Shown here: positions 1 through 64,000 of the stretch, one piece after another
Numbering within the stretch: position 1 is the stretch's first letter
How the letters are laid out: the number at the start of each line of letters is the position of its first letter
DNA from: a virus
Taxonomy: Duplodnaviria; Caudoviricetes
Length of the DNA stretch: 64,000 nucleotides
IMG/VR virus record: IMGVR_UViG_3300032116_022045
Direction: 5' to 3' (one strand)
The notes under the pieces: generated by a model
Told to the model about the DNA's origin: nothing
Databases searched by the model: none
What the model saw: the letters and a program-made list of their open reading frames with translations, nothing else
Position numbers and translations under genes: made by a program

Positions 1-1
1 T

Positions 2-238
2 CCATCTTTGTATTGTTAAAAAGATAACTGGAATTTTTCTACCATCAATACTTAAATAAACTCTTTCATCATTATTAAAGAAATCTAAAAAAGCTTCATC
101 CATGTCTTCTTCATTAACACCTCTAGGTAAAAAAGTACCATTTGATGAAATATCATCAAGAATCTCTTGTCTTCTTTCAAAACCTATTTTTTGGTTTAAT
201 ATATTAATATTATTTCTATATCCTTTAGGTAAAGCCAT
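2..238 (-). CDS. gp15-like tail terminator/neck protein, N-terminal part (runs off the left edge)
   Basis: Manual translation from ATG at 238: MALPKGYRNNINILNQKIGFERRQEILDD...IDGRKIPVIFLTIQRW. The IPV...QRW motif and the position just downstream of the gp14-like gene suggest gp15. Confidence 0.55.
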   Translation of the reverse strand, partial: MALPKGYRNNINILNQKIGFERRQEILDDISSNGTFLPRGVNEEDMDEAFLDFFNNDERVYLSIDGRKIPVIFLTIQRW

Positions 239-241
239 TTA

Positions 242-760
242 TTAAAAACCTCTAAATTCATCACTAGTTACAGCGGCACAAACTATTGTTCTAAATGCAC
301 CTCTATAACCCATTATAGTATGTTTATTATCGTAATTTTTTAAGTTATCATTAACAACACTAAAATATCTTATCTCTTTTTCAGTTATTGGATAACCGAT
401 ATAATCACCATAATTAATATCAACATTAAGTTCGTTTAATTGAGCTGAATGTACGCTAAATGTAAACTTACCATCATAAATATACCTTAAACTACCATTG
501 TCATTATATGTGTTATTTATTGGTTCATCAGCAATTGGTAACACTTTTAATTCAATAGGCGGAAAAAATCTAATACCATCAACTGATGCTTCACCATAAA
601 CATTATCAAATTCAGTTAATTGTCTATCAACTTTATATAAAATAACAGTAAAATTACCATCGCCCTCAATGGCTTCTCTAGACATGCTGATTTCTAAATT
701 GAAGTCTTCTTCTGAAAACCATTTATTAATTCTTGTTATAGGTACTTGTTTATTTGACAT
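242..760 (-). CDS. gp14-like neck/head-closure protein
   Basis: 172 aa; DNVYGE motif and beta-rich DINYGDYIGY segment; preceded by the late-promoter candidate. Confidence 0.65.
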   Translation of the reverse strand: MSNKQVPITRINKWFSEEDFNLEISMSREAIEGDGNFTVILYKVDRQLTEFDNVYGEASVDGIRFFPPIELKVLPIADEPINNTYNDNGSLRYIYDGKFTFSVHSAQLNELNVDINYGDYIGYPITEKEIRYFSVVNDNLKNYDNKHTIMGYRGAFRTIVCAAVTSDEFRGF

Positions 761-773
761 AATGATATTTTAA

Positions 774-781
774 TATAAATA
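774..781 (-). promoter_or_regulatory. Candidate late promoter (TATTTATA on the sense strand)
   Basis: 13 nt upstream of ATG 760; the same motif precedes more than 10 structural genes. Confidence 0.6.
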
Positions 782-860
782 CTTGCAATTAGGTTAATAA
801 TAATCAATTGTTGATTTTTTTTTACCAGGTATTATATTTAATATAACAATTCATTAAAAA

Positions 861-3191
861 ATGATTAATTTAGATGATATTAGAGGTCGTTCAGCACTAG
901 ATTTATTAAAAAATTATAGTGGGATAAATCCATATATAATAAAATTGAAACAAGATTTATTAAAAAATAATAAAATAAAATTAACGGATAATCAAACAAA
1001 ATATGTTGCTGATAATCACGATAAAGAACCAATATTTATTAATAGAGTAGTAAGAATAACAAGCTATTTAGGTGAAGAATTAAAAAGAGTTGATGAATTA
1101 TCATTTACACCAGAAAAAATATTAATAGAATTTATTTTAGCTGAAACAAATAAAACGTTTCATATTTATGGTAAATTAACAAAAAAACAAAAAGAATCTA
1201 GATTATATTGGATTCCAAAAACACAAGTTATTGATGACCCTTATTTTGAAAATTTAGATGTTAATGTAGATTTTGAAAAGTATAATACAATACTAGAAAA
1301 ATACGGTAAAAAATTATATAAACACCAAGAAGATGGTATTAAATTTTTATTATCTAGAAATGGTTGTATATTAGCTGACGACATGGGCCTTGGGAAAACG
1401 ATTCAAACAATAATTGCAGCTTTAGAAACTGGATTAGAAAGAATTTTAATCGTATGCCCAACATCAGCAAAAATTAATTGGCAAAGAGAAATAAATATTT
1501 TTTGTGATAAAACAGCAATCGTAGAAGGAAAAAGATGGAAAAAATCTAAATTCACTATTATTAATTTTGATATTTTAAAAAATTTTCATACTTTAGTTGA
1601 TGGTAGAAAAATAAATACTTATGAAGGTGAAATAAATAGAGAATTAGCAAACGCTAATTTTGATTTAATTATTGTTGATGAAGCACATAATTTAAAAAAT
1701 GCTAATAGCATAAGAGGTAAAATATTATTAGAGTTAGCAACAAAGTATAATGTTAGTAAAACATGGTTATTAACTGGTACACCAGTGGCAAATAGACCAA
1801 TGGATTTCTTTAATTTGTTGCGTATAATCAAGTCACCAATAACAGATAATTGGCAACACTTCGCTACTAGATATTGTGATGCAAAAAAGATGTTTAAAAC
1901 GCTTAAAAACGGTAAAAAGAAAAAAATATGGATAACTGATGGTGCATCTAATTTGGAAGAATTATCACAACGAACAAAAAATATTTTATTAAGGCGTTTA
2001 AAAAATGATGTGTTGGATATGCCAGATAAAATAATAACACCAATGTATTATCAACTTGATAGCTCTTCAAATATAGAATATAATCAATTATGGGATGATT
2101 ATCTAACAAAAAGAGAAATAGAAGGTAAAGGAGAAATAGATTTACAGAAAGAACTAGTTGAATTAATATTATTAAGAAAATTTATTGCGGAAAAAGCGAT
2201 ACCATATACAATAGAATTAGTTGAAAATGCTATTGAAATGGATAAAAAGGTAATTGTATTCACATCATTTAATGATGAATTAAATATGTTATCTGAACAT
2301 TTTGGTAAATTAGCTGTATGTCATAATGGTTCAATGACAACAAAAGAAAAACAAGCTTCTGTAGATTCTTTTCAAAACAATCCAAAGGTAAAAGTTTTTA
2401 TTGGTAATATTAAATCAGCTGGCGTTGCAATTACATTAACTGAAGCAACAGTTGTTGTATTTAATTCTTTTGATTGGGTGCCAGGAAATAATGAACAAGC
2501 AGAAGATAGATGTGTATTTGCTGGTCAATTAATTATGACAGATAAAGGGTTTAGAAAAATAGAAGACATACAAGTTGGCGATACTGTATACACTCATTTA
2601 GGTAACTTTAAAACTGTTTTAGCCACGCATAGTCATTTAGAAAAAACTAAAGCAAGAATAGATATCACATCAATAGGTTATAATAAGACACTATCATTAA
2701 CTGAAGACCATAAACTTTATATTTATGATAAAGAACTTAACCTTTTTTATTGGGTTAGGGCTAAATTTTTAGATATTAATAAACATTTATTAACATTAAA
2801 AAATAATAAAGAATTATTTGAAATTGATGGTTATAATTCTATACTACAAGATAGTGAACCTATATTAAAAAATGATTATTTATTGTATCCAATATTAAGT
2901 TTGCATGTTAGCAAACCAAAAAAAGGTGAAGAATTAGTATATGACTTATCAGTTGAAGATGACCATTCTTTTGTTGTAGGTAATTATAATGTACATAATT
3001 GTTATAGAATAGGGCAAAAAAATAATGTTAATATTTACTATCAAATATTTGAAGATACTATATCAATAACGATGTGGGATGTGTTAAAAAATAAAAAAGA
3101 TGTAATTTCAACAATTATTGGTGATAAAAACATAACCGATGAAGAAATATCAAAAACAATAATAGATAATATAATTAATAATAAATTATGA
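861..3191 (+). CDS. SNF2-family (SF2) helicase/translocase containing a mini-intein
   Basis: Motifs DDMGLGKT, DEAH, LLTGTP; motif VI QAEDR|CYRIGQ is interrupted by a Hint domain. Confidence 0.92.
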   Translation: MINLDDIRGRSALDLLKNYSGINPYIIKLKQDLLKNNKIKLTDNQTKYVADNHDKEPIFINRVVRITSYLGEELKRVDELSFTPEKILIEFILAETNKTFHIYGKLTKKQKESRLYWIPKTQVIDDPYFENLDVNVDFEKYNTILEKYGKKLYKHQEDGIKFLLSRNGCILADDMGLGKTIQTIIAALETGLERILIVCPTSAKINWQREINIFCDKTAIVEGKRWKKSKFTIINFDILKNFHTLVDGRKINTYEGEINRELANANFDLIIVDEAHNLKNANSIRGKILLELATKYNVSKTWLLTGTPVANRPMDFFNLLRIIKSPITDNWQHFATRYCDAKKMFKTLKNGKKKKIWITDGASNLEELSQRTKNILLRRLKNDVLDMPDKIITPMYYQLDSSSNIEYNQLWDDYLTKREIEGKGEIDLQKELVELILLRKFIAEKAIPYTIELVENAIEMDKKVIVFTSFNDELNMLSEHFGKLAVCHNGSMTTKEKQASVDSFQNNPKVKVFIGNIKSAGVAITLTEATVVVFNSFDWVPGNNEQAEDRCVFAGQLIMTDKGFRKIEDIQVGDTVYTHLGNFKTVLATHSHLEKTKARIDITSIGYNKTLSLTEDHKLYIYDKELNLFYWVRAKFLDINKHLLTLKNNKELFEIDGYNSILQDSEPILKNDYLLYPILSLHVSKPKKGEELVYDLSVEDDHSFVVGNYNVHNCYRIGQKNNVNIYYQIFEDTISITMWDVLKNKKDVISTIIGDKNITDEEISKTIIDNIINNKL
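2511..2999 (+). mobile_element. Mini-intein (163 aa, no homing endonuclease) in helicase motif VI
   Basis: Starts CVFAGQLIMTDKG (block A); block B LTEDH; block F VYDLSV; ends VHN followed by +1 Cys. Removal restores QAEDRCYRIGQ. Confidence 0.92.
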
Positions 3192-3454
3192 TTAGAGTTT
3201 ATAGTATACCAGACTGTCCTTATTGTACAAAAATAAAGGATTTATTAACTAGTGAAAATATCCCTTTTAGAGATATTAATATTTATTTACCAGAAAATAA
3301 AGAAGAATCTGATAAATTATTTGAATTAACAAAATCAGACCAAGTACCTATTTTAATAGTTGAAAAACAAATATTATTACCTGATGTTAGTTTTACTACT
3401 ATTGATGAATGTTTTAATATTGTGAAAAAACTGTTGAATAAAGAAAATAATTAA
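3188..3454 (+). CDS. Glutaredoxin
   Basis: CPYC active site, QVP cis-Pro motif, 88 aa. Confidence 0.88.
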   Translation: MIRVYSIPDCPYCTKIKDLLTSENIPFRDINIYLPENKEESDKLFELTKSDQVPILIVEKQILLPDVSFTTIDECFNIVKKLLNKENN

Positions 3455-3473
3455 TTATTTTATTTTTTTTTAG

Positions 3474-3482
3474 ATATTTATA
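3474..3482 (+). promoter_or_regulatory. Candidate late promoter ATATTTATA
   Basis: 15 nt upstream of ATG 3498. Confidence 0.6.
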
Positions 3483-3497
3483 ATAAAAATAAATATC

Positions 3498-4640
3498 ATG
3501 TCAATAACAACTCAAGAACAAGAAAAACTATTTAGACAATTTAAACACTCTGTTGGTGCGCCAATAAGACAAATAGAATTAACTGATGAACAATTATGTA
3601 CATTGTTAGAGATAGCTATTGAAGATTACAGTCAAATAGTACAAGATTGGTTAATAGAACATCAATGGCAATCTTTATTGGGTAAAAATGTTACTACATT
3701 AGATATGACATTTGCACTTAGTTATAGGTCATTTGACTCTGTAACACAAGCAACCTATGCTTACTCAAAACAAGTAGGTTTACAATCAAATGGTCCTTGG
3801 GAATTAAAGAAAGATTATGTAGAATTACAAGCTGGTAGACAAGTATATCAAATACCAGCTGGACGTGAAATAAATGAAGTATTATGGATAACACCACCAC
3901 CAATTAATCAAGCATTATTGGCTAATTATGGTGGTATTGATTATGGTTTTGGTGGTGGTTTCTCACAAGTTGGTGGTGGAACTGGAACAGGTGGACCAGG
4001 TTTTTCCAGAATGGGTTATTATATCGCACCAGCATTTGATATTTTATTGACTGCTGCTGATATGAATTTAAAAAATAGAATAATTAGAAGTGAATTAGTT
4101 TATAAAGTAACTGCTGGTCCAAATGGTACTAAATTATTACATTTATTATCAACACCAGGTTCAAGATATACATTTGGTCAACAAATAGGTGGTGTAGGTA
4201 GCACAATTAATTTAACTGGTTGTCAAGTATGGTATTTTTATTATGATACAACACCAGAAAACGTTAATCAATGTTTGGCTGAAAACCCTGATATCATTAG
4301 ATATCCAAATCAAGTTAATTTAGCTACATTAGATTATTCTTCTTTTAACCAACCTACAAAAGCTATCATACGTCAGTTATTTATCGCTGAAGCTAAAAAA
4401 GCATTGGGAAGGGTCAGAGGTAAATTTGGTGGTGTTGTAGGGCCTCCTGAAGCGGAAAGAACTATGGATTATGAGAGTTTAATATCAGAAGGTAACGAAG
4501 AAAGAAAAGCTGTTATGGAAAAACTTGAAGAAAGGTTAACAAGGTTTACCACAACGTCACAGCTGGAAAGGGCAGCTAACGAAGCTGAACAATTAAACAA
4601 ACATTTAAAACATAGACCATTAGGTTTTTGGGTGTACTAA
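3498..4640 (+). CDS. gp13-like neck (head-tail adaptor) protein
   Basis: LGAPIRQIELTDEQL-type N-terminus and C-terminal LGRVRGKFGGVVG...YESLISEG..E, as in T4 gp13-like proteins. Confidence 0.75.
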   Translation: MSITTQEQEKLFRQFKHSVGAPIRQIELTDEQLCTLLEIAIEDYSQIVQDWLIEHQWQSLLGKNVTTLDMTFALSYRSFDSVTQATYAYSKQVGLQSNGPWELKKDYVELQAGRQVYQIPAGREINEVLWITPPPINQALLANYGGIDYGFGGGFSQVGGGTGTGGPGFSRMGYYIAPAFDILLTAADMNLKNRIIRSELVYKVTAGPNGTKLLHLLSTPGSRYTFGQQIGGVGSTINLTGCQVWYFYYDTTPENVNQCLAENPDIIRYPNQVNLATLDYSSFNQPTKAIIRQLFIAEAKKALGRVRGKFGGVVGPPEAERTMDYESLISEGNEERKAVMEKLEERLTRFTTTSQLERAANEAEQLNKHLKHRPLGFWVY

Positions 4641-7600
4641 AAACCCCATTCATCTACTTCATCTATTGTTATAACAGGTTCAGAAATTTCTTCTATATTT
4701 TCAGCGAATGTATCATCATATTCGTCTTCCAATATAATATCTTCATTATATTTTTCATCAATTATTTCATCTGATTCTATATCATCAGAATCTTCATCTG
4801 TGTCTACATCTTTTATGGTCATAACTTCTTTTTCTTCATCTATTTCATTGTTTACAGTCAATTTTATTTCACTAATTGATGTTAACTTAGTTGTAGCTGA
4901 AAAGATGTCATCATAACCGTTTAAAAGAGATTTTGAAATAACATAATTAATCCATTGTTCGTATTTATCTTTATGTTTTTCTATTTTATGCTCTTTATAG
5001 TATTCATTTCTATCAATTGCAATAGATTCATATTTAAAAATGTCTTCTATTGGACATAATGGTTCTTCCCATTTATTTGAAACAAGCATATAAGGTGCTT
5101 CTGTTGATATATTAGCAATTATAGATATTGTTTTTGGTAATACATTTGTTTTGATTATATCTTGTAAATCAATAACTTCTAGTTTTCTAAAAATATCATC
5201 TAATTTAGCTTTTTCTGAAACAATACCATCTGCTTTTTCTTTAATCATTCTTTGAATGTAATCTTTTCTTATGGTATCCCATTCATCTGCTTCCATATAA
5301 TTTGGTTGTTTATTAACGCTATCCCAGAATCTTATTTCTTTATCTTCCATAGTCATAAGTTTTTCATAAGAATCTTGGTCAACTTCTTTAAATGGCATAC
5401 CTGAAACAAGTTCACATTGTTCTTTTTCAAAAATATGTTTAGGTTTTAGTTTTTCAGTCACTTGTTTTGTTTCTGGGTTTTTAACTTTAACCGTTGTTAT
5501 TAAAATATCTTTTCTAACATCTGGATGAAAACAGACTAATAGTGGTTTAACCTTTTTATTAAAGGCTTCTAAGTATCTAAGTACGTTATATTCATCTATA
5601 TATAGATTATCATTTAATTGATTAATGGTTTCAATTAATGATTTATATTCTTCAGAATCTGGTGATAAGATATTTAAACTTAATTTTAGACTTTCTATTT
5701 CTTTAATTGTTTCTAAATCTTGTTCAACACGTAATGAATCAATTAATTTACAATTCAATTCTGTTTTTGTTGTGAAATTTGGTTCATGACCATGCAGTTC
5801 AACATATTCCTTAACTGCTTTTTTAGACATCTTATCACGTCTAATAGTTTTTAAGTCACCTTGACCTTTTTTAGTACCAATATTAACATAGTATATTGTA
5901 TCACCCAAATCAACATCTATTTCATTTTTAACAACAAGTTCCATATGAGCTTGTTTTGGCATTGGATTACCAGCTTTATTTTTTAATTTAGCTTTTTTTA
6001 GATAATCAGTTACGTTTATTTTAACTTTAGATTTACTAGCTATTTTAACTAATGGTATTTGATAGTTATATATTTTGTCAACATATTCTTGGTAATAGTT
6101 TATGAATTTATAACCTTCACCATCCAATAACATTCTTATACCATTATTAATAAATTCTTCAATATAAAGTGGCATTTTTTTAGATTTGATTGAGTTACCA
6201 ACCAATTTTATTTTACCATCAATATCATTAGCATAATTTTTTCTTGCGAAGTTAATCGTAGAATTACAGATATCGTCAATATCAAGACCCATTCTACCTT
6301 CCATGTATTCTTCATTAAATTCTGCAAGAACTGCTTCAAGACCAACCAATTCTTTTCCAGCATCATTAACTGTTTTCCAATGGTTACCTTTTGCAACATA
6401 TTTAATATCATTAACATTATCTGGGAAAGAAAAATTACAACCATCTGTATCTAAAACTAACGGTTTAAAATTATATTTCTCAGTAAAATGTCTAACCATC
6501 AAACGTAAACTCTGTCTACCACGACAAGTAGTTTCTTCAGCAGAATTTGTATCACCCCAATTAAAAATATATGGTGCGCCATATGAACCAAACCATGAGT
6601 TAGCCAATATTTTAAGTGGTAATTGTTTTTTATCGAATAAATTTGATAAGAATTTATTCTCATCAATTTCTTTAATTATTTCATTTATTGATATTTTTTC
6701 ATTCTTAAGTTTTTCTTGTAGTTTTTTGACTATTTTTTTGTGTTTACCAGTTAAGAATTTAAACTCATCTCTGGTATCAACAACATAGGTCAAAATACCA
6801 CGCATAACGCCAGATATATCCAAATCTGGGAATATACCCCAAGTTAACTGTGTCTTTGGATATAGGGCAGCAAAATCAAGTTTAACGACATTTTTAGCAT
6901 AACCAACCTGAAGAAGTCTTGATAAACCACCAGTAAACTCTCTCTTTTTTTGTGTTTCAGGTATTGCTAAGTCATTTTGATATGACCATGCGGCCATAAT
7001 TAATTTCCATTGACCAGCAGTACCCATTGTTGATGAACGCATAAAACTGGTTGGTAATATTTTTGATAATAAAAATGATGCTTGATTAAATATATTATCT
7101 ATTTGTTCAGTTTCCCATAAGTCATCATAAAGATATCTTTTAATAACATAATCACCAGTTACAATTTCATAATTTTCTTTTAATGGTCTTTTTTCAGATA
7201 TCACATACCAGTCACCAGTATTTTCATTAAAAGCGTATTGATTCTTTTTATCAACCCATGTTGAGTTAATTTTATCGCCTGGTACATAAACACGATTTTC
7301 TTTAGCTATTTCAGAATATTTTGTAATATATTTAAGTGTCCAACTTTTAATATCTGAGTTAATAGACATTGCTCTACGAACAGCATGTGATATATCTATA
7401 ATATTATATCCATACATGTATGTTTGTTTATATTTTTCAGTTTCGCTACCTAACTTTAATGTTGAATCTCTTCTATATATCTTATGATATGGACTTAAAG
7501 TTTTTGCTATCTCAGTTATTGGTATATTTAATCGTTCACATCGTTCAAATAAAAACTTCCAATCAAATGATTCTGAGTTATAACCTGTAATAATATCTGG

Positions 7601-8281
7601 TTTTAGAGCATCAATTAAATGAAAAAATTTAATTATATTACTTCTTTCAGAATTTCTTCTTTCTTGTGGTGTATTACCAGTTGTTTCTAAAATAATTTTA
7701 GAATTTCGATTATCACTAACCCCTATTTGAAATATAGCATGTTTACTAGCAACAAGACCTTCTGTCTCTAAGTCAAATTGTAATCTATGAAGGTCATTAT
7801 AATCATCAAAACCTTTGAAAAGTCTTTTACCTGTTTGTATAAAAAATTGTTCAACAGGTGAAAACATAACAAAATATTTTTTATATGTCTCATTAAAGAC
7901 ATCAACACCACCTTCTTTAAAAAATTGTATTAAATCGTTATAAGAATTTTTACATTTAGCGATAAATTTATAACCATTCTCCATCCTTTCTGGTGTATAA
8001 CCTTCAGGATTACTAGTCTTTAATCTAGTAATTTTCACATCAAATTTTTTTGATGCTTCATATATTTTAACTCTATTACCTTTATATAATACTTTAACAA
8101 CTTCTTCTTTAAACCATAAAAAAGGCACAAACTTGTGGTTCTCAATGTATTTACCCTTATCTGGGTCATTAATTATTAAACTTATAATTGGTTTTCCATA
8201 TTGCGGTTCTGCTGCTACAATATATTTTTGTGGGTCTGAACCATGTAAAAAATCTTCAATTATTTCTTTATTGATATCCAT
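4637..8281 (-). CDS. Family B DNA polymerase with 3'-5' exonuclease and acidic C-terminal tail
   Basis: Exo FDLET and GYNSESFD; polymerase motifs LDFAALYPK, KILANSWFG, LDTDG; ends ...DEVDEWGF with a TAG stop overlapping the gp13-like stop. Confidence 0.95.
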   Translation of the reverse strand: MDINKEIIEDFLHGSDPQKYIVAAEPQYGKPIISLIINDPDKGKYIENHKFVPFLWFKEEVVKVLYKGNRVKIYEASKKFDVKITRLKTSNPEGYTPERMENGYKFIAKCKNSYNDLIQFFKEGGVDVFNETYKKYFVMFSPVEQFFIQTGKRLFKGFDDYNDLHRLQFDLETEGLVASKHAIFQIGVSDNRNSKIILETTGNTPQERRNSERSNIIKFFHLIDALKPDIITGYNSESFDWKFLFERCERLNIPITEIAKTLSPYHKIYRRDSTLKLGSETEKYKQTYMYGYNIIDISHAVRRAMSINSDIKSWTLKYITKYSEIAKENRVYVPGDKINSTWVDKKNQYAFNENTGDWYVISEKRPLKENYEIVTGDYVIKRYLYDDLWETEQIDNIFNQASFLLSKILPTSFMRSSTMGTAGQWKLIMAAWSYQNDLAIPETQKKREFTGGLSRLLQVGYAKNVVKLDFAALYPKTQLTWGIFPDLDISGVMRGILTYVVDTRDEFKFLTGKHKKIVKKLQEKLKNEKISINEIIKEIDENKFLSNLFDKKQLPLKILANSWFGSYGAPYIFNWGDTNSAEETTCRGRQSLRLMVRHFTEKYNFKPLVLDTDGCNFSFPDNVNDIKYVAKGNHWKTVNDAGKELVGLEAVLAEFNEEYMEGRMGLDIDDICNSTINFARKNYANDIDGKIKLVGNSIKSKKMPLYIEEFINNGIRMLLDGEGYKFINYYQEYVDKIYNYQIPLVKIASKSKVKINVTDYLKKAKLKNKAGNPMPKQAHMELVVKNEIDVDLGDTIYYVNIGTKKGQGDLKTIRRDKMSKKAVKEYVELHGHEPNFTTKTELNCKLIDSLRVEQDLETIKEIESLKLSLNILSPDSEEYKSLIETINQLNDNLYIDEYNVLRYLEAFNKKVKPLLVCFHPDVRKDILITTVKVKNPETKQVTEKLKPKHIFEKEQCELVSGMPFKEVDQDSYEKLMTMEDKEIRFWDSVNKQPNYMEADEWDTIRKDYIQRMIKEKADGIVSEKAKLDDIFRKLEVIDLQDIIKTNVLPKTISIIANISTEAPYMLVSNKWEEPLCPIEDIFKYESIAIDRNEYYKEHKIEKHKDKYEQWINYVISKSLLNGYDDIFSATTKLTSISEIKLTVNNEIDEEKEVMTIKDVDTDEDSDDIESDEIIDEKYNEDIILEDEYDDTFAENIEEISEPVITIDEVDEWGF

Positions 8282-8297
8282 ATAAGTTATATTTTAA

Positions 8298-8329
8298 CAA
8301 ATATACTAAATAGATAGTAGAAACACAAC
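8298..8329 (-). promoter_or_regulatory. Bacteroidota-type sigma-A promoter of the DNA polymerase
   Basis: GTTG-N20-TATATTTG matches the TTTG-N19-21-TAnnTTTG consensus. Confidence 0.6.
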
Positions 8330-8340
8330 AATAAACATAA

Positions 8341-8373
8341 AAAAAAAATTAACTTTGTAACATTACAAAGTTA
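8341..8373 (-). terminator. Perfect 11-bp palindrome followed by a U-tract on the minus strand (terminator or operator)
   Basis: TAACTTTGTAA-CA-TTACAAAGTTA at 8350-8373, with an A8 run at 8341-8348. Confidence 0.5.
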
Positions 8374-8422
8374 CTAAAAAAAATCGACAAAAACAAATAT
8401 TTTTTTAATTTTAATTAAAATA

Positions 8423-8794
8423 TTATTTTTTTATATCACCATCTAATATGTTTATATATAATGATTCTCTAATAGGGACAATTAGTGTTCCAGAACCATC
8501 TAAAAACTCTATAGTAAAAGTACCAACATATTTACCTGGTTTTGATGTTTCATTTGAAGTAAATTTATAAGTTATATAAAATTCTTCACCAACACAATTT
8601 ATTGGTATTACTTGTTGTAAACCAGCAGTTTTTTTAGCTATTCTTTTAACACCAGTAACGACATCCGCCATAGTAAAATATATATTAGCATTTTGGATTG
8701 CAGAAAAAAATCTATGATAATCGTTACGACCATCAGAAATTAATTCCATTTTCAAAACTGGTAATGTTGCGTTTTTGTTTATAAAAAATTCCAT
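8423..8794 (-). CDS. BppU-like baseplate/fibre-associated protein
   Basis: FINKNATLPVL...ETSKPGKYVGTFTIEFLDG pattern of the BppU N-terminal-like domain; follows the fibre genes. Confidence 0.55.
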   Translation of the reverse strand: MEFFINKNATLPVLKMELISDGRNDYHRFFSAIQNANIYFTMADVVTGVKRIAKKTAGLQQVIPINCVGEEFYITYKFTSNETSKPGKYVGTFTIEFLDGSGTLIVPIRESLYINILDGDIKK

Positions 8795-8800
8795 GTTTTA

Positions 8801-10657
8801 TTAATTTATACCGTATTTATTCTTATCTAAATCAAAATTATATTTTATGTTTTCATATGGTAAATCACATATGTTAAATTTAAATTGAGACATACTACCA
8901 ATAAAGGTACCAGCAAAATTTTGTTCTATTGGTAATCCTCTATCAGCCATATCTAACCCATCAAATGTTTGACTATCAATTAACCCTTGAGAACCACCAC
9001 CTAAACTAAAATTAAACGGAACACCTACTTGTTTTAAATAATGTTCATCAAGTCTTTTAGCGATAAACTCTGGAAAATTATCAACAGTAAATTTTAATTT
9101 AGAATTAATATAAAACATTAGTTTACCTGTTCTTTGTGGTTTTGTTTGTAATTCACAATCAGTTAAATAATTTGTTGTATATCTTATTGTAATATATGAC
9201 CATTCATCAAAAGTAACTAAACCAGATAAAGAATATTCTTCTTTAATAGAAACGTTTGATTCATATAATCTTTGACCTGTGGATGCTGTATAACATGTTC
9301 CAGTAACTGTTAATAGTCTATAACCTATTTTACCATCATCTGTTATTATAAACGCTAATGCGTTATCAACAATATCTTTTTTGTAATCAACAACTGTTTG
9401 TGGTTTTGACCTACCACTAAAACTACATTTTGTTTCAGTACCTAAACCATCATTTGGTCCACAACATGATGTGCATGTACAACCTGAAGATGAAAAACCA
9501 GCACCCCTACCATAAATTAGAAAAGGGTTTTGATAATTATTAACAACTTCAACAGTTTTTTTAATTGCAATACCACCGCCATGATAACTACAAACTGTTT
9601 GTGTACCTAAACCATCATTACTTAATAAATTACAAGTACAATTAGTTGAACTATTTTGTTGCATTGTTTGACCAGTGTTAATTAACACTGTACCAACTGA
9701 ACCAGTTATTGTTGGTCCTCTATTATCTTGTGCTCTACCATAAATTAAAAAAGGATTTGTAATTATTTCTATTTTAACTTGTGGTGGAATTAAAGGTATT
9801 GCAAAACCATTTTCTTCTAAAACAGATATATCATCTTCTTTTATGGTTGTACACCATGTATTAACGGTTCCAGTACAACCAGAATCTTGAGTACAACCAC
9901 TAGTACAACCAGTACTATTACCATAAAATTGATTCCAAAATTTATTTTCAGCTCTTGTACCCATATAAAAGAAAATACCTTTATTGTCTGGATAAACTTC
10001 ATTTAATGTTGTACCTGTAAAACCAGTAAATGAACATTCTTGTCTAGGTCTTAACCAAAATTCGGCTGACCATGCTTCGTTAACCCTTGTTGGTAATACT
10101 TTATAGTTTGTACCATCTAACTTATAAAAACCTTGAAAAAAACCACCACATAGTTCTTCATAAACACCTTCAGTACCACCAGTAAGTGTTCTCCTAGGAT
10201 AAACGTAATTACCAGTTGTTCCAGTAACTAAATTCATTGTAAATCTAGTATCACCAGATGTAATAACCAATGTAGATGCTGTTAATGCACTAAGTAATGC
10301 TAAATTACTGGTATCAGATTGGTCTTTTTGAAATGTTACTAAACCATTATCAATACCTGTTAACCCTAATGTAGTCATTGTGTAACCAGTATTAACAGCA
10401 CCATTCCAATCAACCAAACTTAATAATGTACCTGTACTTGGATTGTTATTTTTATATGTTAAAGTATTATTAAAATCGTACCAAACGACAAAACAATCAC
10501 CTGAAGACAATGAAGATGAAGACCCAGCACCATTACCACCACCAACACTTTTTAAATATCTAACATTCTCATCAGTAGCTAAATAAAAATCCCAGTAATC
10601 AGAATTTGATAACTTTAAATCTATTTTGTTAAAATTGAAATTCTTAATATTCCCCAT
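8801..10657 (-). CDS. Virion structural protein with LamG/ConA-like lectin fold and Cys-rich repeats
   Basis: WSAEFWLRP...WSYITIRY...KLMFYINSKL LamG-like strands; Gly/Thr-rich. Confidence 0.6.
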   Translation of the reverse strand: MGNIKNFNFNKIDLKLSNSDYWDFYLATDENVRYLKSVGGGNGAGSSSSLSSGDCFVVWYDFNNTLTYKNNNPSTGTLLSLVDWNGAVNTGYTMTTLGLTGIDNGLVTFQKDQSDTSNLALLSALTASTLVITSGDTRFTMNLVTGTTGNYVYPRRTLTGGTEGVYEELCGGFFQGFYKLDGTNYKVLPTRVNEAWSAEFWLRPRQECSFTGFTGTTLNEVYPDNKGIFFYMGTRAENKFWNQFYGNSTGCTSGCTQDSGCTGTVNTWCTTIKEDDISVLEENGFAIPLIPPQVKIEIITNPFLIYGRAQDNRGPTITGSVGTVLINTGQTMQQNSSTNCTCNLLSNDGLGTQTVCSYHGGGIAIKKTVEVVNNYQNPFLIYGRGAGFSSSGCTCTSCCGPNDGLGTETKCSFSGRSKPQTVVDYKKDIVDNALAFIITDDGKIGYRLLTVTGTCYTASTGQRLYESNVSIKEEYSLSGLVTFDEWSYITIRYTTNYLTDCELQTKPQRTGKLMFYINSKLKFTVDNFPEFIAKRLDEHYLKQVGVPFNFSLGGGSQGLIDSQTFDGLDMADRGLPIEQNFAGTFIGSMSQFKFNICDLPYENIKYNFDLDKNKYGIN

Positions 10658-12423
10658 TAAAAATCTTCTAAAGCAACTCTTTTCCAGTTGTTACTGGTTT
10701 TTATGTATAAATAATTATCATCTCTTGTGATAGAACCATCAGTACCATTTGTATCAGTAGATGATGATGGCGTGTAAATCGGTATAATTAATTCTTTTGG
10801 TATTAAAGATGTGTTTGTAACCCAATTACCATTGTTATCAACAATAAATTCAGAATTTTTATCTGTATCTACACCATTAATAACGATAATACCACCACCA
10901 TTAGCTGATTCATGAGAACCATTATAATTTAATTCAATATTATTATCTTCAGCAACAACTGTTTGAGTTGTTATGTTAATGTTGCTAACATTCGTATTAT
11001 TGTCTGACAATTGTTTAATAGCTTCAACAATAATAGGAATAACACAATCTGTATGTACACCTTTATACCCACTTTTTTCATTTTTAAATACTAATAATGG
11101 CTCAACATCTTCAACTTGTTGAGCAATAAAACCAAATCTAGGCTTTGTACCACCAGCTGACTTATCAATCCATTCATATGTTACACCACTTAATCCTTTT
11201 ACTATATCTAAAGAATTTTTTATTGATTTTATGTTTTCTTTCAAATTAATATCTGATGTGCTAGATGTTAAAAAACCATTAGCGTCAATATTAACATTAT
11301 TAAAAAAAGCACCAGAACCTAAATTATCAATGTTTAAATTAACCACATGTGTTACATCATTTGCTTTACTACTAATACTTGGACCTAAAACAACTGAATC
11401 GTCATGTGTCGCCTGACTAGCATTACCAAACGAAAAAGAACAAAGTCCTGTTGCTTGACTAGTATCACCACCAGCAAAAGAATAATCACCAGATGCTATT
11501 GTTGCTTTACCAGAAGCATGTGATGCAACACCAGAAGCTTCTGTAGAAGTACCTTCAGCATGTGAAGCATCATTAGAAGCTATTGTTGAAATACCTTCAG
11601 CATGTGAATAATTACCAGTAGCTATTGTATCGCTACCTTCAGCATGTGAGAAAGCACCACCAGCAATTGTTTTAAAACCTTCAGACAAACTAGTGTCACC
11701 AGAAGATATTGTTTCTCGACCCAAAGATATTGAATAATTACCAGTAACTAGTGAATTATAATTAGATAATGCTAAAGAATATTGACCAGTACCACCAGAC
11801 CAATAACCTGTAACACCAGTTAAAGCTTTCCATTCTCCTTTACCCTCAGATGTTGAACAAACCCAAACATACCCAATAACAGGTGTTTTATTAATTATTA
11901 AATCATTTGTTCTAGTTATTCCAGATACATCAACCCAAATAGTTCTACCATTAAAATCTAAACTATTACCACTATAAACTGTTAATAATGTTGTTAAAAT
12001 ACCACCACTATAATTACCAGAACCATCAACAGTCATACCTGTAACTAAAACATCATAAGAAACACCTGTATATGTTAATGCAATGGTATTACCATCAATA
12101 ACTGTTGTTGTGTTTGCACTAAATACAAGATTAACTGTTTGAGTTACAGCAGAATTAGATGGTGTTATAGCAGATAATAACGGGTCACCAATAGACATAA
12201 TCGGATAATTCCAATTAAATATTGTTGTACCAGAATTACCTGAAAAACTACTTGTAAAAAAAACATATGTTTCACTAACACCAGTACTACTGGTATCAAT
12301 ACCAGATGGTAATTGTGAAAAAGGAACACCAAAAACTGTACCACCAGATAAATAGGTGGTTGTTTCAATGTTTTGTTTTATTTGTCTATTATTAGAATAA
12401 TCTAATTTTGTTAAGAATGGCAT
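10657..12423 (-). CDS. Tail fibre with YadA-head-like repeats and a Peptidase_S74 intramolecular chaperone
   Basis: 14-aa repeats such as ATGNYSHAEGISTI and ASGDYSFAGG; S74 motifs SDINLKENI and FGFIAQQVE. Confidence 0.8.
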   Translation of the reverse strand: MPFLTKLDYSNNRQIKQNIETTTYLSGGTVFGVPFSQLPSGIDTSSTGVSETYVFFTSSFSGNSGTTIFNWNYPIMSIGDPLLSAITPSNSAVTQTVNLVFSANTTTVIDGNTIALTYTGVSYDVLVTGMTVDGSGNYSGGILTTLLTVYSGNSLDFNGRTIWVDVSGITRTNDLIINKTPVIGYVWVCSTSEGKGEWKALTGVTGYWSGGTGQYSLALSNYNSLVTGNYSISLGRETISSGDTSLSEGFKTIAGGAFSHAEGSDTIATGNYSHAEGISTIASNDASHAEGTSTEASGVASHASGKATIASGDYSFAGGDTSQATGLCSFSFGNASQATHDDSVVLGPSISSKANDVTHVVNLNIDNLGSGAFFNNVNIDANGFLTSSTSDINLKENIKSIKNSLDIVKGLSGVTYEWIDKSAGGTKPRFGFIAQQVEDVEPLLVFKNEKSGYKGVHTDCVIPIIVEAIKQLSDNNTNVSNINITTQTVVAEDNNIELNYNGSHESANGGGIIVINGVDTDKNSEFIVDNNGNWVTNTSLIPKELIIPIYTPSSSTDTNGTDGSITRDDNYLYIKTSNNWKRVALEDF

Positions 12424-12443
12424 CGTATTTTTTTATTTTTATT

Positions 12444-12475
12444 TATAAATATTCTAATATTACAATATATTTATA
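12444..12475. promoter_or_regulatory. Divergent back-to-back pair of late-promoter candidates
   Basis: ATATTTATA on minus at 12444-12452 (fibre operon) and on plus at 12467-12475. Confidence 0.65.
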
Positions 12476-12489
12476 ATAAAATATTTTTT

Positions 12490-12942
12490 ATGAAAAATAA
12501 AAATAAAAACTTAAATATTAATGAACTTGTTGGTGGTGATATTTACGCATCAAGTGGTGATAAACCATTTAATGGGTATTCTGAAATAGAAACTGGCCCT
12601 GTACAAAAATCTTATAATGATTATTCAGATTATGAAAAGGGACAATCAACAACAACTGATAAAGTTTTTGGTAGATATAGACAAAATATACCATGGTTCG
12701 CTGTTTATACATATGGCGGTATGAGGTCAAATGTTGGTCCAATAACATTTGAAAGTAAAATCATAAATAAAAAAACTGTTGAAGAAACAATAGATTCTAT
12801 CGTTAAAAAACGTTCTAATAACGATATTAAATCTAAAGATGATAATCCTAAATTTAATAAAATATTAGATTTAATAGATGATATTAATTTAACAGATGAA
12901 CAAATAAAAAAATTAAAAGAAAAATTAAATAAAGATGCCTAA
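12490..12942 (+). CDS. Hypothetical late protein
   Basis: 150-aa ORF after a late motif. Confidence 0.6.
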   Translation: MKNKNKNLNINELVGGDIYASSGDKPFNGYSEIETGPVQKSYNDYSDYEKGQSTTTDKVFGRYRQNIPWFAVYTYGGMRSNVGPITFESKIINKKTVEETIDSIVKKRSNNDIKSKDDNPKFNKILDLIDDINLTDEQIKKLKEKLNKDA

Positions 12943-13384
12943 TTCAAATTTAAAAGACAAATACTATAATATCGATGGTGAACAATTAAAGTACACTGCT
13001 ATTGCTATGCGTGAATCTAGATTGAAAAAAGCCAAAGAATTATGTGAAAGTTCTAAAAATTGTGAAGAATTTAATAAATTGGGTGGTCAACAAAAGCTAA
13101 ATAGATATACTGAAATAATAAAAAAAGAACAAGAAATTGATTATAAAATAAAAGACGAAAAAAGAAAAGGTGGTTTAGAAAATCAATTTATAAAAAAACA
13201 CACTAAAGATAAAAATAACGCAAACCCTACAGAAGTGGGTGGTGTACCTTTAGTAACAAAAGGTAATACTTTTGACAAAATAATGTCTGGTAAAGATATT
13301 TATAATGAAAATATTGAAAAAGAAATTATTGAGATAAAGTATTTAATAGAATACATGAATAATAACAAAAAAAATAAAATTTAA
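12935..13384 (+). CDS. Hypothetical protein
   Basis: 149-aa ORF overlapping the previous gene by 8 nt. Confidence 0.6.
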   Translation: MPNSNLKDKYYNIDGEQLKYTAIAMRESRLKKAKELCESSKNCEEFNKLGGQQKLNRYTEIIKKEQEIDYKIKDEKRKGGLENQFIKKHTKDKNNANPTEVGGVPLVTKGNTFDKIMSGKDIYNENIEKEIIEIKYLIEYMNNNKKNKI

Positions 13385-13389
13385 AGAAT

Positions 13390-13764
13390 ATGCCAACAAA
13401 CTACAACGGTGGACAATCACCATTAGAAGCAGCTGCGATTATTGCTAGAAGCAATTTAATCCCTAAGAACATCTATAACAATGAAAGTAATAGTAATCAA
13501 TACGGTGACACGCATACAAGAGCATTGTCTGACACAACAACACCAGTACATGGTAAAGGGTCTGGTAATTATCTAGATATTGAAAATTATAAAGGTGTTG
13601 GTGGTGCATTTGATATTTTTGGTAATGCTAGTAACCCAGGTAGTGGTAGAGAACCATCACTATCATTAAATAGTAGTACATGGGGTTATGGTCCAGATGG
13701 TTTAGGAATGACAAATTATACCGCACCAGACACATCAGCAAATAGAGGTCAAGTTATTATTTAA
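13390..13764 (+). CDS. Gly/Ser/Asn-rich hypothetical protein, possibly virion-associated
   Basis: 124 aa; composition typical of virion proteins. Confidence 0.55.
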   Translation: MPTNYNGGQSPLEAAAIIARSNLIPKNIYNNESNSNQYGDTHTRALSDTTTPVHGKGSGNYLDIENYKGVGGAFDIFGNASNPGSGREPSLSLNSSTWGYGPDGLGMTNYTAPDTSANRGQVII

Positions 13765-13767
13765 TTA

Positions 13768-14202
13768 ATGAAACTTTACAATTTATTTAAAGATGTTATT
13801 TTAGAAGAAAGAAACCTTTTATCTGAAGGTGTATCTCAATCTCAAATTGAAGACGCTATTAATAATCAATATAACGTCAAAATTGAATATAGAGATTATG
13901 AAAATGAACCACCAAGTAAAAGGTATATTCAGGTATATAACTTATCCAAGACAAAAGCTGGTAATTACGCTATTAGAGCTTATCAAATATTTGGTGGTTC
14001 TAAAACAACACCAAAAGAAGGTTCTTGGAAAATATTTAGATTAGATAGAATAGAAAAATGGGAACCAACAAAAGTAAAATGGAAACAACCAGTATCTGAT
14101 TTAGATAACACTATACCAAAATATAATAAATTAGGAGACAAAACAATGTCAGTAGTATTAAAAAAAGTTAATTTAAAAAATGGAAACACCACAACCAGTT
14201 GA
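13768..14202 (+). CDS. Stand-alone WYL-domain protein
   Basis: VKIEYRD...KRYIQVYNL...YAIRAY...WKIFRLDRI, the WYL (SH3-like) signature. Confidence 0.75.
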   Translation: MKLYNLFKDVILEERNLLSEGVSQSQIEDAINNQYNVKIEYRDYENEPPSKRYIQVYNLSKTKAGNYAIRAYQIFGGSKTTPKEGSWKIFRLDRIEKWEPTKVKWKQPVSDLDNTIPKYNKLGDKTMSVVLKKVNLKNGNTTTS

Positions 14203-14740
14203 TTTAAACAGATTAAAAGGTATTTTAAGTAATGCTAAAAAAGTAATGAAAGTAACGGATGAAAAATTCCCTACTAAAACTGCATCTAAGCAACAAGCAG
14301 AACCAATATATGAAAATATTGGCCCTATGTATGATGAAAATGATGAAAGAGAACCAAATTATAACACTTATAACCCAAGTTCAAATAATAATGATGGTTC
14401 ATATACACAAGAACAAGTATTAGCGTCAAAATTACCACAAGCAATTAAAGAAATAATGATAAAAAAACCAATTCCTAAGATAAATGGTTTACCTCAAAAA
14501 TTTACATTAGATGAATTAAGTGATTTGGTTGAAAAACCAAAAGCTAATAAAAGAACTATTACCGAAAATAAATCAAATAACGATAACATAACAATTAGTC
14601 TATCACAATTAAACGAATTAATAGACCAAAGAGTTAATAAAATTTTAGCTGAACAATTCACAAAACACATTAGTGAACAATCAATTAAAAAAACAATATC
14701 TACTTTGATTAAAGAAGGAAAATTGACTAATAAACGATAA
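14180..14740 (+). CDS. Hypothetical protein
   Basis: 186-aa ORF followed by a terminator. Confidence 0.6.
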   Translation: METPQPVDLNRLKGILSNAKKVMKVTDEKFPTKTASKQQAEPIYENIGPMYDENDEREPNYNTYNPSSNNNDGSYTQEQVLASKLPQAIKEIMIKKPIPKINGLPQKFTLDELSDLVEKPKANKRTITENKSNNDNITISLSQLNELIDQRVNKILAEQFTKHISEQSIKKTISTLIKEGKLTNKR

Positions 14741-14770
14741 ATTAATTATTTAAATGTTTTTTTTTTATTT

Positions 14771-14797
14771 AGGGGAATTTAAGTTCCCCTTTTTTAT
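14771..14797 (+). terminator. Intrinsic terminator
   Basis: AGGGGAA-TTTAAG-TTCCCCT followed by a T-run. Confidence 0.85.
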
Positions 14798-14870
14798 TTA
14801 CAAATTACTTATTAAAGATTATAATTGTTAAGTAATAATAACAATAAAATAAAGAACATAATAAAAAATT

Positions 14871-16150
14871 ATGAATCAAATTAATAAACAAAAAACTACC
14901 CCTGTAGGTCGTAAATGTAAGGTACTTGTAGTCCCTTCAGACCGTACAGGGGTAGGTTAAATGGTTTTTTTAGGTCAACTAATCCACACATTGAATTAGA
15001 AAATAAATATCCTGACTTATTTAGTGTAGATATTGATTATGAACCACAATTAGATAATGATGAATGGTTAAAACAATATGATATTATTCATTATCATAGA
15101 ACTTTAGGTCCTTTTGAAACAATTCAAAATGTTTTAGATAGATGTAAAAAGCTAGGTATTGTTACTATTATGGATATTGATGATTATTGGGCACCAGGTA
15201 ATCACCACCCAGCTTATTTATTAATTAAAAATTCTGGTATGGATAAAAAAATTGAGAATAATCTAAGATATTCTCACAATATCACAACAACTACACCAAT
15301 ATTTGCTAAAGAAATAAGTAAATACAACAAGAATGTTTTTGTATTACCTAATGCAATTGATGAAAAAGAACCACAATTCATTCCAACACCAGTTACATCA
15401 GAAAAATTAAGGATTGGTTGGTTAGGAGGTTCATCCCATTTAAAAGATTTAGAAATTTTAAGTGGATTAGTTAATAGATTAAAAGCAGATGGTTTATTAG
15501 ATAAACTACAATTTGTTTTATGTGGATTCGATTTAAGAGGAACGCATACAGAAATTGATAAAAATACTGGACAACAAAGACAAAGACCTATTTTACCAAA
15601 AGAAAGTGTTTGGTATCTTTATGAAAAAATATTCACAGATGATTATAAAACAATTAGTCCAGAATATAGAGATTTTCTATTAAAATTTGTGCAAGAAGAA
15701 TATAAAGATGTTGAAAATGAACCTTATAGAAGAGTTTGGACTAAACACGTATCTAGTTATGCTACTAATTATAATTTATTTGATGTTTCACTTGCACCAT
15801 TAGAAGAAAATGTGTTTAATAAGAATAAGAGTCAATTAAAAGTTATTGAAGCAGGTTTTCATAAAAAAGCTTTAATAGCACAAAATTTTGGACCTTATCA
15901 AATTGATTTAGTTAATGTATTTAAGAGTGGTGGTGCAATAAATGAAAATGGTAATGCTATTTTAGTTGATTCTAACAGAAACCATAGTGATTGGTATAAA
16001 GCGATTAAAAGACTGATTAACAACCCTGAAGTAATCGATATTATGAAAAATAATTTAAGTAACTTGGTTAAAAGTACTTATAGTGTTGATGCTGTTAATG
16101 AGACAAGAAAAAATCTTTATTTATCTTTATTAGAGAAAAATAAAAATTAA
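14871..16150 (+). CDS. GT-B glycosyltransferase split into a 29-codon N-terminal ORF (14871-14960) and a -1 frame ORF (open 14921-16150); candidate recoded gene
   Basis: Frame 0: MNQINKQKTTPVGRKCKVLVVPSDRTGVG*. The -1 frame continues GFFRSTNPHIELENKYPD...MDIDDYW...LRIGWLGGSSHLKDL...NKSQLKVIEAG. The ORF track captured only 15170 onward. Confidence 0.8.
14896..14954 (+). other. GC-rich 15-bp hairpin ending at the premature stop
   Basis: CTACCCCTGTA-GGTC pairs with GACC-G-TACAGGGGTAG (one bulge, 29-nt loop region). Confidence 0.75.
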
Positions 16151-16151
16151 G

Positions 16152-16183
16152 TTGTTTTTTAGGGTTATTATTTAGTATATTTG
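16152..16183 (+). promoter_or_regulatory. Bacteroidota-type sigma-A promoter
   Basis: TTG-N21-TATATTTG; shares the identical 15-mer TTTAGTATATTTGTT with the polymerase promoter. Confidence 0.6.
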
Positions 16184-16206
16184 TTTTGTAACAAAAAAAT
16201 AAATTT

Positions 16207-16764
16207 ATGTCTTTAGAACAATCAAAAATTATCGCTAACACAAAAAAGTATTTTGACACAGCGAACAAACACGGTTTTATGACCGATGACTTAATGAAAT
16301 TCTTGGGTGAGGATTTGATTAAAGCCCCTGCAACTAATTTAACATCATTATATGGTGCTTATGAAGGTGGTTTAATTGAACACATGCTAAGAGTGGCTAA
16401 ATATGCTGTAGCTGTTAATAATTCTTTATCAGAAGATGAAAGAGTAGATATGAGCAGTTTATTAAAAGTTTGTTTGCTACATCAAATTGGAAAAACTAAG
16501 TTATACATTCCATGTACTTCTGATTGGCACATTAAAAATCAAGGTAAAATGTATGATTACAACAATGACCTTACATCTATGAGAGTTGGTGAGCGAAGTG
16601 TTTATTATGCTCAAACTAATGGCGTTAAATTAACTGAAGAAGAATATTATGCTATCATCTCTTATGATAAGACTGAAGATAAAATGGCTGACTATCATAA
16701 TAGTTTACTTGGTGAACTTTTAAAAATGGGTAATACATTAGCAATTAAAACAGTAAAAAAATAA
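16207..16764 (+). CDS. HD-superfamily protein with HQ in place of HD
   Basis: [10 protein letters not shown] ... CLLHQIGK. Confidence 0.7.
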
Positions 16765-16768
16765 TAAT

Positions 16769-17353
16769 ATGAAATTTAGTTTAGATTACATTAGAAAAAA
16801 GATAAACGATATTACTGATAGTAATAAAGATTATGGCGTTAATGATTTTGAAAATGAATTTTCAAAAACATTTGTTGGTGAAGGTTACGATTATGATTTG
16901 TTTAAATTAAATGTGGGTTTTAAAAACGAGTCAAATAATCCAGACCCAGAGTATGCTACTAATGGTTCTTCTGGTTTTGATTTAAGGGCTAATTTAAATG
17001 AATCAGTAACGTTAAAAAGCGGTAATAGAGCAATAATACCTACTGGTTTATATTTTGAGATACCAGAAAACTTTGAAATTCAAATTAGACCAAGGAGTGG
17101 TTTAGCAGCAAAAAATGGTGTTACTGTATTAAACACACCAGGAACAATTGATTCTGATTATACTGGTGAGATTAAAATAATTTTAATTAATCATGGTGAT
17201 GAAGATTTCACAATTAATCATGGTGATAGAATTGCTCAAGGTGTGTTAGCATCAGTATTAAATAAAAAAATTATTAAATTAACTAAACAAACTAACATTA
17301 CTTCTAATACTGAAAGAGGAAATGGTGGTTTTGGTTCAACAGGGATTCAATAA
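16769..17353 (+). CDS. dut: Trimeric dUTPase
   Basis: [38 protein letters not shown]. Confidence 0.97.
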
Positions 17354-17364
17354 CTAAAATAAAT

Positions 17365-18366
17365 ATGAAAAGTAAATTCGATTTTAATGACATTCTAATT
17401 CAACCTGCGACCACATCAAAGATATCTAGTCGTAGTGAAGTAAATCCATACGTAAATGGTTATTTACCCTTAATAACAGCACCAATGGATACTGTTGTTG
17501 ATACTAATAACATAGATTTATATAGTTCACTAAAAATAAATGTTTGTTTACCTAGAGGTGAATATTATGTTGATAATAATGTGTTTATATCTTATTCATT
17601 AGATGATTTTATTTTTCTATATGAAGAAAAACTATTAAACAATAGTGGTAGTTATTTAATTGATATTGCGAATGGCCATATGGAAAAACTATTAACACAT
17701 GTTAGGTTATGTAAAGAAAAATATCCTAACATTAGGCTAATGGTTGGTAATGTTGCTAATCCAGAAACATATGTTGAATTATCAAATGCTGGTGCTGATT
17801 TAGTAAGATGTGGAATAGGTAATGGAAATGCATGTTCTACAACTTTACAAACTGGTGTTGGTTATCCTATGGCTTCTTTAATTCAAGAGTGTTATGACGC
17901 TTCATGTTTATTAGATAATCCAGCTAAAATCGTGGCAGATGGTGGTATGAAGAGTTATAGTGATGTTATTAAAGCATTAGCTTTAGGTGCTGATTATGTT
18001 ATGGTTGGCAGTATTTTTAATAAAGCTATTGAATCTTGTGGTGACAATTATTTATTTGGTAAAATTAAAGTAAGTCAAGAATTTGCTGAATTAGCTTATA
18101 GATACAAATTACCTGTTTATAAGAAATTTAGAGGTATGAGTACTAAAGAAGTTCAGAAAAAATGGGGTAAAGTAAAATTAACAACGTCTGAAGGTGTTAT
18201 TAGATATAGAAAAGTTGAATATCCTTTAAAAAAATGGGTAAATAACTTTGAAGATTATTTAAGAAGTGCTATGAGTTATACTGATTCTAAAACATTAAAT
18301 GAATTTATCGGTAATGTTAGTATAAATAAAATAACTAATAACGCATTTAACAGATTTAATAAATAA
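17365..18366 (+). CDS. guaC: GMP reductase/IMP dehydrogenase family (no CBS domain)
   Basis: ITAPMDTV, IDIANGH, GIGNGNACST (catalytic Cys), IVADGG, FRGMST, LRSAMSY. Confidence 0.85.
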   Translation: MKSKFDFNDILIQPATTSKISSRSEVNPYVNGYLPLITAPMDTVVDTNNIDLYSSLKINVCLPRGEYYVDNNVFISYSLDDFIFLYEEKLLNNSGSYLIDIANGHMEKLLTHVRLCKEKYPNIRLMVGNVANPETYVELSNAGADLVRCGIGNGNACSTTLQTGVGYPMASLIQECYDASCLLDNPAKIVADGGMKSYSDVIKALALGADYVMVGSIFNKAIESCGDNYLFGKIKVSQEFAELAYRYKLPVYKKFRGMSTKEVQKKWGKVKLTTSEGVIRYRKVEYPLKKWVNNFEDYLRSAMSYTDSKTLNEFIGNVSINKITNNAFNRFNK

Positions 18367-18371
18367 AAAAT

Positions 18372-19562
18372 ATGGTTACAGTAGTTTGTTCATCACAAAA
18401 CCAATTAGATGAATTTAAAGAGCATGTTATTAAAACATCTGGTTTACATAATAAATTAGAGTTTTTAGGGTATGAAAACAAAGGTGAATTTTCATTAACG
18501 GAAATTTACAATCGTGGTTTGCGTGAAGCCAAAAATAACATTGTAGTTTTTATGCACGATGATATCATAATCGAAAAAAATAAATGGGCTGAAAAGATAA
18601 TCAAACTATTCGATAAAAACCCTGATTATGGTGTTATTGGCGTTGCTGGTACTAAATACTTATCAAGTAGTGGTAGATGGTGGGAAGACCCTAAAAAGAT
18701 GTATGGTAAGGTTTCACATACACATGAAGGTAAGACATGGTTATCATCATATTCTGAAGATTTGGGTAACGAATTAGAAGAAGTTGTTTTGGTAGATGGT
18801 GTTTTTTTTGCGGTAAATAAAGATAGACTTAAAAACAATTTTAATGAAGACGTTAAGGGATTCCATTTTTATGATGTTAATTTTTGTGTTGAGAATTACT
18901 TATCTGGGGTTAAAATTGGTGTTACAACACTGGTTAGAATTAACCATATGTCTATTGGTATGACAAACGATAAATGGGAAGAAAACAGACAAAATTTTGC
19001 TGATAAATTTAAAGAAAATTTACCGTTAACTATTAAAAAAGTTTTAAGGAAAAACGAAAAATTAAATATAATGTTTGTTTCTTTAACTTTTGATGATACA
19101 ACACAAAAAAGTAATATTATTTTAGAGCTTAGTAAAAAATTAAAGAATGAAGGTCATAATATAACAATTTGTTCAAATATGAATGGTAAATTACCAAATT
19201 TGGCTAAAAATAATAAAATAATTTTATCACCAATACAACAGCCACCTGGATTTTTATTAGGTGATGGTAATTGGAAAATGAATACACAACAAGGTGAAAT
19301 AATATCTCAAAAAAATACGTTATATAAAATTAAAGAAGAAAAATTTAATATTATCCATATTTTTGACGACAATATTATAGAACACTTTGTTAAATTATAT
19401 CCTAATTCAGTATTTGTTAATACTAAACAAAGTAATTCTTTATTTGTTAATGATAATAAAAATGAATTTGTTTCTGGTTCAATAAACATCAGCAATGATT
19501 TAAATGATATTATTAAATTACATGTTAATGAATTAATTAAAGAATATGAAAATTATTTATAA
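18372..19562 (+). CDS. Glycosyltransferase (GT2/StrF-like) fused to a GT-B N-terminal-like half
   Basis: YNRGL, FMHDD, GVAG, LVDGVFFA, FHFYD; second region ELSKKLKNEGHNITI. Confidence 0.8.
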   Translation: MVTVVCSSQNQLDEFKEHVIKTSGLHNKLEFLGYENKGEFSLTEIYNRGLREAKNNIVVFMHDDIIIEKNKWAEKIIKLFDKNPDYGVIGVAGTKYLSSSGRWWEDPKKMYGKVSHTHEGKTWLSSYSEDLGNELEEVVLVDGVFFAVNKDRLKNNFNEDVKGFHFYDVNFCVENYLSGVKIGVTTLVRINHMSIGMTNDKWEENRQNFADKFKENLPLTIKKVLRKNEKLNIMFVSLTFDDTTQKSNIILELSKKLKNEGHNITICSNMNGKLPNLAKNNKIILSPIQQPPGFLLGDGNWKMNTQQGEIISQKNTLYKIKEEKFNIIHIFDDNIIEHFVKLYPNSVFVNTKQSNSLFVNDNKNEFVSGSINISNDLNDIIKLHVNELIKEYENYL

Positions 19563-20350
19563 TGGTTAAAATTGTATCTGGTTATTCTGAAAAAGGTGGT
19601 TCTACTTCAGCGTTAATTGATTTAACCAATGAATTAAATAATTATAAGATTGAAACTATTTTTTATGGTCCTCATAATTGGCATTTAGATAAATGTAATG
19701 CTAAAATATTGGATGATAGTTTAATAGTTAATAACGATGATATACTTATTTGTCATTTTTTACAATTACCTAGTAGACCAAATGCTAAAAAAGTTATATT
19801 AAGTTGTCATGAAAAATGGTGGTTTAAAGTAGGTGAAATTAAACAATATTGGGATATTGCTGTATTTTTACACGAAGAACATAGAAATTACCATAATAAT
19901 TATATTGGTGAGTCTATTATAATACCAAATCTAAAACCAAATCTAAAACCAAAAGATAAAAAAGACTTAGACTTAGTTGCTGGTATAATTGGTGCCATAG
20001 AAGATAGAAAACAAACACATATTTCTATAAAAAGAGCTTTATCTGATGGTTGCGAAAAAATAAAAATTTTTGGTAATATAAATGACCAAACATATTTTGA
20101 TTATTTTGTTAAACCATTATTGAATGATAATATTGAACTAATAGGATTTATAAATAATAAACAAGATATTTATGATTCAATTGGTCGTGTTTATCATTCA
20201 TCAAAAGGAGAAGTAGCTTGCTTAGTAAAAGATGAATGTTGGTTAACAAACACAAAATTTTTTGGTAATGAAGAAACTAATAATGAAGTTTCAACATTAA
20301 CCAATGAAGAAATTATAAATAAATGGAAAAAAATATTATTTAACTTATGA
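19562..20350 (+). CDS. GT-B (GT4-like) glycosyltransferase
   Basis: GGSTSALIDL, GAIEDRKQTH, IGFINNK. Confidence 0.7.
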   Translation: MVKIVSGYSEKGGSTSALIDLTNELNNYKIETIFYGPHNWHLDKCNAKILDDSLIVNNDDILICHFLQLPSRPNAKKVILSCHEKWWFKVGEIKQYWDIAVFLHEEHRNYHNNYIGESIIIPNLKPNLKPKDKKDLDLVAGIIGAIEDRKQTHISIKRALSDGCEKIKIFGNINDQTYFDYFVKPLLNDNIELIGFINNKQDIYDSIGRVYHSSKGEVACLVKDECWLTNTKFFGNEETNNEVSTLTNEEIINKWKKILFNL

Positions 20351-21063
20351 TAATACACGCACATATATTAGCATATAACGAAGAAAAGATATTACCCTTT
20401 ACTTTAGACTATTACTCACAATTTTGTGAAAAAATTTATATATATGATAATATGTCAACTGATAGTTCAGATGATATCTACAAGAAATACGATAAAGTTA
20501 ATGTTATAAAATGGGATAGTAATAATGAAATAAACGAAATTAATTATATAAATATAAAATCTAATTGTTACAAACAATATAGCAGACATGCTGATTGGGT
20601 TATTATATGCGATTGTGATGAGTTTTTATATCATAATAGATTAATAGACAAATTAAACTATTATAAAGAAAACAATATATCGGTACCAAAAATAAATGGG
20701 CATGATATGGTTAGTGAAACATTTCCAGTGTATGATGGTGAACTAATAACTAATAAAATAAAAATAGGTTCCGAAGTTTACCCACCATTTTGTAAAAATA
20801 TTATATTTAATCCTAAATTAGATGTTGAATATGGTATAGGTGGTCATTCATTTAATGCTAAAAATGCTGTATATTCAAATAGCCCTGAATTAAAATTATT
20901 ACATTATAAATTTTTAGGTATTGATTATGTTGAAAATATTTATAAAAATCGTGCAAAAAGACTAAGTAATTTTAATAAAGAAAATAGATTTGGTGAACAT
21001 TATTTTAATGTACCTTATGATTACATGAATAAATTATTATCTGAAAAAATAGAAGTAATATGA
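20347..21063 (+). CDS. GT2-like glycosyltransferase
   Basis: YNEE, YDNMSTD, DCDEF (DxD motif). Confidence 0.8.
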   Translation: MIIHAHILAYNEEKILPFTLDYYSQFCEKIYIYDNMSTDSSDDIYKKYDKVNVIKWDSNNEINEINYINIKSNCYKQYSRHADWVIICDCDEFLYHNRLIDKLNYYKENNISVPKINGHDMVSETFPVYDGELITNKIKIGSEVYPPFCKNIIFNPKLDVEYGIGGHSFNAKNAVYSNSPELKLLHYKFLGIDYVENIYKNRAKRLSNFNKENRFGEHYFNVPYDYMNKLLSEKIEVI

Positions 21064-21878
21064 AAAAAATATTAATATCAGATTTTACAATAAATGAAAT
21101 TCCTCATGGTGGTTCAGAATGGGTTAATGAGGTATTAATTGATAATTTTAATTTAGAATTTGAATATTCACAAAATGTTAATAGTTTTGATATAAATAAT
21201 TTTTATATTATATCAAATATTTCACTAATGCGACCAGATTTAGTAAGACAAATACCTAATTTAAATTACATTATAATTGAGAATGATTATAAAATATGTC
21301 AATCAAGGCATCCATGGCGTTGGCCAGATTCAATAATACCAAAGAATGAAAGAATAAACTATGATTTATATAAAAACGCTAAAGCTGTGTTTGTTCAAAC
21401 AAACGACCATTTAAGAGTTTTTAAAATTAATGATGTTAACGCTAATTTTGTTAATTTACATTCATCAATATGGTCAGAAAATGATTTAAATTTATTAGAA
21501 AAAATTTTAAATAACACTAATGATAAAAACGGATATTATGGTATTTATGAAACAAATAATTGGATTAAAAACACAAACGGTGCGATAGAATATTGTAAAA
21601 ATAACAATTTTAATTATAAATTAATACCTAATAACCATAATAGAGAAGTTTTTTTATCTGAAATTGCAAATTGTTCTCATTTAGTTTTTTTACCAATCGC
21701 TAGAGAAACTTTTTGTAGATTAGTTGTGGAAGCTAAATGTATGGGTGTTAATGTGATAACAACAAAAAACTACGGAGCTTCATTAGAGGGTTATTTCGAA
21801 ATGATTGGTCAAGAATTAATTGATTTTTTAAGAGAACAAACTAAAGATAATTTAAAAAAAATAAATAATTACATATGA
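21060..21878 (+). CDS. GT-B-like glycosyltransferase
   Basis: HGGSEWV N-terminus; RETFCRLVVEAKCMG C-terminal ExF-like motif. Confidence 0.65.
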   Translation: MKKILISDFTINEIPHGGSEWVNEVLIDNFNLEFEYSQNVNSFDINNFYIISNISLMRPDLVRQIPNLNYIIIENDYKICQSRHPWRWPDSIIPKNERINYDLYKNAKAVFVQTNDHLRVFKINDVNANFVNLHSSIWSENDLNLLEKILNNTNDKNGYYGIYETNNWIKNTNGAIEYCKNNNFNYKLIPNNHNREVFLSEIANCSHLVFLPIARETFCRLVVEAKCMGVNVITTKNYGASLEGYFEMIGQELIDFLREQTKDNLKKINNYI

Positions 21879-22771
21879 TAACAAGACTAAAAGATTTTTT
21901 TATAACTAAATTGACATTATTTTTAATGTCTATTTCAAAAATAGAAAAAGAAACTTTAACAAATCAAAACAAATCTTCTAACGATAACAAAAATAACGAT
22001 AGGAGAGCAACACAAGGTCAATTAGCTGACTCATTATTAAATGGTGAAATAACAAAAGAAGTTGAAAATTTTAGATGGAGAACATATAAAATATTAAGAC
22101 AAATTGAAGGGTTAGAATCAACTATAATTGGTTATGATGATGATGGTTTTCCGATAGTAGAAACTAAAAAAATAAATAGGAAAGAATCATTATCAAAAAT
22201 AAAATTAGATGAATATGATAATTATGAATTAGAAATGGTTGTTGATAATACCCCAATAACTGTTTCTATTGCTGACACCCTAAAAACAATTAATGATGAC
22301 GAATTAATTGATGAAATACAGCATAATGCTAATTTTAAGAATACTTACCCTTTAACCATAAAAAGAAAAATAATATCAAGTTTTGACATTGAAAAATATA
22401 CTAAAAAGTTAAATGTTAGAATTATTGATAATAATAAAAGATTATTAGAGTTCTATATAAGCAAATATCCAGATATAGAAAATAAGACACATAAATTATT
22501 CATCAATAAATTGAAAAAAACTATTGATAATCCAAATAGTAGTAATATTTTTAATATAGATAGCGTTTATTTTATAACTAACAAAACGATTGGCGTTGTT
22601 GATTTATTAGAATTTGAATTTAATAATTTAATATATGATAAGACAATTGAATTTGATGGTTATTACGTTGTTAAATTTGTAGGTGAAATAGAAAAAAATG
22701 GTTTGGATTTAACTAACAAATATTTAAACGAAAAATTAGAAATCAAATACGATAATAAAGTTAAGAAATGA
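21875..22771 (+). CDS. Hypothetical protein inside the glycan island
   Basis: 298-aa ORF translationally coupled to its neighbours. Confidence 0.6.
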   Translation: MITRLKDFFITKLTLFLMSISKIEKETLTNQNKSSNDNKNNDRRATQGQLADSLLNGEITKEVENFRWRTYKILRQIEGLESTIIGYDDDGFPIVETKKINRKESLSKIKLDEYDNYELEMVVDNTPITVSIADTLKTINDDELIDEIQHNANFKNTYPLTIKRKIISSFDIEKYTKKLNVRIIDNNKRLLEFYISKYPDIENKTHKLFINKLKKTIDNPNSSNIFNIDSVYFITNKTIGVVDLLEFEFNNLIYDKTIEFDGYYVVKFVGEIEKNGLDLTNKYLNEKLEIKYDNKVKK

Positions 22772-23505
22772 ATAAAGATATTACAGTTATTTTAAATGGT
22801 TATAAACGACCACAGTTTTTAAAAGAGCAGGTCGACTCAATTTTTAATCAAACAATAAAACCTAGTGAAATTATGTTTTGGCAAAATGGTATTAATGATT
22901 TTGATGAAAACATAAAAAACAATTTAACATCTATTGTATCAAATACAAATTTAGGTGTTTGGGCTAGGTTTGCTTTAGCTTTAAATGCTAAAACAGAATA
23001 TATTTGTATTTTTGATGATGACACAATACCAGGTGACATGTGGTTTGAAAATTGTTTGGAAACAATGAAAACGCATGAAGGTTTGCTAGGTACTATTGGT
23101 TTAATATACGATACACCAAATAGCTACAGACCAAATACAAGATTTGGTTGGGCTGATATTAATAATCCAGAAACAATAATGGTTGATATTGTTGGTCATT
23201 GTTGGTTTTTTAAAAGAGATTGGTTATCCGCTTATTGGAGAGAATTACCACCAATAGGTTTAACAACTGTTGGTGAAGACATGCATTTTTCTTATACTAT
23301 CCAAAAATATTTAGGTTTAAATACATACGTACCACCTCATCCAGAAGATAATAAAAGATTGTGGGGAAGTTTAAAAGGTTGGGAAATGGGTACTGAAAAA
23401 AACGCTTTATCATTTAATAATAATAATTTAACACTTATGGATAATTATCATAAAGATTTAATATCTAAAGGTTTCAAATTAATTAGACATGGAAAAATTC
23501 AATAG
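22768..23505 (+). CDS. GT-A/GT2-like glycosyltransferase
   Basis: ILNGYKRP, IFDDDTIPG (DxD), GEDMHFS. Confidence 0.78.
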   Translation: MNKDITVILNGYKRPQFLKEQVDSIFNQTIKPSEIMFWQNGINDFDENIKNNLTSIVSNTNLGVWARFALALNAKTEYICIFDDDTIPGDMWFENCLETMKTHEGLLGTIGLIYDTPNSYRPNTRFGWADINNPETIMVDIVGHCWFFKRDWLSAYWRELPPIGLTTVGEDMHFSYTIQKYLGLNTYVPPHPEDNKRLWGSLKGWEMGTEKNALSFNNNNLTLMDNYHKDLISKGFKLIRHGKIQ

Positions 23506-24208
23506 TGATTTTGACTATTTTTGGGGTTTAATCGAAAATAATAATAATTTTACTTTCACAAGATATGCTGATGGTGAAGTTATGTTAATGAATGGTATAT
23601 CAGTAAAAGAAGGTACACAAGCATACAATGTTGATAAATGGTCAGCGCCAACTGGTTTAACAAAAGTTGGCAGAGAATTAATTGAAAGTTTAAATCATAT
23701 CGAAGATAATTATTATTACGCCATATCATCAAAAACAGATAACATAAATGATTATTCATTTTTAAGAAATAATATAAAACAAAATGATGATAAAATAACT
23801 TTTGTAAACCTTTGGATTAATGCTAATTATGGTAAATCAATCGAAAAATATAAATCCTTAAAAAGAGATGTAACATTAATTTGCAATTATAAAGCTAAAA
23901 AAGAAAACTTCCCATTTAAAGTTAATAAAATTTATCCTTTCCCAAATAATTGTGTTGAATATTGGGAAACTAGTGGTGATAATTTTATTGAAATGTTATT
24001 AACTGATTTTGGTTATAAACAAAATGAATTGTTTTTTATTTCTTGCGGTCCTATTTCAGAGATTATTATAGATAAACTATATCGTAACAACCCAAATAAC
24101 ACTTACGTTGATGTAGGGTCTTCTATTGACGAATTTGTGCATGGTTATAAAACTAGACCTTACATGTATGATAACACTATTTACAGTAAAATGATTTCTA
24201 GTTTTTAA
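23489..24208 (+). CDS. GT-D-fold (DUF1792-like) glycosyltransferase
   Basis: FTRYADGE, ISCGP and VDVGSSID resemble the DUF1792 motifs RFGDGE, ALGP and DIGH. Confidence 0.55.
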   Translation: MEKFNSDFDYFWGLIENNNNFTFTRYADGEVMLMNGISVKEGTQAYNVDKWSAPTGLTKVGRELIESLNHIEDNYYYAISSKTDNINDYSFLRNNIKQNDDKITFVNLWINANYGKSIEKYKSLKRDVTLICNYKAKKENFPFKVNKIYPFPNNCVEYWETSGDNFIEMLLTDFGYKQNELFFISCGPISEIIIDKLYRNNPNNTYVDVGSSIDEFVHGYKTRPYMYDNTIYSKMISSF

Positions 24209-24209
24209 A

Positions 24210-24902
24210 ATGATACAAGTAGTATATACGCATAGTAATTGCTCTGATTTATGGGAGATGTTTATTGAACAAAATAAAAAACACATAGGTTGGCCAATAT
24301 TTTTTATAACTAATAAATTAATACCTAATTATCCAGAAGATAGTCAGTACATCTACAATGACACTGACAATTATTCTGATGTTTGGATATCTGTATTAAA
24401 TAAAATTAATTCTGAATTTTTTATTTATTTACAAGAAGATTTTATTTTATATAATGACGCTAACATAAATAAAATTAATGATTACACTAACTTTTTAAAA
24501 AATAGTGATTATTCATTTGTAAGATTAATAAAATCTGGTGACATCAATCAAAAAATAACTGAAACACTGTATGAAATTTCTTCATCAAACCAATTTATTT
24601 TTGCTATGCAAACAACTATATGGAAAACAAAAGACTATATAAAAATTTTAGAAAACGTACATGAAGAAAAATGGTTAGAAACAGATGGATATAAAAATTA
24701 TATGTCACAAAATAATATAAAAGGTTTATCACATTATGATAGTGAACCAAAAAGAGGTGGTAACCATTCGGATAGTAATGTCTATCCTTACATAGCAACA
24801 GCTTTGGTTAAAGGTAAATGGATACTTTCAGAATATCCCAACGAATTAACACCAATTCTAACTAATTACGGAATCAATCAAAACATACGAGGTGTAATAT
24901 AA
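24210..24902 (+). CDS. Putative GT-A glycosyltransferase
   Basis: FIYLQEDFIL motif. Confidence 0.55.
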   Translation: MIQVVYTHSNCSDLWEMFIEQNKKHIGWPIFFITNKLIPNYPEDSQYIYNDTDNYSDVWISVLNKINSEFFIYLQEDFILYNDANINKINDYTNFLKNSDYSFVRLIKSGDINQKITETLYEISSSNQFIFAMQTTIWKTKDYIKILENVHEEKWLETDGYKNYMSQNNIKGLSHYDSEPKRGGNHSDSNVYPYIATALVKGKWILSEYPNELTPILTNYGINQNIRGVI

Positions 24903-24945
24903 CAATAAGTATTTACTATAACGTTAAAAAGAATATATTTGTAAT

Positions 24946-25707
24946 ATGAAATACATTGCATTAAACTACAGTTATGACTTAAATAAAATGGTCGATATTG
25001 GTCGAAAATGGGCTTTTGATATCTATAAAAATGATGATTTTATTTGTGATTATTCAGCAGCTTCATATGCAACGTTTATTGATAAAAATCCAACTAAACT
25101 TCTTTATCTTTATTGTGACAACATTGAAAAAATGAAGTCTAAAATGAATCATTATAACATTGACCAAGATAGAATAATTTATATTGATTACAGTGATGTT
25201 ATAAGACAATACGGTAATGATTTATCATATAGTTTTACAGTATTAAACGATTTTATAAACAATGCGAAATCTGATAAAGAATATACTATAAAAATTGATA
25301 ATGATTTAATTTTTAAAGAAGAATTACCAGAACCAGACCCAAATAGTATTATGGTTTGGAAATATGAAAGAATAGTTAAAAACGGTGATGTAAGATGGGG
25401 TGAAATTAAAATATGTAATGAAGTACTTAATGATTTAGATTTTAAAATTTATAATTTAGGATTATTTGGGTTACCTCATGATTATCAAAAACATGAGGCC
25501 AAAGAAATAATGGATAAAATGATTTCGGTTGATATTTCTGATGTCACTGATGTTGATTCTAAAATTTATCATTGTTGTGAACAAACAGCTAACAATTATG
25601 TATTTCATAAATACGGTTATAATATTATTGAAACGTATCAATATGTTGACCACAATTTTGACAATAAAGGTAAATGTATTACCGATGCTAAATATTTAAA
25701 AAAATAA
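24946..25707 (+). CDS. Putative GT-A-like glycosyltransferase
   Basis: IKIDNDLIF DxD motif, YNLGLFG, CEQ. Confidence 0.45.
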   Translation: MKYIALNYSYDLNKMVDIGRKWAFDIYKNDDFICDYSAASYATFIDKNPTKLLYLYCDNIEKMKSKMNHYNIDQDRIIYIDYSDVIRQYGNDLSYSFTVLNDFINNAKSDKEYTIKIDNDLIFKEELPEPDPNSIMVWKYERIVKNGDVRWGEIKICNEVLNDLDFKIYNLGLFGLPHDYQKHEAKEIMDKMISVDISDVTDVDSKIYHCCEQTANNYVFHKYGYNIIETYQYVDHNFDNKGKCITDAKYLKK

Positions 25708-25709
25708 TT

Positions 25710-26789
25710 ATGAATAACGGAATATCTATAATTGGGGTTGGTAAATTAGGATTATGTTTAGGTCTTAATTTAGAACGAAAAGGTTACAATATACTAGGGG
25801 TTGATTTATCAGAAGAATATATTAATTTGTTAAATAATAAAGAATATAAAACAGAGGAACCATATGTTGAAGAATATTTGAAAAATAGTAAAAATATTTT
25901 ATTTACCACTGATTTGAAAAAATCATTAGAGAATGATGTTTTATTTATCGTTGTTCAAACCCCATCAACAACTGATTGGCAATATGACCATTCAAATATT
26001 GATAAGATATGCAATACATTTATTTCTTTTGGAGTACAAAAAACTAGAAAAGATTTAATAATAAACTCAACAACATTTCCAGAATACTGTGAAAAATTAC
26101 ATGAGAAAATGGTTAAGTATAATTTTCATATTTCTTATAACCCAGAATTTATTGCTCAAGGTTCTATAATTAAAGACCAAATTAATTGTGATAACGTTTT
26201 AATTGGAGAATGTGATATTATGGCTGGTAATTTAATTCAATCTATTTATGAAAATATGTGTGAGTCAAACCCTATTATGAATAGAATGAGTTTAACAGAA
26301 GCTGAATTAACAAAAATAGCAGTTAATTGTTTTCTAACAACTAAAATTAGTTACGCCAATATGATTGGCGATATTGCCGAAAGATTAAATTGCGATTCAA
26401 ACACTATATTAAATGCTGTTGGTTCAGATTCAAGGATTGGAGTTAAATACCTAAAACATGGTTTTGGTTTTGGTGGTCCTTGTTTCCCTAGAGACAACCG
26501 AGCATTATCAAATTGTGCCTCAAAAGTTGGGATTGATGCTGTTATATCCAAAGCAACTGACGAAATGAATAATAAACATTTAGAATACCAAATTGAAAAC
26601 TTTGTTAAAAACAATCCTAATAAAGACAATGAGGTAGAAATTGAATATGTCACATATAAAAAGGATAGTACCATCATTGAAGAATCACAACAATTAAGAT
26701 TTGCTGTTAGGTTAAAAGAATTAGGATATAAAATAAAATTATTAGATAATAGGGTTGAAGTTATTAAACAATTAAATAATATGTTATGA
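25710..26789 (+). CDS. ugd: UDP-glucose/GDP-mannose 6-dehydrogenase family
   Basis: IGVGKLG, VQTP, YNPEF, AELTKIAVN, GFGFGGPCFPRD. Confidence 0.92.
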   Translation: MNNGISIIGVGKLGLCLGLNLERKGYNILGVDLSEEYINLLNNKEYKTEEPYVEEYLKNSKNILFTTDLKKSLENDVLFIVVQTPSTTDWQYDHSNIDKICNTFISFGVQKTRKDLIINSTTFPEYCEKLHEKMVKYNFHISYNPEFIAQGSIIKDQINCDNVLIGECDIMAGNLIQSIYENMCESNPIMNRMSLTEAELTKIAVNCFLTTKISYANMIGDIAERLNCDSNTILNAVGSDSRIGVKYLKHGFGFGGPCFPRDNRALSNCASKVGIDAVISKATDEMNNKHLEYQIENFVKNNPNKDNEVEIEYVTYKKDSTIIEESQQLRFAVRLKELGYKIKLLDNRVEVIKQLNNML

Positions 26790-27544
26790 AATTAAATGAA
26801 GAAATTAGTGAATGGTTAAAAAGCTATTTAATTAATAATAAATTAGATTGTTTTGTTATTGGTATTAGTGGCGGTGTAGACTCGGCTCTAACATCAATTT
26901 TATGTGCCATTACTGGTGTTAAAACAATAGTTGTAAGTTTACCTATAAGACAAAATAAAGAACAGTTAAATAGGGTCACTAACCATATTAAATGGTTAAA
27001 AGAACGTTTTAGTAATGTTAAATCATATGAGATAGATTTGACCAAAACTTTTAACACGTTTGAACAATTGTTTGATGATAAAAATGAATTAGCATTAGCT
27101 AATTCAAGGTCTAGATTAAGAATGACTACTTTATATCAAATAGCTGGTTCGAATAAAGGATTAGTTGTTGGGACTGGAAATAAAATTGAAGATTTTGGTA
27201 TTGGTTTTTTTACTAAATATGGAGACGGTGGTGTAGATATCTCACCAATAGCTGATTTATTAAAAAGTGAAGTTTTTACTATGGCTAAAGAACTTGGTGT
27301 TATCGATGAAATAATAAACGCAAAACCAACAGATGGTTTATGGGATGATAACCGTAGTGATGAAGACCAAATTGGCGCTACATATGACGAACTAGAAAAA
27401 ATAATGACTTACACTGGGTCATTAAAAAATTTAACAGAAAGAGAATTAGAAGTGTATAACATTTACACTAGACTAAATAAATTAAATAAACATAAAATAA
27501 CACAAATTCCAATTTTTAAAAAAAATGAAATACACGCAAATTAA
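26786..27544 (+). CDS. nadE: NH3-dependent NAD+ synthetase
   Basis: GISGGVDSA, NSRSRLRMTTLY, GTGNKIE, FFTKYGDG, PTDGLW. Confidence 0.95.
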   Translation: MKLNEEISEWLKSYLINNKLDCFVIGISGGVDSALTSILCAITGVKTIVVSLPIRQNKEQLNRVTNHIKWLKERFSNVKSYEIDLTKTFNTFEQLFDDKNELALANSRSRLRMTTLYQIAGSNKGLVVGTGNKIEDFGIGFFTKYGDGGVDISPIADLLKSEVFTMAKELGVIDEIINAKPTDGLWDDNRSDEDQIGATYDELEKIMTYTGSLKNLTERELEVYNIYTRLNKLNKHKITQIPIFKKNEIHAN

Positions 27545-28142
27545 TTTATATACAGGGGATGATTATAAAGATTACGAAAAAGCAACAGTAGACCTATTTA
27601 GAGGTTTGATTAAAGATGACTGGACTGTATTTGATTGTGGTGCTAAAACTGGTTTTTTCACATTACTATTTTCAGAATTATGTGAAAATGGTATGGTTCA
27701 TGCATTTGAACCTACATCAACATTTGACATGTTAGTTAACAATATAAATCATTATGGTATTAGCAATACAATATTAAATAAACTAGCATTAGGTGATAAA
27801 TCTGGTAGTATAGAAGACGAGATTTTCAGAATATGGGGGCAACCATCTGAAAGAATGGTTTACGATTTTATAACAATTGATGATTATTGTGAAAAAAATA
27901 AAATTGAACGATTAGATTTTATAAAAATAGACGTTGATTCATACGATTTTGATTTATTAAAAGGTGCGGTAAAAACATTAAATAAATTAAAACCAATGAT
28001 AACTGTTGAATTAAACTATGCGCTTAACTTTAGAAATGCAACTGAACAAGAGGTTATTGATTGGTTGGTAACTAAAGAATATTCATTAGCTTATGTGACT
28101 AATGACCAAAATCATACATTTATTCATAATAATAAACTTTAA
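27525..28142 (+). CDS. FkbM-family methyltransferase
   Basis: FDCGAKTG, AFEP, FIKIDVD. Confidence 0.88.
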   Translation: MKYTQINLYTGDDYKDYEKATVDLFRGLIKDDWTVFDCGAKTGFFTLLFSELCENGMVHAFEPTSTFDMLVNNINHYGISNTILNKLALGDKSGSIEDEIFRIWGQPSERMVYDFITIDDYCEKNKIERLDFIKIDVDSYDFDLLKGAVKTLNKLKPMITVELNYALNFRNATEQEVIDWLVTKEYSLAYVTNDQNHTFIHNNKL

Positions 28143-28143
28143 T

Positions 28144-28722
28144 ATGACACAAGGTGCTTTAGAAGATAACTTTGTTTATCAAGAATTTAAAAATTTAATT
28201 AAAAAATTTAATATTAAAAAAATTATTGAAACTGGAACTTATTATGGTTGGTCAACTATGAAATTAGCTGAGTTTGGTATTGATGTTACCACTATAGAAT
28301 ATTCGGAAAAAAATTACAATATTGCTGTTAGTAATTTTAATAAAACAAACTTTACAAATATACAAGCAATATTTGGAAGTTCACCAGATATTTTAGATAA
28401 GATTCTAACTAATGATGATAATGACACTATTTTGTTTTTAGATGCTCACTGGTACGAATACTGGCCAATACACGATGAACTTAGGGTTTGTATAAAAAAG
28501 AAAATTAAACCAGTTATAATAATACATGATTTTTTTGTACCAGATGAAAATGGTAACCCTAAATTTGGGTTTGATAAATATGGTGAACAAAGTTTGGATT
28601 TTAATTATATTAAATCTTTTTTGGATGAAATATATGGTGTAAACAATTATGATTATCATTATAACGAAGAATCAGATAATGTGGGACAAGGAGTTATTTA
28701 TATATATAAAAAAAATGGATAA
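28144..28722 (+). CDS. Class I SAM methyltransferase (start moved to 28144)
   Basis: IIETGTYYG, TTIE, FLDAH, IIIHDF. Confidence 0.8.
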   Translation: MTQGALEDNFVYQEFKNLIKKFNIKKIIETGTYYGWSTMKLAEFGIDVTTIEYSEKNYNIAVSNFNKTNFTNIQAIFGSSPDILDKILTNDDNDTILFLDAHWYEYWPIHDELRVCIKKKIKPVIIIHDFFVPDENGNPKFGFDKYGEQSLDFNYIKSFLDEIYGVNNYDYHYNEESDNVGQGVIYIYKKNG

Positions 28723-29428
28723 AAAAATTATAGATAAGTTGTTTTCACATATTCTGGAAAACAATAAAATAAAAATACCAACATGGGTTAAACGTGTTAA
28801 GTTAGACGTTGGCACATCATTAAATGCACCTAACTCTCAAAAATGGTTAGAAAGTGATTCTGAACTTTGTGTTTTTGGTTTTGAACCTAACATTTATAAC
28901 CTACAAATTTTACACACTGGAATACATAGATGGCCAATAAAATTAGATTTAGATAAAATTAATAAATCTTTTTTTTATGTTAATTGTGCATTATCAGATA
29001 TTATAGCTGAAAATGTTGATTTTTATTGTACCGATTATGAAAACCCTGGTACCTCTAGTTTATTTAAACCAACTATGACAAACGTTGATGTTGTAACTAA
29101 AGTATCTGTAATTAGATTATCTGATTTTTTTGATTTGTTTCCGTGGGAATCGATTCAATATATTGACCAAGTTAAAATTGATGCACAATCAGCTGATTTT
29201 AATATTGTAAGAGGTATGGGTGATTATTTAGCAGATAGAGTTGTTTATTTAGATGTTGAAGCAACAACTAATGGACAATATGAAAACGTTGAAGACCCTA
29301 GTGGGTTAAAAGAATATATTGAATATAAAGGTTTTGAATGCTTAGAGTGGGGGATGAACGCTAGATTTCGTAACCGTAAATTTTCAGATATATACGATAA
29401 AATTAATTATATATTTTTAAACGATTAA
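28715..29428 (+). CDS. FkbM-like methyltransferase (start moved to 28715)
   Basis: LDVGTS, FGFEPN, VKIDAQSAD. Confidence 0.78.
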   Translation: MDKKIIDKLFSHILENNKIKIPTWVKRVKLDVGTSLNAPNSQKWLESDSELCVFGFEPNIYNLQILHTGIHRWPIKLDLDKINKSFFYVNCALSDIIAENVDFYCTDYENPGTSSLFKPTMTNVDVVTKVSVIRLSDFFDLFPWESIQYIDQVKIDAQSADFNIVRGMGDYLADRVVYLDVEATTNGQYENVEDPSGLKEYIEYKGFECLEWGMNARFRNRKFSDIYDKINYIFLND

Positions 29429-29429
29429 T

Positions 29430-30158
29430 ATGAATGTTACTAATTGCGTAAGAGGTGATGGCTTTGGTGCACAATATCAAAACATAATATGGGCTATTAT
29501 ATATGCCGAACAACATAATTATAATTTTTATTATACTCCGTTTAGTTCTATGGAACATAATTATGAAAACAACTCTGAATTTTTAGATAAAAAAGAAAAA
29601 TTAATAAACATCATAAATAATTTCCCAATAGTTTCAGAACTACCACCAAACACAAATGTTAAACAACTTTGTGGTGGTTTAGACGGTGTTAATTTTAATG
29701 AGATAGAAAATAATTTAACTAATTCGTTTAGTTTTTCGTCATTTAAAAAAATAAAAAAATGTCTACACGCAAATAAAACATCAATGTTTGATAATAATTT
29801 AATAAATGTTGCGGTGCATGTTAGAAAACAAAATAATCATGATAATCACACATTAGGTATATGTGGTGATGATTATTTTTTAGATGTAATGAATCATATA
29901 AGAAACACACATAATGGTGAAAAGATTTTTCATATTTACTCACAAGGTGAAGAAAAAGATTTTTTACACTTTAAAAATGATGATGTTGTATTTCATTTAA
30001 ATGAACCAATTGAAGAAACTTTTTACTCGATGGTTACAGCTCAAATTTTAGTGATGTCTAAAAGTTCTTTGAGTTATACAGCTGGAATGTTAAGCGATGG
30101 TATTGTTTATTATTTACCATTTTGGCATAAACCAGCATCAACATGGATAATAAAATAA
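29430..30158 (+). CDS. GT11/GT23-like (fucosyltransferase-type) glycosyltransferase
   Basis: DGFGAQY, VAVHVRK, SKSSLSY resemble the GNQ, HVRRGD and NSTFSW motifs. Confidence 0.65.
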   Translation: MNVTNCVRGDGFGAQYQNIIWAIIYAEQHNYNFYYTPFSSMEHNYENNSEFLDKKEKLINIINNFPIVSELPPNTNVKQLCGGLDGVNFNEIENNLTNSFSFSSFKKIKKCLHANKTSMFDNNLINVAVHVRKQNNHDNHTLGICGDDYFLDVMNHIRNTHNGEKIFHIYSQGEEKDFLHFKNDDVVFHLNEPIEETFYSMVTAQILVMSKSSLSYTAGMLSDGIVYYLPFWHKPASTWIIK

Positions 30159-30172
30159 AATAAAAAAAAAAA

Positions 30173-30709
30173 ATGGAAGAAAAATTTTTAAGTATTATAG
30201 CAGAAGGTAATGAACTAGAAGCACATAAAAAATATTCATCAACATGTAAAGACGTGATTGTAGAAATAGGTGTATTATTTGGTCAAACGACAAAAGTAAT
30301 ATTAGAAAACACTACAGCTAAAGTTTATGGTATAGACCCAATCATCCCAGACTCAATGAATAGCGCTTTAATTGGTGATGTACATAAAATAAAAGAATTG
30401 GAAACTATTCACCCTAATTTTATATTTATAAAAGATTATAGCTTTAATGTTGTTAAAAATTGGGATAAAAAAATTGATTATATTTTTATAGATGGTGACC
30501 ACACATATAATGCGGTAAAACAAGATTTTGAAGATTGGTACCCACATGTTAAATCTGGTGGTATAATTTCAATACATGATTCATCCGCTAATAGACGTGG
30601 ACCATCATTTTGGCCTGGACCATCAAAATTAGCTGATGAATTAATAAAGGATGATAGGTTAGAATACATTGAAACATTAACAGCATTAACAATTTTTAAA
30701 AAGAAATAA
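30173..30709 (+). CDS. Class I SAM methyltransferase (Methyltransf_24-like)
   Basis: VEIGVLFG, YGIDP, FIDGDHTY, HVKSGGIISIHD. Confidence 0.85.
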   Translation: MEEKFLSIIAEGNELEAHKKYSSTCKDVIVEIGVLFGQTTKVILENTTAKVYGIDPIIPDSMNSALIGDVHKIKELETIHPNFIFIKDYSFNVVKNWDKKIDYIFIDGDHTYNAVKQDFEDWYPHVKSGGIISIHDSSANRRGPSFWPGPSKLADELIKDDRLEYIETLTALTIFKKK

Positions 30710-30710
30710 T

Positions 30711-31742
30711 ATGAAAAAAATACTAATATTAGGCGGTGGTGGTTTTATAGGTGGTCACTTAGCCAAAAAATTAAAATCTCAAGGTAATTGGGTTAGAGTC
30801 GTTGATTTAAAAGAACACGAATACTTTACTAAAGAAGAAATATCAGATGAGTTCATTGTTGGTGATTTAAGAGACCCAATGCTTGTTTCTAGAGTTATGT
30901 TCGCACCTAACCAAATTAGTTTAGATGATAAAATTAATTCATTCGATGAAGTTTATCAATTGGCTGCTGATATGGGTGGTGCTGGTTATATTTTTACTGG
31001 TGAACATGATGCTGATGTAATGCATAACTCAGCTTTAGTTAATTTAAACGTTGCTAAAGAAGCAACACGTATGAGTGTTAAAAAATTATTTTATTCATCC
31101 TCTGCTTGTATGTACCCAGAACATAATCAATTAGACCCTAACAATCCAAATTGTGAAGAATCTTCAGCCTATCCAGCTAATCCAGATTCTGAATATGGTT
31201 GGGAAAAATTGTTTAGCGAAAGACTTTATTTATCATTTATGCGTAATTATGGTTTAAATGTTAAAATAGCGAGATTTCACAATATATTTGGTCCACAAGG
31301 TACTTGGAAAGGCGGTAAAGAAAAAGCACCAGCAGCTATGTGTAGAAAAGCGGCTGAAACACCAGATGGAGGTATTTTAGAAGTATGGGGTGATGGTTTA
31401 CAAACACGTTCATTTCTTTATATTGATGAATGTGTTGAAGCTATTTTAAGACTTATGAATAGCGATTTTAGTGGACCAGTTAATATAGGGTCTGAAGAAA
31501 TGATAACCATAAATCAATTAGCGCAAATGGCCATTGATTTAAGTGGTAAAAATATTAAAATAAAAAACATTTATGATGATGAATTTATGATTAAGTATGG
31601 TCATAAATGTCCAACTGGTGTTAAAGGTAGAAATTCAGATAATAAATTATACCAAGAAAAAATCGGGTGGGTTGTTAACCAACCATTAAAAAACGGTATG
31701 ATTAAAACATTTGAATGGATTAACGAAAAAGTAAAAAAATAA
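30711..31742 (+). CDS. NAD-dependent epimerase, GDP-mannose 3,5-epimerase-like
   Basis: GGGGFIG, LAADMGG, YSSSACMYP, YGWEK, GGKEKAPAAMCRK (two conserved Cys and Lys typical of GME). Confidence 0.85.
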   Translation: MKKILILGGGGFIGGHLAKKLKSQGNWVRVVDLKEHEYFTKEEISDEFIVGDLRDPMLVSRVMFAPNQISLDDKINSFDEVYQLAADMGGAGYIFTGEHDADVMHNSALVNLNVAKEATRMSVKKLFYSSSACMYPEHNQLDPNNPNCEESSAYPANPDSEYGWEKLFSERLYLSFMRNYGLNVKIARFHNIFGPQGTWKGGKEKAPAAMCRKAAETPDGGILEVWGDGLQTRSFLYIDECVEAILRLMNSDFSGPVNIGSEEMITINQLAQMAIDLSGKNIKIKNIYDDEFMIKYGHKCPTGVKGRNSDNKLYQEKIGWVVNQPLKNGMIKTFEWINEKVKK

Positions 31743-31745
31743 ATA

Positions 31746-32345
31746 ATGGATTATAAAGGACATATAGGGAATTATATAGTACCAGATGATACAAAAAACG
31801 GTATTTGTGTAGATATTGGTGCTAATTATGGTAATTTTATTGAAAAATATAATAATCATTTTAAAGAGATTCATTACGTAGAAGCGTTAAAGCATGTTTA
31901 TGACTCTATTAACGAAAAATTTAAAAACCATACAAATGTTTTTGGTAATAATAGGGCTGCTTGGTCAAAAAGTAATATAAAATTAAAAATGGTTTCACAT
32001 ATTAATAATGATGCTGGGTCTGCTGGTATACAAGGTGAATTCATAAATGATGATTGGACTAATAACATATTAAATGAAGTATTTTCAATATCAATTGAAG
32101 AACTAGTTGATAAATTAGGTAAAATAGATTATTTAAAAATAGATTGTGAAACTTCTGAATATCCATTTTTATTCGAAAAAGACTTAAATAATTTTAAATA
32201 TATTGCTATTGAATTACATCATCAAATGGGTATTGTTAGATACAATAATTTAATTGATTGGATTAAAAAAACACATAATTTAATTCATGGTGATGATACA
32301 TATAAATTTGATACGAACAAAGAAGTTTTATATATGTTAAAATAA
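31746..32345 (+). CDS. FkbM-family methyltransferase
   Basis: VDIGANYG, YVEA, YLKIDCETSE. Confidence 0.85.
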   Translation: MDYKGHIGNYIVPDDTKNGICVDIGANYGNFIEKYNNHFKEIHYVEALKHVYDSINEKFKNHTNVFGNNRAAWSKSNIKLKMVSHINNDAGSAGIQGEFINDDWTNNILNEVFSISIEELVDKLGKIDYLKIDCETSEYPFLFEKDLNNFKYIAIELHHQMGIVRYNNLIDWIKKTHNLIHGDDTYKFDTNKEVLYMLK

Positions 32346-32404
32346 TTTAAAATTAATTTTTGTTTATTGCAAAAAAAAAGATATTTATGTAATAAAGAGA
32401 TTAC

Positions 32405-33235
32405 ATGGCAAAAAAAACGCAAACAACCAGAAGCAAAAAACAAACAACAACTTATGCTGATTTTAACCAAGACTTAGAAACAAAATCAAAACCTAATTTT
32501 AAATTAGATATAAAATATAAAAACGAAACACAAAAAAGATTAACAGAATCAATACATAAAAATGACTTAACAATATGTAGTGGCCCTCCTGGTTCTGGAA
32601 AAACATTCTTAGCTTGTTACCAAGCTTTACATGAATTAAAACATAATAAATTTATTGATAAAATAGTACTGGTTAAATCAGTAACAACCTTAAAAGATGA
32701 AGAAATCGGATTCTTAAAAGGTACAATGGAAGAGAAAATGGAACCATTTATCTATTCATTCGTAAAAAACTTTGAAAAAATTATAGGTAGAGATATAACA
32801 AATTATCTTATGGAAGATAAAATAATAGAAGTTATACCAATAGCCTATATGAGAGGTATTAATATTGATAACGCTGTTGTTATTATTGATGAATGTCAAA
32901 ATATAACAATAGAAAACATTAGAACAATCCTATCAAGAATAGGTGAAAATAGTAAAATGGTTTTACTTGGTGATTTAAAACAAATAGACCAAAAAAATAA
33001 ATCAAATACAGCACTTAAATTCTTAGTAGAAAATTTTTATGCGGTTGATTATGTAGGTGTAATAGAATTTACATTAGATGATATCGTTAGACATCCATTA
33101 ATTAAAGTTATTGAACCAATATTCGATATGGAAATGGAAAGACAAAACGAAGTTAGAAAAACAAAACCAGTAAAAATAAACCCAATAAAAGAAGAAAAAT
33201 CTTTTTTTAGTAAAATATTTAATTTCTTTAATTAA
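32405..33235 (+). CDS. phoH: PhoH-like ATPase
   Basis: GPPGSGKT, YMRG, IDECQN, LSRIGENSK, GDLKQID, DIVRHPL. Confidence 0.95.
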   Translation: MAKKTQTTRSKKQTTTYADFNQDLETKSKPNFKLDIKYKNETQKRLTESIHKNDLTICSGPPGSGKTFLACYQALHELKHNKFIDKIVLVKSVTTLKDEEIGFLKGTMEEKMEPFIYSFVKNFEKIIGRDITNYLMEDKIIEVIPIAYMRGINIDNAVVIIDECQNITIENIRTILSRIGENSKMVLLGDLKQIDQKNKSNTALKFLVENFYAVDYVGVIEFTLDDIVRHPLIKVIEPIFDMEMERQNEVRKTKPVKINPIKEEKSFFSKIFNFFN

Positions 33236-33300
33236 TATTATTTTTTTCATTTACTTAATAATATAAATAATTAAAATTGTTTATATAATTAATGTATTAA

Positions 33301-33912
33301 ATGGCTAAAATTAATATTAGTTTAAATGAAGTCTTAAGAGATTTTATCGGTCAATTCAACTATACTTATGATAAGTATATTGAAAAAAAAGAATTAAAAG
33401 AAAATGAAATAACAAGCTTTAATTTGTTAGACCATTATAAATTTAAATCAATAGATGATTTAAATAGTTTTTTATATTCTGAAGCATCATTAGAAATTTT
33501 TGGACATGCTGACCAAAAAATAGATGGACTTATCGGAAAATTTAACACTTTTTTAATGGATATTGAAGATGATGAAGAACATCAAATAAAATTAGTTAGT
33601 AAAGAATTTAATAAATCAATCCCAGCAACTTTTTTCTTTTTATCCAAAACTGGTTGTAGAGCTAAAAATATAGAATTTGTTAATAATGATAATGATGAAT
33701 GGTTAAATGCTGATGTTCTAATAACAGCTAACCCAAACGCATTATTAAATAAACCAGAAAATAAAATCAGTGTAAAAGTTAAAACATCATATAATACAGA
33801 TGTTTCAGCCGATTATGAAATTGATTCTATTCTAGATTTTATGAATAATCCAGAGTTAAGAAATAAAATTTTAACAATTATAACAACAATAACATACGAA
33901 GAAATTAACTAA
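33301..33912 (+). CDS. HAD/5'-deoxynucleotidase-like protein with degenerate motif I
   Basis: INISLNEVLRD in place of xDxDGVL; C-terminal DVLITANP and SYN...ADYEI. Confidence 0.5.
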   Translation: MAKINISLNEVLRDFIGQFNYTYDKYIEKKELKENEITSFNLLDHYKFKSIDDLNSFLYSEASLEIFGHADQKIDGLIGKFNTFLMDIEDDEEHQIKLVSKEFNKSIPATFFFLSKTGCRAKNIEFVNNDNDEWLNADVLITANPNALLNKPENKISVKVKTSYNTDVSADYEIDSILDFMNNPELRNKILTIITTITYEEIN

Positions 33913-33917
33913 AAATT

Positions 33918-34277
33918 ATGATACAATTCGGAGAAACAATTTTTTACATTGATGTTGAAGCTTTTAGAAACTGTATTTTATCAGAAGACTCTAAAAATAT
34001 TGGCAAAAACACGTCAACTGAAATAACAAAGCATCATGACCACAATGGTGGATTATTATCTTGGGATGAAAGAATTATTCAAACAGAAAAAGATGTTGAA
34101 TTAGATTCTTCTAAATATGATTTAATGTCAAGAATGATTGACGTTGTTTTAACATATGACTCAGAAGATTTAGACACAAGTTTAGGTTATGAAAGAGCTT
34201 TAGATAAAGCGTCATTACCATTTAAAATCGCCTTTAACACATTGTTAAATTATGGTATAATCAAAGAAAAAGAATAA
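33918..34277 (+). CDS. Hypothetical protein
   Basis: 119-aa ORF in the operon. Confidence 0.6.
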   Translation: MIQFGETIFYIDVEAFRNCILSEDSKNIGKNTSTEITKHHDHNGGLLSWDERIIQTEKDVELDSSKYDLMSRMIDVVLTYDSEDLDTSLGYERALDKASLPFKIAFNTLLNYGIIKEKE

Positions 34278-34307
34278 CAAAAAATAAATTATTTTCAATA
34301 AAAAAAT

Positions 34308-35474
34308 ATGGAAACAATCAAACAATTAGAAAATCAAATAACACAAGCAAATGAAGTTATTGATAGATTAAATAACAAAGACTTCAATTTTTATTTCTTT
34401 ACCTTAGATACAAAAGGTACACCAACAGCAGGTATTGCAAATATCTATGAACATGTTAAACTTCTTAATAACTTAGGTATTAAAGCACATATCTTACATG
34501 AAAAAAATGATTATAAATTAATTGGAGATGAAAACGGTATGGGTATTTCAGATTGGCTTGGTGAAGAATATGCTAAATTATCACATATTTCAATCGAAAG
34601 CCAACAATTAAACATCACACCAGCTGATTTTATTGTTATTCCTGAAATATTTTCAAATATTATGGAACAAGTTAAAACATTCCCATGTAAGAAAATTGTT
34701 CTATGCCAAAATTATGATTATTTGTTAGAATTACTACCAATTGCAAAAAGATGGAATACTGATTATAATTTTAATGATGTTATCACCACTACAACTAAAC
34801 AAGCAATTTACGTTAGTAATTTGTTCCCTTCTATTAGAACACATGTAGTACCAGTTTCAATCCCTAAATACTTCCAACCAAATGAAAAACCAAAAATTCC
34901 TATGGTTGCTATGTTAACTAGAAATCAAACTGATGCTATTAAAATTGCAAAATCATTCTATCTACAATACCCAATGTATAAATGGATTACATTTAAAGAT
35001 ATGAGAGGATTGTCTAGAGAAATGTTTGCTAAAGAATTGGCTAAATGTTGTTTGGCTGTATGGATTGATGACCCATCTGGATTTGGTACTTTCCCATTAG
35101 AAGCATTTGAATGTAATACACCTGTTATCGGCAAAATACCAAATATGGTGCCAGAATGGATGGAAAAAACAGATGAAGAAAATAATACATTCATTAGAAA
35201 TAATGGTGTTTGGACAAACACTACATTAAATATCCCTGAATTAATTGCAACGTATATTAAAGTATGGTTGGAAGATTCAGTACCATCAGATTTGTTAAAT
35301 GGTATGGAAGAATCAAAAGGACAATATACCGAAGAAAAACAAGCAAATGCTTTATCTGAAGTATATGATGGAATCATTAAAAATAGAGTAATTGAGTTAT
35401 CTGCACTTAGAGATAAGTTAGCTTCTGACTTAGTTAATGTTAACACAGAATTACAAAACGTTAATAAACAATAA
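34308..35474 (+). CDS. GT-B glycosyltransferase
   Basis: AGIANIYEHVKLL, IVIPEIF, GFGTFPLEAFECNTPVIG. Confidence 0.75.
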   Translation: METIKQLENQITQANEVIDRLNNKDFNFYFFTLDTKGTPTAGIANIYEHVKLLNNLGIKAHILHEKNDYKLIGDENGMGISDWLGEEYAKLSHISIESQQLNITPADFIVIPEIFSNIMEQVKTFPCKKIVLCQNYDYLLELLPIAKRWNTDYNFNDVITTTTKQAIYVSNLFPSIRTHVVPVSIPKYFQPNEKPKIPMVAMLTRNQTDAIKIAKSFYLQYPMYKWITFKDMRGLSREMFAKELAKCCLAVWIDDPSGFGTFPLEAFECNTPVIGKIPNMVPEWMEKTDEENNTFIRNNGVWTNTTLNIPELIATYIKVWLEDSVPSDLLNGMEESKGQYTEEKQANALSEVYDGIIKNRVIELSALRDKLASDLVNVNTELQNVNKQ

Positions 35475-35497
35475 CAATTATTTAAACATAAAAAAAT

Positions 35498-36283
35498 ATG
35501 AATAATATCACAGTAATATTACCTGTACACGAACTAAATGATGAAACAAAACAATTGTTTAGCATTTCAGTAGAAAGTGTAAAACAACAAATAGTTAGAC
35601 CTGATTATCTTCTAATCGTAACACCAAAAGGAACAGAAACATCAAAATATTTAAAATCATTTGATTATGGTGATTTTAAAGATTCAGTAACAGTTTTAGA
35701 AAATGATGGTGAAACAGACTTCTCAAGTCAAATTAACTTTGCAGTTAAAAATGCTAAAACAGATTGGGTTAGTTTTCTAGAATTTGATGATGAATACTCA
35801 AACATTTGGTTTAAAAATGTAATTGAATACAGAGAAAAACATTCTGATGTTGAAATCTTTATGCCAATTGTAATTGATGTTAATTCAAATGGTGAATTTA
35901 TTGGCTTTACTAACGAAGCTGTTTGGGCACAAAGCTTTTCTGATGAGTTAGGTATCTTAGATAATAATGCACTTTTAGCATATCAAAATTTTAATATTGA
36001 TGGTGTTGTAATGAAAAAATCTTTGTTTGATTCATTTGGTGGTTTTAAATCAAATATTAAATTGACGTTTATCTATGAATTCTTGCTCAGGATGACGTTT
36101 AAAGCTGTTAAGACTATGGTAATACCAAAATTTGGTTACAAGCACGTAAATCAAAGAGAAGGGTCTTTATTCGCATCCTATAAAGAAACTATCGACCCAG
36201 TTGAAGCAAGATGGTGGTTGGCACAAGCGAAAAAAGAATATTACTTTACAAAAGACAGAGAAATAACATATCAAGAAAAATAA
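35498..36283 (+). CDS. GT2-like glycosyltransferase
   Basis: VILPVHE, SQINFAV, FLEFDDEY. Confidence 0.75.
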   Translation: MNNITVILPVHELNDETKQLFSISVESVKQQIVRPDYLLIVTPKGTETSKYLKSFDYGDFKDSVTVLENDGETDFSSQINFAVKNAKTDWVSFLEFDDEYSNIWFKNVIEYREKHSDVEIFMPIVIDVNSNGEFIGFTNEAVWAQSFSDELGILDNNALLAYQNFNIDGVVMKKSLFDSFGGFKSNIKLTFIYEFLLRMTFKAVKTMVIPKFGYKHVNQREGSLFASYKETIDPVEARWWLAQAKKEYYFTKDREITYQEK

Positions 36284-36290
36284 TGAAATA

Positions 36291-37022
36291 ATGGCAAATA
36301 AAAGAGGACGCAAAAGAAATAATGATATCTATTTTGGTCCAAATGAAGAACAGGCCGTTATTAAATTTCTTGAATCAACAGACGAAACAGAAAGGAATCT
36401 AATTTTTAATGAGTGGTTGAATAAACCACTCAATAAAATGATAGAATCGATAATTAGAAGGTACAAATTATACAGAAAAAATGAAACATTCGAAGAATTA
36501 CATAATGACACGGTTTCATTTTTAATGACAAAAGTACATAAGTTCGAAAGTGGAAGGGGTAAAAAAGCTTATTCTTACTTTGGTACAATTAGTAAAAATT
36601 ATATTTTAGGTTTATTAATCAAAGATGAAAAAAACCTTAAACAAACATATTCATATGAAGACATATCTGATGCCGATGAAATAGAAGAAAGGCAAACGTT
36701 AACTTATGAAATGGATATAGATAATTATTCAATGGATGATTTTATTAATTCTATAGTAGATAAACTAAAAGAAGAATTAAAAAATCCTAAAACAGGTAAA
36801 AAAAATCTAAATGAAAATGAAAAAAAAGTCTGTATCGCATTAATTGATATGCTTGAAAATTGGGAAACAGCATTTCAAACATTAGATGGTGGGTCAAAAT
36901 ATAATAAAAACTCAGTTCTAGAAACAATGAGAAATTATACAAACCTATCAACAAAAGACATAAGATTAGCAATGAAAAGATTTAAAAAAATTTATGATGT
37001 GTTAAAACAAAAATCTTTATAG
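36291..37022 (+). CDS. Phage sigma factor (gp55-like late sigma)
   Basis: Region-2-like KFESGRGKKAYSYFGTISKNY; sits just before late structural genes. Confidence 0.7.
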   Translation: MANKRGRKRNNDIYFGPNEEQAVIKFLESTDETERNLIFNEWLNKPLNKMIESIIRRYKLYRKNETFEELHNDTVSFLMTKVHKFESGRGKKAYSYFGTISKNYILGLLIKDEKNLKQTYSYEDISDADEIEERQTLTYEMDIDNYSMDDFINSIVDKLKEELKNPKTGKKNLNENEKKVCIALIDMLENWETAFQTLDGGSKYNKNSVLETMRNYTNLSTKDIRLAMKRFKKIYDVLKQKSL

Positions 37023-37041
37023 TTTTTTTTAATAAAAATAG

Positions 37042-37058
37042 ATATTTATATATTTATA
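37042..37058 (+). promoter_or_regulatory. Tandem late-promoter candidates ATATTTATA x2
   Basis: 37042-37050 and 37050-37058, upstream of ATG 37071. Confidence 0.6.
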
Positions 37059-37070
37059 AAAAAAAAGATT

Positions 37071-37460
37071 ATGTCAAGAAAAAAAGGTACCGATGTAAAA
37101 GTTAATAATAATGATTCTCTTGAAGGTTTGATGCAAGAAACATATAATGACGCTTGCTTACAAATAAATGAGGCTCAAAGAACCATTAACGAATTAGTTG
37201 TTTCTTTAGTACCAACTGATATAGATGATGCTACAAAAATAGCAAAAGAAAAAGCTGGTTTATTAAAAGTTAAAGACTCTGCAATAAGGATTAAATTAGA
37301 ATTAGCTAAACTACAAGCTGATATAATTAAACATCGTAGTGATGAAACTGAAAATAATTCAGAAAAAACAAGTGCATCAGCTTCTCTAAAGGACTTTAAG
37401 AAAATTAGAGATATGCTTAAGAACGATAAAAAAGAAGAAGAAATTGATAACGAAGATTAA
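37071..37460 (+). CDS. Helical hypothetical protein (possible terminase small subunit)
   Basis: 129 aa, coiled-coil-like; assignment inferred only from size and composition. Confidence 0.3.
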   Translation: MSRKKGTDVKVNNNDSLEGLMQETYNDACLQINEAQRTINELVVSLVPTDIDDATKIAKEKAGLLKVKDSAIRIKLELAKLQADIIKHRSDETENNSEKTSASASLKDFKKIRDMLKNDKKEEEIDNED

Positions 37461-38881
37461 TGTCATTAATAGACAAAAAGAAAAAAGTTTTTGGTAAGAT
37501 AGCCGCTGCTAGAACTTTAACAGAAGGATTACCTAAGTTAAAGCTAACATCTTCTATGCCATCTATAAATAATAGAACAAATTCTATAGAGTTTCTTAGT
37601 GACTTAACAAAATCATTAGTAGGTTATGAAGCATTAGTAAGTAATGTTGTAGATACAATAACCTATTCTATGGATAAAATAGAAAATGAGCTAAAAAAGG
37701 CCTTAAAAGATGAATTAAAATCTATCGTTAATTGTGGAACAAACCCAAGTTCACCATCATGGTTAAAATCAAATGGTAATGGTATAATTATTGAGGTTAG
37801 AAAATTAGATTTTTTTGAAGTTCTTAAAATAGACCCAGCATCTCAAGCTGGTAGATTAATTTATACTGATGTTACACCAAATTATACTAATAGTACAGAC
37901 TTTAATACTTTCTTATACGGTGTTATACAAAATGATGGTACTACATATACATGGCAAAACCTTTATGATATAACATTTAATTCATTGGGTTCTGGTAATA
38001 GACCAAATAACGCATTAACAATAAAATTAAATCAAGCTTCAGATAATAAACCTATCACAGAAGTAAATAACTCGTTTATAGACTCATCAAATATAGTTAA
38101 GGGTGATATAGTATTAAATCAAACAATGGACATACTATACGGCTCTATTTCATCAAATGTTAGCAAAAGTATTAAGCAGTTAGAAAGAGAAGAAAAGATT
38201 AATTCAATCGTTGATAAACTTATTAATAATGAATATGAAAATGTTATAAGTGATGATTATTTTGTTTTTTCAAATGATGAAATTAACCAACAACAATCAG
38301 CATCAACTAATAGAAGAAAAGGAATTAGATATATTCAAACATCTAATCAAGAACAAGCATCAGTTTCAATAGATGCTTTAACAACTTTTAGTCAAGAATA
38401 CTCTGGTGCAACAAGTACTGAACAAAGAAAAAACGCTATTACTGTTAATCTTAATAGAATGGCTGACGAAACAACAATTAATAACACAAATGAAACAGAT
38501 AAACAAACAATAAAATTAAATTTTATTCAGTTAATTATTAATACACTGATAAAATCAATTGTTAATATTTTTTTAACACCTAAAAATATATTTTTATTTA
38601 TTATTAATTTTAGTATAATATACGGACAAACTAATAATAGTTTTAATGATAGCGTTGATTTTATGAAAAAAAATAAAAATCTTTTTAGTGTTATCATAAA
38701 AAAAATATCTGGTATTATTATAGGCTTATTATTAGCACTTGTACTTAAAAGAATAAGTCAACTTGTTGCTGAATCAATAGCAAAAAAACAAAAGGAAAAA
38801 GCAACATTAAAATTGGCTCAATTACAATCTTTAGTTGGAATACCAATTAGTAAAATAAAAAATTTAATAGATACATTATAA
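37460..38881 (+). CDS. Hypothetical virion/baseplate-associated protein
   Basis: 473 aa; late operon upstream of the gp5-like gene. Confidence 0.5.
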   Translation: MSLIDKKKKVFGKIAAARTLTEGLPKLKLTSSMPSINNRTNSIEFLSDLTKSLVGYEALVSNVVDTITYSMDKIENELKKALKDELKSIVNCGTNPSSPSWLKSNGNGIIIEVRKLDFFEVLKIDPASQAGRLIYTDVTPNYTNSTDFNTFLYGVIQNDGTTYTWQNLYDITFNSLGSGNRPNNALTIKLNQASDNKPITEVNNSFIDSSNIVKGDIVLNQTMDILYGSISSNVSKSIKQLEREEKINSIVDKLINNEYENVISDDYFVFSNDEINQQQSASTNRRKGIRYIQTSNQEQASVSIDALTTFSQEYSGATSTEQRKNAITVNLNRMADETTINNTNETDKQTIKLNFIQLIINTLIKSIVNIFLTPKNIFLFIINFSIIYGQTNNSFNDSVDFMKKNKNLFSVIIKKISGIIIGLLLALVLKRISQLVAESIAKKQKEKATLKLAQLQSLVGIPISKIKNLIDTL

Positions 38882-39315
38882 TGGCAAACGAAAAACCAAT
38901 ACCAGATTCAGGTATCAATTTAAATTCTATTAATGGTATAATAAATGTTATATCAGCAGCATTTTCAGTGCCTGAACCACCAATAGAACCATTACCACCA
39001 CAATTAGTTATGGTAGGTGCTAAACTAAGACCTGGATTGTCAGCACAAGGTATTGCTGCTGATATTATAAGTAAACAATCAAACGCTGGTAGACCTGTTG
39101 GTGATGTTTTTGCTGATGGCCCTAATGTTGAAGAAGCAATGGAATTAATAAGAGTTCAAGAAATTGTTAATTATTTATTGACAAATGCTAAAATAGAAGT
39201 TGTTTTACCACCAGGAATACAAGTTGTTTCAGTTGGTGTTGGTAATTTAGGTGCGCCAGTTATATCTTTCGGTTCAACAACAACTATGGGTATAGCAGAT
39301 GGCGTTATAAGATAA
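38881..39315 (+). CDS. Hypothetical structural protein
   Basis: 144 aa; Pro/Gly/Val-rich C-terminus. Confidence 0.5.
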   Translation: MANEKPIPDSGINLNSINGIINVISAAFSVPEPPIEPLPPQLVMVGAKLRPGLSAQGIAADIISKQSNAGRPVGDVFADGPNVEEAMELIRVQEIVNYLLTNAKIEVVLPPGIQVVSVGVGNLGAPVISFGSTTTMGIADGVIR

Positions 39316-39333
39316 TACTAATATAATATTTTT

Positions 39334-39513
39334 ATGGAAAATTTAGAAGATTTAACAAATAACGAGATATTGTTCAAAATTAAACAGATGGAAGCCGATT
39401 ATGAGGCAGTAAAATTAAAAATGCTTCAAGATTATGATAAAATGGTTGATATTGAAAAACAATATGAAAAAGCAAATCTTATCTTATTAAAAAGATTGAA
39501 GGGAGATAAATAA
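39334..39513 (+). CDS. Small coiled-coil hypothetical protein (59 aa; not in the ORF track)
   Basis: MENLEDLTNNEILFKIKQMEADY...KRLKGDK; TAATG coupling with the next gene. Confidence 0.7.
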   Translation: MENLEDLTNNEILFKIKQMEADYEAVKLKMLQDYDKMVDIEKQYEKANLILLKRLKGDK

Positions 39514-40493
39514 TGAAAATAATTAATGCACATAATAGAACCGTTACTGGTAAAGATTCAAATCTTGATAAAGTAACAAAACAAAATTATATAAGAATAG
39601 GTCAAGTTATTTCAATTGATGACCCTTCTGGTGTTGGTAGAATTAAAGTTAGAATACAAGGTGATAAAGTTAACGGTGGTGATGATGGTGTTAATAATAA
39701 TGACTTACCATGGTGCCATGCATTATTACCAAAACATTTACAGATTACACCAAAAGTAAATGAAGCAGTATTTGTGTTTATCCTTAATGATAAATCTAAA
39801 AACATAGATAGATTATACATGGGTCCAATTATCTCACAAGAACAAAATCTATCTCAAGACCCATTATATTTTTCAGCCCTTGCTGGATTTTCTTTTAGTA
39901 CAACACAACCACAACAAAATGTTAAAAATATACCACAAATAAGAGGTGTTTTCCCAAATAAACAAGATATAACTATACAAGGTAGAAATAATACTGATAT
40001 AATACAAAAAAATAATGAAATAGTTATAAGAGCTGGTAAGTTTCAACCAAATACACAAGTTGGTAATAACCCATTCAGTTTTGAATTTAATTCTAAAACA
40101 CAAGCATATATTCAATTAAAAAATAATATAACTATACCTAACGAAGAAAATGGTACAGTAGCAAATATTGTTGCAAATAAAATAAATCTAATAACACATA
40201 AAAATGGTAGCCCTAGATTTGATGTATTGAATCAAACAGATAATGTTGATTTAATATCAGATGAAGAAATGAATAATATATTGACAACAGCACATCAAGT
40301 ACCATTTGGTGATGTGTTATTGGAATATCTAAAACTATTAAAAGAAGCACTTTTTGCACATGTGCATAATGGTAGCGGAAACCCACCAACTGATTTAACA
40401 ATATCAGGTAATAAACAATCATTAGCTATATTTAAATCAAAAGCTGATGAACTTGAAAGAAATATGTTATCCAAAAATATTAGAATTAATTAA
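39513..40493 (+). CDS. gp5/VgrG-like baseplate central spike (OB-fold)
   Basis: GQVISIDDPSGVGRIKVRI, LPWCHALLP, PKVNEAVFV; C-terminal HVH spike motif. Confidence 0.8.
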   Translation: MKIINAHNRTVTGKDSNLDKVTKQNYIRIGQVISIDDPSGVGRIKVRIQGDKVNGGDDGVNNNDLPWCHALLPKHLQITPKVNEAVFVFILNDKSKNIDRLYMGPIISQEQNLSQDPLYFSALAGFSFSTTQPQQNVKNIPQIRGVFPNKQDITIQGRNNTDIIQKNNEIVIRAGKFQPNTQVGNNPFSFEFNSKTQAYIQLKNNITIPNEENGTVANIVANKINLITHKNGSPRFDVLNQTDNVDLISDEEMNNILTTAHQVPFGDVLLEYLKLLKEALFAHVHNGSGNPPTDLTISGNKQSLAIFKSKADELERNMLSKNIRIN

Positions 40494-40529
40494 TGTTTTT
40501 TAGATATTTATTATAAAATATAAATACAT

Positions 40530-41936
40530 ATGGTCATTAAAACATATTTCGATAAAAATAATACTATAGTAAATAATCTTAACGTTAATACTGGTCTTAA
40601 CCCTGTATCAGAGCTTTTCTATGGTGGTCCTTTGGGTGAACAAAGTTACAGTAGATTATTATTTCATTTTGATGAGACAAAATTAAAATCATTATATACT
40701 GGTGGAACATTTACAGATTTAACAAAATTAACACACACATTAAAATTAACTAATACAGCATCATTTGATACTGATTTGTTAAATGGTAATATGGGTGCTA
40801 AAGAAAGAGCTTCATCTTTTGATTTAATATTATTTAAAATTAATCAAGATTGGGATAATGGTGTTGGATATGATTACACTGTATGTGATGAGTTAATAAC
40901 AGGTGATTGTGCTTATTCTAATGGCCCATCAAACTGGATTGAAGCACAAACTGGTATATTTTGGTCTGGTGGCTCTGGTGTTTATTCTGGTTCTCCATCA
41001 GGTATAACAATAACAACACAACATTTTGATAAAGGTAATGAAAATATCGAAATGGATATTACAGATTTTGTTAATGGTTTATTAACTGGTGATACAAATT
41101 ATGGTTTAGGTATAGCATATGCTAGAAATTTTGAACAGTTATACACCACTAGATTACAATATGTAGGTTTTTTTACAAATAATACACAAACTTTTTATGA
41201 ACCATATGTAGAAACAATATACAGTAATCACATAAAAGACGATAGAAATAATTTTTATTTAGATAAACCTAATAAACTATATTTATATGTTAATTTAGGT
41301 GGAAACCCAACAAATTTAGATGCTAACCCAACATGTATCGTATATGATAATAATAATAGTGTTTTATCAAGTTATACACAAAATAATGTTACACATGTTA
41401 CATTAGGTGTTTATTCAATAGATGTACTCGTTAACACAAATAATAGTAATATAGAGACAATGTATAATGATGTTTGGAGCAATATAGTTATAAACAATAT
41501 AACAAGACCAGACGCTTCATTAAACTTTGTTACAAAAAGCTCATTAGATTACTATAATATTGGTGATAATAGTATGTTACCTAAAAAAGTAGGTGTTAAT
41601 GTTAGTGGTATACAAAATAAAGAAAAAATTAAACGTGGTGATATAAGAAAAGTAATTGTAACAGCTAGAATACCATACACAGTTGAGCAAACACAAACGG
41701 TAAAAGAACTTAAATATAGAATTTATGTTAAAGAAGGTAATAGTGAATTAACAACAATAGACTTCCAAACAGTTGAATTGGCTAGTAACTATTATTACTT
41801 CTTACTAGATACTAATAGCTTATTACCAAATACTTATTATTTAGATGTATTAGCATATTCAGATTTAGAAGTAACAACACTTAAACAGGTATTACAATTT
41901 GAAATAGTAAATCAAGTTGAATTAAGAAAAAATTAA
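40530..41936 (+). CDS. Putative virion structural protein (beta-rich)
   Basis: 468 aa, Thr/Asn/Gly-rich; ATATTTATT at 40504-40512. Confidence 0.55.
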   Translation: MVIKTYFDKNNTIVNNLNVNTGLNPVSELFYGGPLGEQSYSRLLFHFDETKLKSLYTGGTFTDLTKLTHTLKLTNTASFDTDLLNGNMGAKERASSFDLILFKINQDWDNGVGYDYTVCDELITGDCAYSNGPSNWIEAQTGIFWSGGSGVYSGSPSGITITTQHFDKGNENIEMDITDFVNGLLTGDTNYGLGIAYARNFEQLYTTRLQYVGFFTNNTQTFYEPYVETIYSNHIKDDRNNFYLDKPNKLYLYVNLGGNPTNLDANPTCIVYDNNNSVLSSYTQNNVTHVTLGVYSIDVLVNTNNSNIETMYNDVWSNIVINNITRPDASLNFVTKSSLDYYNIGDNSMLPKKVGVNVSGIQNKEKIKRGDIRKVIVTARIPYTVEQTQTVKELKYRIYVKEGNSELTTIDFQTVELASNYYYFLLDTNSLLPNTYYLDVLAYSDLEVTTLKQVLQFEIVNQVELRKN

Positions 41937-41968
41937 AAGAATAATTATAAAATTACTTCGAGAACAAT

Positions 41969-41993
41969 TTATTCATATTCAAAATATGAATAA
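41969..41993. terminator. AT-rich hairpin between convergent genes
   Basis: TTATTCATATT-CAA-AATATGAATAA. Confidence 0.35.
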
Positions 41994-42021
41994 TTATATG
42001 GAAATAATTTCTATAAAATTT

Positions 42022-42852
42022 TTATTTCATATTTTTGCCAAGCAACCCTTCTCTTGCCATTCTTATTTTTAAATTTCTAACCCAATTAACTCTATAGTTA
42101 TAATTTAACATATCATACACAGTGTTTAATGCTGGTATACTAGCAAGTAAATCATCAAAACTTAAATTATCCCAATAATATTTACTTTCATTTCTTTTAA
42201 CCCATTCATAATATTGTTTTATATTATGAATTTGACCCTGTATTTCAATATAACTAGCGTTATCAGGTTTTTTACCAAATCTAAATATCCCTTTTCGTTC
42301 TCTTTCTTCTTTTTCATCATCCGATAATTTACTCCATTTACCCATTTTTGTACCCAAATGTCTATTATTGATAGTGTCGTCAATCCAATGAGCTAATTCA
42401 TGATGTATAGTACCTTTTATTTTTTTTTCACTAAATTCAGTAATAAAATTATTAGCTGTTTTTTGACCATGATAAGAAAGTAAATCCTCTTTAGCTAATT
42501 TAATATTACCATCATAACCTTCTAAAAAAGAAATAGCACCCTTATGTACAAGCAATGAAATTATATTAACATCAGAATTATAAAAATTACTTCCAAAGTC
42601 ACCAAAATTGTTTATAAAAATTTTACAAGGGTTAATCTTATTAGCTTTAATTGCTAATTCAGTCTTTAATATACTAGTGTCTGTTTCTTTAAATTTAAAC
42701 ATATTCTTAGTAAGAATACCAGTTCTGTTTAATTCATCAATGTCTTTTTTGAAATAATTGTTATACAATAAATCAACATCTTCATCAACCGCTGTCAATC
42801 TTTCTAATAACAAATTTTCCCTTAATAATTGTTTAATAGTTTCTTTTAACAT
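42022..42852 (-). CDS. Zincin-like HExxH protein with a putative capsid-targeting leader (start moved to 42852)
   Basis: MLKETIKQLLRENLLLE; TIHHELAHWID...YIEIQG; late motif at 42868-42876. Confidence 0.6.
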   Translation of the reverse strand: MLKETIKQLLRENLLLERLTAVDEDVDLLYNNYFKKDIDELNRTGILTKNMFKFKETDTSILKTELAIKANKINPCKIFINNFGDFGSNFYNSDVNIISLLVHKGAISFLEGYDGNIKLAKEDLLSYHGQKTANNFITEFSEKKIKGTIHHELAHWIDDTINNRHLGTKMGKWSKLSDDEKEERERKGIFRFGKKPDNASYIEIQGQIHNIKQYYEWVKRNESKYYWDNLSFDDLLASIPALNTVYDMLNYNYRVNWVRNLKIRMAREGLLGKNMK

Positions 42853-43012
42853 AATATTAATTTTATTAATAAATATTGACAAAATAATAAAAATGACTTA
42901 TATTTATTAATGAGTTAACTACACATCGGTTCAGAGAATTTAAAGTCTTTGGAATTGATATATGTCAATAAATGAATCGGTGTAATAATAACAATAAAAT
43001 TAAAAGTTAATT

Positions 43013-43750
43013 ATGAAAAAAATGAATTATTCTATTGGTGAAAACCCAACAGTAAACATTACTGTAAAAAAATCAAGGTTGAAAAATTATTATGTTAATA
43101 ATAAAAAAACCTATTACCTAAATGATGGTACAGAATTTGAAATTGAATTGTTTAACCCAACAAATCAAAACATTCTGGCTGAAATTAAATTAAATGACAA
43201 AATAATTTCAAATGCTGGACTTGTATTAAAACCAGGTCAAAGAATTTATCTAGAAAGATACCTAGATTCACAACAAAAATTTTTATTTGAAACATATGAT
43301 GTTGAAAATACAAATGAAGCCTTGTCAGCTATAGAAAATAATGGTGATTTATCAGTATCTTTCTATAAAGAAAGAGAATATCTTAAAACACCTTACTTCT
43401 ATCCAGATTATAATTATATTACTCTTACTACAAATAGTAATAATAACTATTTGACTAGTAACATTAGTTATGATAATTTATCTGGTATTATATATTGTTC
43501 AGTCAATAATACTAATAATTATGTTGAAACAGGTAGAATAGAAAAAGGCTCGTATTCAAATCAAAAATTTACTAATGTTGATATTGAATTTAGTGATTAT
43601 TATTTTTATAGATATAATTGTAAATTATTACCATTATCCCAAAAAATAACTACAGATTCAGATTTAAAAGTAAGAAATTACTGCAAAAATTGTGGTCACA
43701 AATTAGGTAAAACTGATAATTATTGTGGTCAATGCGGAACTAAAATTTAA
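43013..43750 (+). CDS. Hypothetical protein with C-terminal zinc ribbon
   Basis: CKNCG...YCGQCG; transcribed opposite to its neighbours and has its own terminator. Confidence 0.75.
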   Translation: MKKMNYSIGENPTVNITVKKSRLKNYYVNNKKTYYLNDGTEFEIELFNPTNQNILAEIKLNDKIISNAGLVLKPGQRIYLERYLDSQQKFLFETYDVENTNEALSAIENNGDLSVSFYKEREYLKTPYFYPDYNYITLTTNSNNNYLTSNISYDNLSGIIYCSVNNTNNYVETGRIEKGSYSNQKFTNVDIEFSDYYFYRYNCKLLPLSQKITTDSDLKVRNYCKNCGHKLGKTDNYCGQCGTKI

Positions 43751-43783
43751 AAAAATATAATAAATAAAAAAGTTAACTCAAAT

Positions 43784-43815
43784 AACCCAAAGAATTTTTA
43801 TCTTTGGGTTTTTTT
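43784..43815 (+). terminator. Intrinsic terminator
   Basis: AACCCAAAGA-N7-TCTTTGGGTT followed by a T-run. Confidence 0.85.
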
Positions 43816-43851
43816 ATTGTTTGTTAGTAATAAACATAACCTAATATAAAC

Positions 43852-43879
43852 AAAAAAGGCTGGAAAAACCAGCCTTTTA
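43852..43879 (-). terminator. Intrinsic terminator after the major capsid gene (bidirectional-type)
   Basis: AAAAGGCTGG-AAAAA-CCAGCCTTTT. Confidence 0.85.
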
Positions 43880-43901
43880 AGTTTATTGTTTTTAGAAATG
43901 A

Positions 43902-45800
43902 TTATCTCAATTCAGCAACATTGAATGTAGGTATACCATCTACACGTACATGGCCATAGAACCTATTGTTCACAACCTTCTTAGCGTAACGTGTCATGAT
44001 TCCTTTAACAGGAGCAAAGTTAAATGGATTGTACATAGTTGGGGTTAACTGAAGAGGTACGTATGGAGCGTAGATGTAACCAGTATCCAACAATGATTTA
44101 CCTTTATGACCGATAATCACAGAGTAAGCTGGGGAGTATGGGTCACGATAAACTTGGTAACGACCACTTAAAGAACCGATTCTCTCAATACCCATGTTAT
44201 ATTGGTCTTGCTCTGGATTTGCATCAGATACGTGGAAGTATTCTAAGTCATCGAATACAGCTGAAATTTCAGAAGATACAACGATAAAGTTAGCACCACC
44301 ACGAAGAGTAGATTTATGGATTTGAGCAGAGATTTGGTTAATTCTTGTGATAAGAGTTTGATTCCAGTCTTTCTGAGTATAAGGTGCAGCAGCAGAAGAT
44401 GCTTTTCTCCAACCATTATAGTCCCAACGCAATTGCCATGCAGCAGCTTTACGAAGGTCTCTTAAGATTTCACGGTCAATCTCAGCAGCTACTTGTTCAG
44501 ACAACATAGCAGTTAATTCAGCTTCAGCATCAATGTTGTGGAATGCACTAACGTCTTGTGCTAATTCTGGAGACCAAGTTGCACGTAATTTTCTTTCTTC
44601 AACAGAAACAACAACTTCATCAAGTTTAAAGGAAACTTCACCAAGTTCAGTTTCAAGTTCTAAAGAAGCGTATTCAGCCCAAGCGAAAACGTATGCAGGG
44701 TTAGTAGTTAAACCAGATACGGAGTTTGCAATACCAGTAGCTGGAGAAGTAGTACCAGTTGCACCAACGTAACCATCATAAGTAGAAGTACCAGCTTTAG
44801 CAGTACCAGAAGCGGTAGTACCTACAGGGTGACGAAGGTCAAGCTCGATATACATTACACCAGCAGGAGATACTAAAGTACCTTTATTTTGAACGATAGC
44901 TTTACCATACTGTTGAGTTACAAGTCTAAATGGAACTTCACCACCAGCAGCTACAACAACGTTACCATCTGGGTCAGTAATAGCGTTACTAGTAACACAA
45001 ATTAAAGAAGCTAAGAAAGATTCAGTATCAATGTTGTTACCATCTGGGCCAGTTAATACTTCAGCACCATTAGCAGCACCAGCACCACCTGAGAAACCAG
45101 AAAGACCAACGATAACGCTTCTTACAGTACCATCTTGTGCAGTAGGAAGAATGTTACCACCAGTAGTTGCACTAAAGGAACCATCATTAGTAAATACATA
45201 TGCTTGAAGAGCAGACATATTAATACTCTTAATAGTAAGGGTACCTTTAGAGTTATCAAACATACCGTCATTGTAGAAAATGTCGTATAAGTTTTTAGCC
45301 ATAAACTGAGTTAAAGGCTGAGAAGCTTTAGTTACAGCAACTGGAAGTGCAGCAGCAGTAGCAACACCGTTGTGTTCACCATTAAGACCAGTGTGAGCAG
45401 AATAAGTTGTACCATAAGGTAAAGTTGCATAATCATTACCAGCAACACCATTACCGTCAACACGGCTAGAAGTTTGTGGTACGAAGTAGAACAATTTACC
45501 GATTGGCATGTTCATTGCTTGTACAGATACGATATCATTAGCAAGCAATTTAGAGAAAACACGTCTTACGATAGGAAACACTACAGTTTCAAAAGAACCA
45601 GAACTGGTTGCTGTAGTAGATTCAGTCAATAAGTTAGAAGCTTGATTTTCGTACAACTGTGCGATGTTTTCTTTAACGTGGCCTTTAAGACCTTCGAGGA
45701 AGCCTAAGCTATCCCATTTTTCTTGGGTTTCTTTACGGATTGCTTTCATATGGTTTAATCCGATATTTCCCACTTGTCCAGAAGTTAATAAATGTGACAT
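43902..45800 (-). CDS. gp23: Major capsid protein, T4 gp23-like
   Basis: FPIVRRVF, VSVQAM..P.G.LFY, RKLRATWSPELAQD, YAPYVPL, GIMTRYA; probable cleavage at LLTE/S; strongly biased codon usage. Confidence 0.96.
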   Translation of the reverse strand: MSHLLTSGQVGNIGLNHMKAIRKETQEKWDSLGFLEGLKGHVKENIAQLYENQASNLLTESTTATSSGSFETVVFPIVRRVFSKLLANDIVSVQAMNMPIGKLFYFVPQTSSRVDGNGVAGNDYATLPYGTTYSAHTGLNGEHNGVATAAALPVAVTKASQPLTQFMAKNLYDIFYNDGMFDNSKGTLTIKSINMSALQAYVFTNDGSFSATTGGNILPTAQDGTVRSVIVGLSGFSGGAGAANGAEVLTGPDGNNIDTESFLASLICVTSNAITDPDGNVVVAAGGEVPFRLVTQQYGKAIVQNKGTLVSPAGVMYIELDLRHPVGTTASGTAKAGTSTYDGYVGATGTTSPATGIANSVSGLTTNPAYVFAWAEYASLELETELGEVSFKLDEVVVSVEERKLRATWSPELAQDVSAFHNIDAEAELTAMLSEQVAAEIDREILRDLRKAAAWQLRWDYNGWRKASSAAAPYTQKDWNQTLITRINQISAQIHKSTLRGGANFIVVSSEISAVFDDLEYFHVSDANPEQDQYNMGIERIGSLSGRYQVYRDPYSPAYSVIIGHKGKSLLDTGYIYAPYVPLQLTPTMYNPFNFAPVKGIMTRYAKKVVNNRFYGHVRVDGIPTFNVAELR

Positions 45801-45828
45801 AATTTTTTTTTATTGTTTTGTTATTTTG

Positions 45829-47052
45829 TTATTTTTTTTCGACTCTGTTAATCAAATCAAGGATTCTCTTTGTCGATGGGTCAACATAAGCAGTGTTTTC
45901 TGTTAATTGTTTTGACGTGCCTGTGGTAACCTCTTTTATTATTTTATTTTCGACAGACTCATTAATTGGTTTTCTATTATCCAATTCATTAAGTATTGCC
46001 TTATAAAGTTTTTTAGACTCTTTAAGATTTGTAACTTCGTTATCAAATCTTTTGATGATGTTTTCTTTTTCAGATTTAGTAGTAGAGTGTTCAGTAAATA
46101 ATTTTGTTACATAAGTTAGATTACTATTAAACACAACTGTCTCAACTAGTTTTGTTCTAAATTCTTTAAGAGCTACTCTGAATTGTTCATTCTCAGCTTT
46201 TAATTTTCTAGACTCATCCAATAAAGCATTGTATTTCTTAGCAGTCTCAGTAACAATTTTTTTAGCGATTACAGATTCTTTTTGAAATTTAGCACCTTGT
46301 TTAGCTCCTGGTCCTTTAGTATCAGTTAAATCACCACCAGCTCTGTTTTGGGCAACTCTATTTGTAGAAATATATTCTTCAATAGTTTCCTCTTCTTCAT
46401 CTTCCTCAGACTCTTCTTCTTCATCTTCATCTTCTTCTTCATCATCCCCCATTTCAATTTCATACTCAGGTTCTTCTTCTACTTCAGTTTCATCTTCCAT
46501 GTCTTCCATTTCAGAGTCATCTTCCATATCTTCCATGTCTTCCATGTCTTCCATTTCAGAGTCATCTTCCATATCTTCCATGTCATCCATGTCTTCCATT
46601 TCAGATTCATCATCAAGACCATCAATTTGTGATGTTTTAATAATGTATTCACCTGGTTCAGATACGCTAATGTGAATATCACCATCCACGATTTCAATTT
46701 CATCATCACCTGTTAATTTTTTGTAAACAGAGATAATGTCATCATCACTAGCTGAAGTTAAATCAATTTCATTTAATGAGTCATACTCATTCATTTCTTC
46801 TTCGTGAATTTCTTCACCTTCGTTTGACATTTCATCTTCTTCAGTAAGTTCTTCGGAATGCATAGATTCATCAATAACTTCTTCTTCGTACATCTCTTCT
46901 TCCATTTTTTTAGAGAGAGATTCTTTTACAACAGTGTCAATTTCTTCTTTAGCAACGCTACGAAGTATTTCTTTTGTGTTGTTGTTTAAAGCCTTTTCAA
47001 TATTTTTAATATCTAATAACGCTTCTTCTAAGATTGATTTTTTTTCGCTCAT
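45829..47052 (-). CDS. Prohead core scaffold protein (gp22-like)
   Basis: Acidic coiled-coil protein between protease and capsid genes, with many [ILV]-x-E sites. Confidence 0.8.
   Translation of the reverse strand: MSEKKSILEEALLDIKNIEKALNNNTKEILRSVAKEEIDTVVKESLSKKMEEEMYEEEVIDESMHSEELTEEDEMSNEGEEIHEEEMNEYDSLNEIDLTSASDDDIISVYKKLTGDDEIEIVDGDIHISVSEPGEYIIKTSQIDGLDDESEMEDMDDMEDMEDDSEMEDMEDMEDMEDDSEMEDMEDETEVEEEPEYEIEMGDDEEEDEDEEEESEEDEEEETIEEYISTNRVAQNRAGGDLTDTKGPGAKQGAKFQKESVIAKKIVTETAKKYNALLDESRKLKAENEQFRVALKEFRTKLVETVVFNSNLTYVTKLFTEHSTTKSEKENIIKRFDNEVTNLKESKKLYKAILNELDNRKPINESVENKIIKEVTTGTSKQLTENTAYVDPSTKRILDLINRVEKK
46491..46614 (-). repeat. Tandem 9-nt repeats encoding (MED)n / DDSE in the scaffold
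   Basis: TCTTCCAT(G/A) units; protein ESEMEDMDDMEDMEDDSEMEDMEDMEDMEDDSEMEDMED. Confidence 0.9.
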
Positions 47053-47147
47053 TTTGTTTTTATATAAAAATTTTATATTCTTATTTGTTTATAAATATGT
47101 ATGGTTTTTAAAAAGCACAAAAAAATAATAAAAAAAAGTAAATTTAA

Positions 47148-47861
47148 TTATGATAATAAGAAATTATCTAAATTATTTTTAATATTTTCGTTTATTATAT
47201 TATTTTTTTGTTTAAAGTTTTCTACAAATGGTTGTGCTTCTTCTATGTTATTAAACATCCATGCATCTGGTGTTGATGGTGCTGTTACAACGTCCCAACA
47301 AATTATTTCAAAATCATCTTGTACAATTTGTTCACCGTTTTTACCTTCTTTTAAGCTACCAACACCTCTTGATGAAACACCTATTTTAATTCTATTTCTT
47401 AATAAGTTTGCGACTTCATCACCTTTTGTTGATACTATACCATAATTAATGAAACCTGGTGTCATTAATATTTCCATTTTACCCATAAGGGTTTTACCTT
47501 CCCACCATGTTTCTAATATGTTATGAGATATTCTATCAGCAGCTATTATTGAAGTATCTGGATGGTCCAATTCACCTACAGCACTTCTTTCCTTTATCAT
47601 TTTTTGATAAAGTTCATTTTGTTTTCTTAAAACTTCTTCAGGATAAATTCTACCGTTTCTGTTTAATACACCATATTTTTGCAATATAACGTAAACAACA
47701 AGTGGGTCTTCAATTATTAGTTTACCAGTTTCTAATTTTTTTATTTCATTTATAAACGGTAAATTTCTTGGTTCATTAGGACTAATGTAACCAGCATCAT
47801 ATTCAATTAATATACCCCTACCACTTTGTCCTCTTTTAAGTATTTTTAATTCGTTATCCAT
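47148..47861 (-). CDS. gp21: Prohead maturation protease, gp21-like
   Basis: NRNGRIYP, GELDHP, GVSSRGVGS, WDVVTAPS. Confidence 0.93.
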   Translation of the reverse strand: MDNELKILKRGQSGRGILIEYDAGYISPNEPRNLPFINEIKKLETGKLIIEDPLVVYVILQKYGVLNRNGRIYPEEVLRKQNELYQKMIKERSAVGELDHPDTSIIAADRISHNILETWWEGKTLMGKMEILMTPGFINYGIVSTKGDEVANLLRNRIKIGVSSRGVGSLKEGKNGEQIVQDDFEIICWDVVTAPSTPDAWMFNNIEEAQPFVENFKQKNNIINENIKNNLDNFLLS

Positions 47862-47916
47862 TTATTCACGTGATTATTCTAATTAATAAATATATCACAT
47901 GAATAAAAAGAATATT

Positions 47917-48375
47917 TTATTTTTTAGTTTTACTAAAAAGCAAATGTTTGTTGTTATTAAATACTTCGCCAATAATGATATTGGTAATCATTGTAAGTTC
48001 ATCAATTGTTGATTCTTTATTTATTGGTAAATCGATATTTGAAAATAGAGTTATTTCACAAGACATAAAACTTTTTTTACCAAATTTTATACCAGATTCT
48101 CTAATATCTAAATCTATAATTGTTCTATCTTTAATAAAGAAATTTTTTTTATTATAAGCTAAATAATTATATATTTTTTGTTTTATTTCTTTATTTAACT
48201 CTCTTAAATGTCTTTGATATTGAGTATCATTTTCATCAGTTGGTGTTGCCCATGATGAGATATTAATATAGAGTGATTTTGGGTTATTGTTATCAACACA
48301 ACCAAAAAAAACTTTATGGTTTAAGTTGTTAGTTAATTTAATTTTTTTACCTTTTTTCTTTGTTGTCGTATTCAT
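47917..48375 (-). CDS. Hypothetical protein (start moved to 48375)
   Basis: MNTTTKKKGKK...; about 152 aa. Confidence 0.6.
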   Translation of the reverse strand: MNTTTKKKGKKIKLTNNLNHKVFFGCVDNNNPKSLYINISSWATPTDENDTQYQRHLRELNKEIKQKIYNYLAYNKKNFFIKDRTIIDLDIRESGIKFGKKSFMSCEITLFSNIDLPINKESTIDELTMITNIIIGEVFNNNKHLLFSKTKK

Positions 48376-48434
48376 GTATATTACCTGGTTTTTTATATAC
48401 AAGTAATATACTAAATAATTTAAATTAGTCAAAT

Positions 48435-48770
48435 TTAGAATTTACCCCAAACAGCGATAAAGATACCCATCATTGTTTGTATAAAAGCTAATATAGCAAT
48501 AGCTGCGACCCATTTATTTTTCTGTGCATATATTTCATCTTTAGCAGATTTCATTTGTGATGGAGACCAAACATCATTAACTTTTTCAACCCATTTTACG
48601 TGTTCATCTACTTTGGATTCAATATTTTTTAAATCACTAAGTTTTTGTGTTAATTGAGAAAAACGAGTATCAATATCTGACCTCATTCGTTCATGATTTT
48701 CATTTAATCTTTCTAACTCTTTTAACACTAATCTACTATATTCTGCCCATGTATCTTTTTCGTCTGACAT
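48435..48770 (-). CDS. Coiled-coil protein with a C-terminal transmembrane helix
   Basis: WVAAIAILAFIQTMMGIFIAVWG hydrophobic C-terminus. Confidence 0.65.
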   Translation of the reverse strand: MSDEKDTWAEYSRLVLKELERLNENHERMRSDIDTRFSQLTQKLSDLKNIESKVDEHVKWVEKVNDVWSPSQMKSAKDEIYAQKNKWVAAIAILAFIQTMMGIFIAVWGKF

Positions 48771-48772
48771 AA

Positions 48773-48994
48773 TTAACCTAATTTTGTTTTATTAAGAATG
48801 TTTTTTATTTTATTATGCAGTTTTTCGTAACAAGATAATTTATTTTTTTGTGTTTGGTCAGTTTTTAATTCGTTTTCAAATTGCAATATATTTTCTTTTA
48901 TTTCTTTAATACTGTTGTAATATACATCGCTTTCATCAAACCCACACATTTTTTCAGTTAACTCTTTTAGTTTTATTAAATTATCAGATTGCAT
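48773..48994 (-). CDS. Hypothetical protein
   Basis: 73-aa ORF in the operon. Confidence 0.55.
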   Translation of the reverse strand: MQSDNLIKLKELTEKMCGFDESDVYYNSIKEIKENILQFENELKTDQTQKNKLSCYEKLHNKIKNILNKTKLG

Positions 48995-49018
48995 AATTAA
49001 TTATGTTATATAATATTG

Positions 49019-49801
49019 TTATTTAAGGGTATTTCTTAAATTAATGAGTTTAGTTATTTCTTTTGAATAAGATTCATTAGTTATTGTCTTTTCATTTAAT
49101 AACTTATCTTTAACTTTAAGTAGTTTATCTTTTAACTCAATATCACTATCAACAAACTTTGCATCAATAAGAGTTATACACTCACGAATTAAATTGTTGT
49201 GTAACTCTTTTTTTTCTTCTTCGGTTGATTCTAATAAAGTTTTTAATACTTGTCTTTCAGATTCATCTAAATCTGAATATCGTTCATTAAATTTATCAAC
49301 AAATAAAGATGTAACTATGCTATTAGGCAAACCAAAGTTTTCATTTATTTCTTTTGGTTTATTATTAACAATATAATCAGCTACTTTATTTTTAATTTCT
49401 ATAATTTCATCTATTGTATTAAAGTTTTTTTCAGTAAAAATTAATTTTGAAATGTTATTATGTAAATCTAGTTTATCATATGTAATATCATGTTCAAAAA
49501 TAATATCTTTAACTAATTTATTATTAGCTTCAAAAATTTCTTTTTTATTATGATTAGATATTAATGATAATGTCTCATTAATAAATTCCATAGCTTTAAC
49601 CCTATCAGGTTCAACTTTACTTTCAATACTTGTATAGATTAAAAATTGTTTTTTTAAAACTTCATTAGATTTAAGATGTTTTAAATAAGAACCGAATAAA
49701 CCTTTACCAGATTTATTTTCTTTTACAATACCTTCAGTTAATGCGTTATTATAAACTTCTTTTATCTTACCAAAATTTTTAATGTTATCATTAATATTCA
49801 T
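49019..49801 (-). CDS. Hypothetical head-assembly-region protein
   Basis: 260 aa, helical; between portal and protease; late motif at 49817-49825. Confidence 0.6.
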   Translation of the reverse strand: MNINDNIKNFGKIKEVYNNALTEGIVKENKSGKGLFGSYLKHLKSNEVLKKQFLIYTSIESKVEPDRVKAMEFINETLSLISNHNKKEIFEANNKLVKDIIFEHDITYDKLDLHNNISKLIFTEKNFNTIDEIIEIKNKVADYIVNNKPKEINENFGLPNSIVTSLFVDKFNERYSDLDESERQVLKTLLESTEEEKKELHNNLIRECITLIDAKFVDSDIELKDKLLKVKDKLLNEKTITNESYSKEITKLINLRNTLK

Positions 49802-49847
49802 AATAGTTTTTTAATTAATAAATATCATATGTTTTAATAAAAAAACA

Positions 49848-52800
49848 TTATTCATCTAACATTTTATCAATTTCATTTATTATCTGATTGATATCGTTAT
49901 TTATCTTGACATTTTTATCAATAATTTTAATATTATCCATTTTTTTATTTACGTCCAGACCATCAACAGATTCAATAAGGTCAACAAACCTATTTTTATA
50001 TTTATTGGTTCTATTAACTAATTTATTAGTCAATAATTTTTTTTCCTCTGTTATTAATTTTAACCCTTCTGTTAATGTTTCACTAGCCTCACCACCTGCT
50101 GGCGCTTCTGGTGCAGCAGCTTCACCACCTTCTGGTGTCTCACCACCTGTCTCACCACCTAATTCTGGTGTTTCGCCACCTTCTGGCGTTTCTGGTGTTG
50201 TACCACCTAATCCACCACCTAGACCTCCACCGCCTCCGCCACCAAATGATGGTGTTGCAGTTTCAGTGCTAGCAGCAGCTTCACCACCGCCTTTTAAAGC
50301 AGCTTCATAATCACCATATATTTTATCAACATCATCAAACATACCAGTATGCTTAATAACATTAGCTGTATTAGCTATTTCACCAGATGCGGCTTTTTCC
50401 ATTCTTTGTTCTAATAAATCTTTTTTAATTTCATCATTAGACCAACCTAAAATTTCTCTATGCGCCCTTGTCCAAGACATAGTACCAAAACCATTACCAA
50501 TATCTGAAACAGCGTCTTTAAGTAATGTTATTTTTTGTTGTAGATGTTCAATTTTAAGCATTTCAGCTTGTGTTGATGGATTGTTTAATGTTAATGAAAA
50601 ATTATCCAAATCATCTTCAAAACCTAATAAATATAAATGTATAATAGCAATCTTATTAAGTTCTTGTAACATTGATTGTTGTACTCTATTTACAGTTCTT
50701 GAAAAACGTATATCTTGTAATGCTAAATTTTTACCTTCACCAGATGTTTCATCAAAACCTAAAAATGGTTTAGGTATTCTTAACGCAGTAAATAAATTAT
50801 TTCTAAGGTATTCTATATCTGCTATTTGGTCCAAATTAGACGCACCTGGTAAAGTATCTATAGGATTTGGTGCATCTTCTGAACGAACTGGAATAAAGAA
50901 ATCTTGGTCGTTTGATAATTGATTAAATCTTAAATCCATTTGACCAGTTTGAGAATCAATTATTGGTGTTCTTTTAAATCTATCAGCAATTTCATTAACA
51001 TAAGCTGGTACATCAGCATCATCAATATTACCAACATAAATTTTATAAACTCTTCTTTCTGGTGCTCTAGTCACACGATATACTAACATTGAATCTTCAG
51101 CTAAAATAAGCTGTTTCCATATACGTCTAGCCTTTTCTAAAATAGATGTTCCGTAAGGTAATCTTCTATCATCACCTAATAATCTAAAGTGAGCCATTTG
51201 CCATGAATTAAATTCAACATCACGACCTCTCCAATAAAATTTAACTTTGTCTGAATTTGGAACATTATTATTAACACTATGACTTCCAGAAATCATATCA
51301 AATAATCCGCTTTCTCTTCTCTCCATTTCATAATTAGGCATTTGTTTAGCGCCAATTATACCATGTTTATCATTAACATTAAGAAAAACGAAATTATCAC
51401 CATATTTACAATTTGACAAAAACACACCAGAAGTTCTTGAATATGAACTATTTGAATCAAACCCACAGACTGGAAAATTGTGTCTATCATGTTCACCATT
51501 TGGCCCGACAGCTTCTAAACAATAAACATCAGCTGTTTCATTTAATTTAATAACAGAAATTACTTTATGATTAATAACTTTAGTTTTTGTTTTACCCTCA
51601 AAAATAGCTTTGCATTTTAAATATTCTTTATCTAAAATTATTTCTGGTTTAATACTAAAAACAAATTCAAAATAATTTTTATTTGTTTTTCTAAAAATTA
51701 ATTTATTTAAAGTTGTCGTGTTAATTGATTTAGTTATATCTTTTCTAAGTGTGTAGGTCTCTTTTAATAAATTGATAAATTCTTGGTCTGTTTTTAATAA
51801 TTTAGCTAATTTATTAATACCTATATAATTTTGGTTATTTATAATAATATTAGAAATATAATTTAAACACGCATGACTAATTTCAATAGTCATACCTTTT
51901 TTAGTTTTTTTAATAAAATCTTTGTTTGACCAATTAACTAACATTTTATTTGAGCGTATTTCATTATGTTCTGTGTGTAAATCACTATTATTATACAACT
52001 CAAAAAATTTTGGGTAAACACCAGACATTTCTTCAGATAAACGTTTTTTTCTCTTATCTGACCTTAAATATTTATCAATACCTTCTAATCTTTTCTTTAT
52101 AACTTCTGGTTTTTTACGATACTCGTTTAAATTTTTAGATAATTTTTCATGCAAATTAGAATGTTCATTAAAACTCATTCTTTTTAAATTATTTGGGTTA
52201 TTATCTCTTTTTTTAAAATTAATATGGTGTGTTAACCATTTTTCACCGCTAATTTTTTCTTTTTCAGAATCAATTAGACAATTTTTAGCGATTATTCTAT
52301 GAGTATATTCATATTTATCACTACTAGGGTTATAAATTTTTTCATAACCATTTAATTTACCATAGTTTTCTACACTAGTTTTTGTGTAAAACGGCATTAA
52401 AGACTGACCTTCAGTTAATTCATCAGCTCGTTTAAAAGAACCGTCTCTAAGCATATATTCATGGTCTGGTGTTGTATCAATATAAGTACCATCATCTAAT
52501 GTTACCCTATATAATTCACTATTTCGTCTGGTTAAATCACACCAAACTATTTTACTTGGAACAATAGCCTTAGTAACATCTTGAATAGCATATGACCAAA
52601 CTTCTTCACCATTTTTAACTCTATTAGATAATTCTTTAATTGTTATTTCTGTACCATCTAATAATGGGATAATACTATTTTCTCTAATAGGTGTATTTCT
52701 TGTCCACATAGGTAATGATGTATGTATATCTAATCTATTAAAAAATAAATCTTGTAATATTGTTTTAACACGATTACTTTCAGAATAAACATTTAATACT

Positions 52801-53153
52801 TTTCCTTTATCATTAACTGTTGTTGCTTCTTCCATAATAATATCAAGAGCAGCAGCAATGATTGGATAAAATTCCATAGCTTCAAAATCAGCATAAGAAC
52901 CTATACGAGTTGTTTCATAATTAATTGATTGTTGATAAAGTCCGTTTTCGACTTTTTTCCACATTTGAGACAAATATTTATTTTGTTGTGCTTGTAATTT
53001 CGCCAACTCATATTCTCTCTTATCTGTGGTTTTTAATAATTCTTTACCTATATTAAATCTTTGTGGTTGATTATATACATTCTTTAATTTAGCAGAATCT
53101 GGGCCAATTACTTGACCTAATCTTTGAAATATTGTTAATTTTTTATCAGACAT
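49848..53153 (-). CDS. gp20: Portal protein (gp20-like) with intein; about 674 aa after splicing
   Basis: YADFEAMEFYPIIAAALD, WTRNT|CKYGDNF, PYGTSILE.AR..W.QL, YR..RAPERRV, TLPGASNL. Confidence 0.95.
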   Translation of the reverse strand: MSDKKLTIFQRLGQVIGPDSAKLKNVYNQPQRFNIGKELLKTTDKREYELAKLQAQQNKYLSQMWKKVENGLYQQSINYETTRIGSYADFEAMEFYPIIAAALDIIMEEATTVNDKGKVLNVYSESNRVKTILQDLFFNRLDIHTSLPMWTRNTPIRENSIIPLLDGTEITIKELSNRVKNGEEVWSYAIQDVTKAIVPSKIVWCDLTRRNSELYRVTLDDGTYIDTTPDHEYMLRDGSFKRADELTEGQSLMPFYTKTSVENYGKLNGYEKIYNPSSDKYEYTHRIIAKNCLIDSEKEKISGEKWLTHHINFKKRDNNPNNLKRMSFNEHSNLHEKLSKNLNEYRKKPEVIKKRLEGIDKYLRSDKRKKRLSEEMSGVYPKFFELYNNSDLHTEHNEIRSNKMLVNWSNKDFIKKTKKGMTIEISHACLNYISNIIINNQNYIGINKLAKLLKTDQEFINLLKETYTLRKDITKSINTTTLNKLIFRKTNKNYFEFVFSIKPEIILDKEYLKCKAIFEGKTKTKVINHKVISVIKLNETADVYCLEAVGPNGEHDRHNFPVCGFDSNSSYSRTSGVFLSNCKYGDNFVFLNVNDKHGIIGAKQMPNYEMERRESGLFDMISGSHSVNNNVPNSDKVKFYWRGRDVEFNSWQMAHFRLLGDDRRLPYGTSILEKARRIWKQLILAEDSMLVYRVTRAPERRVYKIYVGNIDDADVPAYVNEIADRFKRTPIIDSQTGQMDLRFNQLSNDQDFFIPVRSEDAPNPIDTLPGASNLDQIADIEYLRNNLFTALRIPKPFLGFDETSGEGKNLALQDIRFSRTVNRVQQSMLQELNKIAIIHLYLLGFEDDLDNFSLTLNNPSTQAEMLKIEHLQQKITLLKDAVSDIGNGFGTMSWTRAHREILGWSNDEIKKDLLEQRMEKAASGEIANTANVIKHTGMFDDVDKIYGDYEAALKGGGEAAASTETATPSFGGGGGGGLGGGLGGTTPETPEGGETPELGGETGGETPEGGEAAAPEAPAGGEASETLTEGLKLITEEKKLLTNKLVNRTNKYKNRFVDLIESVDGLDVNKKMDNIKIIDKNVKINNDINQIINEIDKMLDE
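51411..52691 (-). mobile_element. Class-3-like intein (427 aa, Pro1, Cys at F4) with HNH endonuclease
   Basis: Block A PIRENSIIPLLDG; block B TTPDH; HNH THRIIA...HHINFKKRDNNPNNL; block F VYCL; ends FLSN with +1 Cys. Confidence 0.88.
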
Positions 53154-53203
53154 TTTAATTTTATTTATTATAATAAATATACTAATAATTAAATTAAAGT
53201 AAA

Positions 53204-54976
53204 TTATCTAAACAACCATGAATAATCACCATGTGGGTCTTGAATCCCTCTAGAATTATATGGGTTAAATTTTGGTCTAGGGTGACTTGTTTTAACACCA
53301 TTTTGATTACTTACAAAACCATTTCTATTATCAGTTGTATTTGTGTTATTAGATGACCCACCAAGCCAAGCACTTAACATCGCTTTATTTTGTTTTTCCA
53401 ATCTTTCAAGATTTTTAAATGAATGTTCAGCAACCCATAATGCCATTGCAAGAGCCATTATACAATCATCATTATAACCATCCATATGGTCAGGTCTACC
53501 GTTTTTATATATAAATGTTTTAAGTTCTGATAATAACCTTGTTGACCTTATTTTAACAGCATTTGTTCTTATTTTATATTCTAAATTTGAAATCATTGGT
53601 AATCTAACAGACGTTGCATGAAAACCTGGTATCTTATTATCTTTTGAAAAATTTGCAACTTCTCTTTGTCTAGAAGATAATATTTTACCATTTTGCGTAT
53701 CATAGTGTAAATGTTTGTACCCAAATTCTAATAATTTAAGTACTGTTGAAACACCCATACCACCAGTTATATCTACAACAGTATATGCTTTATATTTTTC
53801 ACCATATTCCTCTATTATTTGAGCCAATAAATCTGGTTGTATTTTACCTTGATACTCCATTACTTGTTCCATTGTGGTAAAATCAATAATAACAATTGTT
53901 GATGAATCTTCTCCATCTCCACGACTAACATCGGACGACAAAATGTACTGATGACCTTCTTTTGGTTCTTCCCAAATCCAAATATTTTTTTCGGCACCTA
54001 AAGTCCATTTAGGGTCTTGCATATTATTTTTATATTGTGCTTCAATATATTGCTCTTCAATAACATTACCACCAGAACCTATAAATGATACATCTAATTC
54101 TTGAGCAATCATTCTAGCGTCATTATTCATCGCTAGACACATTTCTTCATACCATGGTGAAGTAGGTTTCCAACCTTCACTTATTCTTTTATTATATGAT
54201 TCAAAAGTAAATTCAACTTCTTTTTCAATTAATTCATCTTTAAACCATCTTAATTCTCTATTATATCTTAAATCTTCATACCATTTCATTTCAATGATAT
54301 TAAAATTATTTTTCTTTTGTTTTGCTAAATCATATGTTTTATAATATAATTCATCAAGACCTTTTGGTGTTGATATAAGAATTGCTTTACCACCGCTACC
54401 AAGGGCCGTAAGAGCCGCACCAAAGACTTCTGCACCATTATCTATATACGCAGCTTCATCCATTACAAGATACGTTGGTGTAAAGCCTCTTAATGCGTCT
54501 TTTGATGTTGCTACTGCTTTTATACGACTACCATTTGGTAATTTTATTTCTTTTTTAGAATCAGTTAAAAAAATTGTTTTTTCTTCATTCTTTTTATTAC
54601 CATAATATTCTGAACCCCAAACCCATCTTGGTAATTGATTAACAAAATCTTTAATTTTAGCTAAAAATTCAAACGCTAATTCTTGTTTATTGGCAATGAT
54701 TAGAATATTTTCAGGGTTTTCTTCATCTGCAAAACCTGCTTTTATTGATAGATAAGCAGCTGTTGTTGTTGACACCCCAGCTTGTCTTGGCTTTGTAACT
54801 AAATTATGTCTATGGTTTTCATAAGCATATATTATTTCCTTTTGTCTTGGAAACAATTTAAATGGTACATATCCTTCTTGAGTCTTATCAAAAGTTTCCA
54901 AATAAGTTTCAATAGCATATGTAGGATTAGTTAAACATAAAGCATATTCCTTTAATATTTCTTGTACTGTTAACAT
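53204..54976 (-). CDS. terL: Terminase large subunit (gp17-like)
   Basis: KPRQAGVSTT deviant Walker A, LVMDEAA Walker B, SSDVSRG and DDCIMALA nuclease motifs. Confidence 0.95.
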   Translation of the reverse strand: MLTVQEILKEYALCLTNPTYAIETYLETFDKTQEGYVPFKLFPRQKEIIYAYENHRHNLVTKPRQAGVSTTTAAYLSIKAGFADEENPENILIIANKQELAFEFLAKIKDFVNQLPRWVWGSEYYGNKKNEEKTIFLTDSKKEIKLPNGSRIKAVATSKDALRGFTPTYLVMDEAAYIDNGAEVFGAALTALGSGGKAILISTPKGLDELYYKTYDLAKQKKNNFNIIEMKWYEDLRYNRELRWFKDELIEKEVEFTFESYNKRISEGWKPTSPWYEEMCLAMNNDARMIAQELDVSFIGSGGNVIEEQYIEAQYKNNMQDPKWTLGAEKNIWIWEEPKEGHQYILSSDVSRGDGEDSSTIVIIDFTTMEQVMEYQGKIQPDLLAQIIEEYGEKYKAYTVVDITGGMGVSTVLKLLEFGYKHLHYDTQNGKILSSRQREVANFSKDNKIPGFHATSVRLPMISNLEYKIRTNAVKIRSTRLLSELKTFIYKNGRPDHMDGYNDDCIMALAMALWVAEHSFKNLERLEKQNKAMLSAWLGGSSNNTNTTDNRNGFVSNQNGVKTSHPRPKFNPYNSRGIQDPHGDYSWLFR

Positions 54977-54986
54977 GTTTATATAA

Positions 54987-55370
54987 TTAAAATGTTGGGT
55001 AAGCAGTTAATTCATATCTACCGCTAGGCATTCTATAAATAGAAATAGCTATATTTCTGTTAAGTTCTTTACCTCTTTTATTCAATATTGGTTCACCATC
55101 TTTTAATAAAGATATTGTCGCACTTTTAGTTGTTTCATATGGAATACCACCAGTGCCAAAATGAGTAAACAATTCATCTTCATTTAATTCATAACCAAGT
55201 GCATTAGCCATATCTCTAACCGAATCTAATGCTTCAGACAATGTTTCATAATAATCATTATTACGTGTGTCAATTTTATTAAAGTTTTTCTTAAAACTTT
55301 CTATAATAATTCTTTCTTTTTCAGCTAAAATAGCCTTTCTTTCTGTTTCTGTTAATATTAGTTTTTTCAT
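54987..55370 (-). CDS. Hypothetical protein with MKKLILTE leader (putative internal head protein)
   Basis: Leader MKKLILTETERKAILAE; domain YYETLSEALD...RMPSGRYEL. Confidence 0.6.
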   Translation of the reverse strand: MKKLILTETERKAILAEKERIIIESFKKNFNKIDTRNNDYYETLSEALDSVRDMANALGYELNEDELFTHFGTGGIPYETTKSATISLLKDGEPILNKRGKELNRNIAISIYRMPSGRYELTAYPTF

Positions 55371-55375
55371 AAAAA

Positions 55376-56545
55376 TTAATTATTTAAAAATAATTCTTCA
55401 TAAGAATAACCTAAAGATGAACTATTATTTTTGTTAGCTTCATTCATAGCTTCATTAAAATCATCTTCTTGTAATTCTGTTTTTATTTTTTTAGATAACT
55501 CTTCAATTATCTTTTTACCTTTTTTTGTATGTGCCATTATTTCACGCATATTAGAATTAAATTCTTCTGTTGGCATACAAACCAAATCAGTATATATTTG
55601 GTGTTTTAAATTAAAATCTTCTGGTTTAATAAGTTTTGTAAATCTATTCCATATAGCTGGTCCTAACCTAATATCCCATGGTTCAGCAGCAGTAAAATCT
55701 GCTTTATTAATAACATACTCACCAAGTTTTTTATCTTTAGGTAATCCATGTGCAGAGATTAATTCCATAACACCTTTAACAAGTTCATGTATTAAAACTG
55801 GGAAAACCATTCCTTGTGCATATATAACAGCTTTTGGGTTTTTTTTGGTTGGAAATTGAACTCTAACAACACCACTATTTATTGTGTTATCCATTTCAGG
55901 TACCACAAAATAAGTATAATCTGATGCTGACATTAATTTATTATATTTATTTGGTAATCTTGGGTCTAAATCAGATATATCATCATCAGCCATATGATAC
56001 ATATGATTACATTTTCTTGATGCACCTTCAACCATTGAATTTATAAATCTTCTTTTATAAACTTCTTTTTTTGCTTTTGCCATATCATCATGACTTTCAA
56101 ACTCTAATTGAACAGCCACAGGTTTTTTATTTTTTTTAGGTGCTTCTAATGTGATATTTGGTGTTAATTTAGCGTGTATTTCTACCACATTACTATCCAT
56201 ATTAAATTCTTCTCTAATCATTTTCTCAGCTAATTTCTCAAGAGATTTTCTATGTTTAGATTCTAATTTCATAGTTTCAGTTAATAATGGTGTAATACTT
56301 GACATAATTAACTTATCATCAATTTCTGTCATATCATGTGCTTTTTTACATCTATTAACAACTTCTTTAAAGCGTTCACCAATTATTTTTTCCTCAAATA
56401 ATGATTCATCAGTTTCTGGAAAAATTTCATTTAACCCTAATGAATGTTTTCTGCCAACCAATTCTTCTTCAAGTTTTGGATGCATTCTTTCTTTTAAACT
56501 TTCAGGATAAACAACATTTTCATTTAATATTCTTTTATTCATCAT
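55376..56545 (-). CDS. Hypothetical protein with a degenerate zincin-like motif (HELVKG)
   Basis: 389 aa; VLIHELVKGVMEL. Confidence 0.6.
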   Translation of the reverse strand: MMNKRILNENVVYPESLKERMHPKLEEELVGRKHSLGLNEIFPETDESLFEEKIIGERFKEVVNRCKKAHDMTEIDDKLIMSSITPLLTETMKLESKHRKSLEKLAEKMIREEFNMDSNVVEIHAKLTPNITLEAPKKNKKPVAVQLEFESHDDMAKAKKEVYKRRFINSMVEGASRKCNHMYHMADDDISDLDPRLPNKYNKLMSASDYTYFVVPEMDNTINSGVVRVQFPTKKNPKAVIYAQGMVFPVLIHELVKGVMELISAHGLPKDKKLGEYVINKADFTAAEPWDIRLGPAIWNRFTKLIKPEDFNLKHQIYTDLVCMPTEEFNSNMREIMAHTKKGKKIIEELSKKIKTELQEDDFNEAMNEANKNNSSSLGYSYEELFLNN

Positions 56546-57176
56546 TTAAATCTTTAACTTTAATTATTTTATTTTCTTTTTTAGGTTTTTGACCAAATAA
56601 TCTTTCGTAAACATATTTTTTAAATTCACTAAGACCCATATATTTTTCATTTTCTTTCATATTAGCTTTAGCTAATTCTTCAACAGTTCTAAATTTTCTT
56701 ATTTTACCATTTTCATTTACAATGAAATGTTTAAATTCATTTAGATTTAATGAATCAGAACCAGTTTGTTTTTCTTCTTGTTTAATTAATTCACCTTCAA
56801 TTAAGTCTTTGGCTGGTTTAGCGACATTTTCTTCAAAATATTGTACTGGGTATATTTTATTATCACCAGAGTCATCATACTCATCATGACAATAGACACC
56901 CATAACAACTTCTTGATTAGGTGTTACACCTCTAACCATTTGATATTGTTTACCAGATATGTTAAATGGTTTAGATATCTCACCAGTACGACTGTCAATG
57001 ACATTCGATAAATATTTAATAGTTTCTGGGTCTTTAGGTTCTATTACAGCATCAACTTCATTAATTTTATCAGTAACTACAATATTTACATTATGGTTAT
57101 CACCAATATCTTGTATGGTCTTTTTTAAACCATCTGACGTTGTTATAACTGTAGGTTTTTTTTCATTATTCTCCAT
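56535..57176 (-). CDS. Hypothetical protein
   Basis: 213-aa ORF, overlap-coupled. Confidence 0.6.
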   Translation of the reverse strand: MENNEKKPTVITTSDGLKKTIQDIGDNHNVNIVVTDKINEVDAVIEPKDPETIKYLSNVIDSRTGEISKPFNISGKQYQMVRGVTPNQEVVMGVYCHDEYDDSGDNKIYPVQYFEENVAKPAKDLIEGELIKQEEKQTGSDSLNLNEFKHFIVNENGKIRKFRTVEELAKANMKENEKYMGLSEFKKYVYERLFGQKPKKENKIIKVKDLNDE

Positions 57177-57573
57177 GGTATTGCTTTTTATAATTAAGTA
57201 TTAGGTCTTTTTCATAAAGTTTATTTTCAACATCAATATTTTTTTCACCAAAACTAAATGATAGTCTTTTATCTGGATATGACTCATAAGCATTTATATT
57301 TTCCCATGCCATTGCGATTACACCATCAACAGCATCCCATATAGCAAATGTATCACTATCTTGTATTAAATCAAGTTTAAGTTCTGATTCAAGTTTACCC
57401 ACTTTTTTTATTAAATTTTCATGTGGTGGTTCTGGTCTACCAGATGCTGGATACATATCCCAATCTGGACCATCAATATTATCTAATGAATCAGAAAATA
57501 AAAATTCATAAAGGTATTGACCTTTATAATTTTTACCGACTTTATTAATATAAATCAAATATAAATTTTCCAT
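57166..57573 (-). CDS. Hypothetical protein
   Basis: 135-aa acidic, aromatic-rich ORF. Confidence 0.6.
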   Translation of the reverse strand: MENLYLIYINKVGKNYKGQYLYEFLFSDSLDNIDGPDWDMYPASGRPEPPHENLIKKVGKLESELKLDLIQDSDTFAIWDAVDGVIAMAWENINAYESYPDKRLSFSFGEKNIDVENKLYEKDLILNYKKQYHGE

Positions 57574-60512
57574 TATTCAATATCTGCCATTGGTAAAAAA
57601 GGTTTATTTTCTCTTTTAATATTTAATGGTTTTTCAATATTATGTTTTTTACTTTTTTTATCTTTAGAATCCTTATCGTTAGTTTGTTTTGGTCTTTCAT
57701 CATCGTCATCATCACCAAAGGTTTCATTTAATTGTCTTTGAATATAATGTTTATCAAAACCATGCATATCTATTTTATTTTTTAAGAAATGATATACTTC
57801 TTCGATGTCATCTTTTGATGTTGCGATATGGTCTAATGCCCAACCATGACCATCTGATAAGACATTATCAACATTTTCAAAATCCATACCTTTCATTTCT
57901 GAAACTGCATTATAGATAGTTTTTAAATTTTGCCAAAACATATAATTATTTGACATTTCATCTTTATTTGACATAATTTCTTCTAATTTTTGTTTAAAAT
58001 TTTCCATATTTTCTTTAATACTTTTTTTACCCCATGATTTACCTTTACCTTTTGTTTTACATGCACTAGGATATGGTCTACATGCTGGATATTTAGCTCT
58101 TTTTTCACCTTCTTCTCTACCACAAGGTTTACATTTTAATCTACCAGTTTCTTTATTTTTTCTACATGTATTACAATCAACCCAGCCTTGTGAACCTTCA
58201 CCACCTTTTCTAGAAAACCAACCATGAAGACCTTGTGATTTCTCTTTTGAGAAGTTAGTTTTTTTAGATTCATCTACTTTAATCTTATTTGTTTTGATAT
58301 AATCATCAATCCATGCTTGTAATTCATGTACATCTGGTGCGTATTCTTTACCCTTTTTTCTTGTAATCGAATCATGAGCTTTTTTAATCATTTCTCGACT
58401 CAACTTTTCTCTATCTATCTCTTTAGTTTTATTAATAGTTTTTTTACCTTCAGTAAATAATCTAGGCATTGTTAAGTATTTAATTATATTTTTATAATAA
58501 ATATTAACATTACTACGCTTATCTTTAATTAATTCACCGTTATCGTTTTTTGGTGTTAGATAACCATTAACATAACCAGTTTCAAAATTAAACTTTTTCA
58601 TTTCAAATTTAACTAATTTAGATGACAAAACATCGTTTCTATAAGATTCACTTTTATCTTCAAACTTATCTTTTAAACTATTTATTGTTTCTAGCATATC
58701 TAAATTAAAATCAACATCATTATTAGCAAAATAAATTTCTAAAAGGTTAATCGCTTCAAAATGTTTAGCGATTTGAATTATTTTTTCTATTTCATCTAAG
58801 TCTTTAATGTCAACTTGTTTCATAATATCATCTATGTTATCTTCATTAAAACCACCAATATGATGTATAAACATAATTGCATCATAGTTTTCATCATCAT
58901 ATCTATTTTCTAAACTTGCTTCAAGACCATACAAAAAATCACGTCTAAAATCTTTAGCCATATCTGGATAATCAATGTAATTTAAAGCCATAGAAACTGT
59001 ATAATAACCATCTGAATTTCCATCACCTTCAAAAGCAGCTCTTACTAAGCTTTCTTTCTGTTCATCTGTAAATTTATTACTATAAAAATTTTCAAAAGTT
59101 TCAGTATCACCATTTTCTAATGATGCTTCACAGATATTAAAATCAAGGTCGTTACCATAAATTTTATTAAAAAATTCATAAACATCATCATTTTCATTCA
59201 TAAATTCACCAAGTCTTATTGGATAATCTTTAGCGTCCATAAATTGAGAATCCTCAAAATGAAATTGATATTTTTCAGAAGGGTCTTGTTTATTTATTAA
59301 TATGTATAAAGACCCTCTATTATTATAACGGTCAAACATGTTATTATAACCAGTTGCTGCTGTACACCATTTTGTACCTTTACCATAATAACAAGAAGCT
59401 TCTTCTGTTTTTGGAACAATAATTGTCCAGTTAGTTAAATTATATTTATCAACGTCTTTTTTAATTTCTTTTTCTATATCTGTTTTTGATTTTAACTCTT
59501 CACTATCTGATTTTGATTCTAAATCAAAAATAAAATCTAATAAAGTTTTTATATTAAATTTATTAATATCTTTTTTATCAGTAGGTAATAGATTTTTAAT
59601 CTTACTAGTATTAAAAAATTCTAAATCGTTTTTTATTTTATATAAATCTTCATCTTTAGCTTTTTTCAATAATTCAACATTATCTTTTCTGAATAACCAT
59701 CTAGTATATTCACCTAATTTATTTTTATCTTTATTATATGTTGGGTCTAAATCAATTATTTTATTAAATTTTTCTTTATCTGATTTTTCATCATCTTTAT
59801 TAAATAAGTTTTTATAGAATTTATTATAAGCTTCTTCAGAACTTATTTCATTTATTATGTTCATATTTTCTTCCATTATTTTTTTAATAAATTTTTTTTG
59901 CCTTAATTTAATTGTATCTAATGATTCTTTAATCTTTTTTCTACCTTGACAATGTGCTTTTTGGCTAAACCCTTTTGGGTTACTACAATCAATACTCTTT
60001 TTGTATTTCTCTGACCATTTCTCATTAATTTGGTCATCAATATTTTCATCAGTTTTATTTCCCCAATTAGCAGCACCAACTTTACGACATTTTACGAGGG
60101 CACCTGAACCGTAGGCACTTGGCCAGACAGAATATCTACTTTTTACTTTATAATAACAAGCATCTCTTTTTGTTTTTTTCTTTTTCTTTTTACCCTCTTG
60201 AATAATTTCAAATATAGCATATTCACCATCTTCAAAATCAGTTTCAATAACTTCAACCATTAAATCACCAGAACCTTTAATTACCCTATGAAATGTGTTT
60301 TTAGGTATAAAAATTTCTTCATTAACATTAAGTTTTTTTGGCAATTCATTATCAAATTGAATCATCCAATCATTGTTTTCTAAAACAATAACAACTCTAT
60401 CTTTTTTATCTCTATGCCAAGATAATTCATTTTCATTAACGTCTTTTGAAAATGAACGTCTAATTATATTATTATTTATAGTTTCCTTATAAGGTTTCAT
60501 ATTATTTTTCAT
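57573..60512 (-). CDS. Multi-module (polyvalent-like) protein: cupin, Cys-rich basic modules, GTKWCT domain, HGWALDH module
   Basis: WHRD...FHRVIKG cupin; RDACYYKVK; SIDCSNPKGFSQKAHC; YYGKGTKWCTAA; WVDCNTCR; modules separated by x-x-E linkers. The start is probably 60512 or 60500. Confidence 0.75.
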   Translation of the reverse strand: MKNNMKPYKETINNNIIRRSFSKDVNENELSWHRDKKDRVVIVLENNDWMIQFDNELPKKLNVNEEIFIPKNTFHRVIKGSGDLMVEVIETDFEDGEYAIFEIIQEGKKKKKKTKRDACYYKVKSRYSVWPSAYGSGALVKCRKVGAANWGNKTDENIDDQINEKWSEKYKKSIDCSNPKGFSQKAHCQGRKKIKESLDTIKLRQKKFIKKIMEENMNIINEISSEEAYNKFYKNLFNKDDEKSDKEKFNKIIDLDPTYNKDKNKLGEYTRWLFRKDNVELLKKAKDEDLYKIKNDLEFFNTSKIKNLLPTDKKDINKFNIKTLLDFIFDLESKSDSEELKSKTDIEKEIKKDVDKYNLTNWTIIVPKTEEASCYYGKGTKWCTAATGYNNMFDRYNNRGSLYILINKQDPSEKYQFHFEDSQFMDAKDYPIRLGEFMNENDDVYEFFNKIYGNDLDFNICEASLENGDTETFENFYSNKFTDEQKESLVRAAFEGDGNSDGYYTVSMALNYIDYPDMAKDFRRDFLYGLEASLENRYDDENYDAIMFIHHIGGFNEDNIDDIMKQVDIKDLDEIEKIIQIAKHFEAINLLEIYFANNDVDFNLDMLETINSLKDKFEDKSESYRNDVLSSKLVKFEMKKFNFETGYVNGYLTPKNDNGELIKDKRSNVNIYYKNIIKYLTMPRLFTEGKKTINKTKEIDREKLSREMIKKAHDSITRKKGKEYAPDVHELQAWIDDYIKTNKIKVDESKKTNFSKEKSQGLHGWFSRKGGEGSQGWVDCNTCRKNKETGRLKCKPCGREEGEKRAKYPACRPYPSACKTKGKGKSWGKKSIKENMENFKQKLEEIMSNKDEMSNNYMFWQNLKTIYNAVSEMKGMDFENVDNVLSDGHGWALDHIATSKDDIEEVYHFLKNKIDMHGFDKHYIQRQLNETFGDDDDDERPKQTNDKDSKDKKSKKHNIEKPLNIKRENKPFLPMADIE

Positions 60513-60954
60513 TTTTTTCTTGCCATTTATATGAGATTGAATCATCTTCGATAGGACCACCTTTGGCCCATGTTCTACAACTTCTAGCTGAATGACATTT
60601 AAAATGATGCATCCAACAATAACCTAATCTACCATCTTCATCAGATACTGGACCTGGCATACAATCATCCATTCTTTTAGAGATATCAAAAGCAACACAA
60701 TTACCACATCTAGATTCCATAGCAGCTTCAACACTAGTATCCCAATGGTCAGCTATATTTTCCCAAAAATCAGCTGGTTCATCAACATTTAACGGACCAT
60801 ATTTAATGTGTGGTTCATTTATTGCAGCATCTCTATTTTTAGTGTTTAATTCTAAATCTTGTGTTGCTTTTGGACAATCCATTTCTGGTTTACCTAAAAC
60901 TTGTCTGTTTTTTCTTTCAATTAATATTTTTTTGTTTTTTTCTATTCTTCCCAT
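60502..60954 (-). CDS. Cys-rich small protein (metal/Fe-S-binding candidate)
   Basis: CGNC...C...GYCWMHHFKCHSARSCRTW. Confidence 0.65.
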   Translation of the reverse strand: MGRIEKNKKILIERKNRQVLGKPEMDCPKATQDLELNTKNRDAAINEPHIKYGPLNVDEPADFWENIADHWDTSVEAAMESRCGNCVAFDISKRMDDCMPGPVSDEDGRLGYCWMHHFKCHSARSCRTWAKGGPIEDDSISYKWQEKNEK

Positions 60955-60975
60955 AATTAATCTTTTTAATAAGTA

Positions 60976-62334
60976 TTACCAGTTTAATCTATCATTTAAT
61001 ATTTCATTAAAATTATCATTATCTATGTTACCATCAAAACCATATCTAGGGTAATTAAAATCAATTTTACCGTATTTTTCTGAGTAACCAGTAATAAATG
61101 ATGATGTGTCCATACCATATAATAAAATTGGTTCAGGACAAGTTATCTTTAATTTTATCTTATCACCATACTCAACATTTGTACCACCAAAATGATTAAT
61201 TATATGTTTTGTTATTTGGTCGTAAGCTTCTTTTTCATCAGCTTGACGTTTAGCGTCAGATAACGCACCATCTATTTCACCAATAAATTCATCAAGTATA
61301 GCTTCTTCAAGTTCATCATCATCCATTTCATTTAAATCATAACCATTTTCTTTAAGTTTTTCCTTAATTAAAGACATATTTTTGTCATTAATATCATCTA
61401 AATAATATAACTTGATATCACTTCTACTATAATCATAATCAGTATAATTATCATCTAAATCTCTTAAAAACATTGCTGGATTAATGTAGTTTCTATCTTC
61501 TTCAAAAGCGTCTTCAAAATCACCCCAATCATTAACAACAATGTAACAAGAATCGTTAGCAACTTCTAAATCACTAAATTTAAGTGATTTAACTCTATCT
61601 TTTAAAAAATTATTATAAAAATTTCTTAAACCAGCGTTTTGTTTATTATCGATAAATTCAAATAATTCTATTTCATTATCATCAATATCCATAAATTGAC
61701 TTGTTTCAAAATGAAACTGATATCTATCTTCATAATCACTTTTATTTATATTAATAAATAAAGGACCTGTTTTATCATAATAATCAAATCTATTTGTTTT
61801 AGATTTATGTCTATCATCAAAAGATTTTTCACCCCATGTTGTGCACCATTCAGTACCTCTACCATAATAACATGAGGCATATTCTGTTTCTGGTATAATA
61901 ACACACCATTTTTCATCCTCATATACTTTTTTAGCACCATCAATAACAGAACACAAATCAACTTGTTTACCTGATTCATAACTAGAATAATCTAATTTGT
62001 TTTTTACGATATTACCGAGTTCACCAAGAGTTTTAAATTTGTCGTAATCTATGTTTTTAAATTCAGATTGTTTAAATTTATCAAATGTTTGTATGTATTC
62101 TGTTGCTCTTTCTAAGTCTTCTAGTTTTAATTGTTTATTCTTATAAATTTTTAATAACCACTTAGCATAAGGACTTAAAAATTTTGGTTTTGAAAATGGG
62201 TCAGCATTAATAATTAAGTCATATTCCTCTTTTGGAATGTCTTTATAAAACTTAATATAAGCGTCATCGACAGTTATTTCTATCAATAAAGACTTAAGTT
62301 TTTTTAATTGTGTTTCCGTTATTTTTATTTTCAT
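60976..62334 (-). CDS. Putative internal head protein with a GT(E/K)WCT domain; paralog of the central domain of 57573-60512
   Basis: Leader MKIKITETQLKKLKSLLIE; YYGRGTEWCTT, YQFHFETSQFMD. Confidence 0.7.
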   Translation of the reverse strand: MKIKITETQLKKLKSLLIEITVDDAYIKFYKDIPKEEYDLIINADPFSKPKFLSPYAKWLLKIYKNKQLKLEDLERATEYIQTFDKFKQSEFKNIDYDKFKTLGELGNIVKNKLDYSSYESGKQVDLCSVIDGAKKVYEDEKWCVIIPETEYASCYYGRGTEWCTTWGEKSFDDRHKSKTNRFDYYDKTGPLFININKSDYEDRYQFHFETSQFMDIDDNEIELFEFIDNKQNAGLRNFYNNFLKDRVKSLKFSDLEVANDSCYIVVNDWGDFEDAFEEDRNYINPAMFLRDLDDNYTDYDYSRSDIKLYYLDDINDKNMSLIKEKLKENGYDLNEMDDDELEEAILDEFIGEIDGALSDAKRQADEKEAYDQITKHIINHFGGTNVEYGDKIKLKITCPEPILLYGMDTSSFITGYSEKYGKIDFNYPRYGFDGNIDNDNFNEILNDRLNW

Positions 62335-62366
62335 TTTTTTATCTAATTAATAAATATTGTTTTGTA

Positions 62367-63884
62367 TCACCAAAAAGTACCGCCCCCACTCAAACCAAGC
62401 AATTTAGAATATCTTGGAAGTCGGCAGCTCCAGTAACCTGGTGTTGTCTTATCATTTTTACTTTTACAATTATGTCTATCAGCAAATCTTTTTCTAGCTT
62501 TTGGGTCTCTTAATTTAACAGCTAAATTACCACCACCAGATTTAGCACCAAAAGATACTTTTTTAATATTACCTGATTTTGGGTCTTTAACATAAACATA
62601 GAATTTTTTAGAACCACCTCTTTTTGGTTTGTTTAATTGTACCTTTTTACCTTTATATTCAGCTTCCTTTAATGATTCTTTATTAACTTCTTCAAATATA
62701 AAATTCATTTTTAATTTCTGGTTATTGTATTCGACATACATATTATCAAAATCATTTATAATAAAAGAATCGTTTTCATTTAAAGCAAGTAAATTATTTT
62801 TATATAATTTTTTTACTTCAGTCATTAAATTCATGAATTTTTCTGAACCATATCTAAATACTGATTCACCTAATGCAATACCATTATCTAAATGATATTG
62901 TAATTCAGGTGATACTTGAACATTTTTTGTTAATTGCATTGGTTTTGACCATTCACTATAATCATCATTAATATTACTATCTAAAAAATGATATACTTCT
63001 TCAACATCATCAGCAGAAGTTGCGATATGGTCTAATGCCCAACCATGACCATCTGATAAAATAGAATCAACTTTATCACAGTCCATAGATAATATTTCTT
63101 CTACAGCGTCACATATTGTTTTTAAGTTAGCCCAAAACATATAGTTATTAGTCTCAATTTCATCGTCATGGTTAACGTTTTGATAATCGTTTGATGGATT
63201 ATATTCATTACTACCTTTTGGTGCGAATATGCTTAGCTTTTTGGGGTTAGATAATAAAAAGTTTTCACTAGATTCATCCACAGTTTCTTCATCACCTTTA
63301 TTATCAACATTTTCATCAGAATCAATATTGCTGTTATCATCAATATTATCATTGCCATCATCGCTAGTATTAGACTGATTAGTGTTTTCATCATTTTTTC
63401 CAGATTTTTTTACTTTTTTAATTATATCTTTTTGGTCATCAGCATCCATTTCACCAGTATGTGTTGCTGACAATAATGAATTAATAGCAAATTTTTCTAA
63501 TTCAAAATCTGGTTGACCTTGTTCATCTGTGTATTGTCTAAGTGATTGACCTAATTTACCAGTTAATTGTTGTATAAATTTCTTTGGGTCTTCTTCTTCA
63601 TCAGCTTCAACACCAGCGTCAAATGGTTCTTTTTCAAAAGGCATTTCACCAGAATCAGCATCTGTAGGTTCTGTTGTATTATCTACTGCTTGATTGTCCA
63701 CTGGTTGATTATCCATTGGTTCGTCCATTGGTTGTTCCATTGGTTCATCAGCAGGGATATCAGTAGGTTCACCCATTGGCTGTTCCATTGGTGCCATAGG
63801 TGCTGGTTGTGCTGGTTTAGGTGAAGATATCTTTAATTTATATTTAACTTCTTCAGTTAACTTATCAATTAAACTTTTTTTTTT
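62367..63884 (-). CDS. Multi-module protein (Pro/acidic linker, HGWALDH module, basic C-terminal module), probably the -1 frame continuation of the upstream ORF
   Basis: The frame is open from the A10 run (KKKSLIDKLTEEVKYKLK...) through ATG 63797 to ...GGGTFW. Confidence 0.7.
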   Translation of the reverse strand, partial: KKKSLIDKLTEEVKYKLKISSPKPAQPAPMAPMEQPMGEPTDIPADEPMEQPMDEPMDNQPVDNQAVDNTTEPTDADSGEMPFEKEPFDAGVEADEEEDPKKFIQQLTGKLGQSLRQYTDEQGQPDFELEKFAINSLLSATHTGEMDADDQKDIIKKVKKSGKNDENTNQSNTSDDGNDNIDDNSNIDSDENVDNKGDEETVDESSENFLLSNPKKLSIFAPKGSNEYNPSNDYQNVNHDDEIETNNYMFWANLKTICDAVEEILSMDCDKVDSILSDGHGWALDHIATSADDVEEVYHFLDSNINDDYSEWSKPMQLTKNVQVSPELQYHLDNGIALGESVFRYGSEKFMNLMTEVKKLYKNNLLALNENDSFIINDFDNMYVEYNNQKLKMNFIFEEVNKESLKEAEYKGKKVQLNKPKRGGSKKFYVYVKDPKSGNIKKVSFGAKSGGGNLAVKLRDPKARKRFADRHNCKSKNDKTTPGYWSCRLPRYSKLLGLSGGGTFW

Positions 63885-64000
63885 AATTTAACACCTCTAC
63901 CTTTTAATATATCAGCTCTAGTAACTTTACCATCACCAGTTAAATCAGGAAAACTTTTTTTACGTTCATCAATATTTTTAGATGGTTTAATGTATATTCT
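63869..64000 (-). CDS. C-terminal end of an upstream ORF with an EF-hand/dockerin-like loop (partial)
   Basis: RIYIKPSKNIDERKKSFPDLTGDGKVTRADILKGRGVKLKKKV*. Confidence 0.7.
   Translation of the reverse strand, partial: RIYIKPSKNIDERKKSFPDLTGDGKVTRADILKGRGVKLKKKV

Follow-up and report, generated by a model that had tools for sequence, protein, structure and literature searches.

A mobile cassette interrupting a phage glycosyltransferase gene and a proposed short translational bypass of its stop codon

The window, the whole 64,000-nt stretch of phage DNA analyzed here, carries a glycosyltransferase gene whose reading frame is interrupted after codon 29 by a stop and two further bases (Table 1). 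Starting from ATG 14871, the first open reading frame (ORF1) ends in GGG GTA GGT and TAA (14958-60), followed by AT GGT TTT TTT AGG TCA, from where the remainder of the gene (ORF2) is encoded in a different frame that is open from 14957 to a stop at 16148-50. The preliminary description had read the site as GGT-TAA-AT-GGT leading into a 394-codon ORF in the -1 frame, and this anatomy is confirmed by the window sequence and the list of its open reading frames; a product made by hopping across the gap would count 29 + 394 = 423 aa. The first canonical start codon in the downstream frame is ATG 15170, with none in frame near the landing codon, and ATG 14961 lies outside the ORF2 frame and opens a frame that ends after 12 codons. 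No tRNA genes are present within the window.

Table 1. Features of the interrupted glycosyltransferase gene and its surroundings
Feature	Position	Strand	Details	Basis
Intrinsic-terminator-like hairpin and T-run	14771..14790	+	End of the upstream 186-aa gene (context)	Kept in intact and gap alleles
Sigma-70-like promoter	14797..14825	+	TTTACA-17-TATAAT, 11/12 matches	Common to intact allele L003 up to TATA
Bypass cassette (proposed function)	14824..14961	+	138 nt in place of 77 nt of the uninterrupted allele	Run X12 contig; alignment A1
Homing-endonuclease C-terminus remnant	14846..14884	+	KIKNIIKNYESN, then stop	Frame differs from that of ORF1
ORF1	14871..14957	+	MNQINKQKTTPVGRKCKVLVVPSDRTGVG, 29 codons	Sequence and alignment
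Putative 5' stimulatory hairpin	14896..14955	+	15 bp, one bulge (G14944), C14896-G14955 paired	Fold; 33 alleles
Take-off codon	14955..14957	+	GGT (Gly29)	Window sequence, allele comparison
Coding gap	14958..14962	+	TAAAT, stop TAA and 2-nt spacer	Window sequence
Landing codon	14963..14965	+	GGT; re-paired, not decoded again under the hop model	Sequence; product compared with intact P0002
ORF2	14966..16150	+	394 codons and stop, remainder of GT4-like GT-B glycosyltransferase

At least 13 contigs from samples in ENA, JGI, and Logan carry the interrupted gene, and a contig from an independent run (X5) spans 14759-15400 with zero differences, ruling out the assembly error against which the preliminary description had advised a check. 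A strain-level relative (P0002/L003) has an uninterrupted gene that is 100% identical downstream of the break. This intact allele reads MKKIKILVLPSDRTGVGFFRSTNPHI, with the G-V-G-x-F-R-S spacing that the preliminary description had given for uninterrupted homologs and that is now found by search. Its ...SDRTGVGFFRS stretch is exactly the product predicted for the proposed GGT-to-GGT hop over 8 nt, which would restore ...SDRTGVG-FFRS (hyphen at the junction). Contigs from metatranscriptome run X15 cover only 14995-15147 and 15347-15400, with none spanning the junction.

The AF2 model of the intact P0002 protein (pLDDT 85.4, pTM 0.83) displays two Rossmann-like domains with an intact beta1-loop-alpha1 element, as in GT4-like members of the GT-B fold, and its best Foldseek matches are GlgM, MshA, BshA, PimA, and PglA (E about 1e-12). 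The protein also matches phrog_7162, annotated as 'glycosyltransferase' (1.7e-43), and Pfam Glyco_transf_4 at only 15.6 bits, which is under the cutoff of that family. Residues 4-9 of the model form strand beta1, and the junction lies at the start of helix alpha1. Hence, ORF2 alone would be deprived of the core strand of the N-terminal domain, and the GT-B fold of the window's enzyme is complete only when ORF1 and ORF2 are joined. Across 37 aligned intact homologs, residues S11 to V16, R20, and S21 are invariant. A DNA search of a phage collection at blastn sensitivity gave no match; at the protein level, the collection returned a match of 35% identity to a 735-kb uncultured phage, other matches being weaker. 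Database gene calls for these glycosyltransferases are 326 aa and 386 aa long, indicating that gene callers shorten these genes, and such enzymes are mis-annotated as fragments in freshwater phage genomes.

The segment 14824-14961 is an endonuclease-less remnant of a mobile cassette. A contig of run X12 joins 14823 to 14962 through 77 other letters, and in alignment A1, all synonymous positions upstream of TGGTTTTTTT differ, whereas the sequence downstream is identical. The cassette, whose boundary falls within the -10 box of the sigma-70-like promoter, contains the 3' remnant of an endonuclease gene, a new start, a recoded N-terminus, a hairpin, the stop, and the spacer. ORF1 is thus a cassette-borne copy of the glycosyltransferase N-terminus with a 12-residue extension, and it is this extension that encodes the left arm of the hairpin. 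All that is left of the endonuclease in the window is a C-terminal remnant of 13 codons, with no further copy detected there by tblastn with the endonuclease as query. Two relatives have counterparts of this remnant in the corresponding position ahead of the cassette ATG, where they read ...NIILEIIKNYEKN (L026) and ...NIINKIIEKYETNN (L051), each followed by a stop. The simple 8-nt duplication that had been considered as an origin of the break is ruled out, as the 8 nt are the 3' end of the 138-nt replaced segment.

In relatives, the cassette is immediately preceded by an endonuclease ORF that has matches to NUMOD3 (33.3 bits; cutoff 20.4), to phrog_3339 'homing endonuclease' (2.5e-15), and weakly to REase_MTES_1575. 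This ORF is full length in 15 of 45 loci, partial in 8, and absent from 22, and the gap state changes at least 11 times on the glycosyltransferase tree, with polymorphism at the level of tips. The NUMOD3 match above the Pfam cutoff, together with the presence/absence polymorphism, characterizes the relatives' ORF as a free-standing homing-endonuclease element with predicted nuclease activity. The full cassette comprises a NUMOD3-type homing endonuclease gene together with a recoded version of the 5' end of the glycosyltransferase gene. Its insertion site is codon 17/18 of a phage gene for a GT4-like glycosyltransferase, and its end, a stop and a few bases, breaks the conserved target sequence. 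Judging from the position of the gap at the insertion site and the recoded flank, this break would protect the carrier from its own endonuclease, a role parallel to that shown for T4 MobA and gene 60, where the insert blocks self-cleavage by MobA (Manning & Atkins 2022, bioRxiv 10.1101/2022.08.31.505936). The earlier suggestion that recoding at this site titrates or switches synthesis in a glycan island finds no support; the evidence points instead to the footprint of a selfish homing-endonuclease element.

Pattern scans that required GGGGT and a downstream YFRS..PH motif, and did not require a stop, recovered 55 loci with 33 distinct sequences. A stop, be it TGA, TAA, or TAG, directly follows the take-off codon in 55/55 loci. 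The displacement from take-off to landing codon amounts to 5 nt in 2 alleles, 6 nt in 5, 7 nt in 10, 8 nt in 14, 9 nt in 1, and 10 nt in 1, covering all three frame relations, and the gap itself, TAAAT (5 nt) in the window, measures 2-7 nt in relatives. The joined product nonetheless reads GV[G/S]-[Y/F][Y/F]RS (hyphen at the junction) in all 33. In 13 alleles, the landing codon is the same as the take-off codon, and in 8 the two differ by a third-base pyrimidine swap, read by one tRNA, giving 21/33 with identical or same-tRNA codons; the others are near-matched, with GGY to GGA in 3 and a first-base A/G difference in 9. Within one glycosyltransferase clade, TGAC and TGACG alternate as the gap, and AGC and GGC as the landing codon, with the ORF kept. 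The comparison of relatives proposed in the preliminary description has thus turned out positive, in that relatives vary in gap length but retain the stop, a covarying hairpin, and a landing codon that matches the take-off codon fully or nearly. In the 9/33 alleles with a first-base difference, the mismatch is one of Ser/Gly, and the repeated codon could therefore partly be an inherited by-product of cassette-recipient joining instead of a landing site under selection. Gaps of 6 nt and 9 nt are in frame, so that readthrough is indistinguishable from a hop in these alleles.

The hairpin upstream of the stop, which the preliminary description had ended at 14954, is real but reaches one base further, to 14955, and thereby into the take-off codon; its 3' arm is made up of the DRTGV codons and the first base of that codon. 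A 130-nt stretch around it folds at -34.7 kcal/mol (z = -2.6 against shuffles). Among the 33 alleles, the helix positions are paired in about 91-92% of cells, compared with 32-45% for slid controls, double changes occur at 7 hairpin pairs, and 0/500 shuffles reach the observed score. At the third position of the Val codon, 17 alleles form a CG pair, 8 UA, 5 GC, and 3 AU, with 0 unpaired, and the pair that involves the first base of the take-off codon is UA in 18 and CG in 9. The occurrence of G-U pairs places the structure in the sense RNA. A GGGG run pairs with the upstream CCCC arm, and the invariance of this pairing is partly a matter of ascertainment, because the scan demanded GGGGT and so sampled only alleles with GGGG. 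Intact alleles have no hairpin and fold at -5 to -13 kcal/mol, as opposed to -29 to -37 kcal/mol for gap alleles; in one locus (L104) with a cassette-like N-terminal extension, the gap is absent and the hairpin has decayed. The hairpin matches no known RNA family in Rfam.

ORF2 is full length in all of the approximately 40 complete loci, other than L070, with one nonsense codon, and L023, which contains Ns, and these loci come from glycosyltransferase lineages that are only 60-70% identical. dN/dS is 0.07-0.10 for close gap-bearing pairs and 0.10 for the window against gap-bearing L002, so that the downstream ORF is under purifying selection (dN/dS about 0.1). Homing may recently have placed the cassette in already diverged genes, which weakens the dN/dS argument except for the window and L002, which share the same endonuclease-less architecture and are ~8% different over 6 kb, with zero differences at 14895-14982. 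In ORF1, the KVLVVPSDRTGV[G/S] motif is kept in 33 distinct cassettes, with no frameshift or stop.

These data bear on the possibility that the locus is the scar of a selfish element, that is, a broken gene that yields no full-length enzyme, in which the open ORF2 and conserved ORF1 reflect the recent spread of a young cassette. The cassette is indeed mobile and scattered over the glycosyltransferase tree, the strain-level coexistence of an intact allele means that some hosts may not require the gene, and ORF2 of L070 carries its nonsense codon; moreover, the hairpin region is far less diverged than the glycosyltransferase gene, which could mean recent spread. We nevertheless consider a scar unlikely, given that ORF2 has stayed open in such distant lineages, that the dN/dS of 0.10 is obtained between two loci of the derived endonuclease-less architecture, and that the ORF1 motif is unbroken. 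In addition, the compensatory changes in the hairpin indicate selection on an RNA structure that would have no role in a dead gene, and the hairpin decays once the gap is gone, as in L104.

Our preferred interpretation, to which we assign a probability of roughly 0.8, is a programmed short translational bypass that resembles gene 60 in its working and is not homologous to it. A single polypeptide from two ORFs is suggested by the constant joined product in three frames, the selection on ORF2, and the identity of the product with the intact allele. According to this scheme, a ribosome would translate ORF1 and pause with peptidyl-tRNA-Gly on GGT 14955-57 and a slowly decoded TAA in the A site; the tRNA would then leave its codon and the mRNA slide by 8 nt, the displacement of the peptidyl-tRNA across the window gap, before re-pairing at GGT 14963-65 and a restart of decoding at TTT 14966. 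The outcome would be a 423-aa protein with a junction identical to that of uninterrupted homologs. The conserved 15-bp hairpin is the probable driver of the hop. The 3' arm, immediately before the P-site codon and sharing one base with it, would be unwound within the ribosome at take-off, and by refolding at the mRNA exit it would draw the mRNA forward.

An improbable explanation invokes frame-specific recoding, with a -1/+2 shift in the window, a prfB-like +1 shift at AGY-UGA-C, and readthrough in in-frame alleles, making products that are 1-3 residues longer at the junction. Among the alleles, the largest class (AGY TGA C GGC) does resemble the prfB site CUU UGA C, a G-rich, Shine-Dalgarno-like run (GGGG) lies 2 nt upstream as in prfB, and readthrough keeps the frame across 6-nt and 9-nt gaps. 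However, at least three unrelated mechanisms would be needed in one homologous cassette and would have to interconvert within a clade (TGAC to TGACG). In the window, a -1 slip of GGT onto AGG pairs poorly and earlier slips meet TAG 14954-56; elsewhere, a +1 move of tRNA-Ser(GCU) onto GCU/GUU would, going by anticodon pairing, be worse than pairing with the GGC landing codon. The extra residues would furthermore enter the invariant DRTGV[G/S][Y/F][Y/F]RS loop at the start of helix alpha1.

Lower still in our estimation is a split enzyme, in which the 29-aa ORF1 peptide and an ORF2 protein from non-canonical re-initiation would assemble non-covalently, in the manner of the MobA/MobE-split topoisomerase and NrdA. 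Termination followed by nearby re-initiation does occur in bacteria. Phage enzymes that are split by endonucleases and reassemble are also known (Manning & Atkins 2022, bioRxiv 10.1101/2022.08.31.505936). Against this, no ATG, GTG, or TTG is found in the ORF2 frame near the landing codon of the window or of most alleles, and the 29-residue peptide would, on the model, need to contribute beta1, the central strand of a Rossmann-like domain. A split would also leave unexplained why the codon before the stop matches that at which coding resumes.

Several further readings can be set aside. Re-initiation at ATG 14961 with a -1 slip on the T-run, an alternative raised earlier, fails because that ATG lies in another frame and the T-TTT-TTA run lacks conservation, with TAC TTC or TAT TAT in other alleles, and the other slip then suggested, -1 at A-GGG-G, meets TAG 14954-56. 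The same TAG in the -1 frame speaks against a -1 programmed frameshift with a heptamer and 3' structure, for which T-TTT-TTA (14965-71) lies after the stop and is unconserved. A prfB-type +1 frameshift is rejected since in the window the take-off codon is followed by TAA A and the frame to be reached is -1 (+2), with only the 7-nt class similar; stop-codon reassignment, since all three stops follow take-off codons and most gaps are out of frame; and transcriptional slippage, since most junctions have no homopolymer.

The proposed bypass shares elements with several known systems. In prfB (RF2), a programmed +1 frameshift takes place at CUU UGA C downstream of a Shine-Dalgarno-like AGGGGG. In both, decoding is slowed by a stop in the A site, a G-rich element is located 2-3 nt before the shift codon, and the mRNA moves forward relative to the P-site tRNA; yet the prfB shift is exactly +1, as opposed to +8 (frame -1) in the window and +5 to +10 in relatives, and the G-run here demonstrably pairs with the upstream CCCC arm. 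Weiss, Dunn, Atkins, and Gesteland reportedly described short 'stop-hops' in E. coli reporters in 1987, with shifts of, for example, +5 and +6, and Atkins et al. reviewed them in 2016. There, too, a peptidyl-tRNA lets go of the codon before a stop and pairs anew, a few nucleotides further on, with a matching codon, but those events are synthetic or adventitious and are said to be inefficient, whereas the site described here is natural, conserved, mobile, and equipped with a dedicated RNA structure, and the hop would be needed for the only route to the full-length enzyme. The bypass elements ('byps') of Magnusiomyces mitochondrial genes, said to have been described by Lang et al. in 2014 and Nosek et al. 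in 2015, are likewise mobile GC-rich insertions in AT-rich coding sequence that have matched flanking codons and are skipped in translation. They are 27-55 nt long and mitochondrial, sit as hairpins inside the gap, and are not known to be tied to a homing endonuclease, in contrast to the unstructured gap here, where the hairpin is in translated sequence upstream.

The closest parallel in working is T4 gene 60, whose bypass is carried by the MobA homing-endonuclease element (Manning & Atkins 2022, bioRxiv 10.1101/2022.08.31.505936; Agirrezabala et al. 2017, PMC5462505). In gene 60, one protein is made from two ORFs, as would be the case here, through matched Gly take-off and landing codons with the stop directly after take-off, as in GGT TAA AT GGT of the window. 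In both, too, the gap comes in with a homing-endonuclease cassette that brings along its own diverged version of the adjacent coding sequence, and the bypass persists as the endonuclease is gradually lost. The preliminary description of a gene 60-like bypass therefore stands as regards similar working but not as membership of the gene 60 cassette family, with which there is no sequence homology. The displacement or gap is 5-10 nt rather than 50 nt, and no take-off stem-loop or Shine-Dalgarno element exists in the gap, which at only 2-7 nt is too short for either. The 5' hairpin covaries strongly here, unlike the 5' stem-loop of gene 60, which lacks conservation between clades. The interrupted gene encodes a GT4-like glycosyltransferase instead of Topo2L (gp39/gp60), and in place of the HNH enzyme MobA there is a NUMOD3 endonuclease with a PD-(D/E)xK-like domain.

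Programmed bypassing so far rests on one well-studied case, T4 gene 60, and a 2022 account still calls the gene 60 cassette unique (Manning & Atkins, bioRxiv 10.1101/2022.08.31.505936). Full-text searches of the literature found no report of a glycosyltransferase bypass. We lean, by a little more than even odds, towards the broader view that homing-endonuclease elements have evolved bypass more than once as a form of self-immunity, here with a hop of tunable length (5-10 nt) driven mainly by refolding of a hairpin on the exit side, with neither structure nor a Shine-Dalgarno element in the gap. If this is true, the cassettes would offer a minimal natural system for testing the model in which mRNA pairing at the exit drives forward bypassing. 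A second, non-homologous family borne by homing endonucleases would make bypass a recurrent evolutionary answer to self-cleavage, a problem faced by homing elements that have no intron. Natural variation in gap length, take-off/landing pairs, and compensated hairpins amounts to a ready mutant panel for the distance and force of ribosome sliding.

On re-reading of the bases at the junction, the preliminary description of the sequence stands: the 29-codon ORF1 and the 394-codon ORF2 of the GT4-like glycosyltransferase (GT) are separated by a gap made up of a stop codon and a few nucleotides. The ORF2 frame is open from the second GGT to a stop at 16148-50, is closed upstream by a TAG at 14954-56 and has its first canonical start only at ATG 15170, which leaves the take-off codon as the sole place for a change of frame. 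The proposed hop from GGT to GGT would yield a 423-aa product whose junction, ...TGVG-FFRS, is exactly the sequence of an uninterrupted protein, P0002 (411 aa, N-terminus MKKIKILVLPSDRTGVGFFRSTNPHI), which was found in a search of 5.8 billion proteins and is 100% identical over ORF2.

Features at the interrupted glycosyltransferase gene of the window
Feature	Coordinates	Strand	Remarks
Strong terminator	14771-14790		ends the upstream gene pair just before the GT promoter
Promoter-like site, TTTACA-17-TATAAT	14797-14825		fused directly to the endonuclease remnant
ORF1	start ATG 14871, last codon GGT 14955-57	+	reads MNQINKQKTTPVGRKCKVLVVPSDRTGVG
Stop after take-off codon	TAA 14958-60	+	read from sequence
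Landing codon	second GGT 14963-65, after AT, followed by TTT TTT AGG TCA	+	read from sequence

A check for assembly error indicated that the interrupted form is real: ENA, JGI and Logan samples together yield at least 13 contigs with a truncated gene call (P0004, 326 aa), and the independent sequencing run X5 gave a contig identical to the window over 14759-15400. A 94%-identical relative (L002) carries the same 29-codon ORF and the same gap. The uninterrupted allele occurs in run X12, with 77 other letters in place of 14824-14961. Alignment of gap and intact alleles (A1) shows them to be identical downstream of TGGTTTTTTT, and upstream of it all synonymous positions differ (TCA GAC CGT ACA GGG GTA versus AGT GAT AGA ACT GGC GTT). 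Hence, the interruption is no local indel but the 3' terminus of a foreign cassette 138 nt long, and the strain-level intact allele sets the cassette boundaries to the base. For this GT the protein database has more truncated calls: P0064, P0069, P0070 and P0108, each of 386 aa and the first being the gap allele of the related locus L008, as well as P0059 and P0065 (408 aa, starting L/M-NSYYRSTKPH), which may be gap alleles beyond the reach of a GGGGT-anchored pattern. In a freshwater metatranscriptome run (X15), contigs match ORF2 exactly at 14995-15147 and 15347-15400, with none crossing the gap; these are compatible with ORF2 transcription, and DNA carry-over is a possible source.

Natural variation was surveyed within one GT clade with two pattern scans. 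Both used GGGGT and the codons for YFRS..PH downstream of it as anchors; the second allowed any insertion of 1-31 nt and did not require a stop. Together they returned 55 true loci with 33 distinct sequences, and TGA, TAA or TAG lies directly 3' of the take-off codon in every locus found. Across the 33 alleles, take-off and landing codons are displaced by 5 nt (2 alleles, GGT TA GGT, with TAG overlapping the landing codon), 6 nt (5), 7 nt (10), 8 nt (14, including the window), 9 nt (1) or 10 nt (1). Despite all three frame relations, the joined product is constant, GV[G/S]-[Y/F][Y/F]RS, as in uninterrupted homologues. The two codons match fully in 13 alleles; in 8 a third-base pyrimidine swap is the sole difference, and in 3 GGY gives way to GGA. 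The remaining 9 have a first-base mismatch: GGC to AGC in 1 and Ser AGY to GGC in 8, where anticodon pairing suggests that tRNA-Ser(GCU) would retain two Watson-Crick pairs and a U-G pair on GGC. Within one GT clade, the gap has switched between TGAC and TGACG, and AGC and GGC have replaced one another as landing codon, all with the ORF kept; a hop can accommodate such changes, and a single frameshift or readthrough mechanism cannot. For the in-frame gap alleles, readthrough and a hop fit alike.

The matched codons, stop and covarying hairpin anticipated for homologues were found on alignment, the codons being matched or near-matched. In this DNA of 27% G+C, folding of 130 nt gives the 15-bp hairpin already noted, with one bulge (-34.7 kcal/mol, z = -2.6); its end lies not at 14954 but at a C14896-G14955 pair, G14955 being the first base of the take-off codon. 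In an alignment of the 33 alleles (A2), the proposed structure is 91% paired, versus 32-45% with partners slid by 1-3 columns; double changes occur in nine pairs (54 cells), and the observed covariation was reached by none of 500 shuffles. The search pattern left free the positions of the three most telling pairs, formed by the Val codon's third base (CG 17, UA 8, GC 5, AU 3, unpaired 0), the take-off codon's first base (UA 18, CG 9) and the Thr codon's third base (AU 28, UA 5). The presence of G-U pairs assigns the structure to the sense RNA. An N-terminal extension, TPV[G/S][R/H]K, codes for the left arm and is present in 33/33 gap alleles and 0 of ~108 intact homologues examined. Intact alleles that chance to have GGGGT fold at -5 to -13 kcal/mol, compared with -29 to -37 for gap alleles. 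One uninterrupted locus, L104 (IMGVR_UViG_3300007520_000021, ~5648-5800, - strand), has a related extension, SPISHK (MGNMITKIENENSPISHKIRLLVVPSDRTGVGYFRS), and a decayed hairpin, and resembles a lineage in which in-frame fusion removed the gap. An Rfam search with the hairpin matched no family.

Related loci connect the cassette to a homing endonuclease. In L008, whose GT is 72% identical, the original N-terminal stub (MKKIKILVVPSDRTGV, then a stop) comes first, next part of another ORF, and then a fresh start codon for MENINKMAPVSRKIKVLVHPSDRTGVS, with the junction AGC TGA TA AGC TAT TTC AGA AGT. Elsewhere, a complete ~300-aa ORF lies between stub and cassette, with NUMOD3 above the Pfam cutoff, a match to phrog_3339 'homing endonuclease' (2.5e-15) and a weak PD-(D/E)xK-like match to REase_MTES_1575. 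Among 45 loci with enough upstream DNA, this ORF is full in 15, partial or frameshifted in 8 and absent in 22. The window belongs to the endonuclease-less class, retaining only KIKNIIKNYESN and its stop (14846-14884), a match to the C-terminal end of the endonuclease in relatives. A tree built from ORF2 proteins, with 30 gap and 108 intact rows, calls for at least 11 changes of the gap state, of which well-supported branches force at least 8, and several of its tips join gap and intact alleles with little or no difference between them; this scatter fits a mobile element gained and lost.

In L015, L025, L036, L051, L053, L077 and L085, the left junction is found ~650-1000 nt before the ATG of the cassette. 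What remains there of the original GT N-terminus is a stub running through GV[G/S]Y(F), so that recipient codons 17-20 are found on both sides of the element; the stub's frame is lost, apparently by a 1-nt deletion in TAY TTY AGA, and a conserved AGAYTTTTT motif follows at the element's left end. L008 has a second homing-endonuclease-like gene (5595-6161, - strand; faint LAGLIDADG_3 match) a few kb downstream of the GT, suggesting a region rich in selfish elements. The upstream neighbours in the window, a small protein that matches WYL weakly (13768-14202) and a 186-aa protein (14180-14740), are syntenic in all relatives.

Every complete locus has a full-length ORF2 except L023 (Ns) and L070 (PVMS01062531.1), where a lone in-frame nonsense codon at ORF2 codon 101 (SNN-stop-KISRN) in an otherwise complete gap-bearing GT either marks a true pseudogene or stems from polymorphism or an assembly error. 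Close gap-bearing pairs have dN/dS of 0.07-0.10; for the window type and L002, dS is 0.32 and dN 0.033. These two share a derived endonuclease-less architecture and differ by ~8% over 6 kb (~12 per 150 nt), with 0 differences over 14895-14982 where ~7 are expected. Where lineages carry the endonuclease, homing is a possible confounder of this selection argument. In an AF2 model (pLDDT 85), the intact protein has a GT4-like GT-B fold with strand beta1 at residues 4-9 and helix alpha1 from residue 15, which places the junction inside the invariant DRTGV[G/S]xxRS segment and would leave ORF2 alone without the core strand. In L013, L014, L015, L028, L036, L041, L074, L087 and L088, the hop-dependent ORF2 has 764-781 codons, a GT fused to a second domain of ~370 residues.

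In the mechanism we propose, release would be slow while the P site holds GGT and the A site TAA. The hairpin's 3' arm, which covers the 15-17 nt immediately before the P-site codon and shares one base with it, would be melted inside the ribosome. Its re-zipping where the mRNA exits would then draw the message forward up to the capture of the next cognate codon. The observed displacements of 5-10 nt are below the buried-arm length, in keeping with such re-zipping. Pairing of exiting mRNA has been proposed as the forward-bypass driver for phage T4 gene 60, according to Wills, Parsawar & Atkins 2024 (bioRxiv 10.1101/2024.12.09.627546). More speculatively, the 12-residue extension, by lengthening the nascent chain from 17 to 29 residues, may lessen drop-off. 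Nothing was found to support the suggested regulatory 'gating' of the glycan island. By analogy, the most likely benefit of the gap to the element is that it breaks up the endonuclease target where the element inserts, an effect demonstrated for MobA and gene 60 in Manning & Atkins 2022 (bioRxiv 10.1101/2022.08.31.505936).

Full-text literature searches found no report of glycosyltransferase bypass, and the gene 60 cassette is described, in the 2022 account, as unique and confined to Topo2L. Read as a bypass, the window site would work like gene 60, although the 50-nt gap, take-off stem-loop and internal Shine-Dalgarno element of that family are absent here, as are its host gene, Topo2L, and its enzyme, MobA. 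The window would contribute an endonuclease-less version in which the hop appears to be the only route to the enzyme, together with a strain-level intact allele.

What the first reader, a model, noticed from the sequence alone, without database searches (positions are those of the whole stretch)
51411..52691. Pro-initiated, class-3-like intein with HNH endonuclease in the portal protein, lacking canonical class-3 residues
Seen: removing P155..N581 rejoins WTRNT|CKYGDNF. Block A begins PIRENSIIPLLDG, with no N-terminal nucleophile, and block F reads VYCL rather than VYDL. Established: class 3 inteins use the block F Cys to form a branched intermediate and typically carry a W(B12)-C(F4)-T(G5) triad. 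Here B12 is Tyr, G5 is Leu and the penultimate His is replaced by Ser (FLSN), so it deviates from the class-3 signature. It carries an HNH rather than LAGLIDADG homing domain and sits in an essential dodecameric structural protein, so splicing rate could time head assembly.
Basis: partly seen in the sequence, partly recalled or inferred. Interest (0 to 1): 0.72.

Follow-up and report, generated by a model that had tools for sequence, protein, structure and literature searches.

The report
Proline-first HNH intein in phage portal
The portal (DNA-entry) gene of this uncultured T4-like lake phage is interrupted by a self-splicing intein that starts with proline and probably starts splicing with an internal cysteine. 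It belongs to a large lineage I could not find described, which appears to have reached this known "class 3" strategy on its own from ordinary inteins.

Summary
Residues 155-581 of the 1101-aa gp20-type portal (window 51411-52691, minus strand) are an intein. More than 35 intein-less homologues at 83-86% identity read PMWTRNT|CKYGDNF.

The intein starts with Pro and has Cys at block F position 4 (F:4). It has Tyr at block B position 12, Leu at block G position 5 and Ser instead of the penultimate His. The first extein residue after it (+1) is Cys, and it carries an intact HNH nuclease.

It is one of hundreds of relatives inserted at three or more sites in T4-like portals. Every Pro1 member checked has F:4 Cys (164/164). 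Nearly all have a second Cys at position 51 (171/182) and a six-residue block-F loop insertion (G-P-N-G-E-x-D-R). None has the penultimate His. Mini-inteins that lost the HNH keep these residues.

The nearest relatives are class-1-signature inteins with the same HNH (hhalign E 9e-54). The class-3 prototype is not detectably related (probability 1.6%).

My reading is an active homing intein using class-3-type chemistry, from an independently derived lineage. The chemistry is inferred, not shown. I found no evidence that it times head assembly.

First-stage readers of this scan noted the same family in at least three other genomes.

The parts
49848..53153 (-). Portal gene (T4 gp20 type), a 1101-aa precursor that includes the intein
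   Evidence: ORF. PF07230 E 3.8e-68 and PHROG 213 portal E 3.5e-56. In relative L003 the gene order is terminase, portal, then prohead protease.
52692..53153 (-). N-extein, aa 1-154, ending ...SLPMWTRNT
   Evidence: Intein-less alleles are continuous across this point.
51411..52691 (-). Intein, 427 aa, from Pro1 to Asn427
   Evidence: AF2 model pLDDT 91.5 with the HINT fold.
52653..52691 (-). Block A, PIRENSIIPLLDG. Pro1 is not a nucleophile.
   Evidence: Every site-a intein found starts with Pro apart from two nested Cys1 variants; the count was selected on Pro1. I8, P9 and L10 are invariant in 82 site-a inteins.
52539..52541 (-). Cys51 (in W50-C51), a lineage-specific second cysteine between blocks A and B
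   Evidence: Invariant in 82 site-a inteins. Cys in 171/182 Pro1 inteins against 19/209 Cys1 relatives. In the profile alignment it aligns with the His of the W-H pair in DnaE inteins.
52449..52490 (-). Block B, GTYIDTTPDHEYML: Thr74 (B:7), His77 (B:10), Tyr79 (B:12)
   Evidence: His77 is invariant. B:12 is Tyr, Phe or Trp across the family.
52131..52355 (-). HNH endonuclease core (...YEYTHR...THHINFKKRDNNPNNLKRMSFNEHSNLH)
   Evidence: PHROG 7545 and 21964 HNH, E 2e-9 and 4e-9. I-HmuI 1u3e E 6e-4. Invariant or nearly invariant H, H, N, N, H, H in 96 relatives.
51582..52130 (-). Helical region after the HNH core, presumed DNA-binding part of the homing endonuclease
   Evidence: All-helical in the AF2 model. 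Weak RuvB_C winged-helix hit, E 0.64. Homologous over its full length to the same region of class-1 relatives. The function is inferred.
51468..51530 (-). Block F, DVYCLEAVGPNGEHDRHNFPV. Cys391 (F:4, codon 51519-51521) is the proposed first nucleophile. It also holds the six-residue loop insertion within GPNGEHDR (51483-51506), His404 (F:13) and Phe406 (F:15).
   Evidence: F:4 is Cys in 164/164 Pro1 inteins and aligns with the F:4 Asp of a class-1 relative. The insertion, with E400, D402 and R403, is present in at least 92% of Pro1 inteins and absent from Cys1 relatives apart from two site-a variants.
51408..51431 (-). Block G plus the +1 residue, SGVFLSN|C: Leu425 (G:5), Ser426 (G:6, no penultimate His), Asn427 and Cys+1
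   Evidence: None of 122 Pro1 relatives has a penultimate His, against 15/24 Cys1 relatives.
49848..51410 (-). C-extein, aa 582-1101, starting CKYGDNF. It includes a Gly/Glu/Thr/Pro-rich low-complexity tail.
   Evidence: Residues 641-912 match the Portal_T4 profile.

Best explanation
This is an intact, mobile HNH-type homing intein in the single T4-type portal gene. It must splice out for the phage to make a working portal.

Pro1 cannot perform the usual N-S acyl shift. Splicing is therefore most likely started by the internal block-F cysteine, Cys391, in these steps:
1. Cys391 attacks the Thr154-Pro155 peptide bond, helped by His77 (B:10), and forms a thioester branch on Cys391.
2. The N-extein is passed to Cys+1.
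3. Asn427 cyclises and releases the intein.
4. An S-N shift gives ...WTRNT-CKYGD...

That is class-3 chemistry. The supporting residues differ from the published W-C-T signature. This lineage has Tyr/Phe at B:12, Leu/Val at G:5 and no penultimate His. In their place it has a conserved second cysteine (Cys51) and a six-residue block-F loop insertion carrying invariant Glu, Asp and Arg next to the F:13 His.

The lineage is specific to T4-like portals. It occupies at least three insertion sites and descends from class-1-type inteins that carry the same HNH nuclease.

Shown here: the boundaries, the fold, the conservation and covariation, the relationships and the population polymorphism. Inferred: the order of chemical steps, the roles of Cys51 and the loop, and nuclease activity.
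For: Boundaries and the non-nucleophilic residue 1 are shown.

Covariation across 150 representative hits drawn from 1.8 billion proteins:
- F:4 is Cys in 164/164 Pro1 inteins, whether +1 is Cys (108), Ser (46) or Thr (10).
- Position 51 is Cys in 171/182 Pro1 inteins against 19/209 Cys1 inteins.
- None of 122 Pro1 inteins has a penultimate His, against 15/24 Cys1 relatives.
- The block-F insertion is specific to Pro1 inteins.

23 mini-inteins of 155-280 aa survive, and 21 of them have lost the HNH motif. All keep F:4 Cys, 22 keep Cys51 and 21 keep the loop motif. These residues therefore serve splicing, not homing.

Published class-3 inteins also begin with Pro (MP-Be, PMC2807308). With a natural Cys+1 they still require F:4 Cys (Bvi IcmO, PMC5222942). 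One functions without Trp and without both helper His residues (AceL NrdHF, PMC7891396).

The gene is evidently needed. Intein-bearing alleles lie on phage contigs of up to 379 kb. Splicing residues are invariant across 82 site-a inteins at roughly 50-77% identity.

Mobility is supported by three results:
- A relative 99.5% identical over aa 1-771 carries an extra 425-aa intein at DTLPGA|SNLDQ.
- The target site is conserved in an intein-less allele.
- The HNH motif is invariant.

Ancestry:
- hhalign of the Pro1 profile against a relative with Cys1, F:4 Asp and His-Asn|Ser gives probability 100% and E 9e-54 over 392 columns. Against MP-Be it gives 1.6%.
- The profile hits class-1 structures (NrdJ-1 6e-9, DnaE 5e-7) but no class-3 structure at E<=1.
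- VIA-align Z is 20-22 to class-1 inteins and 16-17 to 6zgq, 6bs8 and 6rix.
- In the trees the Pro1 inteins are nested among Cys1 inteins. A single Pro1 clade is compatible with the data (p-AU 0.72).
Against: No biochemistry exists for any member. The branched intermediate on Cys391 is an inference from covariation and from analogy with class 3.

Two of the three class-3 signature residues are missing, as is the penultimate His.

With Cys at +1, a class-2-type direct attack cannot be excluded for site-a members from sequence alone.

The tools return no model coordinates, so I could not measure distances between Cys51, Cys391, Cys+1 and the scissile bond.

Tree roots are not inferred. The quick trees have many unresolved forks. 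Independent origin therefore rests mainly on the profile comparisons.

Seven 'FCV' inteins in a 2020 survey of 1702 class-3 inteins may already be members of this lineage, so the lineage is not wholly unseen.
Confidence: 0.72

Rival explanations
1. Class-2-type splicing, as in the KlbA intein. Cys+1 directly attacks the Thr154-Pro155 amide, and Cys391 only organises the active site, as the F:4 Asp does in class 1 and class 2.
For: Residue 1 is not a nucleophile and +1 is Cys, as in Mja KlbA. The Trp and Thr that help the F:4 Cys in canonical class 3 are absent.
Against: Sister Pro1 inteins at the other portal sites have Ser or Thr at +1 (56 of 164), yet all keep F:4 Cys. Ser or Thr attacking an amide directly is not a known route. 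In Bvi IcmO, a class-3 intein with a natural Cys+1, Cys+1 could not replace F:4 Cys (PMC5222942). Cys1 relatives mostly carry Asp at F:4, so Cys at that position tracks the loss of the N-terminal nucleophile.
Confidence: 0.08
2. A conditional, redox- or metal-gated intein. The cysteines Cys51, Cys391 and Cys+1 form a disulfide or a zinc site that holds the portal precursor inactive until conditions in the infected cell allow splicing. This role would add to class-3-type chemistry rather than replace it.
For: Cys51 is nearly invariant in the Pro1 lineage. In the class-3 Msm DnaBi1 intein, a cysteine between blocks A and B (Cys48) forms a regulatory disulfide with the F:4 Cys and is essential for splicing (PMC6195587). 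By counting back from the B:10 His, Cys48 corresponds to about Leu60 here, which would lie on the return strand of the same hairpin as Cys51. Cys51 aligns with the His of the W-H pair in DnaE inteins. From my own recollection, not checked here, that His is a zinc ligand together with F:4 Asp and Cys+1 in the Ssp DnaE structure.
Against: No distances could be measured and there are no experimental data. 11 of 182 Pro1 inteins have Ala or Val at position 51, so Cys51 is not obligatory. Presence/absence polymorphism and mini-intein decay fit a selfish element, not a retained regulator. The cytoplasm is reducing.
Confidence: 0.15
3. A class-1 intein that starts at Thr154, with the boundary shifted by one residue.
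For: Thr is a permitted class-1 nucleophile, and residue 154 is Thr in this copy.
Against: All intein-less alleles keep the residue, reading WTRN[T/V/A]-[C/V/A]KYGD. The -1 residue is Leu, Met, Val, Ile or Ala in 28 of 82 site-a inteins. It is Leu, Met, Phe or Gln at the other sites.
Confidence: 0.01
4. A dead or non-splicing insertion that is tolerated within the portal, or that marks a defective phage.
For: It lacks Cys1, the penultimate His and Thr G:5, all of which usually matter for splicing.
Against: There are hundreds of homologues on long phage contigs with an open frame and invariant splicing residues. HNH-less mini-inteins keep the splicing signature. The insertion sits in a strongly conserved portal motif.
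Confidence: 0.03

Closest known systems
Mycobacteriophage Bethlehem 'DnaB' intein (MP-Be), the class-3 prototype; in the GenBank record it lies in gp11 (PMC2807308)
   Same: It starts with Pro1, has an obligate Cys at F:4, ends in Asn, is phage-borne and carries a homing endonuclease. The proposed chemistry is the same: a branch on F:4 Cys, then transfer to the +1 residue.
   Different: MP-Be has Trp B:12, Thr G:5, a penultimate His, Thr at +1 and a different, non-HNH endonuclease insert. It lacks Cys51 and the six-residue block-F insertion. There is no detectable relationship beyond block B (hhalign probability 1.6%).
AceL NrdHF split intein (PDB 6ZGQ; PMC7891396)
   Same: It is an experimentally proven class-3 intein from a lake metagenome that departs from W-C-T (it has M-C-T) and lacks the penultimate His. 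This shows the class-3 route tolerates such losses.
   Different: It keeps Thr G:5, has Ala1 and Ser+1, also lacks the F:13 His, is naturally split and has no nuclease. The structural match is weaker than to class-1 inteins (Z 17.0 against 20-22).
Bvi IcmO intein (PMC5222942)
   Same: It is a class-3 intein with a natural Cys+1. Experiments showed that F:4 Cys is still required and that the class-2 route is not used.
   Different: [quoted passage not shown] Here a whole clade has Cys+1.
Class-1 HNH inteins in the same T4-like portal genes (for example P0131 residues 859-1268: Cys1, F:4 Asp, His-Asn|Ser)
   Same: They share full-length homology, covering the splicing domain, the HNH nuclease and the helical region (hhalign E 9e-54). 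They have the same host gene and the same IPLLDG block A.
   Different: They carry the standard class-1 residues. They lack Cys51 and the block-F insertion and keep the penultimate His.
Msm DnaBi1 class-3 intein (PDB 6BS8; PMC6195587)
   Same: It has F:4 Cys plus a second, essential cysteine between blocks A and B that can form a disulfide with F:4 Cys.
   Different: Its Cys48 is described as non-conserved and falls about nine residues later in the alignment than Cys51 here. It has the W-C-T signature, Ala1 and Ser+1, and sits in a bacterial helicase.

Membership tests
Intein (HINT splicing domain) | In-frame insertion whose precise removal restores a conserved host motif | tested here: met
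   More than 35 intein-less homologues read PMWTRNT|CKYGDNF. The DNA target site is conserved in L003.
Intein (HINT splicing domain) | Blocks A, B, F and G with B:10 His, a C-terminal Asn and a +1 Cys, Ser or Thr; HINT fold | tested here: met
   PF14890 E 8.4e-17, above the cut-off. Residues confirmed. AF2 pLDDT 91.5. Z 21.7, rmsd 1.6 A over 147 residues to NrdJ-1.
Class 3 inteins (Tori et al. 2010) | No Cys, Ser or Thr at intein position 1 | tested here: met
   Pro1. The boundary is fixed by intein-less alleles and by a variable -1 residue.
Class 3 inteins (Tori et al. 2010) | Cys at block F position 4 | tested here: met
   Cys391 aligns with the F:4 Asp of a class-1 relative. F:4 is Cys in 164/164 Pro1 relatives. 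Together with the row above, this satisfies the working definition used for the 1701-intein survey (PMC7891396).
Class 3 inteins (Tori et al. 2010) | Trp at B:12 (the W of W-C-T) | tested here: not met
   Tyr79. Across the family the position is Tyr 72, Phe 72, Val 8, Trp 6, Ile 6.
Class 3 inteins (Tori et al. 2010) | Thr at G:5 (the T of W-C-T) | tested here: not met
   Leu425. Across the family the position is Leu 84, Val 68, Ile 6, with Thr in only 2. The triplet Y-C-L is absent from the published table of 1702 class-3 inteins, where the nearest entry is FCV with 7.
Class 3 inteins (Tori et al. 2010) | Ser or Thr at +1 (typical, not absolute) | tested here: not met
   Cys+1. Sister sites have Ser or Thr. 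Bvi IcmO is a published exception.
Class 3 inteins (Tori et al. 2010) | F:4 Cys is the obligate first nucleophile, with a branched intermediate on block F | not testable with these tools
   This needs mutagenesis and detection of the intermediate. Only covariation evidence is available.
Class 3 inteins (Tori et al. 2010) | Descent from the canonical W-C-T clade | tested here: inconclusive
   hhalign to MP-Be gives 1.6%. No class-3 structure is hit by the profile at E<=1. The nearest relatives are class-1-signature inteins. Deep intein phylogeny cannot be resolved with about 150 columns.
Class 2 inteins (KlbA type) | No N-terminal nucleophile, direct attack by Cys+1, and no F:4 nucleophile | tested here: not met
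   F:4 is an invariant Cys. Pro1 relatives with Ser or Thr at +1 keep it.
HNH homing endonuclease (I-HmuI-like, HNH_3) | beta-beta-alpha-metal HNH motif with the catalytic His and Asn residues | tested here: met
   PHROG HNH families E 2e-9 and 4e-9. PDB 1u3e E 6e-4. Invariant H160, H161 and N173 and nearly invariant N169, H182 and H186 in alignment A1. Pfam HNH_3 itself is below its cut-off (10.9 against 24.8 bits).
HNH homing endonuclease (I-HmuI-like, HNH_3) | Cleaves the intein-less allele | not testable with these tools
   Only indirect evidence: presence/absence polymorphism among near-identical portals and HNH-less decay forms.
T4 gp20 portal protein | Portal_T4 domain within the head-gene neighbourhood | tested here: met
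   PF07230 E 3.8e-68. T4 gp20 structures match an intein-less homologue at E about 1e-23. The terminase lies upstream in the window, and a prohead protease lies downstream in L003.

The most novel reading that the evidence does not exclude
The lineage is more than a class-3 look-alike. It is a separately evolved splicing solution in which Cys51 takes a chemical part. Cys51 could act as a third thiol in an acyl relay between Cys391 and Cys+1, or as a disulfide or zinc gate on Cys391. The E-x-D-R block-F loop would replace the Trp, Thr and His helpers. This would amount to a fourth sequence and mechanistic type of intein whose splicing could depend on the redox or metal state of the infected cell.
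Probability: 0.15. Interest if true: 0.85.

Novelty: new variant of a known kind. Interest (0 to 1): 0.6.

Why it matters
Class-3 inteins are thought to share one W-C-T signature and a single phage origin. An attempt to convert a class-1 intein by grafting W-C-T failed, which led its authors to suggest that class 3 did not arise by simple divergence (PMC7664689).

This portal lineage offers a natural counter-example with its steps still visible in living sequences:
- class-1 relatives with F:4 Asp;
- Cys1 relatives that already carry F:4 Cys;
- Pro1 forms that have gained Cys51 and a six-residue block-F loop and lost the penultimate His;
- two Cys1 variants nested inside the Pro1 clade.

These forms make two questions testable at the bench: which changes are needed to move the first nucleophile from position 1 to block F, and whether Trp and Thr are truly required.

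Compact 155-170-aa members with Cys, Ser or Thr at +1 could also be useful protein-engineering tools.

For phage biology, it shows that the portal gene of aquatic T4-like jumbo phages is a strong intein hot spot.

Tried and rejected
- Thr154 as a class-1 nucleophile was rejected.
- The whole genome is not held for this window, so I could not check for a second portal gene or further inteins outside the window. Within the window there is no second intein of this family.
- The tools return no model coordinates. I could not measure distances between Cys51, Cys391, Cys+1 and the scissile bond.
- Literature searches for the DnaE His48 and Arg50 environment found nothing usable. That point rests on my recollection and is marked as such.
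- Tori & Perler 2011 could not be read.
- The phage GenBank collection holds no Pro1 member. The best hit, LR756508.1, carries Cys1 portal inteins.
- phmmer did not align T4 gp20 over the insertion site, so I did not map the site onto the portal structure.
- Base composition gives no sign of recent foreign origin: GC3 is 0.13 in the intein and 0.12 in the exteins.
- In the free full-length tree a small Pro1/Val51 group fell outside the main Pro1 clade. The constrained single-clade tree was in fact better by 18 lnL units (p-AU 0.72), so I do not claim two origins of Pro1.
- I found no papers describing inteins in T4-type gp20 portals.
Full report
**What is in the sequence.**
The minus-strand ORF at 49848..53153 encodes a 1101-aa protein. 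It matches Portal_T4 (PF07230, E 3.8e-68) and Intein_splicing (PF14890, E 8.4e-17, above the curated cut-off). PHROG portal and HNH families also match.

It reads PIRENSIIPLLDG ... SGVFLSN and is followed by CKYGDNF.

A search of 5.8 billion proteins returned dozens of portal homologues with an insertion at this point. It also returned more than 35 without one (674-694 aa, 83-86% identical). The latter all read PMWTRNT-CKYGDNF. The intein is therefore exactly Pro155 to Asn581, with Cys at +1.

The -1 residue is Thr in this copy. In 28 of 82 intein-bearing alleles at this site it is Leu, Met, Val, Ile or Ala. The alternative that Thr154 starts the intein is therefore excluded.

An AlphaFold2 model built on 96 relatives has mean pLDDT 91.5. 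It shows a HINT fold interrupted by a largely helical insert. Foldseek and VIA-align place it among inteins, with Z 21.7, rmsd 1.6 A and 147 aligned residues against NrdJ-1.

**The nuclease.**
The insert matches PHROG HNH endonuclease families (E 2e-9 and 4e-9). As a family profile it matches the HNH homing endonuclease I-HmuI (1u3e, E 6e-4). Pfam HNH_3 alone is below threshold. The motif residues in THHINF...NNPNNL...NEHSNLH are invariant or nearly so in 96 relatives. This points to a nuclease under selection. Cleavage activity was not tested.

**The family.**
A phmmer scan of 1.84 billion representative proteins gave 3709 hits at E<=1e-3 and 403 at E<=1e-30. [quoted passage not shown]

Pro1 inteins of this type occupy at least three portal sites:
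- W-x-R-N-x|P...N|CKYGD, the site occupied here;
- L-R-Y-N-x-L|P...N|S-x-D-E/Q-D-Y;
- L-P-G-G-Q-F|P...N|T-G-D-I-E-D.

Single portals carry up to six inteins.

| Feature | Pro1 inteins | Cys1 relatives |
|---|---|---|
| Cys at F:4 | 164/164 (with +1 Cys 108, Ser 46, Thr 10) | 10/24 (Asp in another 10/24) |
| Cys at position 51 | 171/182 | 19/209 |
| Penultimate His | 0/122 | 15/24 |
| Six-residue block-F loop insertion | at least 92% | absent apart from two site-a variants |

The insertion reads G-P-N-G-E-x-D-R and lies between the F:4 strand and the F:13 His. Its Glu, Asp and Arg are close to invariant.

23 mini-inteins of 155-280 aa survive, and 21 have lost the HNH motif. All keep F:4 Cys, 22 keep Cys51 and 21 keep the loop motif. 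These residues therefore belong to splicing, not to homing.

**Relationships.**
The Pro1 profile aligns over 392 columns with an intein from the same kind of portal that has the full class-1 signature. That alignment covers the splicing domain, the HNH and the helical region. The relative has Cys1, F:4 Asp, His-Asn|Ser, Ala at position 51 and no loop insertion. The comparison gives probability 100% and E 9e-54.

Against the class-3 prototype the same profile gives probability 1.6% over 21 columns of block B. I took the prototype, the MP-Be 'DnaB' intein, from gp11 of the GenBank record.

Against PDB sequences the profile finds class-1 inteins (NrdJ-1 6e-9, DnaE 5e-7) and no class-3 structure at E<=1. 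MP-Be finds the class-3 structures at about 1e-24. Structurally, class-1 inteins score Z 20-22 and the class-3 structures 6zgq, 6bs8 and 6rix score 16-17.

In a tree of 161 N-terminal regions, the Pro1 inteins form one group. That group is nested inside well-supported clades that otherwise consist of Cys1 inteins.

A full-length tree of 84 HNH-bearing relatives was built with the four trait columns removed.
- A clade with 99% SH-aLRT support holds 54 Pro1 rows plus three nested Cys1 rows.
- Outside it lie Cys1/F:4 Cys/His-Asn inteins.
- Further out lie Cys1/F:4 Asp/His-Asn inteins.

Holding all Pro1 rows together gives a better likelihood than the free search (p-AU 0.72). One origin of Pro1 within this family is therefore compatible with the data.

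I read this as a class-1 HNH intein lineage of T4-like portals that went through three steps. It first acquired Cys at F:4. It then lost Cys1 and the penultimate His. Along the way it gained Cys51 and the block-F loop. The direction depends on the root, which the trees do not give. The argument is that everything surrounding the Pro1 clade begins with Cys1.

**Mechanism.**
Pro cannot supply a side-chain nucleophile. The residue that tracks its presence without exception is the F:4 Cys. Solved inteins place F:4 between the two splice junctions (PMC6195587).

Three published cases bear on this:
- MP-Be begins with Pro and needs F:4 Cys (PMC2807308).
- Bvi IcmO has a natural Cys+1 and still needs F:4 Cys, with no class-2 bypass (PMC5222942).
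- AceL NrdHF splices by the class-3 route with Met instead of Trp and without either helper His (PMC7891396).

The most likely route is therefore this:
1. Cys391 attacks the Thr154-Pro155 bond, with His77 assisting.
2. The acyl group is transferred to Cys+1.
3. Asn427 cyclises.
4. An S-N shift completes ligation.

All four steps are inferred, not shown.

The roles of Cys51 and the loop are unknown. Cys51 aligns with the His of the W-H pair in DnaE inteins. I recall, without having checked it here, that this His sits next to F:4 and +1 in the Ssp DnaE structure. In Msm DnaBi1 a cysteine on the neighbouring strand forms a disulfide with F:4 Cys and is essential for splicing. A structural or activating role is my default. 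A redox or metal gate is a minority possibility. I could not measure distances because no coordinates are returned.

**Selfish element or regulator.**
A relative 99.5% identical over residues 1-771, including this intein, carries an additional 425-aa Cys1 intein at DTLPGA|SNLDQ. That intein is absent here, and identity falls to 89% downstream of it.

An intein-less allele keeps the DNA target nearly unchanged around the insertion point, although the genes are only 75% identical overall. Some intein-free alleles have Val or Ala instead of the +1 Cys.

These features, together with the HNH-less decay forms, describe the usual homing cycle. Nothing supports a role in timing head assembly.

**Novelty.**
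Pro1, F:4 Cys, HNH inteins and inteins in portal genes are each known. A 2020 survey of 1702 class-3 inteins lists 1685 W-C-T, seven F-C-V and no Y-C-L. The seven may be members of this lineage, but they were not discussed.

I found no paper on inteins in T4-type portals or on this signature. The phage GenBank collection holds no Pro1 member.

First-stage readers of this scan noted the same family in at least three other genomes. A follow-up on another genome described an unrelated Pro1 intein in NrdJ.

I classify this as a new variant of a known kind. It is class-3-type by the working definition. It has a different set of helper residues and an apparently separate origin from class 1.

Noticed in passing
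P0004 (relative of window 49848-53153), residues 772-1196: A portal 99.5% identical over aa 1-771 carries a second, 425-aa Cys1 intein (CISLNT...FIKN|S, with Thr at F:4) at DTLPGA|SNLDQ. This intein is absent from the window's gene, and identity downstream of it drops to 89%. This looks like recent intein gain or loss with co-conversion.
   Followed up: partly
P0123 (2818 aa), P0214 (3009 aa) and other portal homologues: T4-like portals of these aquatic phages are strong intein hot spots. Up to six intein N-terminal regions occur in one gene, mixing Pro1 and Cys1 types. Of the proteins with a hit, 137 of 224 carry two or more.
   Followed up: partly
P0068-P0075, P0079, P0084, P0085, P0087, P0097 at the site equivalent to window 51408-51413: Some alleles without an intein at this site read WTRNT-V-KYGD or VRNL-A-KYGD, with Val or Ala in place of the +1 Cys. 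Such alleles could not support splicing if invaded, so they may be intein-resistant variants.
   Followed up: no
window 49980-50310 (-), portal aa about 950-1060: The portal ends in a Gly/Glu/Thr/Pro/Ala-rich low-complexity acidic stretch (GGGGGGGLGGGLGG...ETPEGGETPELGGETGGETPEGGE...) followed by a Lys/Asn-rich helical tail. One source names homologues 'membrane protein YgcG'. T4 gp20 did not align to this region in the search of solved structures.
   Followed up: no
P0151 residues 146-567 and P0154 residues 148-563: Two site-a inteins nested inside the Pro1 clade begin with Cys (CLHGNT..., CVHENT...) yet keep Cys51, F:4 Cys and the block-F loop. They are natural 'class 3 with Cys1' forms or revertants, and would be useful controls.
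   Followed up: partly
L001:7578-9296 (-), Mycobacterium phage Bethlehem gp52 phosphoesterase: Bethlehem carries another intein-like insertion in its phosphoesterase. It appears to start at Cys after ...HEGNHD and reads ...EVWCLRV...HLTGN|S, giving Cys at F:4, Thr at G:5 and Gly at G:6. The 'DnaB' intein of the literature lies in gp11 of the GenBank record, which is annotated as hypothetical.
   Followed up: no
window 49888-50310 (+) and 50581-50922 (+): The two plus-strand ORFs inside the portal gene look like chance reading frames on the opposite strand of low-complexity coding sequence. I do not consider them genes.
   Followed up: no

Follow-up and report, generated by a model that had tools for sequence, protein, structure and literature searches.

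In an uncultured T4-like jumbo phage from a freshwater lake, a hypervariable locus lies directly upstream of the large terminase gene (TerL), which locus is likely to be a head-cargo locus whose precursors, built as chains of modules, are packed into the prohead and cut after the junction Glu by a protease of the T4 gp21 type. As judged from the sequence, the long module-chain proteins probably enter the capsid and are then chopped into many small proteins, and the system would be a variation on the internal-protein system of T4 with many cargo units per reading frame. All features described here lie on the minus strand of the analyzed stretch of 64,000 nucleotides (the window). A preliminary description had proposed packaged polyproteins, cut during head maturation into small effectors that would be injected with the DNA and might counter host defences or condense DNA. 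Its view of the proteins as modular mosaics proved right, as the 975-aa and 476-aa ORFs are both chains of small modules which relatives hold in other orders. The polyprotein reading is supported in part and indirectly, by the module chains, the motif at the module N-termini, the leader genes, the gp21-type protease and the homologues in virions, but the 975-aa protein begins with MKPYKE and a cupin and has no recognisable T4-type N-terminal targeting leader.

This largest mosaic protein, P0001 (57573–60500), occurs in relatives with its modules in other orders and combinations. Its start had been placed at 60512, but ATG 60500 is the most likely true start, giving MKPYKE as in all relatives. 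From the N- to the C-terminus it consists of a cupin, the modules WPSAY and KWS, an internal leader, a GTKWCT-type domain, a helical AHD module, KKTNF/GLHGWF, HGWALDH and a Pro-rich tail. The small cupin domain (aa 1–97; 60210–60500) is modelled by AF2 at a pLDDT of 84–90 and is predicted to adopt the double-stranded beta-helix fold of the cupin superfamily; the earlier cupin assignment was borne out by 142 Foldseek matches in the PDB at E<=1e-3, the top ones all being small cupins with a TM by target of about 0.6. IQE100–102/G and a Lys run stand in front of the basic, Lys/Cys-rich WPSAY module (aa 103–152; 60045–60194), INE158–160/K stands in front of the basic Cys-pair module KWS (aa 161–192; 59925–60020), and 4671 cluster representatives hold this pair of modules. 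An internal copy of the leader of the stand-alone protein p452 follows (aa 193–218; 59847–59924), ending in INE216–218/I and aligning with the leaders of 59 stand-alone family members, in which [LIF][LIFT]xE lies 0–2 residues from the domain start. The GTKWCT-type domain with its C-terminal variable region (aa 219–684; 58449–59846) is a window-specific insertion that none of the mosaic proteins at the 80 related loci contains; it is a paralogue of the 60976 ORF encoding p452, with which it shares a 65-nt DNA repeat (82% identical). VDE742–744/S precedes the Cys-rich basic module KKTNF/GLHGWF (aa 745–830; 58011–58268), and then come a linker and the HGWALDH module (aa 831–926, module proper 850–910; 57723–58010), whose paralogue in the 476-aa ORF forms with it a 179-nt direct repeat (78% identical). 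A conserved C-terminal tail (57576–57722), rich in Pro and containing NKPFLP, follows LNE924–926/T; it is kept in 29 distinct mosaic variants regardless of module content and is a candidate anchoring element. Together with IKE190–192, FTE682–684 and IKE828–830 these are the eight junction tripeptides listed in the preliminary description; all of them are present, but the two IKE motifs are without the hydrophobic P3 in relatives. The modules are tiny (30–90 aa), mostly basic and non-enzymatic by appearance, and a Pfam search with them gave no match at E<5 except for a weak cupin-type match.

The second mosaic ORF, P0002 (476 aa; 62367–63797), was delimited by ortholog alignment and consists of an acidic PFDAG domain, an acidic linker ending in VDE/S, HGWALDH, a conserved domain (aa 285–375), LKE376–378/A and an EYKG module. 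It has no N-terminal targeting leader of its own and depends on a frameshift: an A10 run (63875–63884), located where the upstream ORF ends (stop 63870–63872), is a conserved −1 slip site with LTE/E right after it. At least 21 distinct relatives carry A9–A11 at this position with the −1 frame open for 274–872 codons; [LV]xE directly follows the conserved slip site, and in six of these relatives the conserved PFDAG motif stands before the first Met. The 476-aa ORF therefore forms the second portion of a conserved fusion with the upstream ORF, made by −1 frameshifting at A10. From the four candidate cleavage sites once assigned to this ORF, VDE/S and LKE/A indeed lie at module boundaries, but LNE/N (aa 339–341) falls within a conserved folded-looking domain and LTE/E precedes the ATG, so that it would be translated only via the −1 slip. 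The EYKG module is found too in podoviruses and in an archaeal spindle virus, which are without such a protease, so its function would not be tied to T4-type heads; as a stand-alone podovirus gene it starts with MAKYKG or MATYKG, compared with [ILM]xE/AEYKG in T4-like phages. A classification of this module as 'HVA1 family protein', a name carried only by the CRP-901 homologue, was rejected, since NCBIfam gave no match at E<=0.1.

Two modules exist also as separate genes behind a leader with an identical end motif. The 452-aa GTKWCT-family protein p452 (60976–62334) has 219 homologues, most of which come from large phage contigs, and carries a 19-aa leader, MKIKITE...LLIE/I (62278–62334). The AF2 model has a pLDDT of 91.5 overall against 53–57 for aa 1–20, with the confident fold starting right after E19. 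All 60 aligned members of this family possess a leader ending in [LIF][LIFT]xE, which in the 975-aa protein is internal. No PDB structure matched the GTKWCT domain, and the idea that it is PcfJ-like (PF14284) was dropped, as there was no Pfam match and the AFDB-cluster fold rows were weak (E 5e-3 to 0.2, TM <0.3). The second protein, p127 (127 aa; 54987–55370), has the leader MKKLILTE...IIIE/S (55299–55370), read from its translation, and in relatives its module forms a C-terminal extension of the mosaic protein, attached behind ...PDPKA[IVLM][KN]E/GKFDYETYH. The leaders described earlier could be confirmed for the 54987 ORF (MKKLILTE), the 60976 ORF (MKIKITE...LLIE) and the 42022 ORF (MLKETIKQLLRENLLLE). 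Between the mosaic genes and TerL are three core genes encoding proteins of 389, 213 and 135 aa (55376–57573), for which family and profile searches gave no family matches. They keep the same order in 54–75 of the 80 related loci; the arrangement from core genes to TerL is constant there and the combinations of common modules upstream of it vary, and some loci join p476-type and p979-type modules in a single 800-aa protein.

The presumed processing enzyme is encoded 7 kb from the cargo locus by a gene (47148–47861) for a prohead protease of the T4 gp21 type (MEROPS S77), which scores 89 bits with Pfam Peptidase_S77 (cut-off 27). Over 160 aa the protein shares 33% identity with T4 gp21 (E 6e-22), with conserved GEL[DN]HP (His) and GVSSRG (Ser) blocks. 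Processing by gp21 is known to take place after Glu (PMC5694885, PMC3012670). The major capsid protein contains the motif LLTE/S (aa 57–61), as described before, and its LTE58–60/S (45621–45629) is a candidate maturation site: BLAST aligned the N-terminal region of this protein to that of T4 gp23, which reads ...GSFLTE/AEIGG, and 12 aa separate the motif from the conserved VRR block.

Whether the junction motifs are cleavage sites at all was weighed against the view that the proteins, whether associated with the virion or not, are ordinary multidomain proteins which stay uncleaved and in which hydrophobic-x-Glu is a structural cap or linker preference travelling with shuffled modules. Motif density within the window is near chance and would fit this view: the P0001-type ORF shows only a modest enrichment of [ILMV]xE (27 against 16.8 from shuffles, z 2.9), the 476-aa ORF was not enriched in the same comparison (10 against 7.7 expected), and the [IL]xE density of these ORFs is average for the genome. 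The 389-aa core protein is enriched as well (21 against 11.1 expected, z 3.65), and the whole proteome has an excess (455 against 368 from shuffles), which helical, Glu-rich proteins would be expected to show. We then counted motifs in 201 related proteins, taking only independent upstream contexts and a background rate of 0.023 [ILMV]xE per position. Directly in front of the KWS core the motif was found in 65 of 68 contexts, with Glu in all 68 and conservation gone at P4; the other cores gave 31/38 (WFKEKWV), 12/19 (LH[GK]WF), 9/12 with two more one residue off (KKTDF) and 5/5 each (EYKG and AAWTKK). For WPSAY, 33 of 35 independent contexts have the junction motif 3–12 aa ahead of the module, and the HGWALDH module has Glu before [ST]NNYMFW in 13 of 15, with a hydrophobic P3 in just six of these 15. 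Hence the proposed frequency of the motif at module boundaries is far beyond chance at module starts, but only once relatives are included. One tripeptide rule shared by at least seven module families, unrelated to each other, at their N-terminal edges is hard to reconcile with a mere structural preference. The motif could also be a cap that belongs to the N-terminus of every module, but stand-alone module ORFs begin exactly at P1', with M-G-W-S in five stand-alone KWS ORFs, and do not need the Glu. Moreover, two junctions, IQE102 and INE160, lie according to AF2 in disordered linkers (pLDDT <50) between folded parts and not in a fold; the linker at aa 91–111 surrounds the first of them, and the disordered segment aa 149–160 terminates at E160. 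The leaders of the stand-alone cargo genes, finally, end by the identical rule. As [ILMV]xE is conserved inside folded domains too, for example as IEE/VYHF, accessibility would have to select the cut sites. On balance we regard uncleaved proteins as unlikely.

Virion evidence comes from homologues. In cyanophage S-SCSM1 gp029, a 517-aa modular WPSAY protein encoded just upstream of TerL, is annotated as 'virion protein' on the basis of a 45-protein mass-spectrometry virion proteome, and the p452 homologue EST35_0205 of phage PA5oct is annotated as 'structural protein, ESI-MS/MS'. A homologue from RB11-B is annotated as virion or structural as well, with mass spectrometry stated only for the S-SCSM1 and PA5oct homologues. 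From these detections in other phages we infer the location in the head, and such data show virion presence without separating head from tail. The proteins might hence be processed or virion-borne without being head cargo, either as tail, baseplate or fibre accessories or as targets of another Glu-specific protease of host or phage, the resemblance to gp21 sites then being coincidental; it would agree with this that the homologous cyanophage genes sit among tail-fibre-like genes as well as beside the terminase. The T4 capsid-targeting sequence is MKTYQEFIAE, of 10 residues, and neighbouring cyanophage genes start with the close sequences MKTFKQFMSE and MKTLKQFLKE. This likeness of the family leaders argues for the head, as do the position of the mosaic-gene locus, which on the same strand adjoins the terminase-portal-protease-capsid module, and the near confinement of the WPSAY/KWS modules to T4-like cyanophages, which account for 358 of the 365 records with them in the phage collection, so that we find this alternative improbable. 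Although modules are clearly shuffled between relatives, it is very unlikely that the conserved junctions are recombination sites, short DNA linkers allowing module swaps with the peptide motif as a by-product, as P2 is free, so that no DNA homology beyond a few bases is kept, and as the linker class ELx[VI]YE/[AN], which recurs between unrelated modules, varies with its flanks in synonymous codons (TAT/TAC, GAA/GAG, TTA/TTG/CTT/CTG and all four Ala codons), indicating selection on peptide and not on DNA.

The head-cargo reading can be compared with several known systems. The T4 internal proteins IPI, IPII, IPIII and Alt carry a capsid-targeting sequence and are processed by gp21. With their system the locus shares a head module of the T4 type that includes a homologue of gp21, cargo genes that are hypervariable between relatives, leaders ending in [LI]-x-Glu in the p452 family and in p127, and small, basic expected products. 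In contrast to the one leader per gene of T4, many units are found here per frame, every joint being marked by a cut motif; the leaders of p452 and p127 are longer, about twice the 10 residues of T4, and hold two motifs; the largest chain is without an N-terminal leader and one chain is made by −1 frameshift. No similarity to IPI, IPII, IPIII or Alt was found in Pfam, PHROG-function, NCBIfam and PDB sequence searches. Giant phages (phiKZ gp175, 201phi2-1, SPN3US gp245) possess head-internal proteins cut after Glu, with the motif x-X-Glu, at several sites by a gp21-related protease, which has been established via semi-tryptic peptides (PMC5694885, PMC10052503). They thus resemble our phage in having many head-internal proteins with several Glu sites and such a protease, but theirs belongs to S80, with A-X-E in SPN3US (phiKZ and 201phi2-1 being described as analogous), whereas S77 and a hydrophobic P3 are found here, and their multiple cuts mainly destroy propeptides instead of releasing a series of independent modules. 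The polyvalent proteins of phages and conjugative elements (Iyer, Burroughs, Anand, de Souza, Aravind 2017) are, according to a published proposal, packaged into the virion and delivered together with the DNA, and some are proteolytically processed (PMC5512222). Like them, the proteins of the 80 related loci are multidomain, fast-shuffling and encoded beside virion genes, here next to TerL. A Pfam search found none of their hallmark domains (zincin peptidase, ART, ParB, SNF2 and others), and differences are the 30–90-aa, non-enzymatic-looking modules and a processing that would be carried out by the head protease at regular linkers. Finally, retroviral Gag-Pol and the phage tail chaperone G/GT offer an analogy without homology for this dsDNA tailed phage, as there a product is cut by the virus's own assembly protease and a slippery run gives short and long forms in a fixed ratio; our slip site differs in being an A10 homopolymer, where the slip may be ribosomal or transcriptional.

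Taken together we suggest the following model, in which cleavage, ejection and module functions are what we infer. Each precursor is a string of small, autonomous and for the most part basic modules, taken from a pool common to thousands of aquatic T4-like phages, with hydrophobic-x-Glu before each module matching the specificity of a T4 gp21-type protease. The precursors would be incorporated into the prohead core, p452 and p127 via their ~19–24-aa N-terminal amphipathic leaders, the 476-aa ORF by being appended to the upstream protein through the −1 frameshift, and the 975-aa chain possibly by means of its conserved C-terminal tail. The protease would then cut after every junction Glu, taking the leaders off and freeing the modules as separate small proteins, which would remain with the DNA and presumably be ejected along with it. 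More tentatively, it is possible that T4-like phages of lakes and oceans in general follow such a Gag-Pol-like assembly, in which a common pool of tiny basic modules, spanning thousands of protein clusters, feeds polyproteins that enter the prohead by leader, tail or slip and are diced by the capsid protease at hydrophobic-x-Glu as a universal mark; the −1 slip would then add cargo to an abundant upstream protein at a fixed ratio. If this is true, a single gene would deliver a strain-specific cocktail of mini-proteins together with the DNA.

The window (GC about 27%) carries a T4-type head module on the minus strand, comprising the major capsid protein gp23 (43902-45800), a scaffold-like acidic ORF, an S77 prohead protease (47148-47861), a portal with an intein and the large terminase TerL (53204-54976). 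The protease shares 33% identity with T4 gp21 and retains its His and Ser blocks, and the LLTE/S site (slash, presumed cut) that the preliminary description had seen in the capsid protein could be confirmed as LTE/S 12 residues upstream of the conserved VRR block, in the N-terminal region that aligns with the part of T4 gp23 containing the maturation site LTE/A. Downstream of the capsid gene, a 276-aa ORF (42022-42852, minus strand) with a leader-like start (MLKE.TIKQLLRE.NLLLE) and a zincin-type HELAH motif may encode a metallopeptidase as a further leader-tagged cargo. A 144-aa ORF (13768-14202, plus strand), remote from the head module, starts with MKLYNLFKDVILEE, which resembles a T4-type targeting leader.

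Upstream of the terminase gene lie eight co-oriented ORFs. The largest had been drawn up to 60512, but its start is most likely the ATG at 60500, as relatives begin the same way (MKPYKE), giving a mosaic protein of 975 aa (57573-60500, minus strand). All eight junction tripeptides listed for it were found in the sequence, and the cupin call was correct (AF2 pLDDT 84-90; 142 PDB matches with Foldseek). Beyond a weak cupin-type Pfam match, Pfam, PHROGs and NCBIfam returned no function for the modules or for the core genes between the mosaic genes and TerL (55376-57573, minus strand), and the large protein had no match among PDB sequences. Weak Atlas leads (DUF5872, DUF6321, PcfJ) stayed unconfirmed and the Atlas result for the 389-aa core protein p389 was noise. 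Between two mosaic genes lies a 150-aa Cys-rich protein (60502-60954, minus strand) with 83-90% identity in nine relatives, far above the conservation of the neighbouring genes, and its stop and the start of the 975-aa ORF are 1 nt apart. Paralogous DNA repeats connect the mosaic genes at the HGWALDH modules (57772-57950 and 62971-63149, 78% identity) and at the GTKWCT core (59358-59422 and 61837-61901, 82% identity), which would fit a recent module duplication or gene conversion.

Using the terminase as query we gathered 80 related loci from IMG/VR (74-83% identity); p452, the neighbouring 452-aa GTKWCT-family protein (60976-62334, minus strand), gave no matches as query for such loci. Orthologues of the three core genes (135, 213 and 389 aa) stand directly before TerL, each in 54-75 of the 80 loci, and further upstream each locus encodes between one and three mosaic proteins (300-823 aa) with the same modules in other orders. 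The GTKWCT region of the 975-aa protein (aa 219-684) is missing from the mosaic proteins of all 80 loci; it is a window-specific in-frame insertion and a paralogue of the 452-aa gene. The 127-aa ORF of the window (54987-55370, minus strand) is the C-terminal module of a mosaic protein in several relatives, and cyanophage S-SM2 has homologous modular proteins between gp16 and gp17, the same locus. The pair of WPSAY and KWS modules is found in 4671 cluster representatives and can sit anywhere within proteins of 108-1258 aa. In two relatives (L028, 4697-7168; L019, 689-3259) an intein-like insertion splits the invariant WPSAYA/SGA of the WPSAY module (WPSAYAC...HN/SGAVV), and as inteins usually occupy functionally critical sites this motif is probably important.

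The junction motif [ILMV]-x-E was scored relative to conserved module cores, and a context entered the count only if its far-upstream sequence differed. Directly before the KWS core the motif is present in 65 of 68 independent contexts, with Glu at P1 in all 68, Leu, Val or Ile at P3 and no conservation from P4 outward, compared with a background rate of 0.023 per position; in the relatives the motif is indeed commoner at module boundaries than elsewhere, as had been proposed. It also directly precedes WFKEKWV (31/38), LH[GK]WF (12/19), KKTDF (9/12), EYKG (5/5) and AAWTKK (5/5), and for WPSAY it lies inside a variable Lys spacer in 33 of 35 contexts. For the HGWALDH module only the Glu is conserved (13 of 15 contexts), with a hydrophobic P3 in 6 of 15. 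In podoviruses the EYKG module starts with MAKYKG or MATYKG where T4-like phages have [ILM]xE/AEYKG, so the module begins exactly at P1' and the motif is dispensable; five stand-alone KWS-type ORFs start with M-GWS. An unbiased test with BLAST HSP starts as breakpoints gave a 1.8-fold enrichment (motif within +/-2 residues in 25.6% vs 14.1%) and was replaced by the anchored counts because HSP ends are too fuzzy.

The best explanation, which we regard as moderately probable, is that the locus encodes polyproteins of head cargo and that the gp21-type protease would cut them at these junctions. Less probably, the mosaic proteins could be ordinary multidomain proteins that stay uncleaved, with the motif serving as a structural cap. 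Within the window alone the motif gives no striking signal: the large ORF has an [IL]xE density equal to the genome average, and [ILMV]xE counts are 27 against 16.8 expected from shuffles in the 975-aa-type ORF (z 2.9), at expectation in the 476-aa ORF (62367-63797, minus strand) and in excess across the whole proteome. The AF2 model of aa 1-215 of the 975-aa protein combines a confident cupin, a WPSAY module of three helices and a helical KWS module with two segments of pLDDT below 50, namely the linker aa 91-111, which contains IQE102 and a Lys run, and aa 149-160, which ends exactly at INE160. The region's largest [ILMV]xE excess was found in p389 (55376-56545, minus strand), conserved just before TerL (21 vs 11.1 expected, z 3.65); p389 is a possible protease substrate or core protein in its own right.

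Cleavable head cargo would also be consistent with the leaders. Except for its first 20 residues p452 is modelled with pLDDT 91.5 and its fold begins right after LLIE19; Foldseek gave no match among solved structures for this confident model. Every one of the 60 aligned proteins of the p452 family has a leader of 12-25 residues ending in [LIF][LIFT]xE. The 975-aa protein contains such a leader internally (aa 193-218), and at its own start, where the cupin lies, no targeting signal was recognised. Cyanophage neighbour genes start with MKTLKQFLKE and MKTFKQFMSE, close to the T4 capsid-targeting sequence, MKTYQEFIAE. The concept of a capsid-targeting sequence has been described (PMC3012670, PMC5694885). 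In two cultured T4-like relatives, Methylophilales phage Melnitz-3 (L088, 1342-3557) and HTVC008M (L087, 1079-2869), an NMNAT/cytidylyltransferase-like enzyme begins with a leader (MKKFSEIIE, MKTLKE); the Melnitz enzyme is fused to small modules, the last being EYKG, and the next ORF, overlapping by 7 nt, is a cupin. NMNAT-like proteins are known as cyanophage virion proteins from mass-spectrometry detection.

The ORF running off the window ends with KKKV and a stop on an A10 run (63875-63884, minus strand), from which the -1 frame continues without a stop into the 476-aa ORF. This slip arrangement (window 63870-63890) is shared by at least 21 distinct relatives (L008-L077 equivalents), with the -1 frame open for 274-872 codons and an upstream ORF of 240-435 aa that is itself mosaic. 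As the arrangement and the trans-frame peptide KK[ST]L.E/..KYKLK are conserved and a conserved PFDAG domain lies upstream of the first Met in six of these relatives, the 476-aa ORF most likely forms the C-terminal portion of a fusion that depends on the slip and whose junction again carries [LV]xE. An A11 variant (L028) was ruled out as a natural in-frame fusion, the -1 arrangement being present there too. In public runs, the stretch 62300-64000 turned up in freshwater metagenomes from about 15 studies. In a single metatranscriptome (run X19) two low-depth contigs end or begin inside the A10 run and DNA contigs bridge it; coming from one study and from contigs only, this says nothing firm on transcriptional slippage.

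Virion presence of the modular proteins is indicated indirectly, by homologues in other phages only. S-SCSM1 gp029, a 517-aa modular WPSAY protein encoded just before TerL, is annotated as 'virion protein' in a phage with a virion proteome of 45 proteins by mass spectrometry (974 peptides; PMC9602691), a homologue in RB11-B is annotated as 'structural protein', and PA5oct EST35_0205 of the GTKWCT family as 'structural protein, ESI-MS/MS'. The supplementary data of Sullivan et al. 2010 have no entry for the cluster T4-GC119, so that its detection in S-SM1 virions found no confirmation there. The annotations of the homologues would also suit a virion protein located outside the head, a reading we consider unlikely. 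That the junctions are recombination linkers is disfavoured by the stronger linker ELx[VI]YE/[AN]: it is repeated between unrelated modules while its synonymous codons vary, pointing to selection on the peptide and not to a DNA recombination site.

Published systems that come near the proposed head cargo are the internal proteins of T4 and their targeting sequence, the multiply cut head proteins known from phiKZ-like phages (PMC5694885, PMC10052503) and what Iyer et al. call 'polyvalent proteins' (PMC5512222); a limited literature search turned up no account of mini-module chains with protease punctuation in aquatic T4-like phages. If true, hydrophobic-x-Glu before a module would be a simple annotation rule for hundreds of 'hypothetical' virion proteins, and the role of the very widespread WPSAY, KWS and EYKG modules would become directly testable, with DNA condensation, protection of incoming DNA and counter-defence as candidates. 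Should the cuts prove real, the internal proteins of T4 would represent the minor form of a far larger scheme, in which abundant aquatic phages (cyanophages, pelagiphages and freshwater jumbo phages) would carry genes for sets of injected mini-proteins that can be predicted from sequence, written as polyproteins, shuffled by module and, in the clade of the window, coupled via a conserved frameshift.
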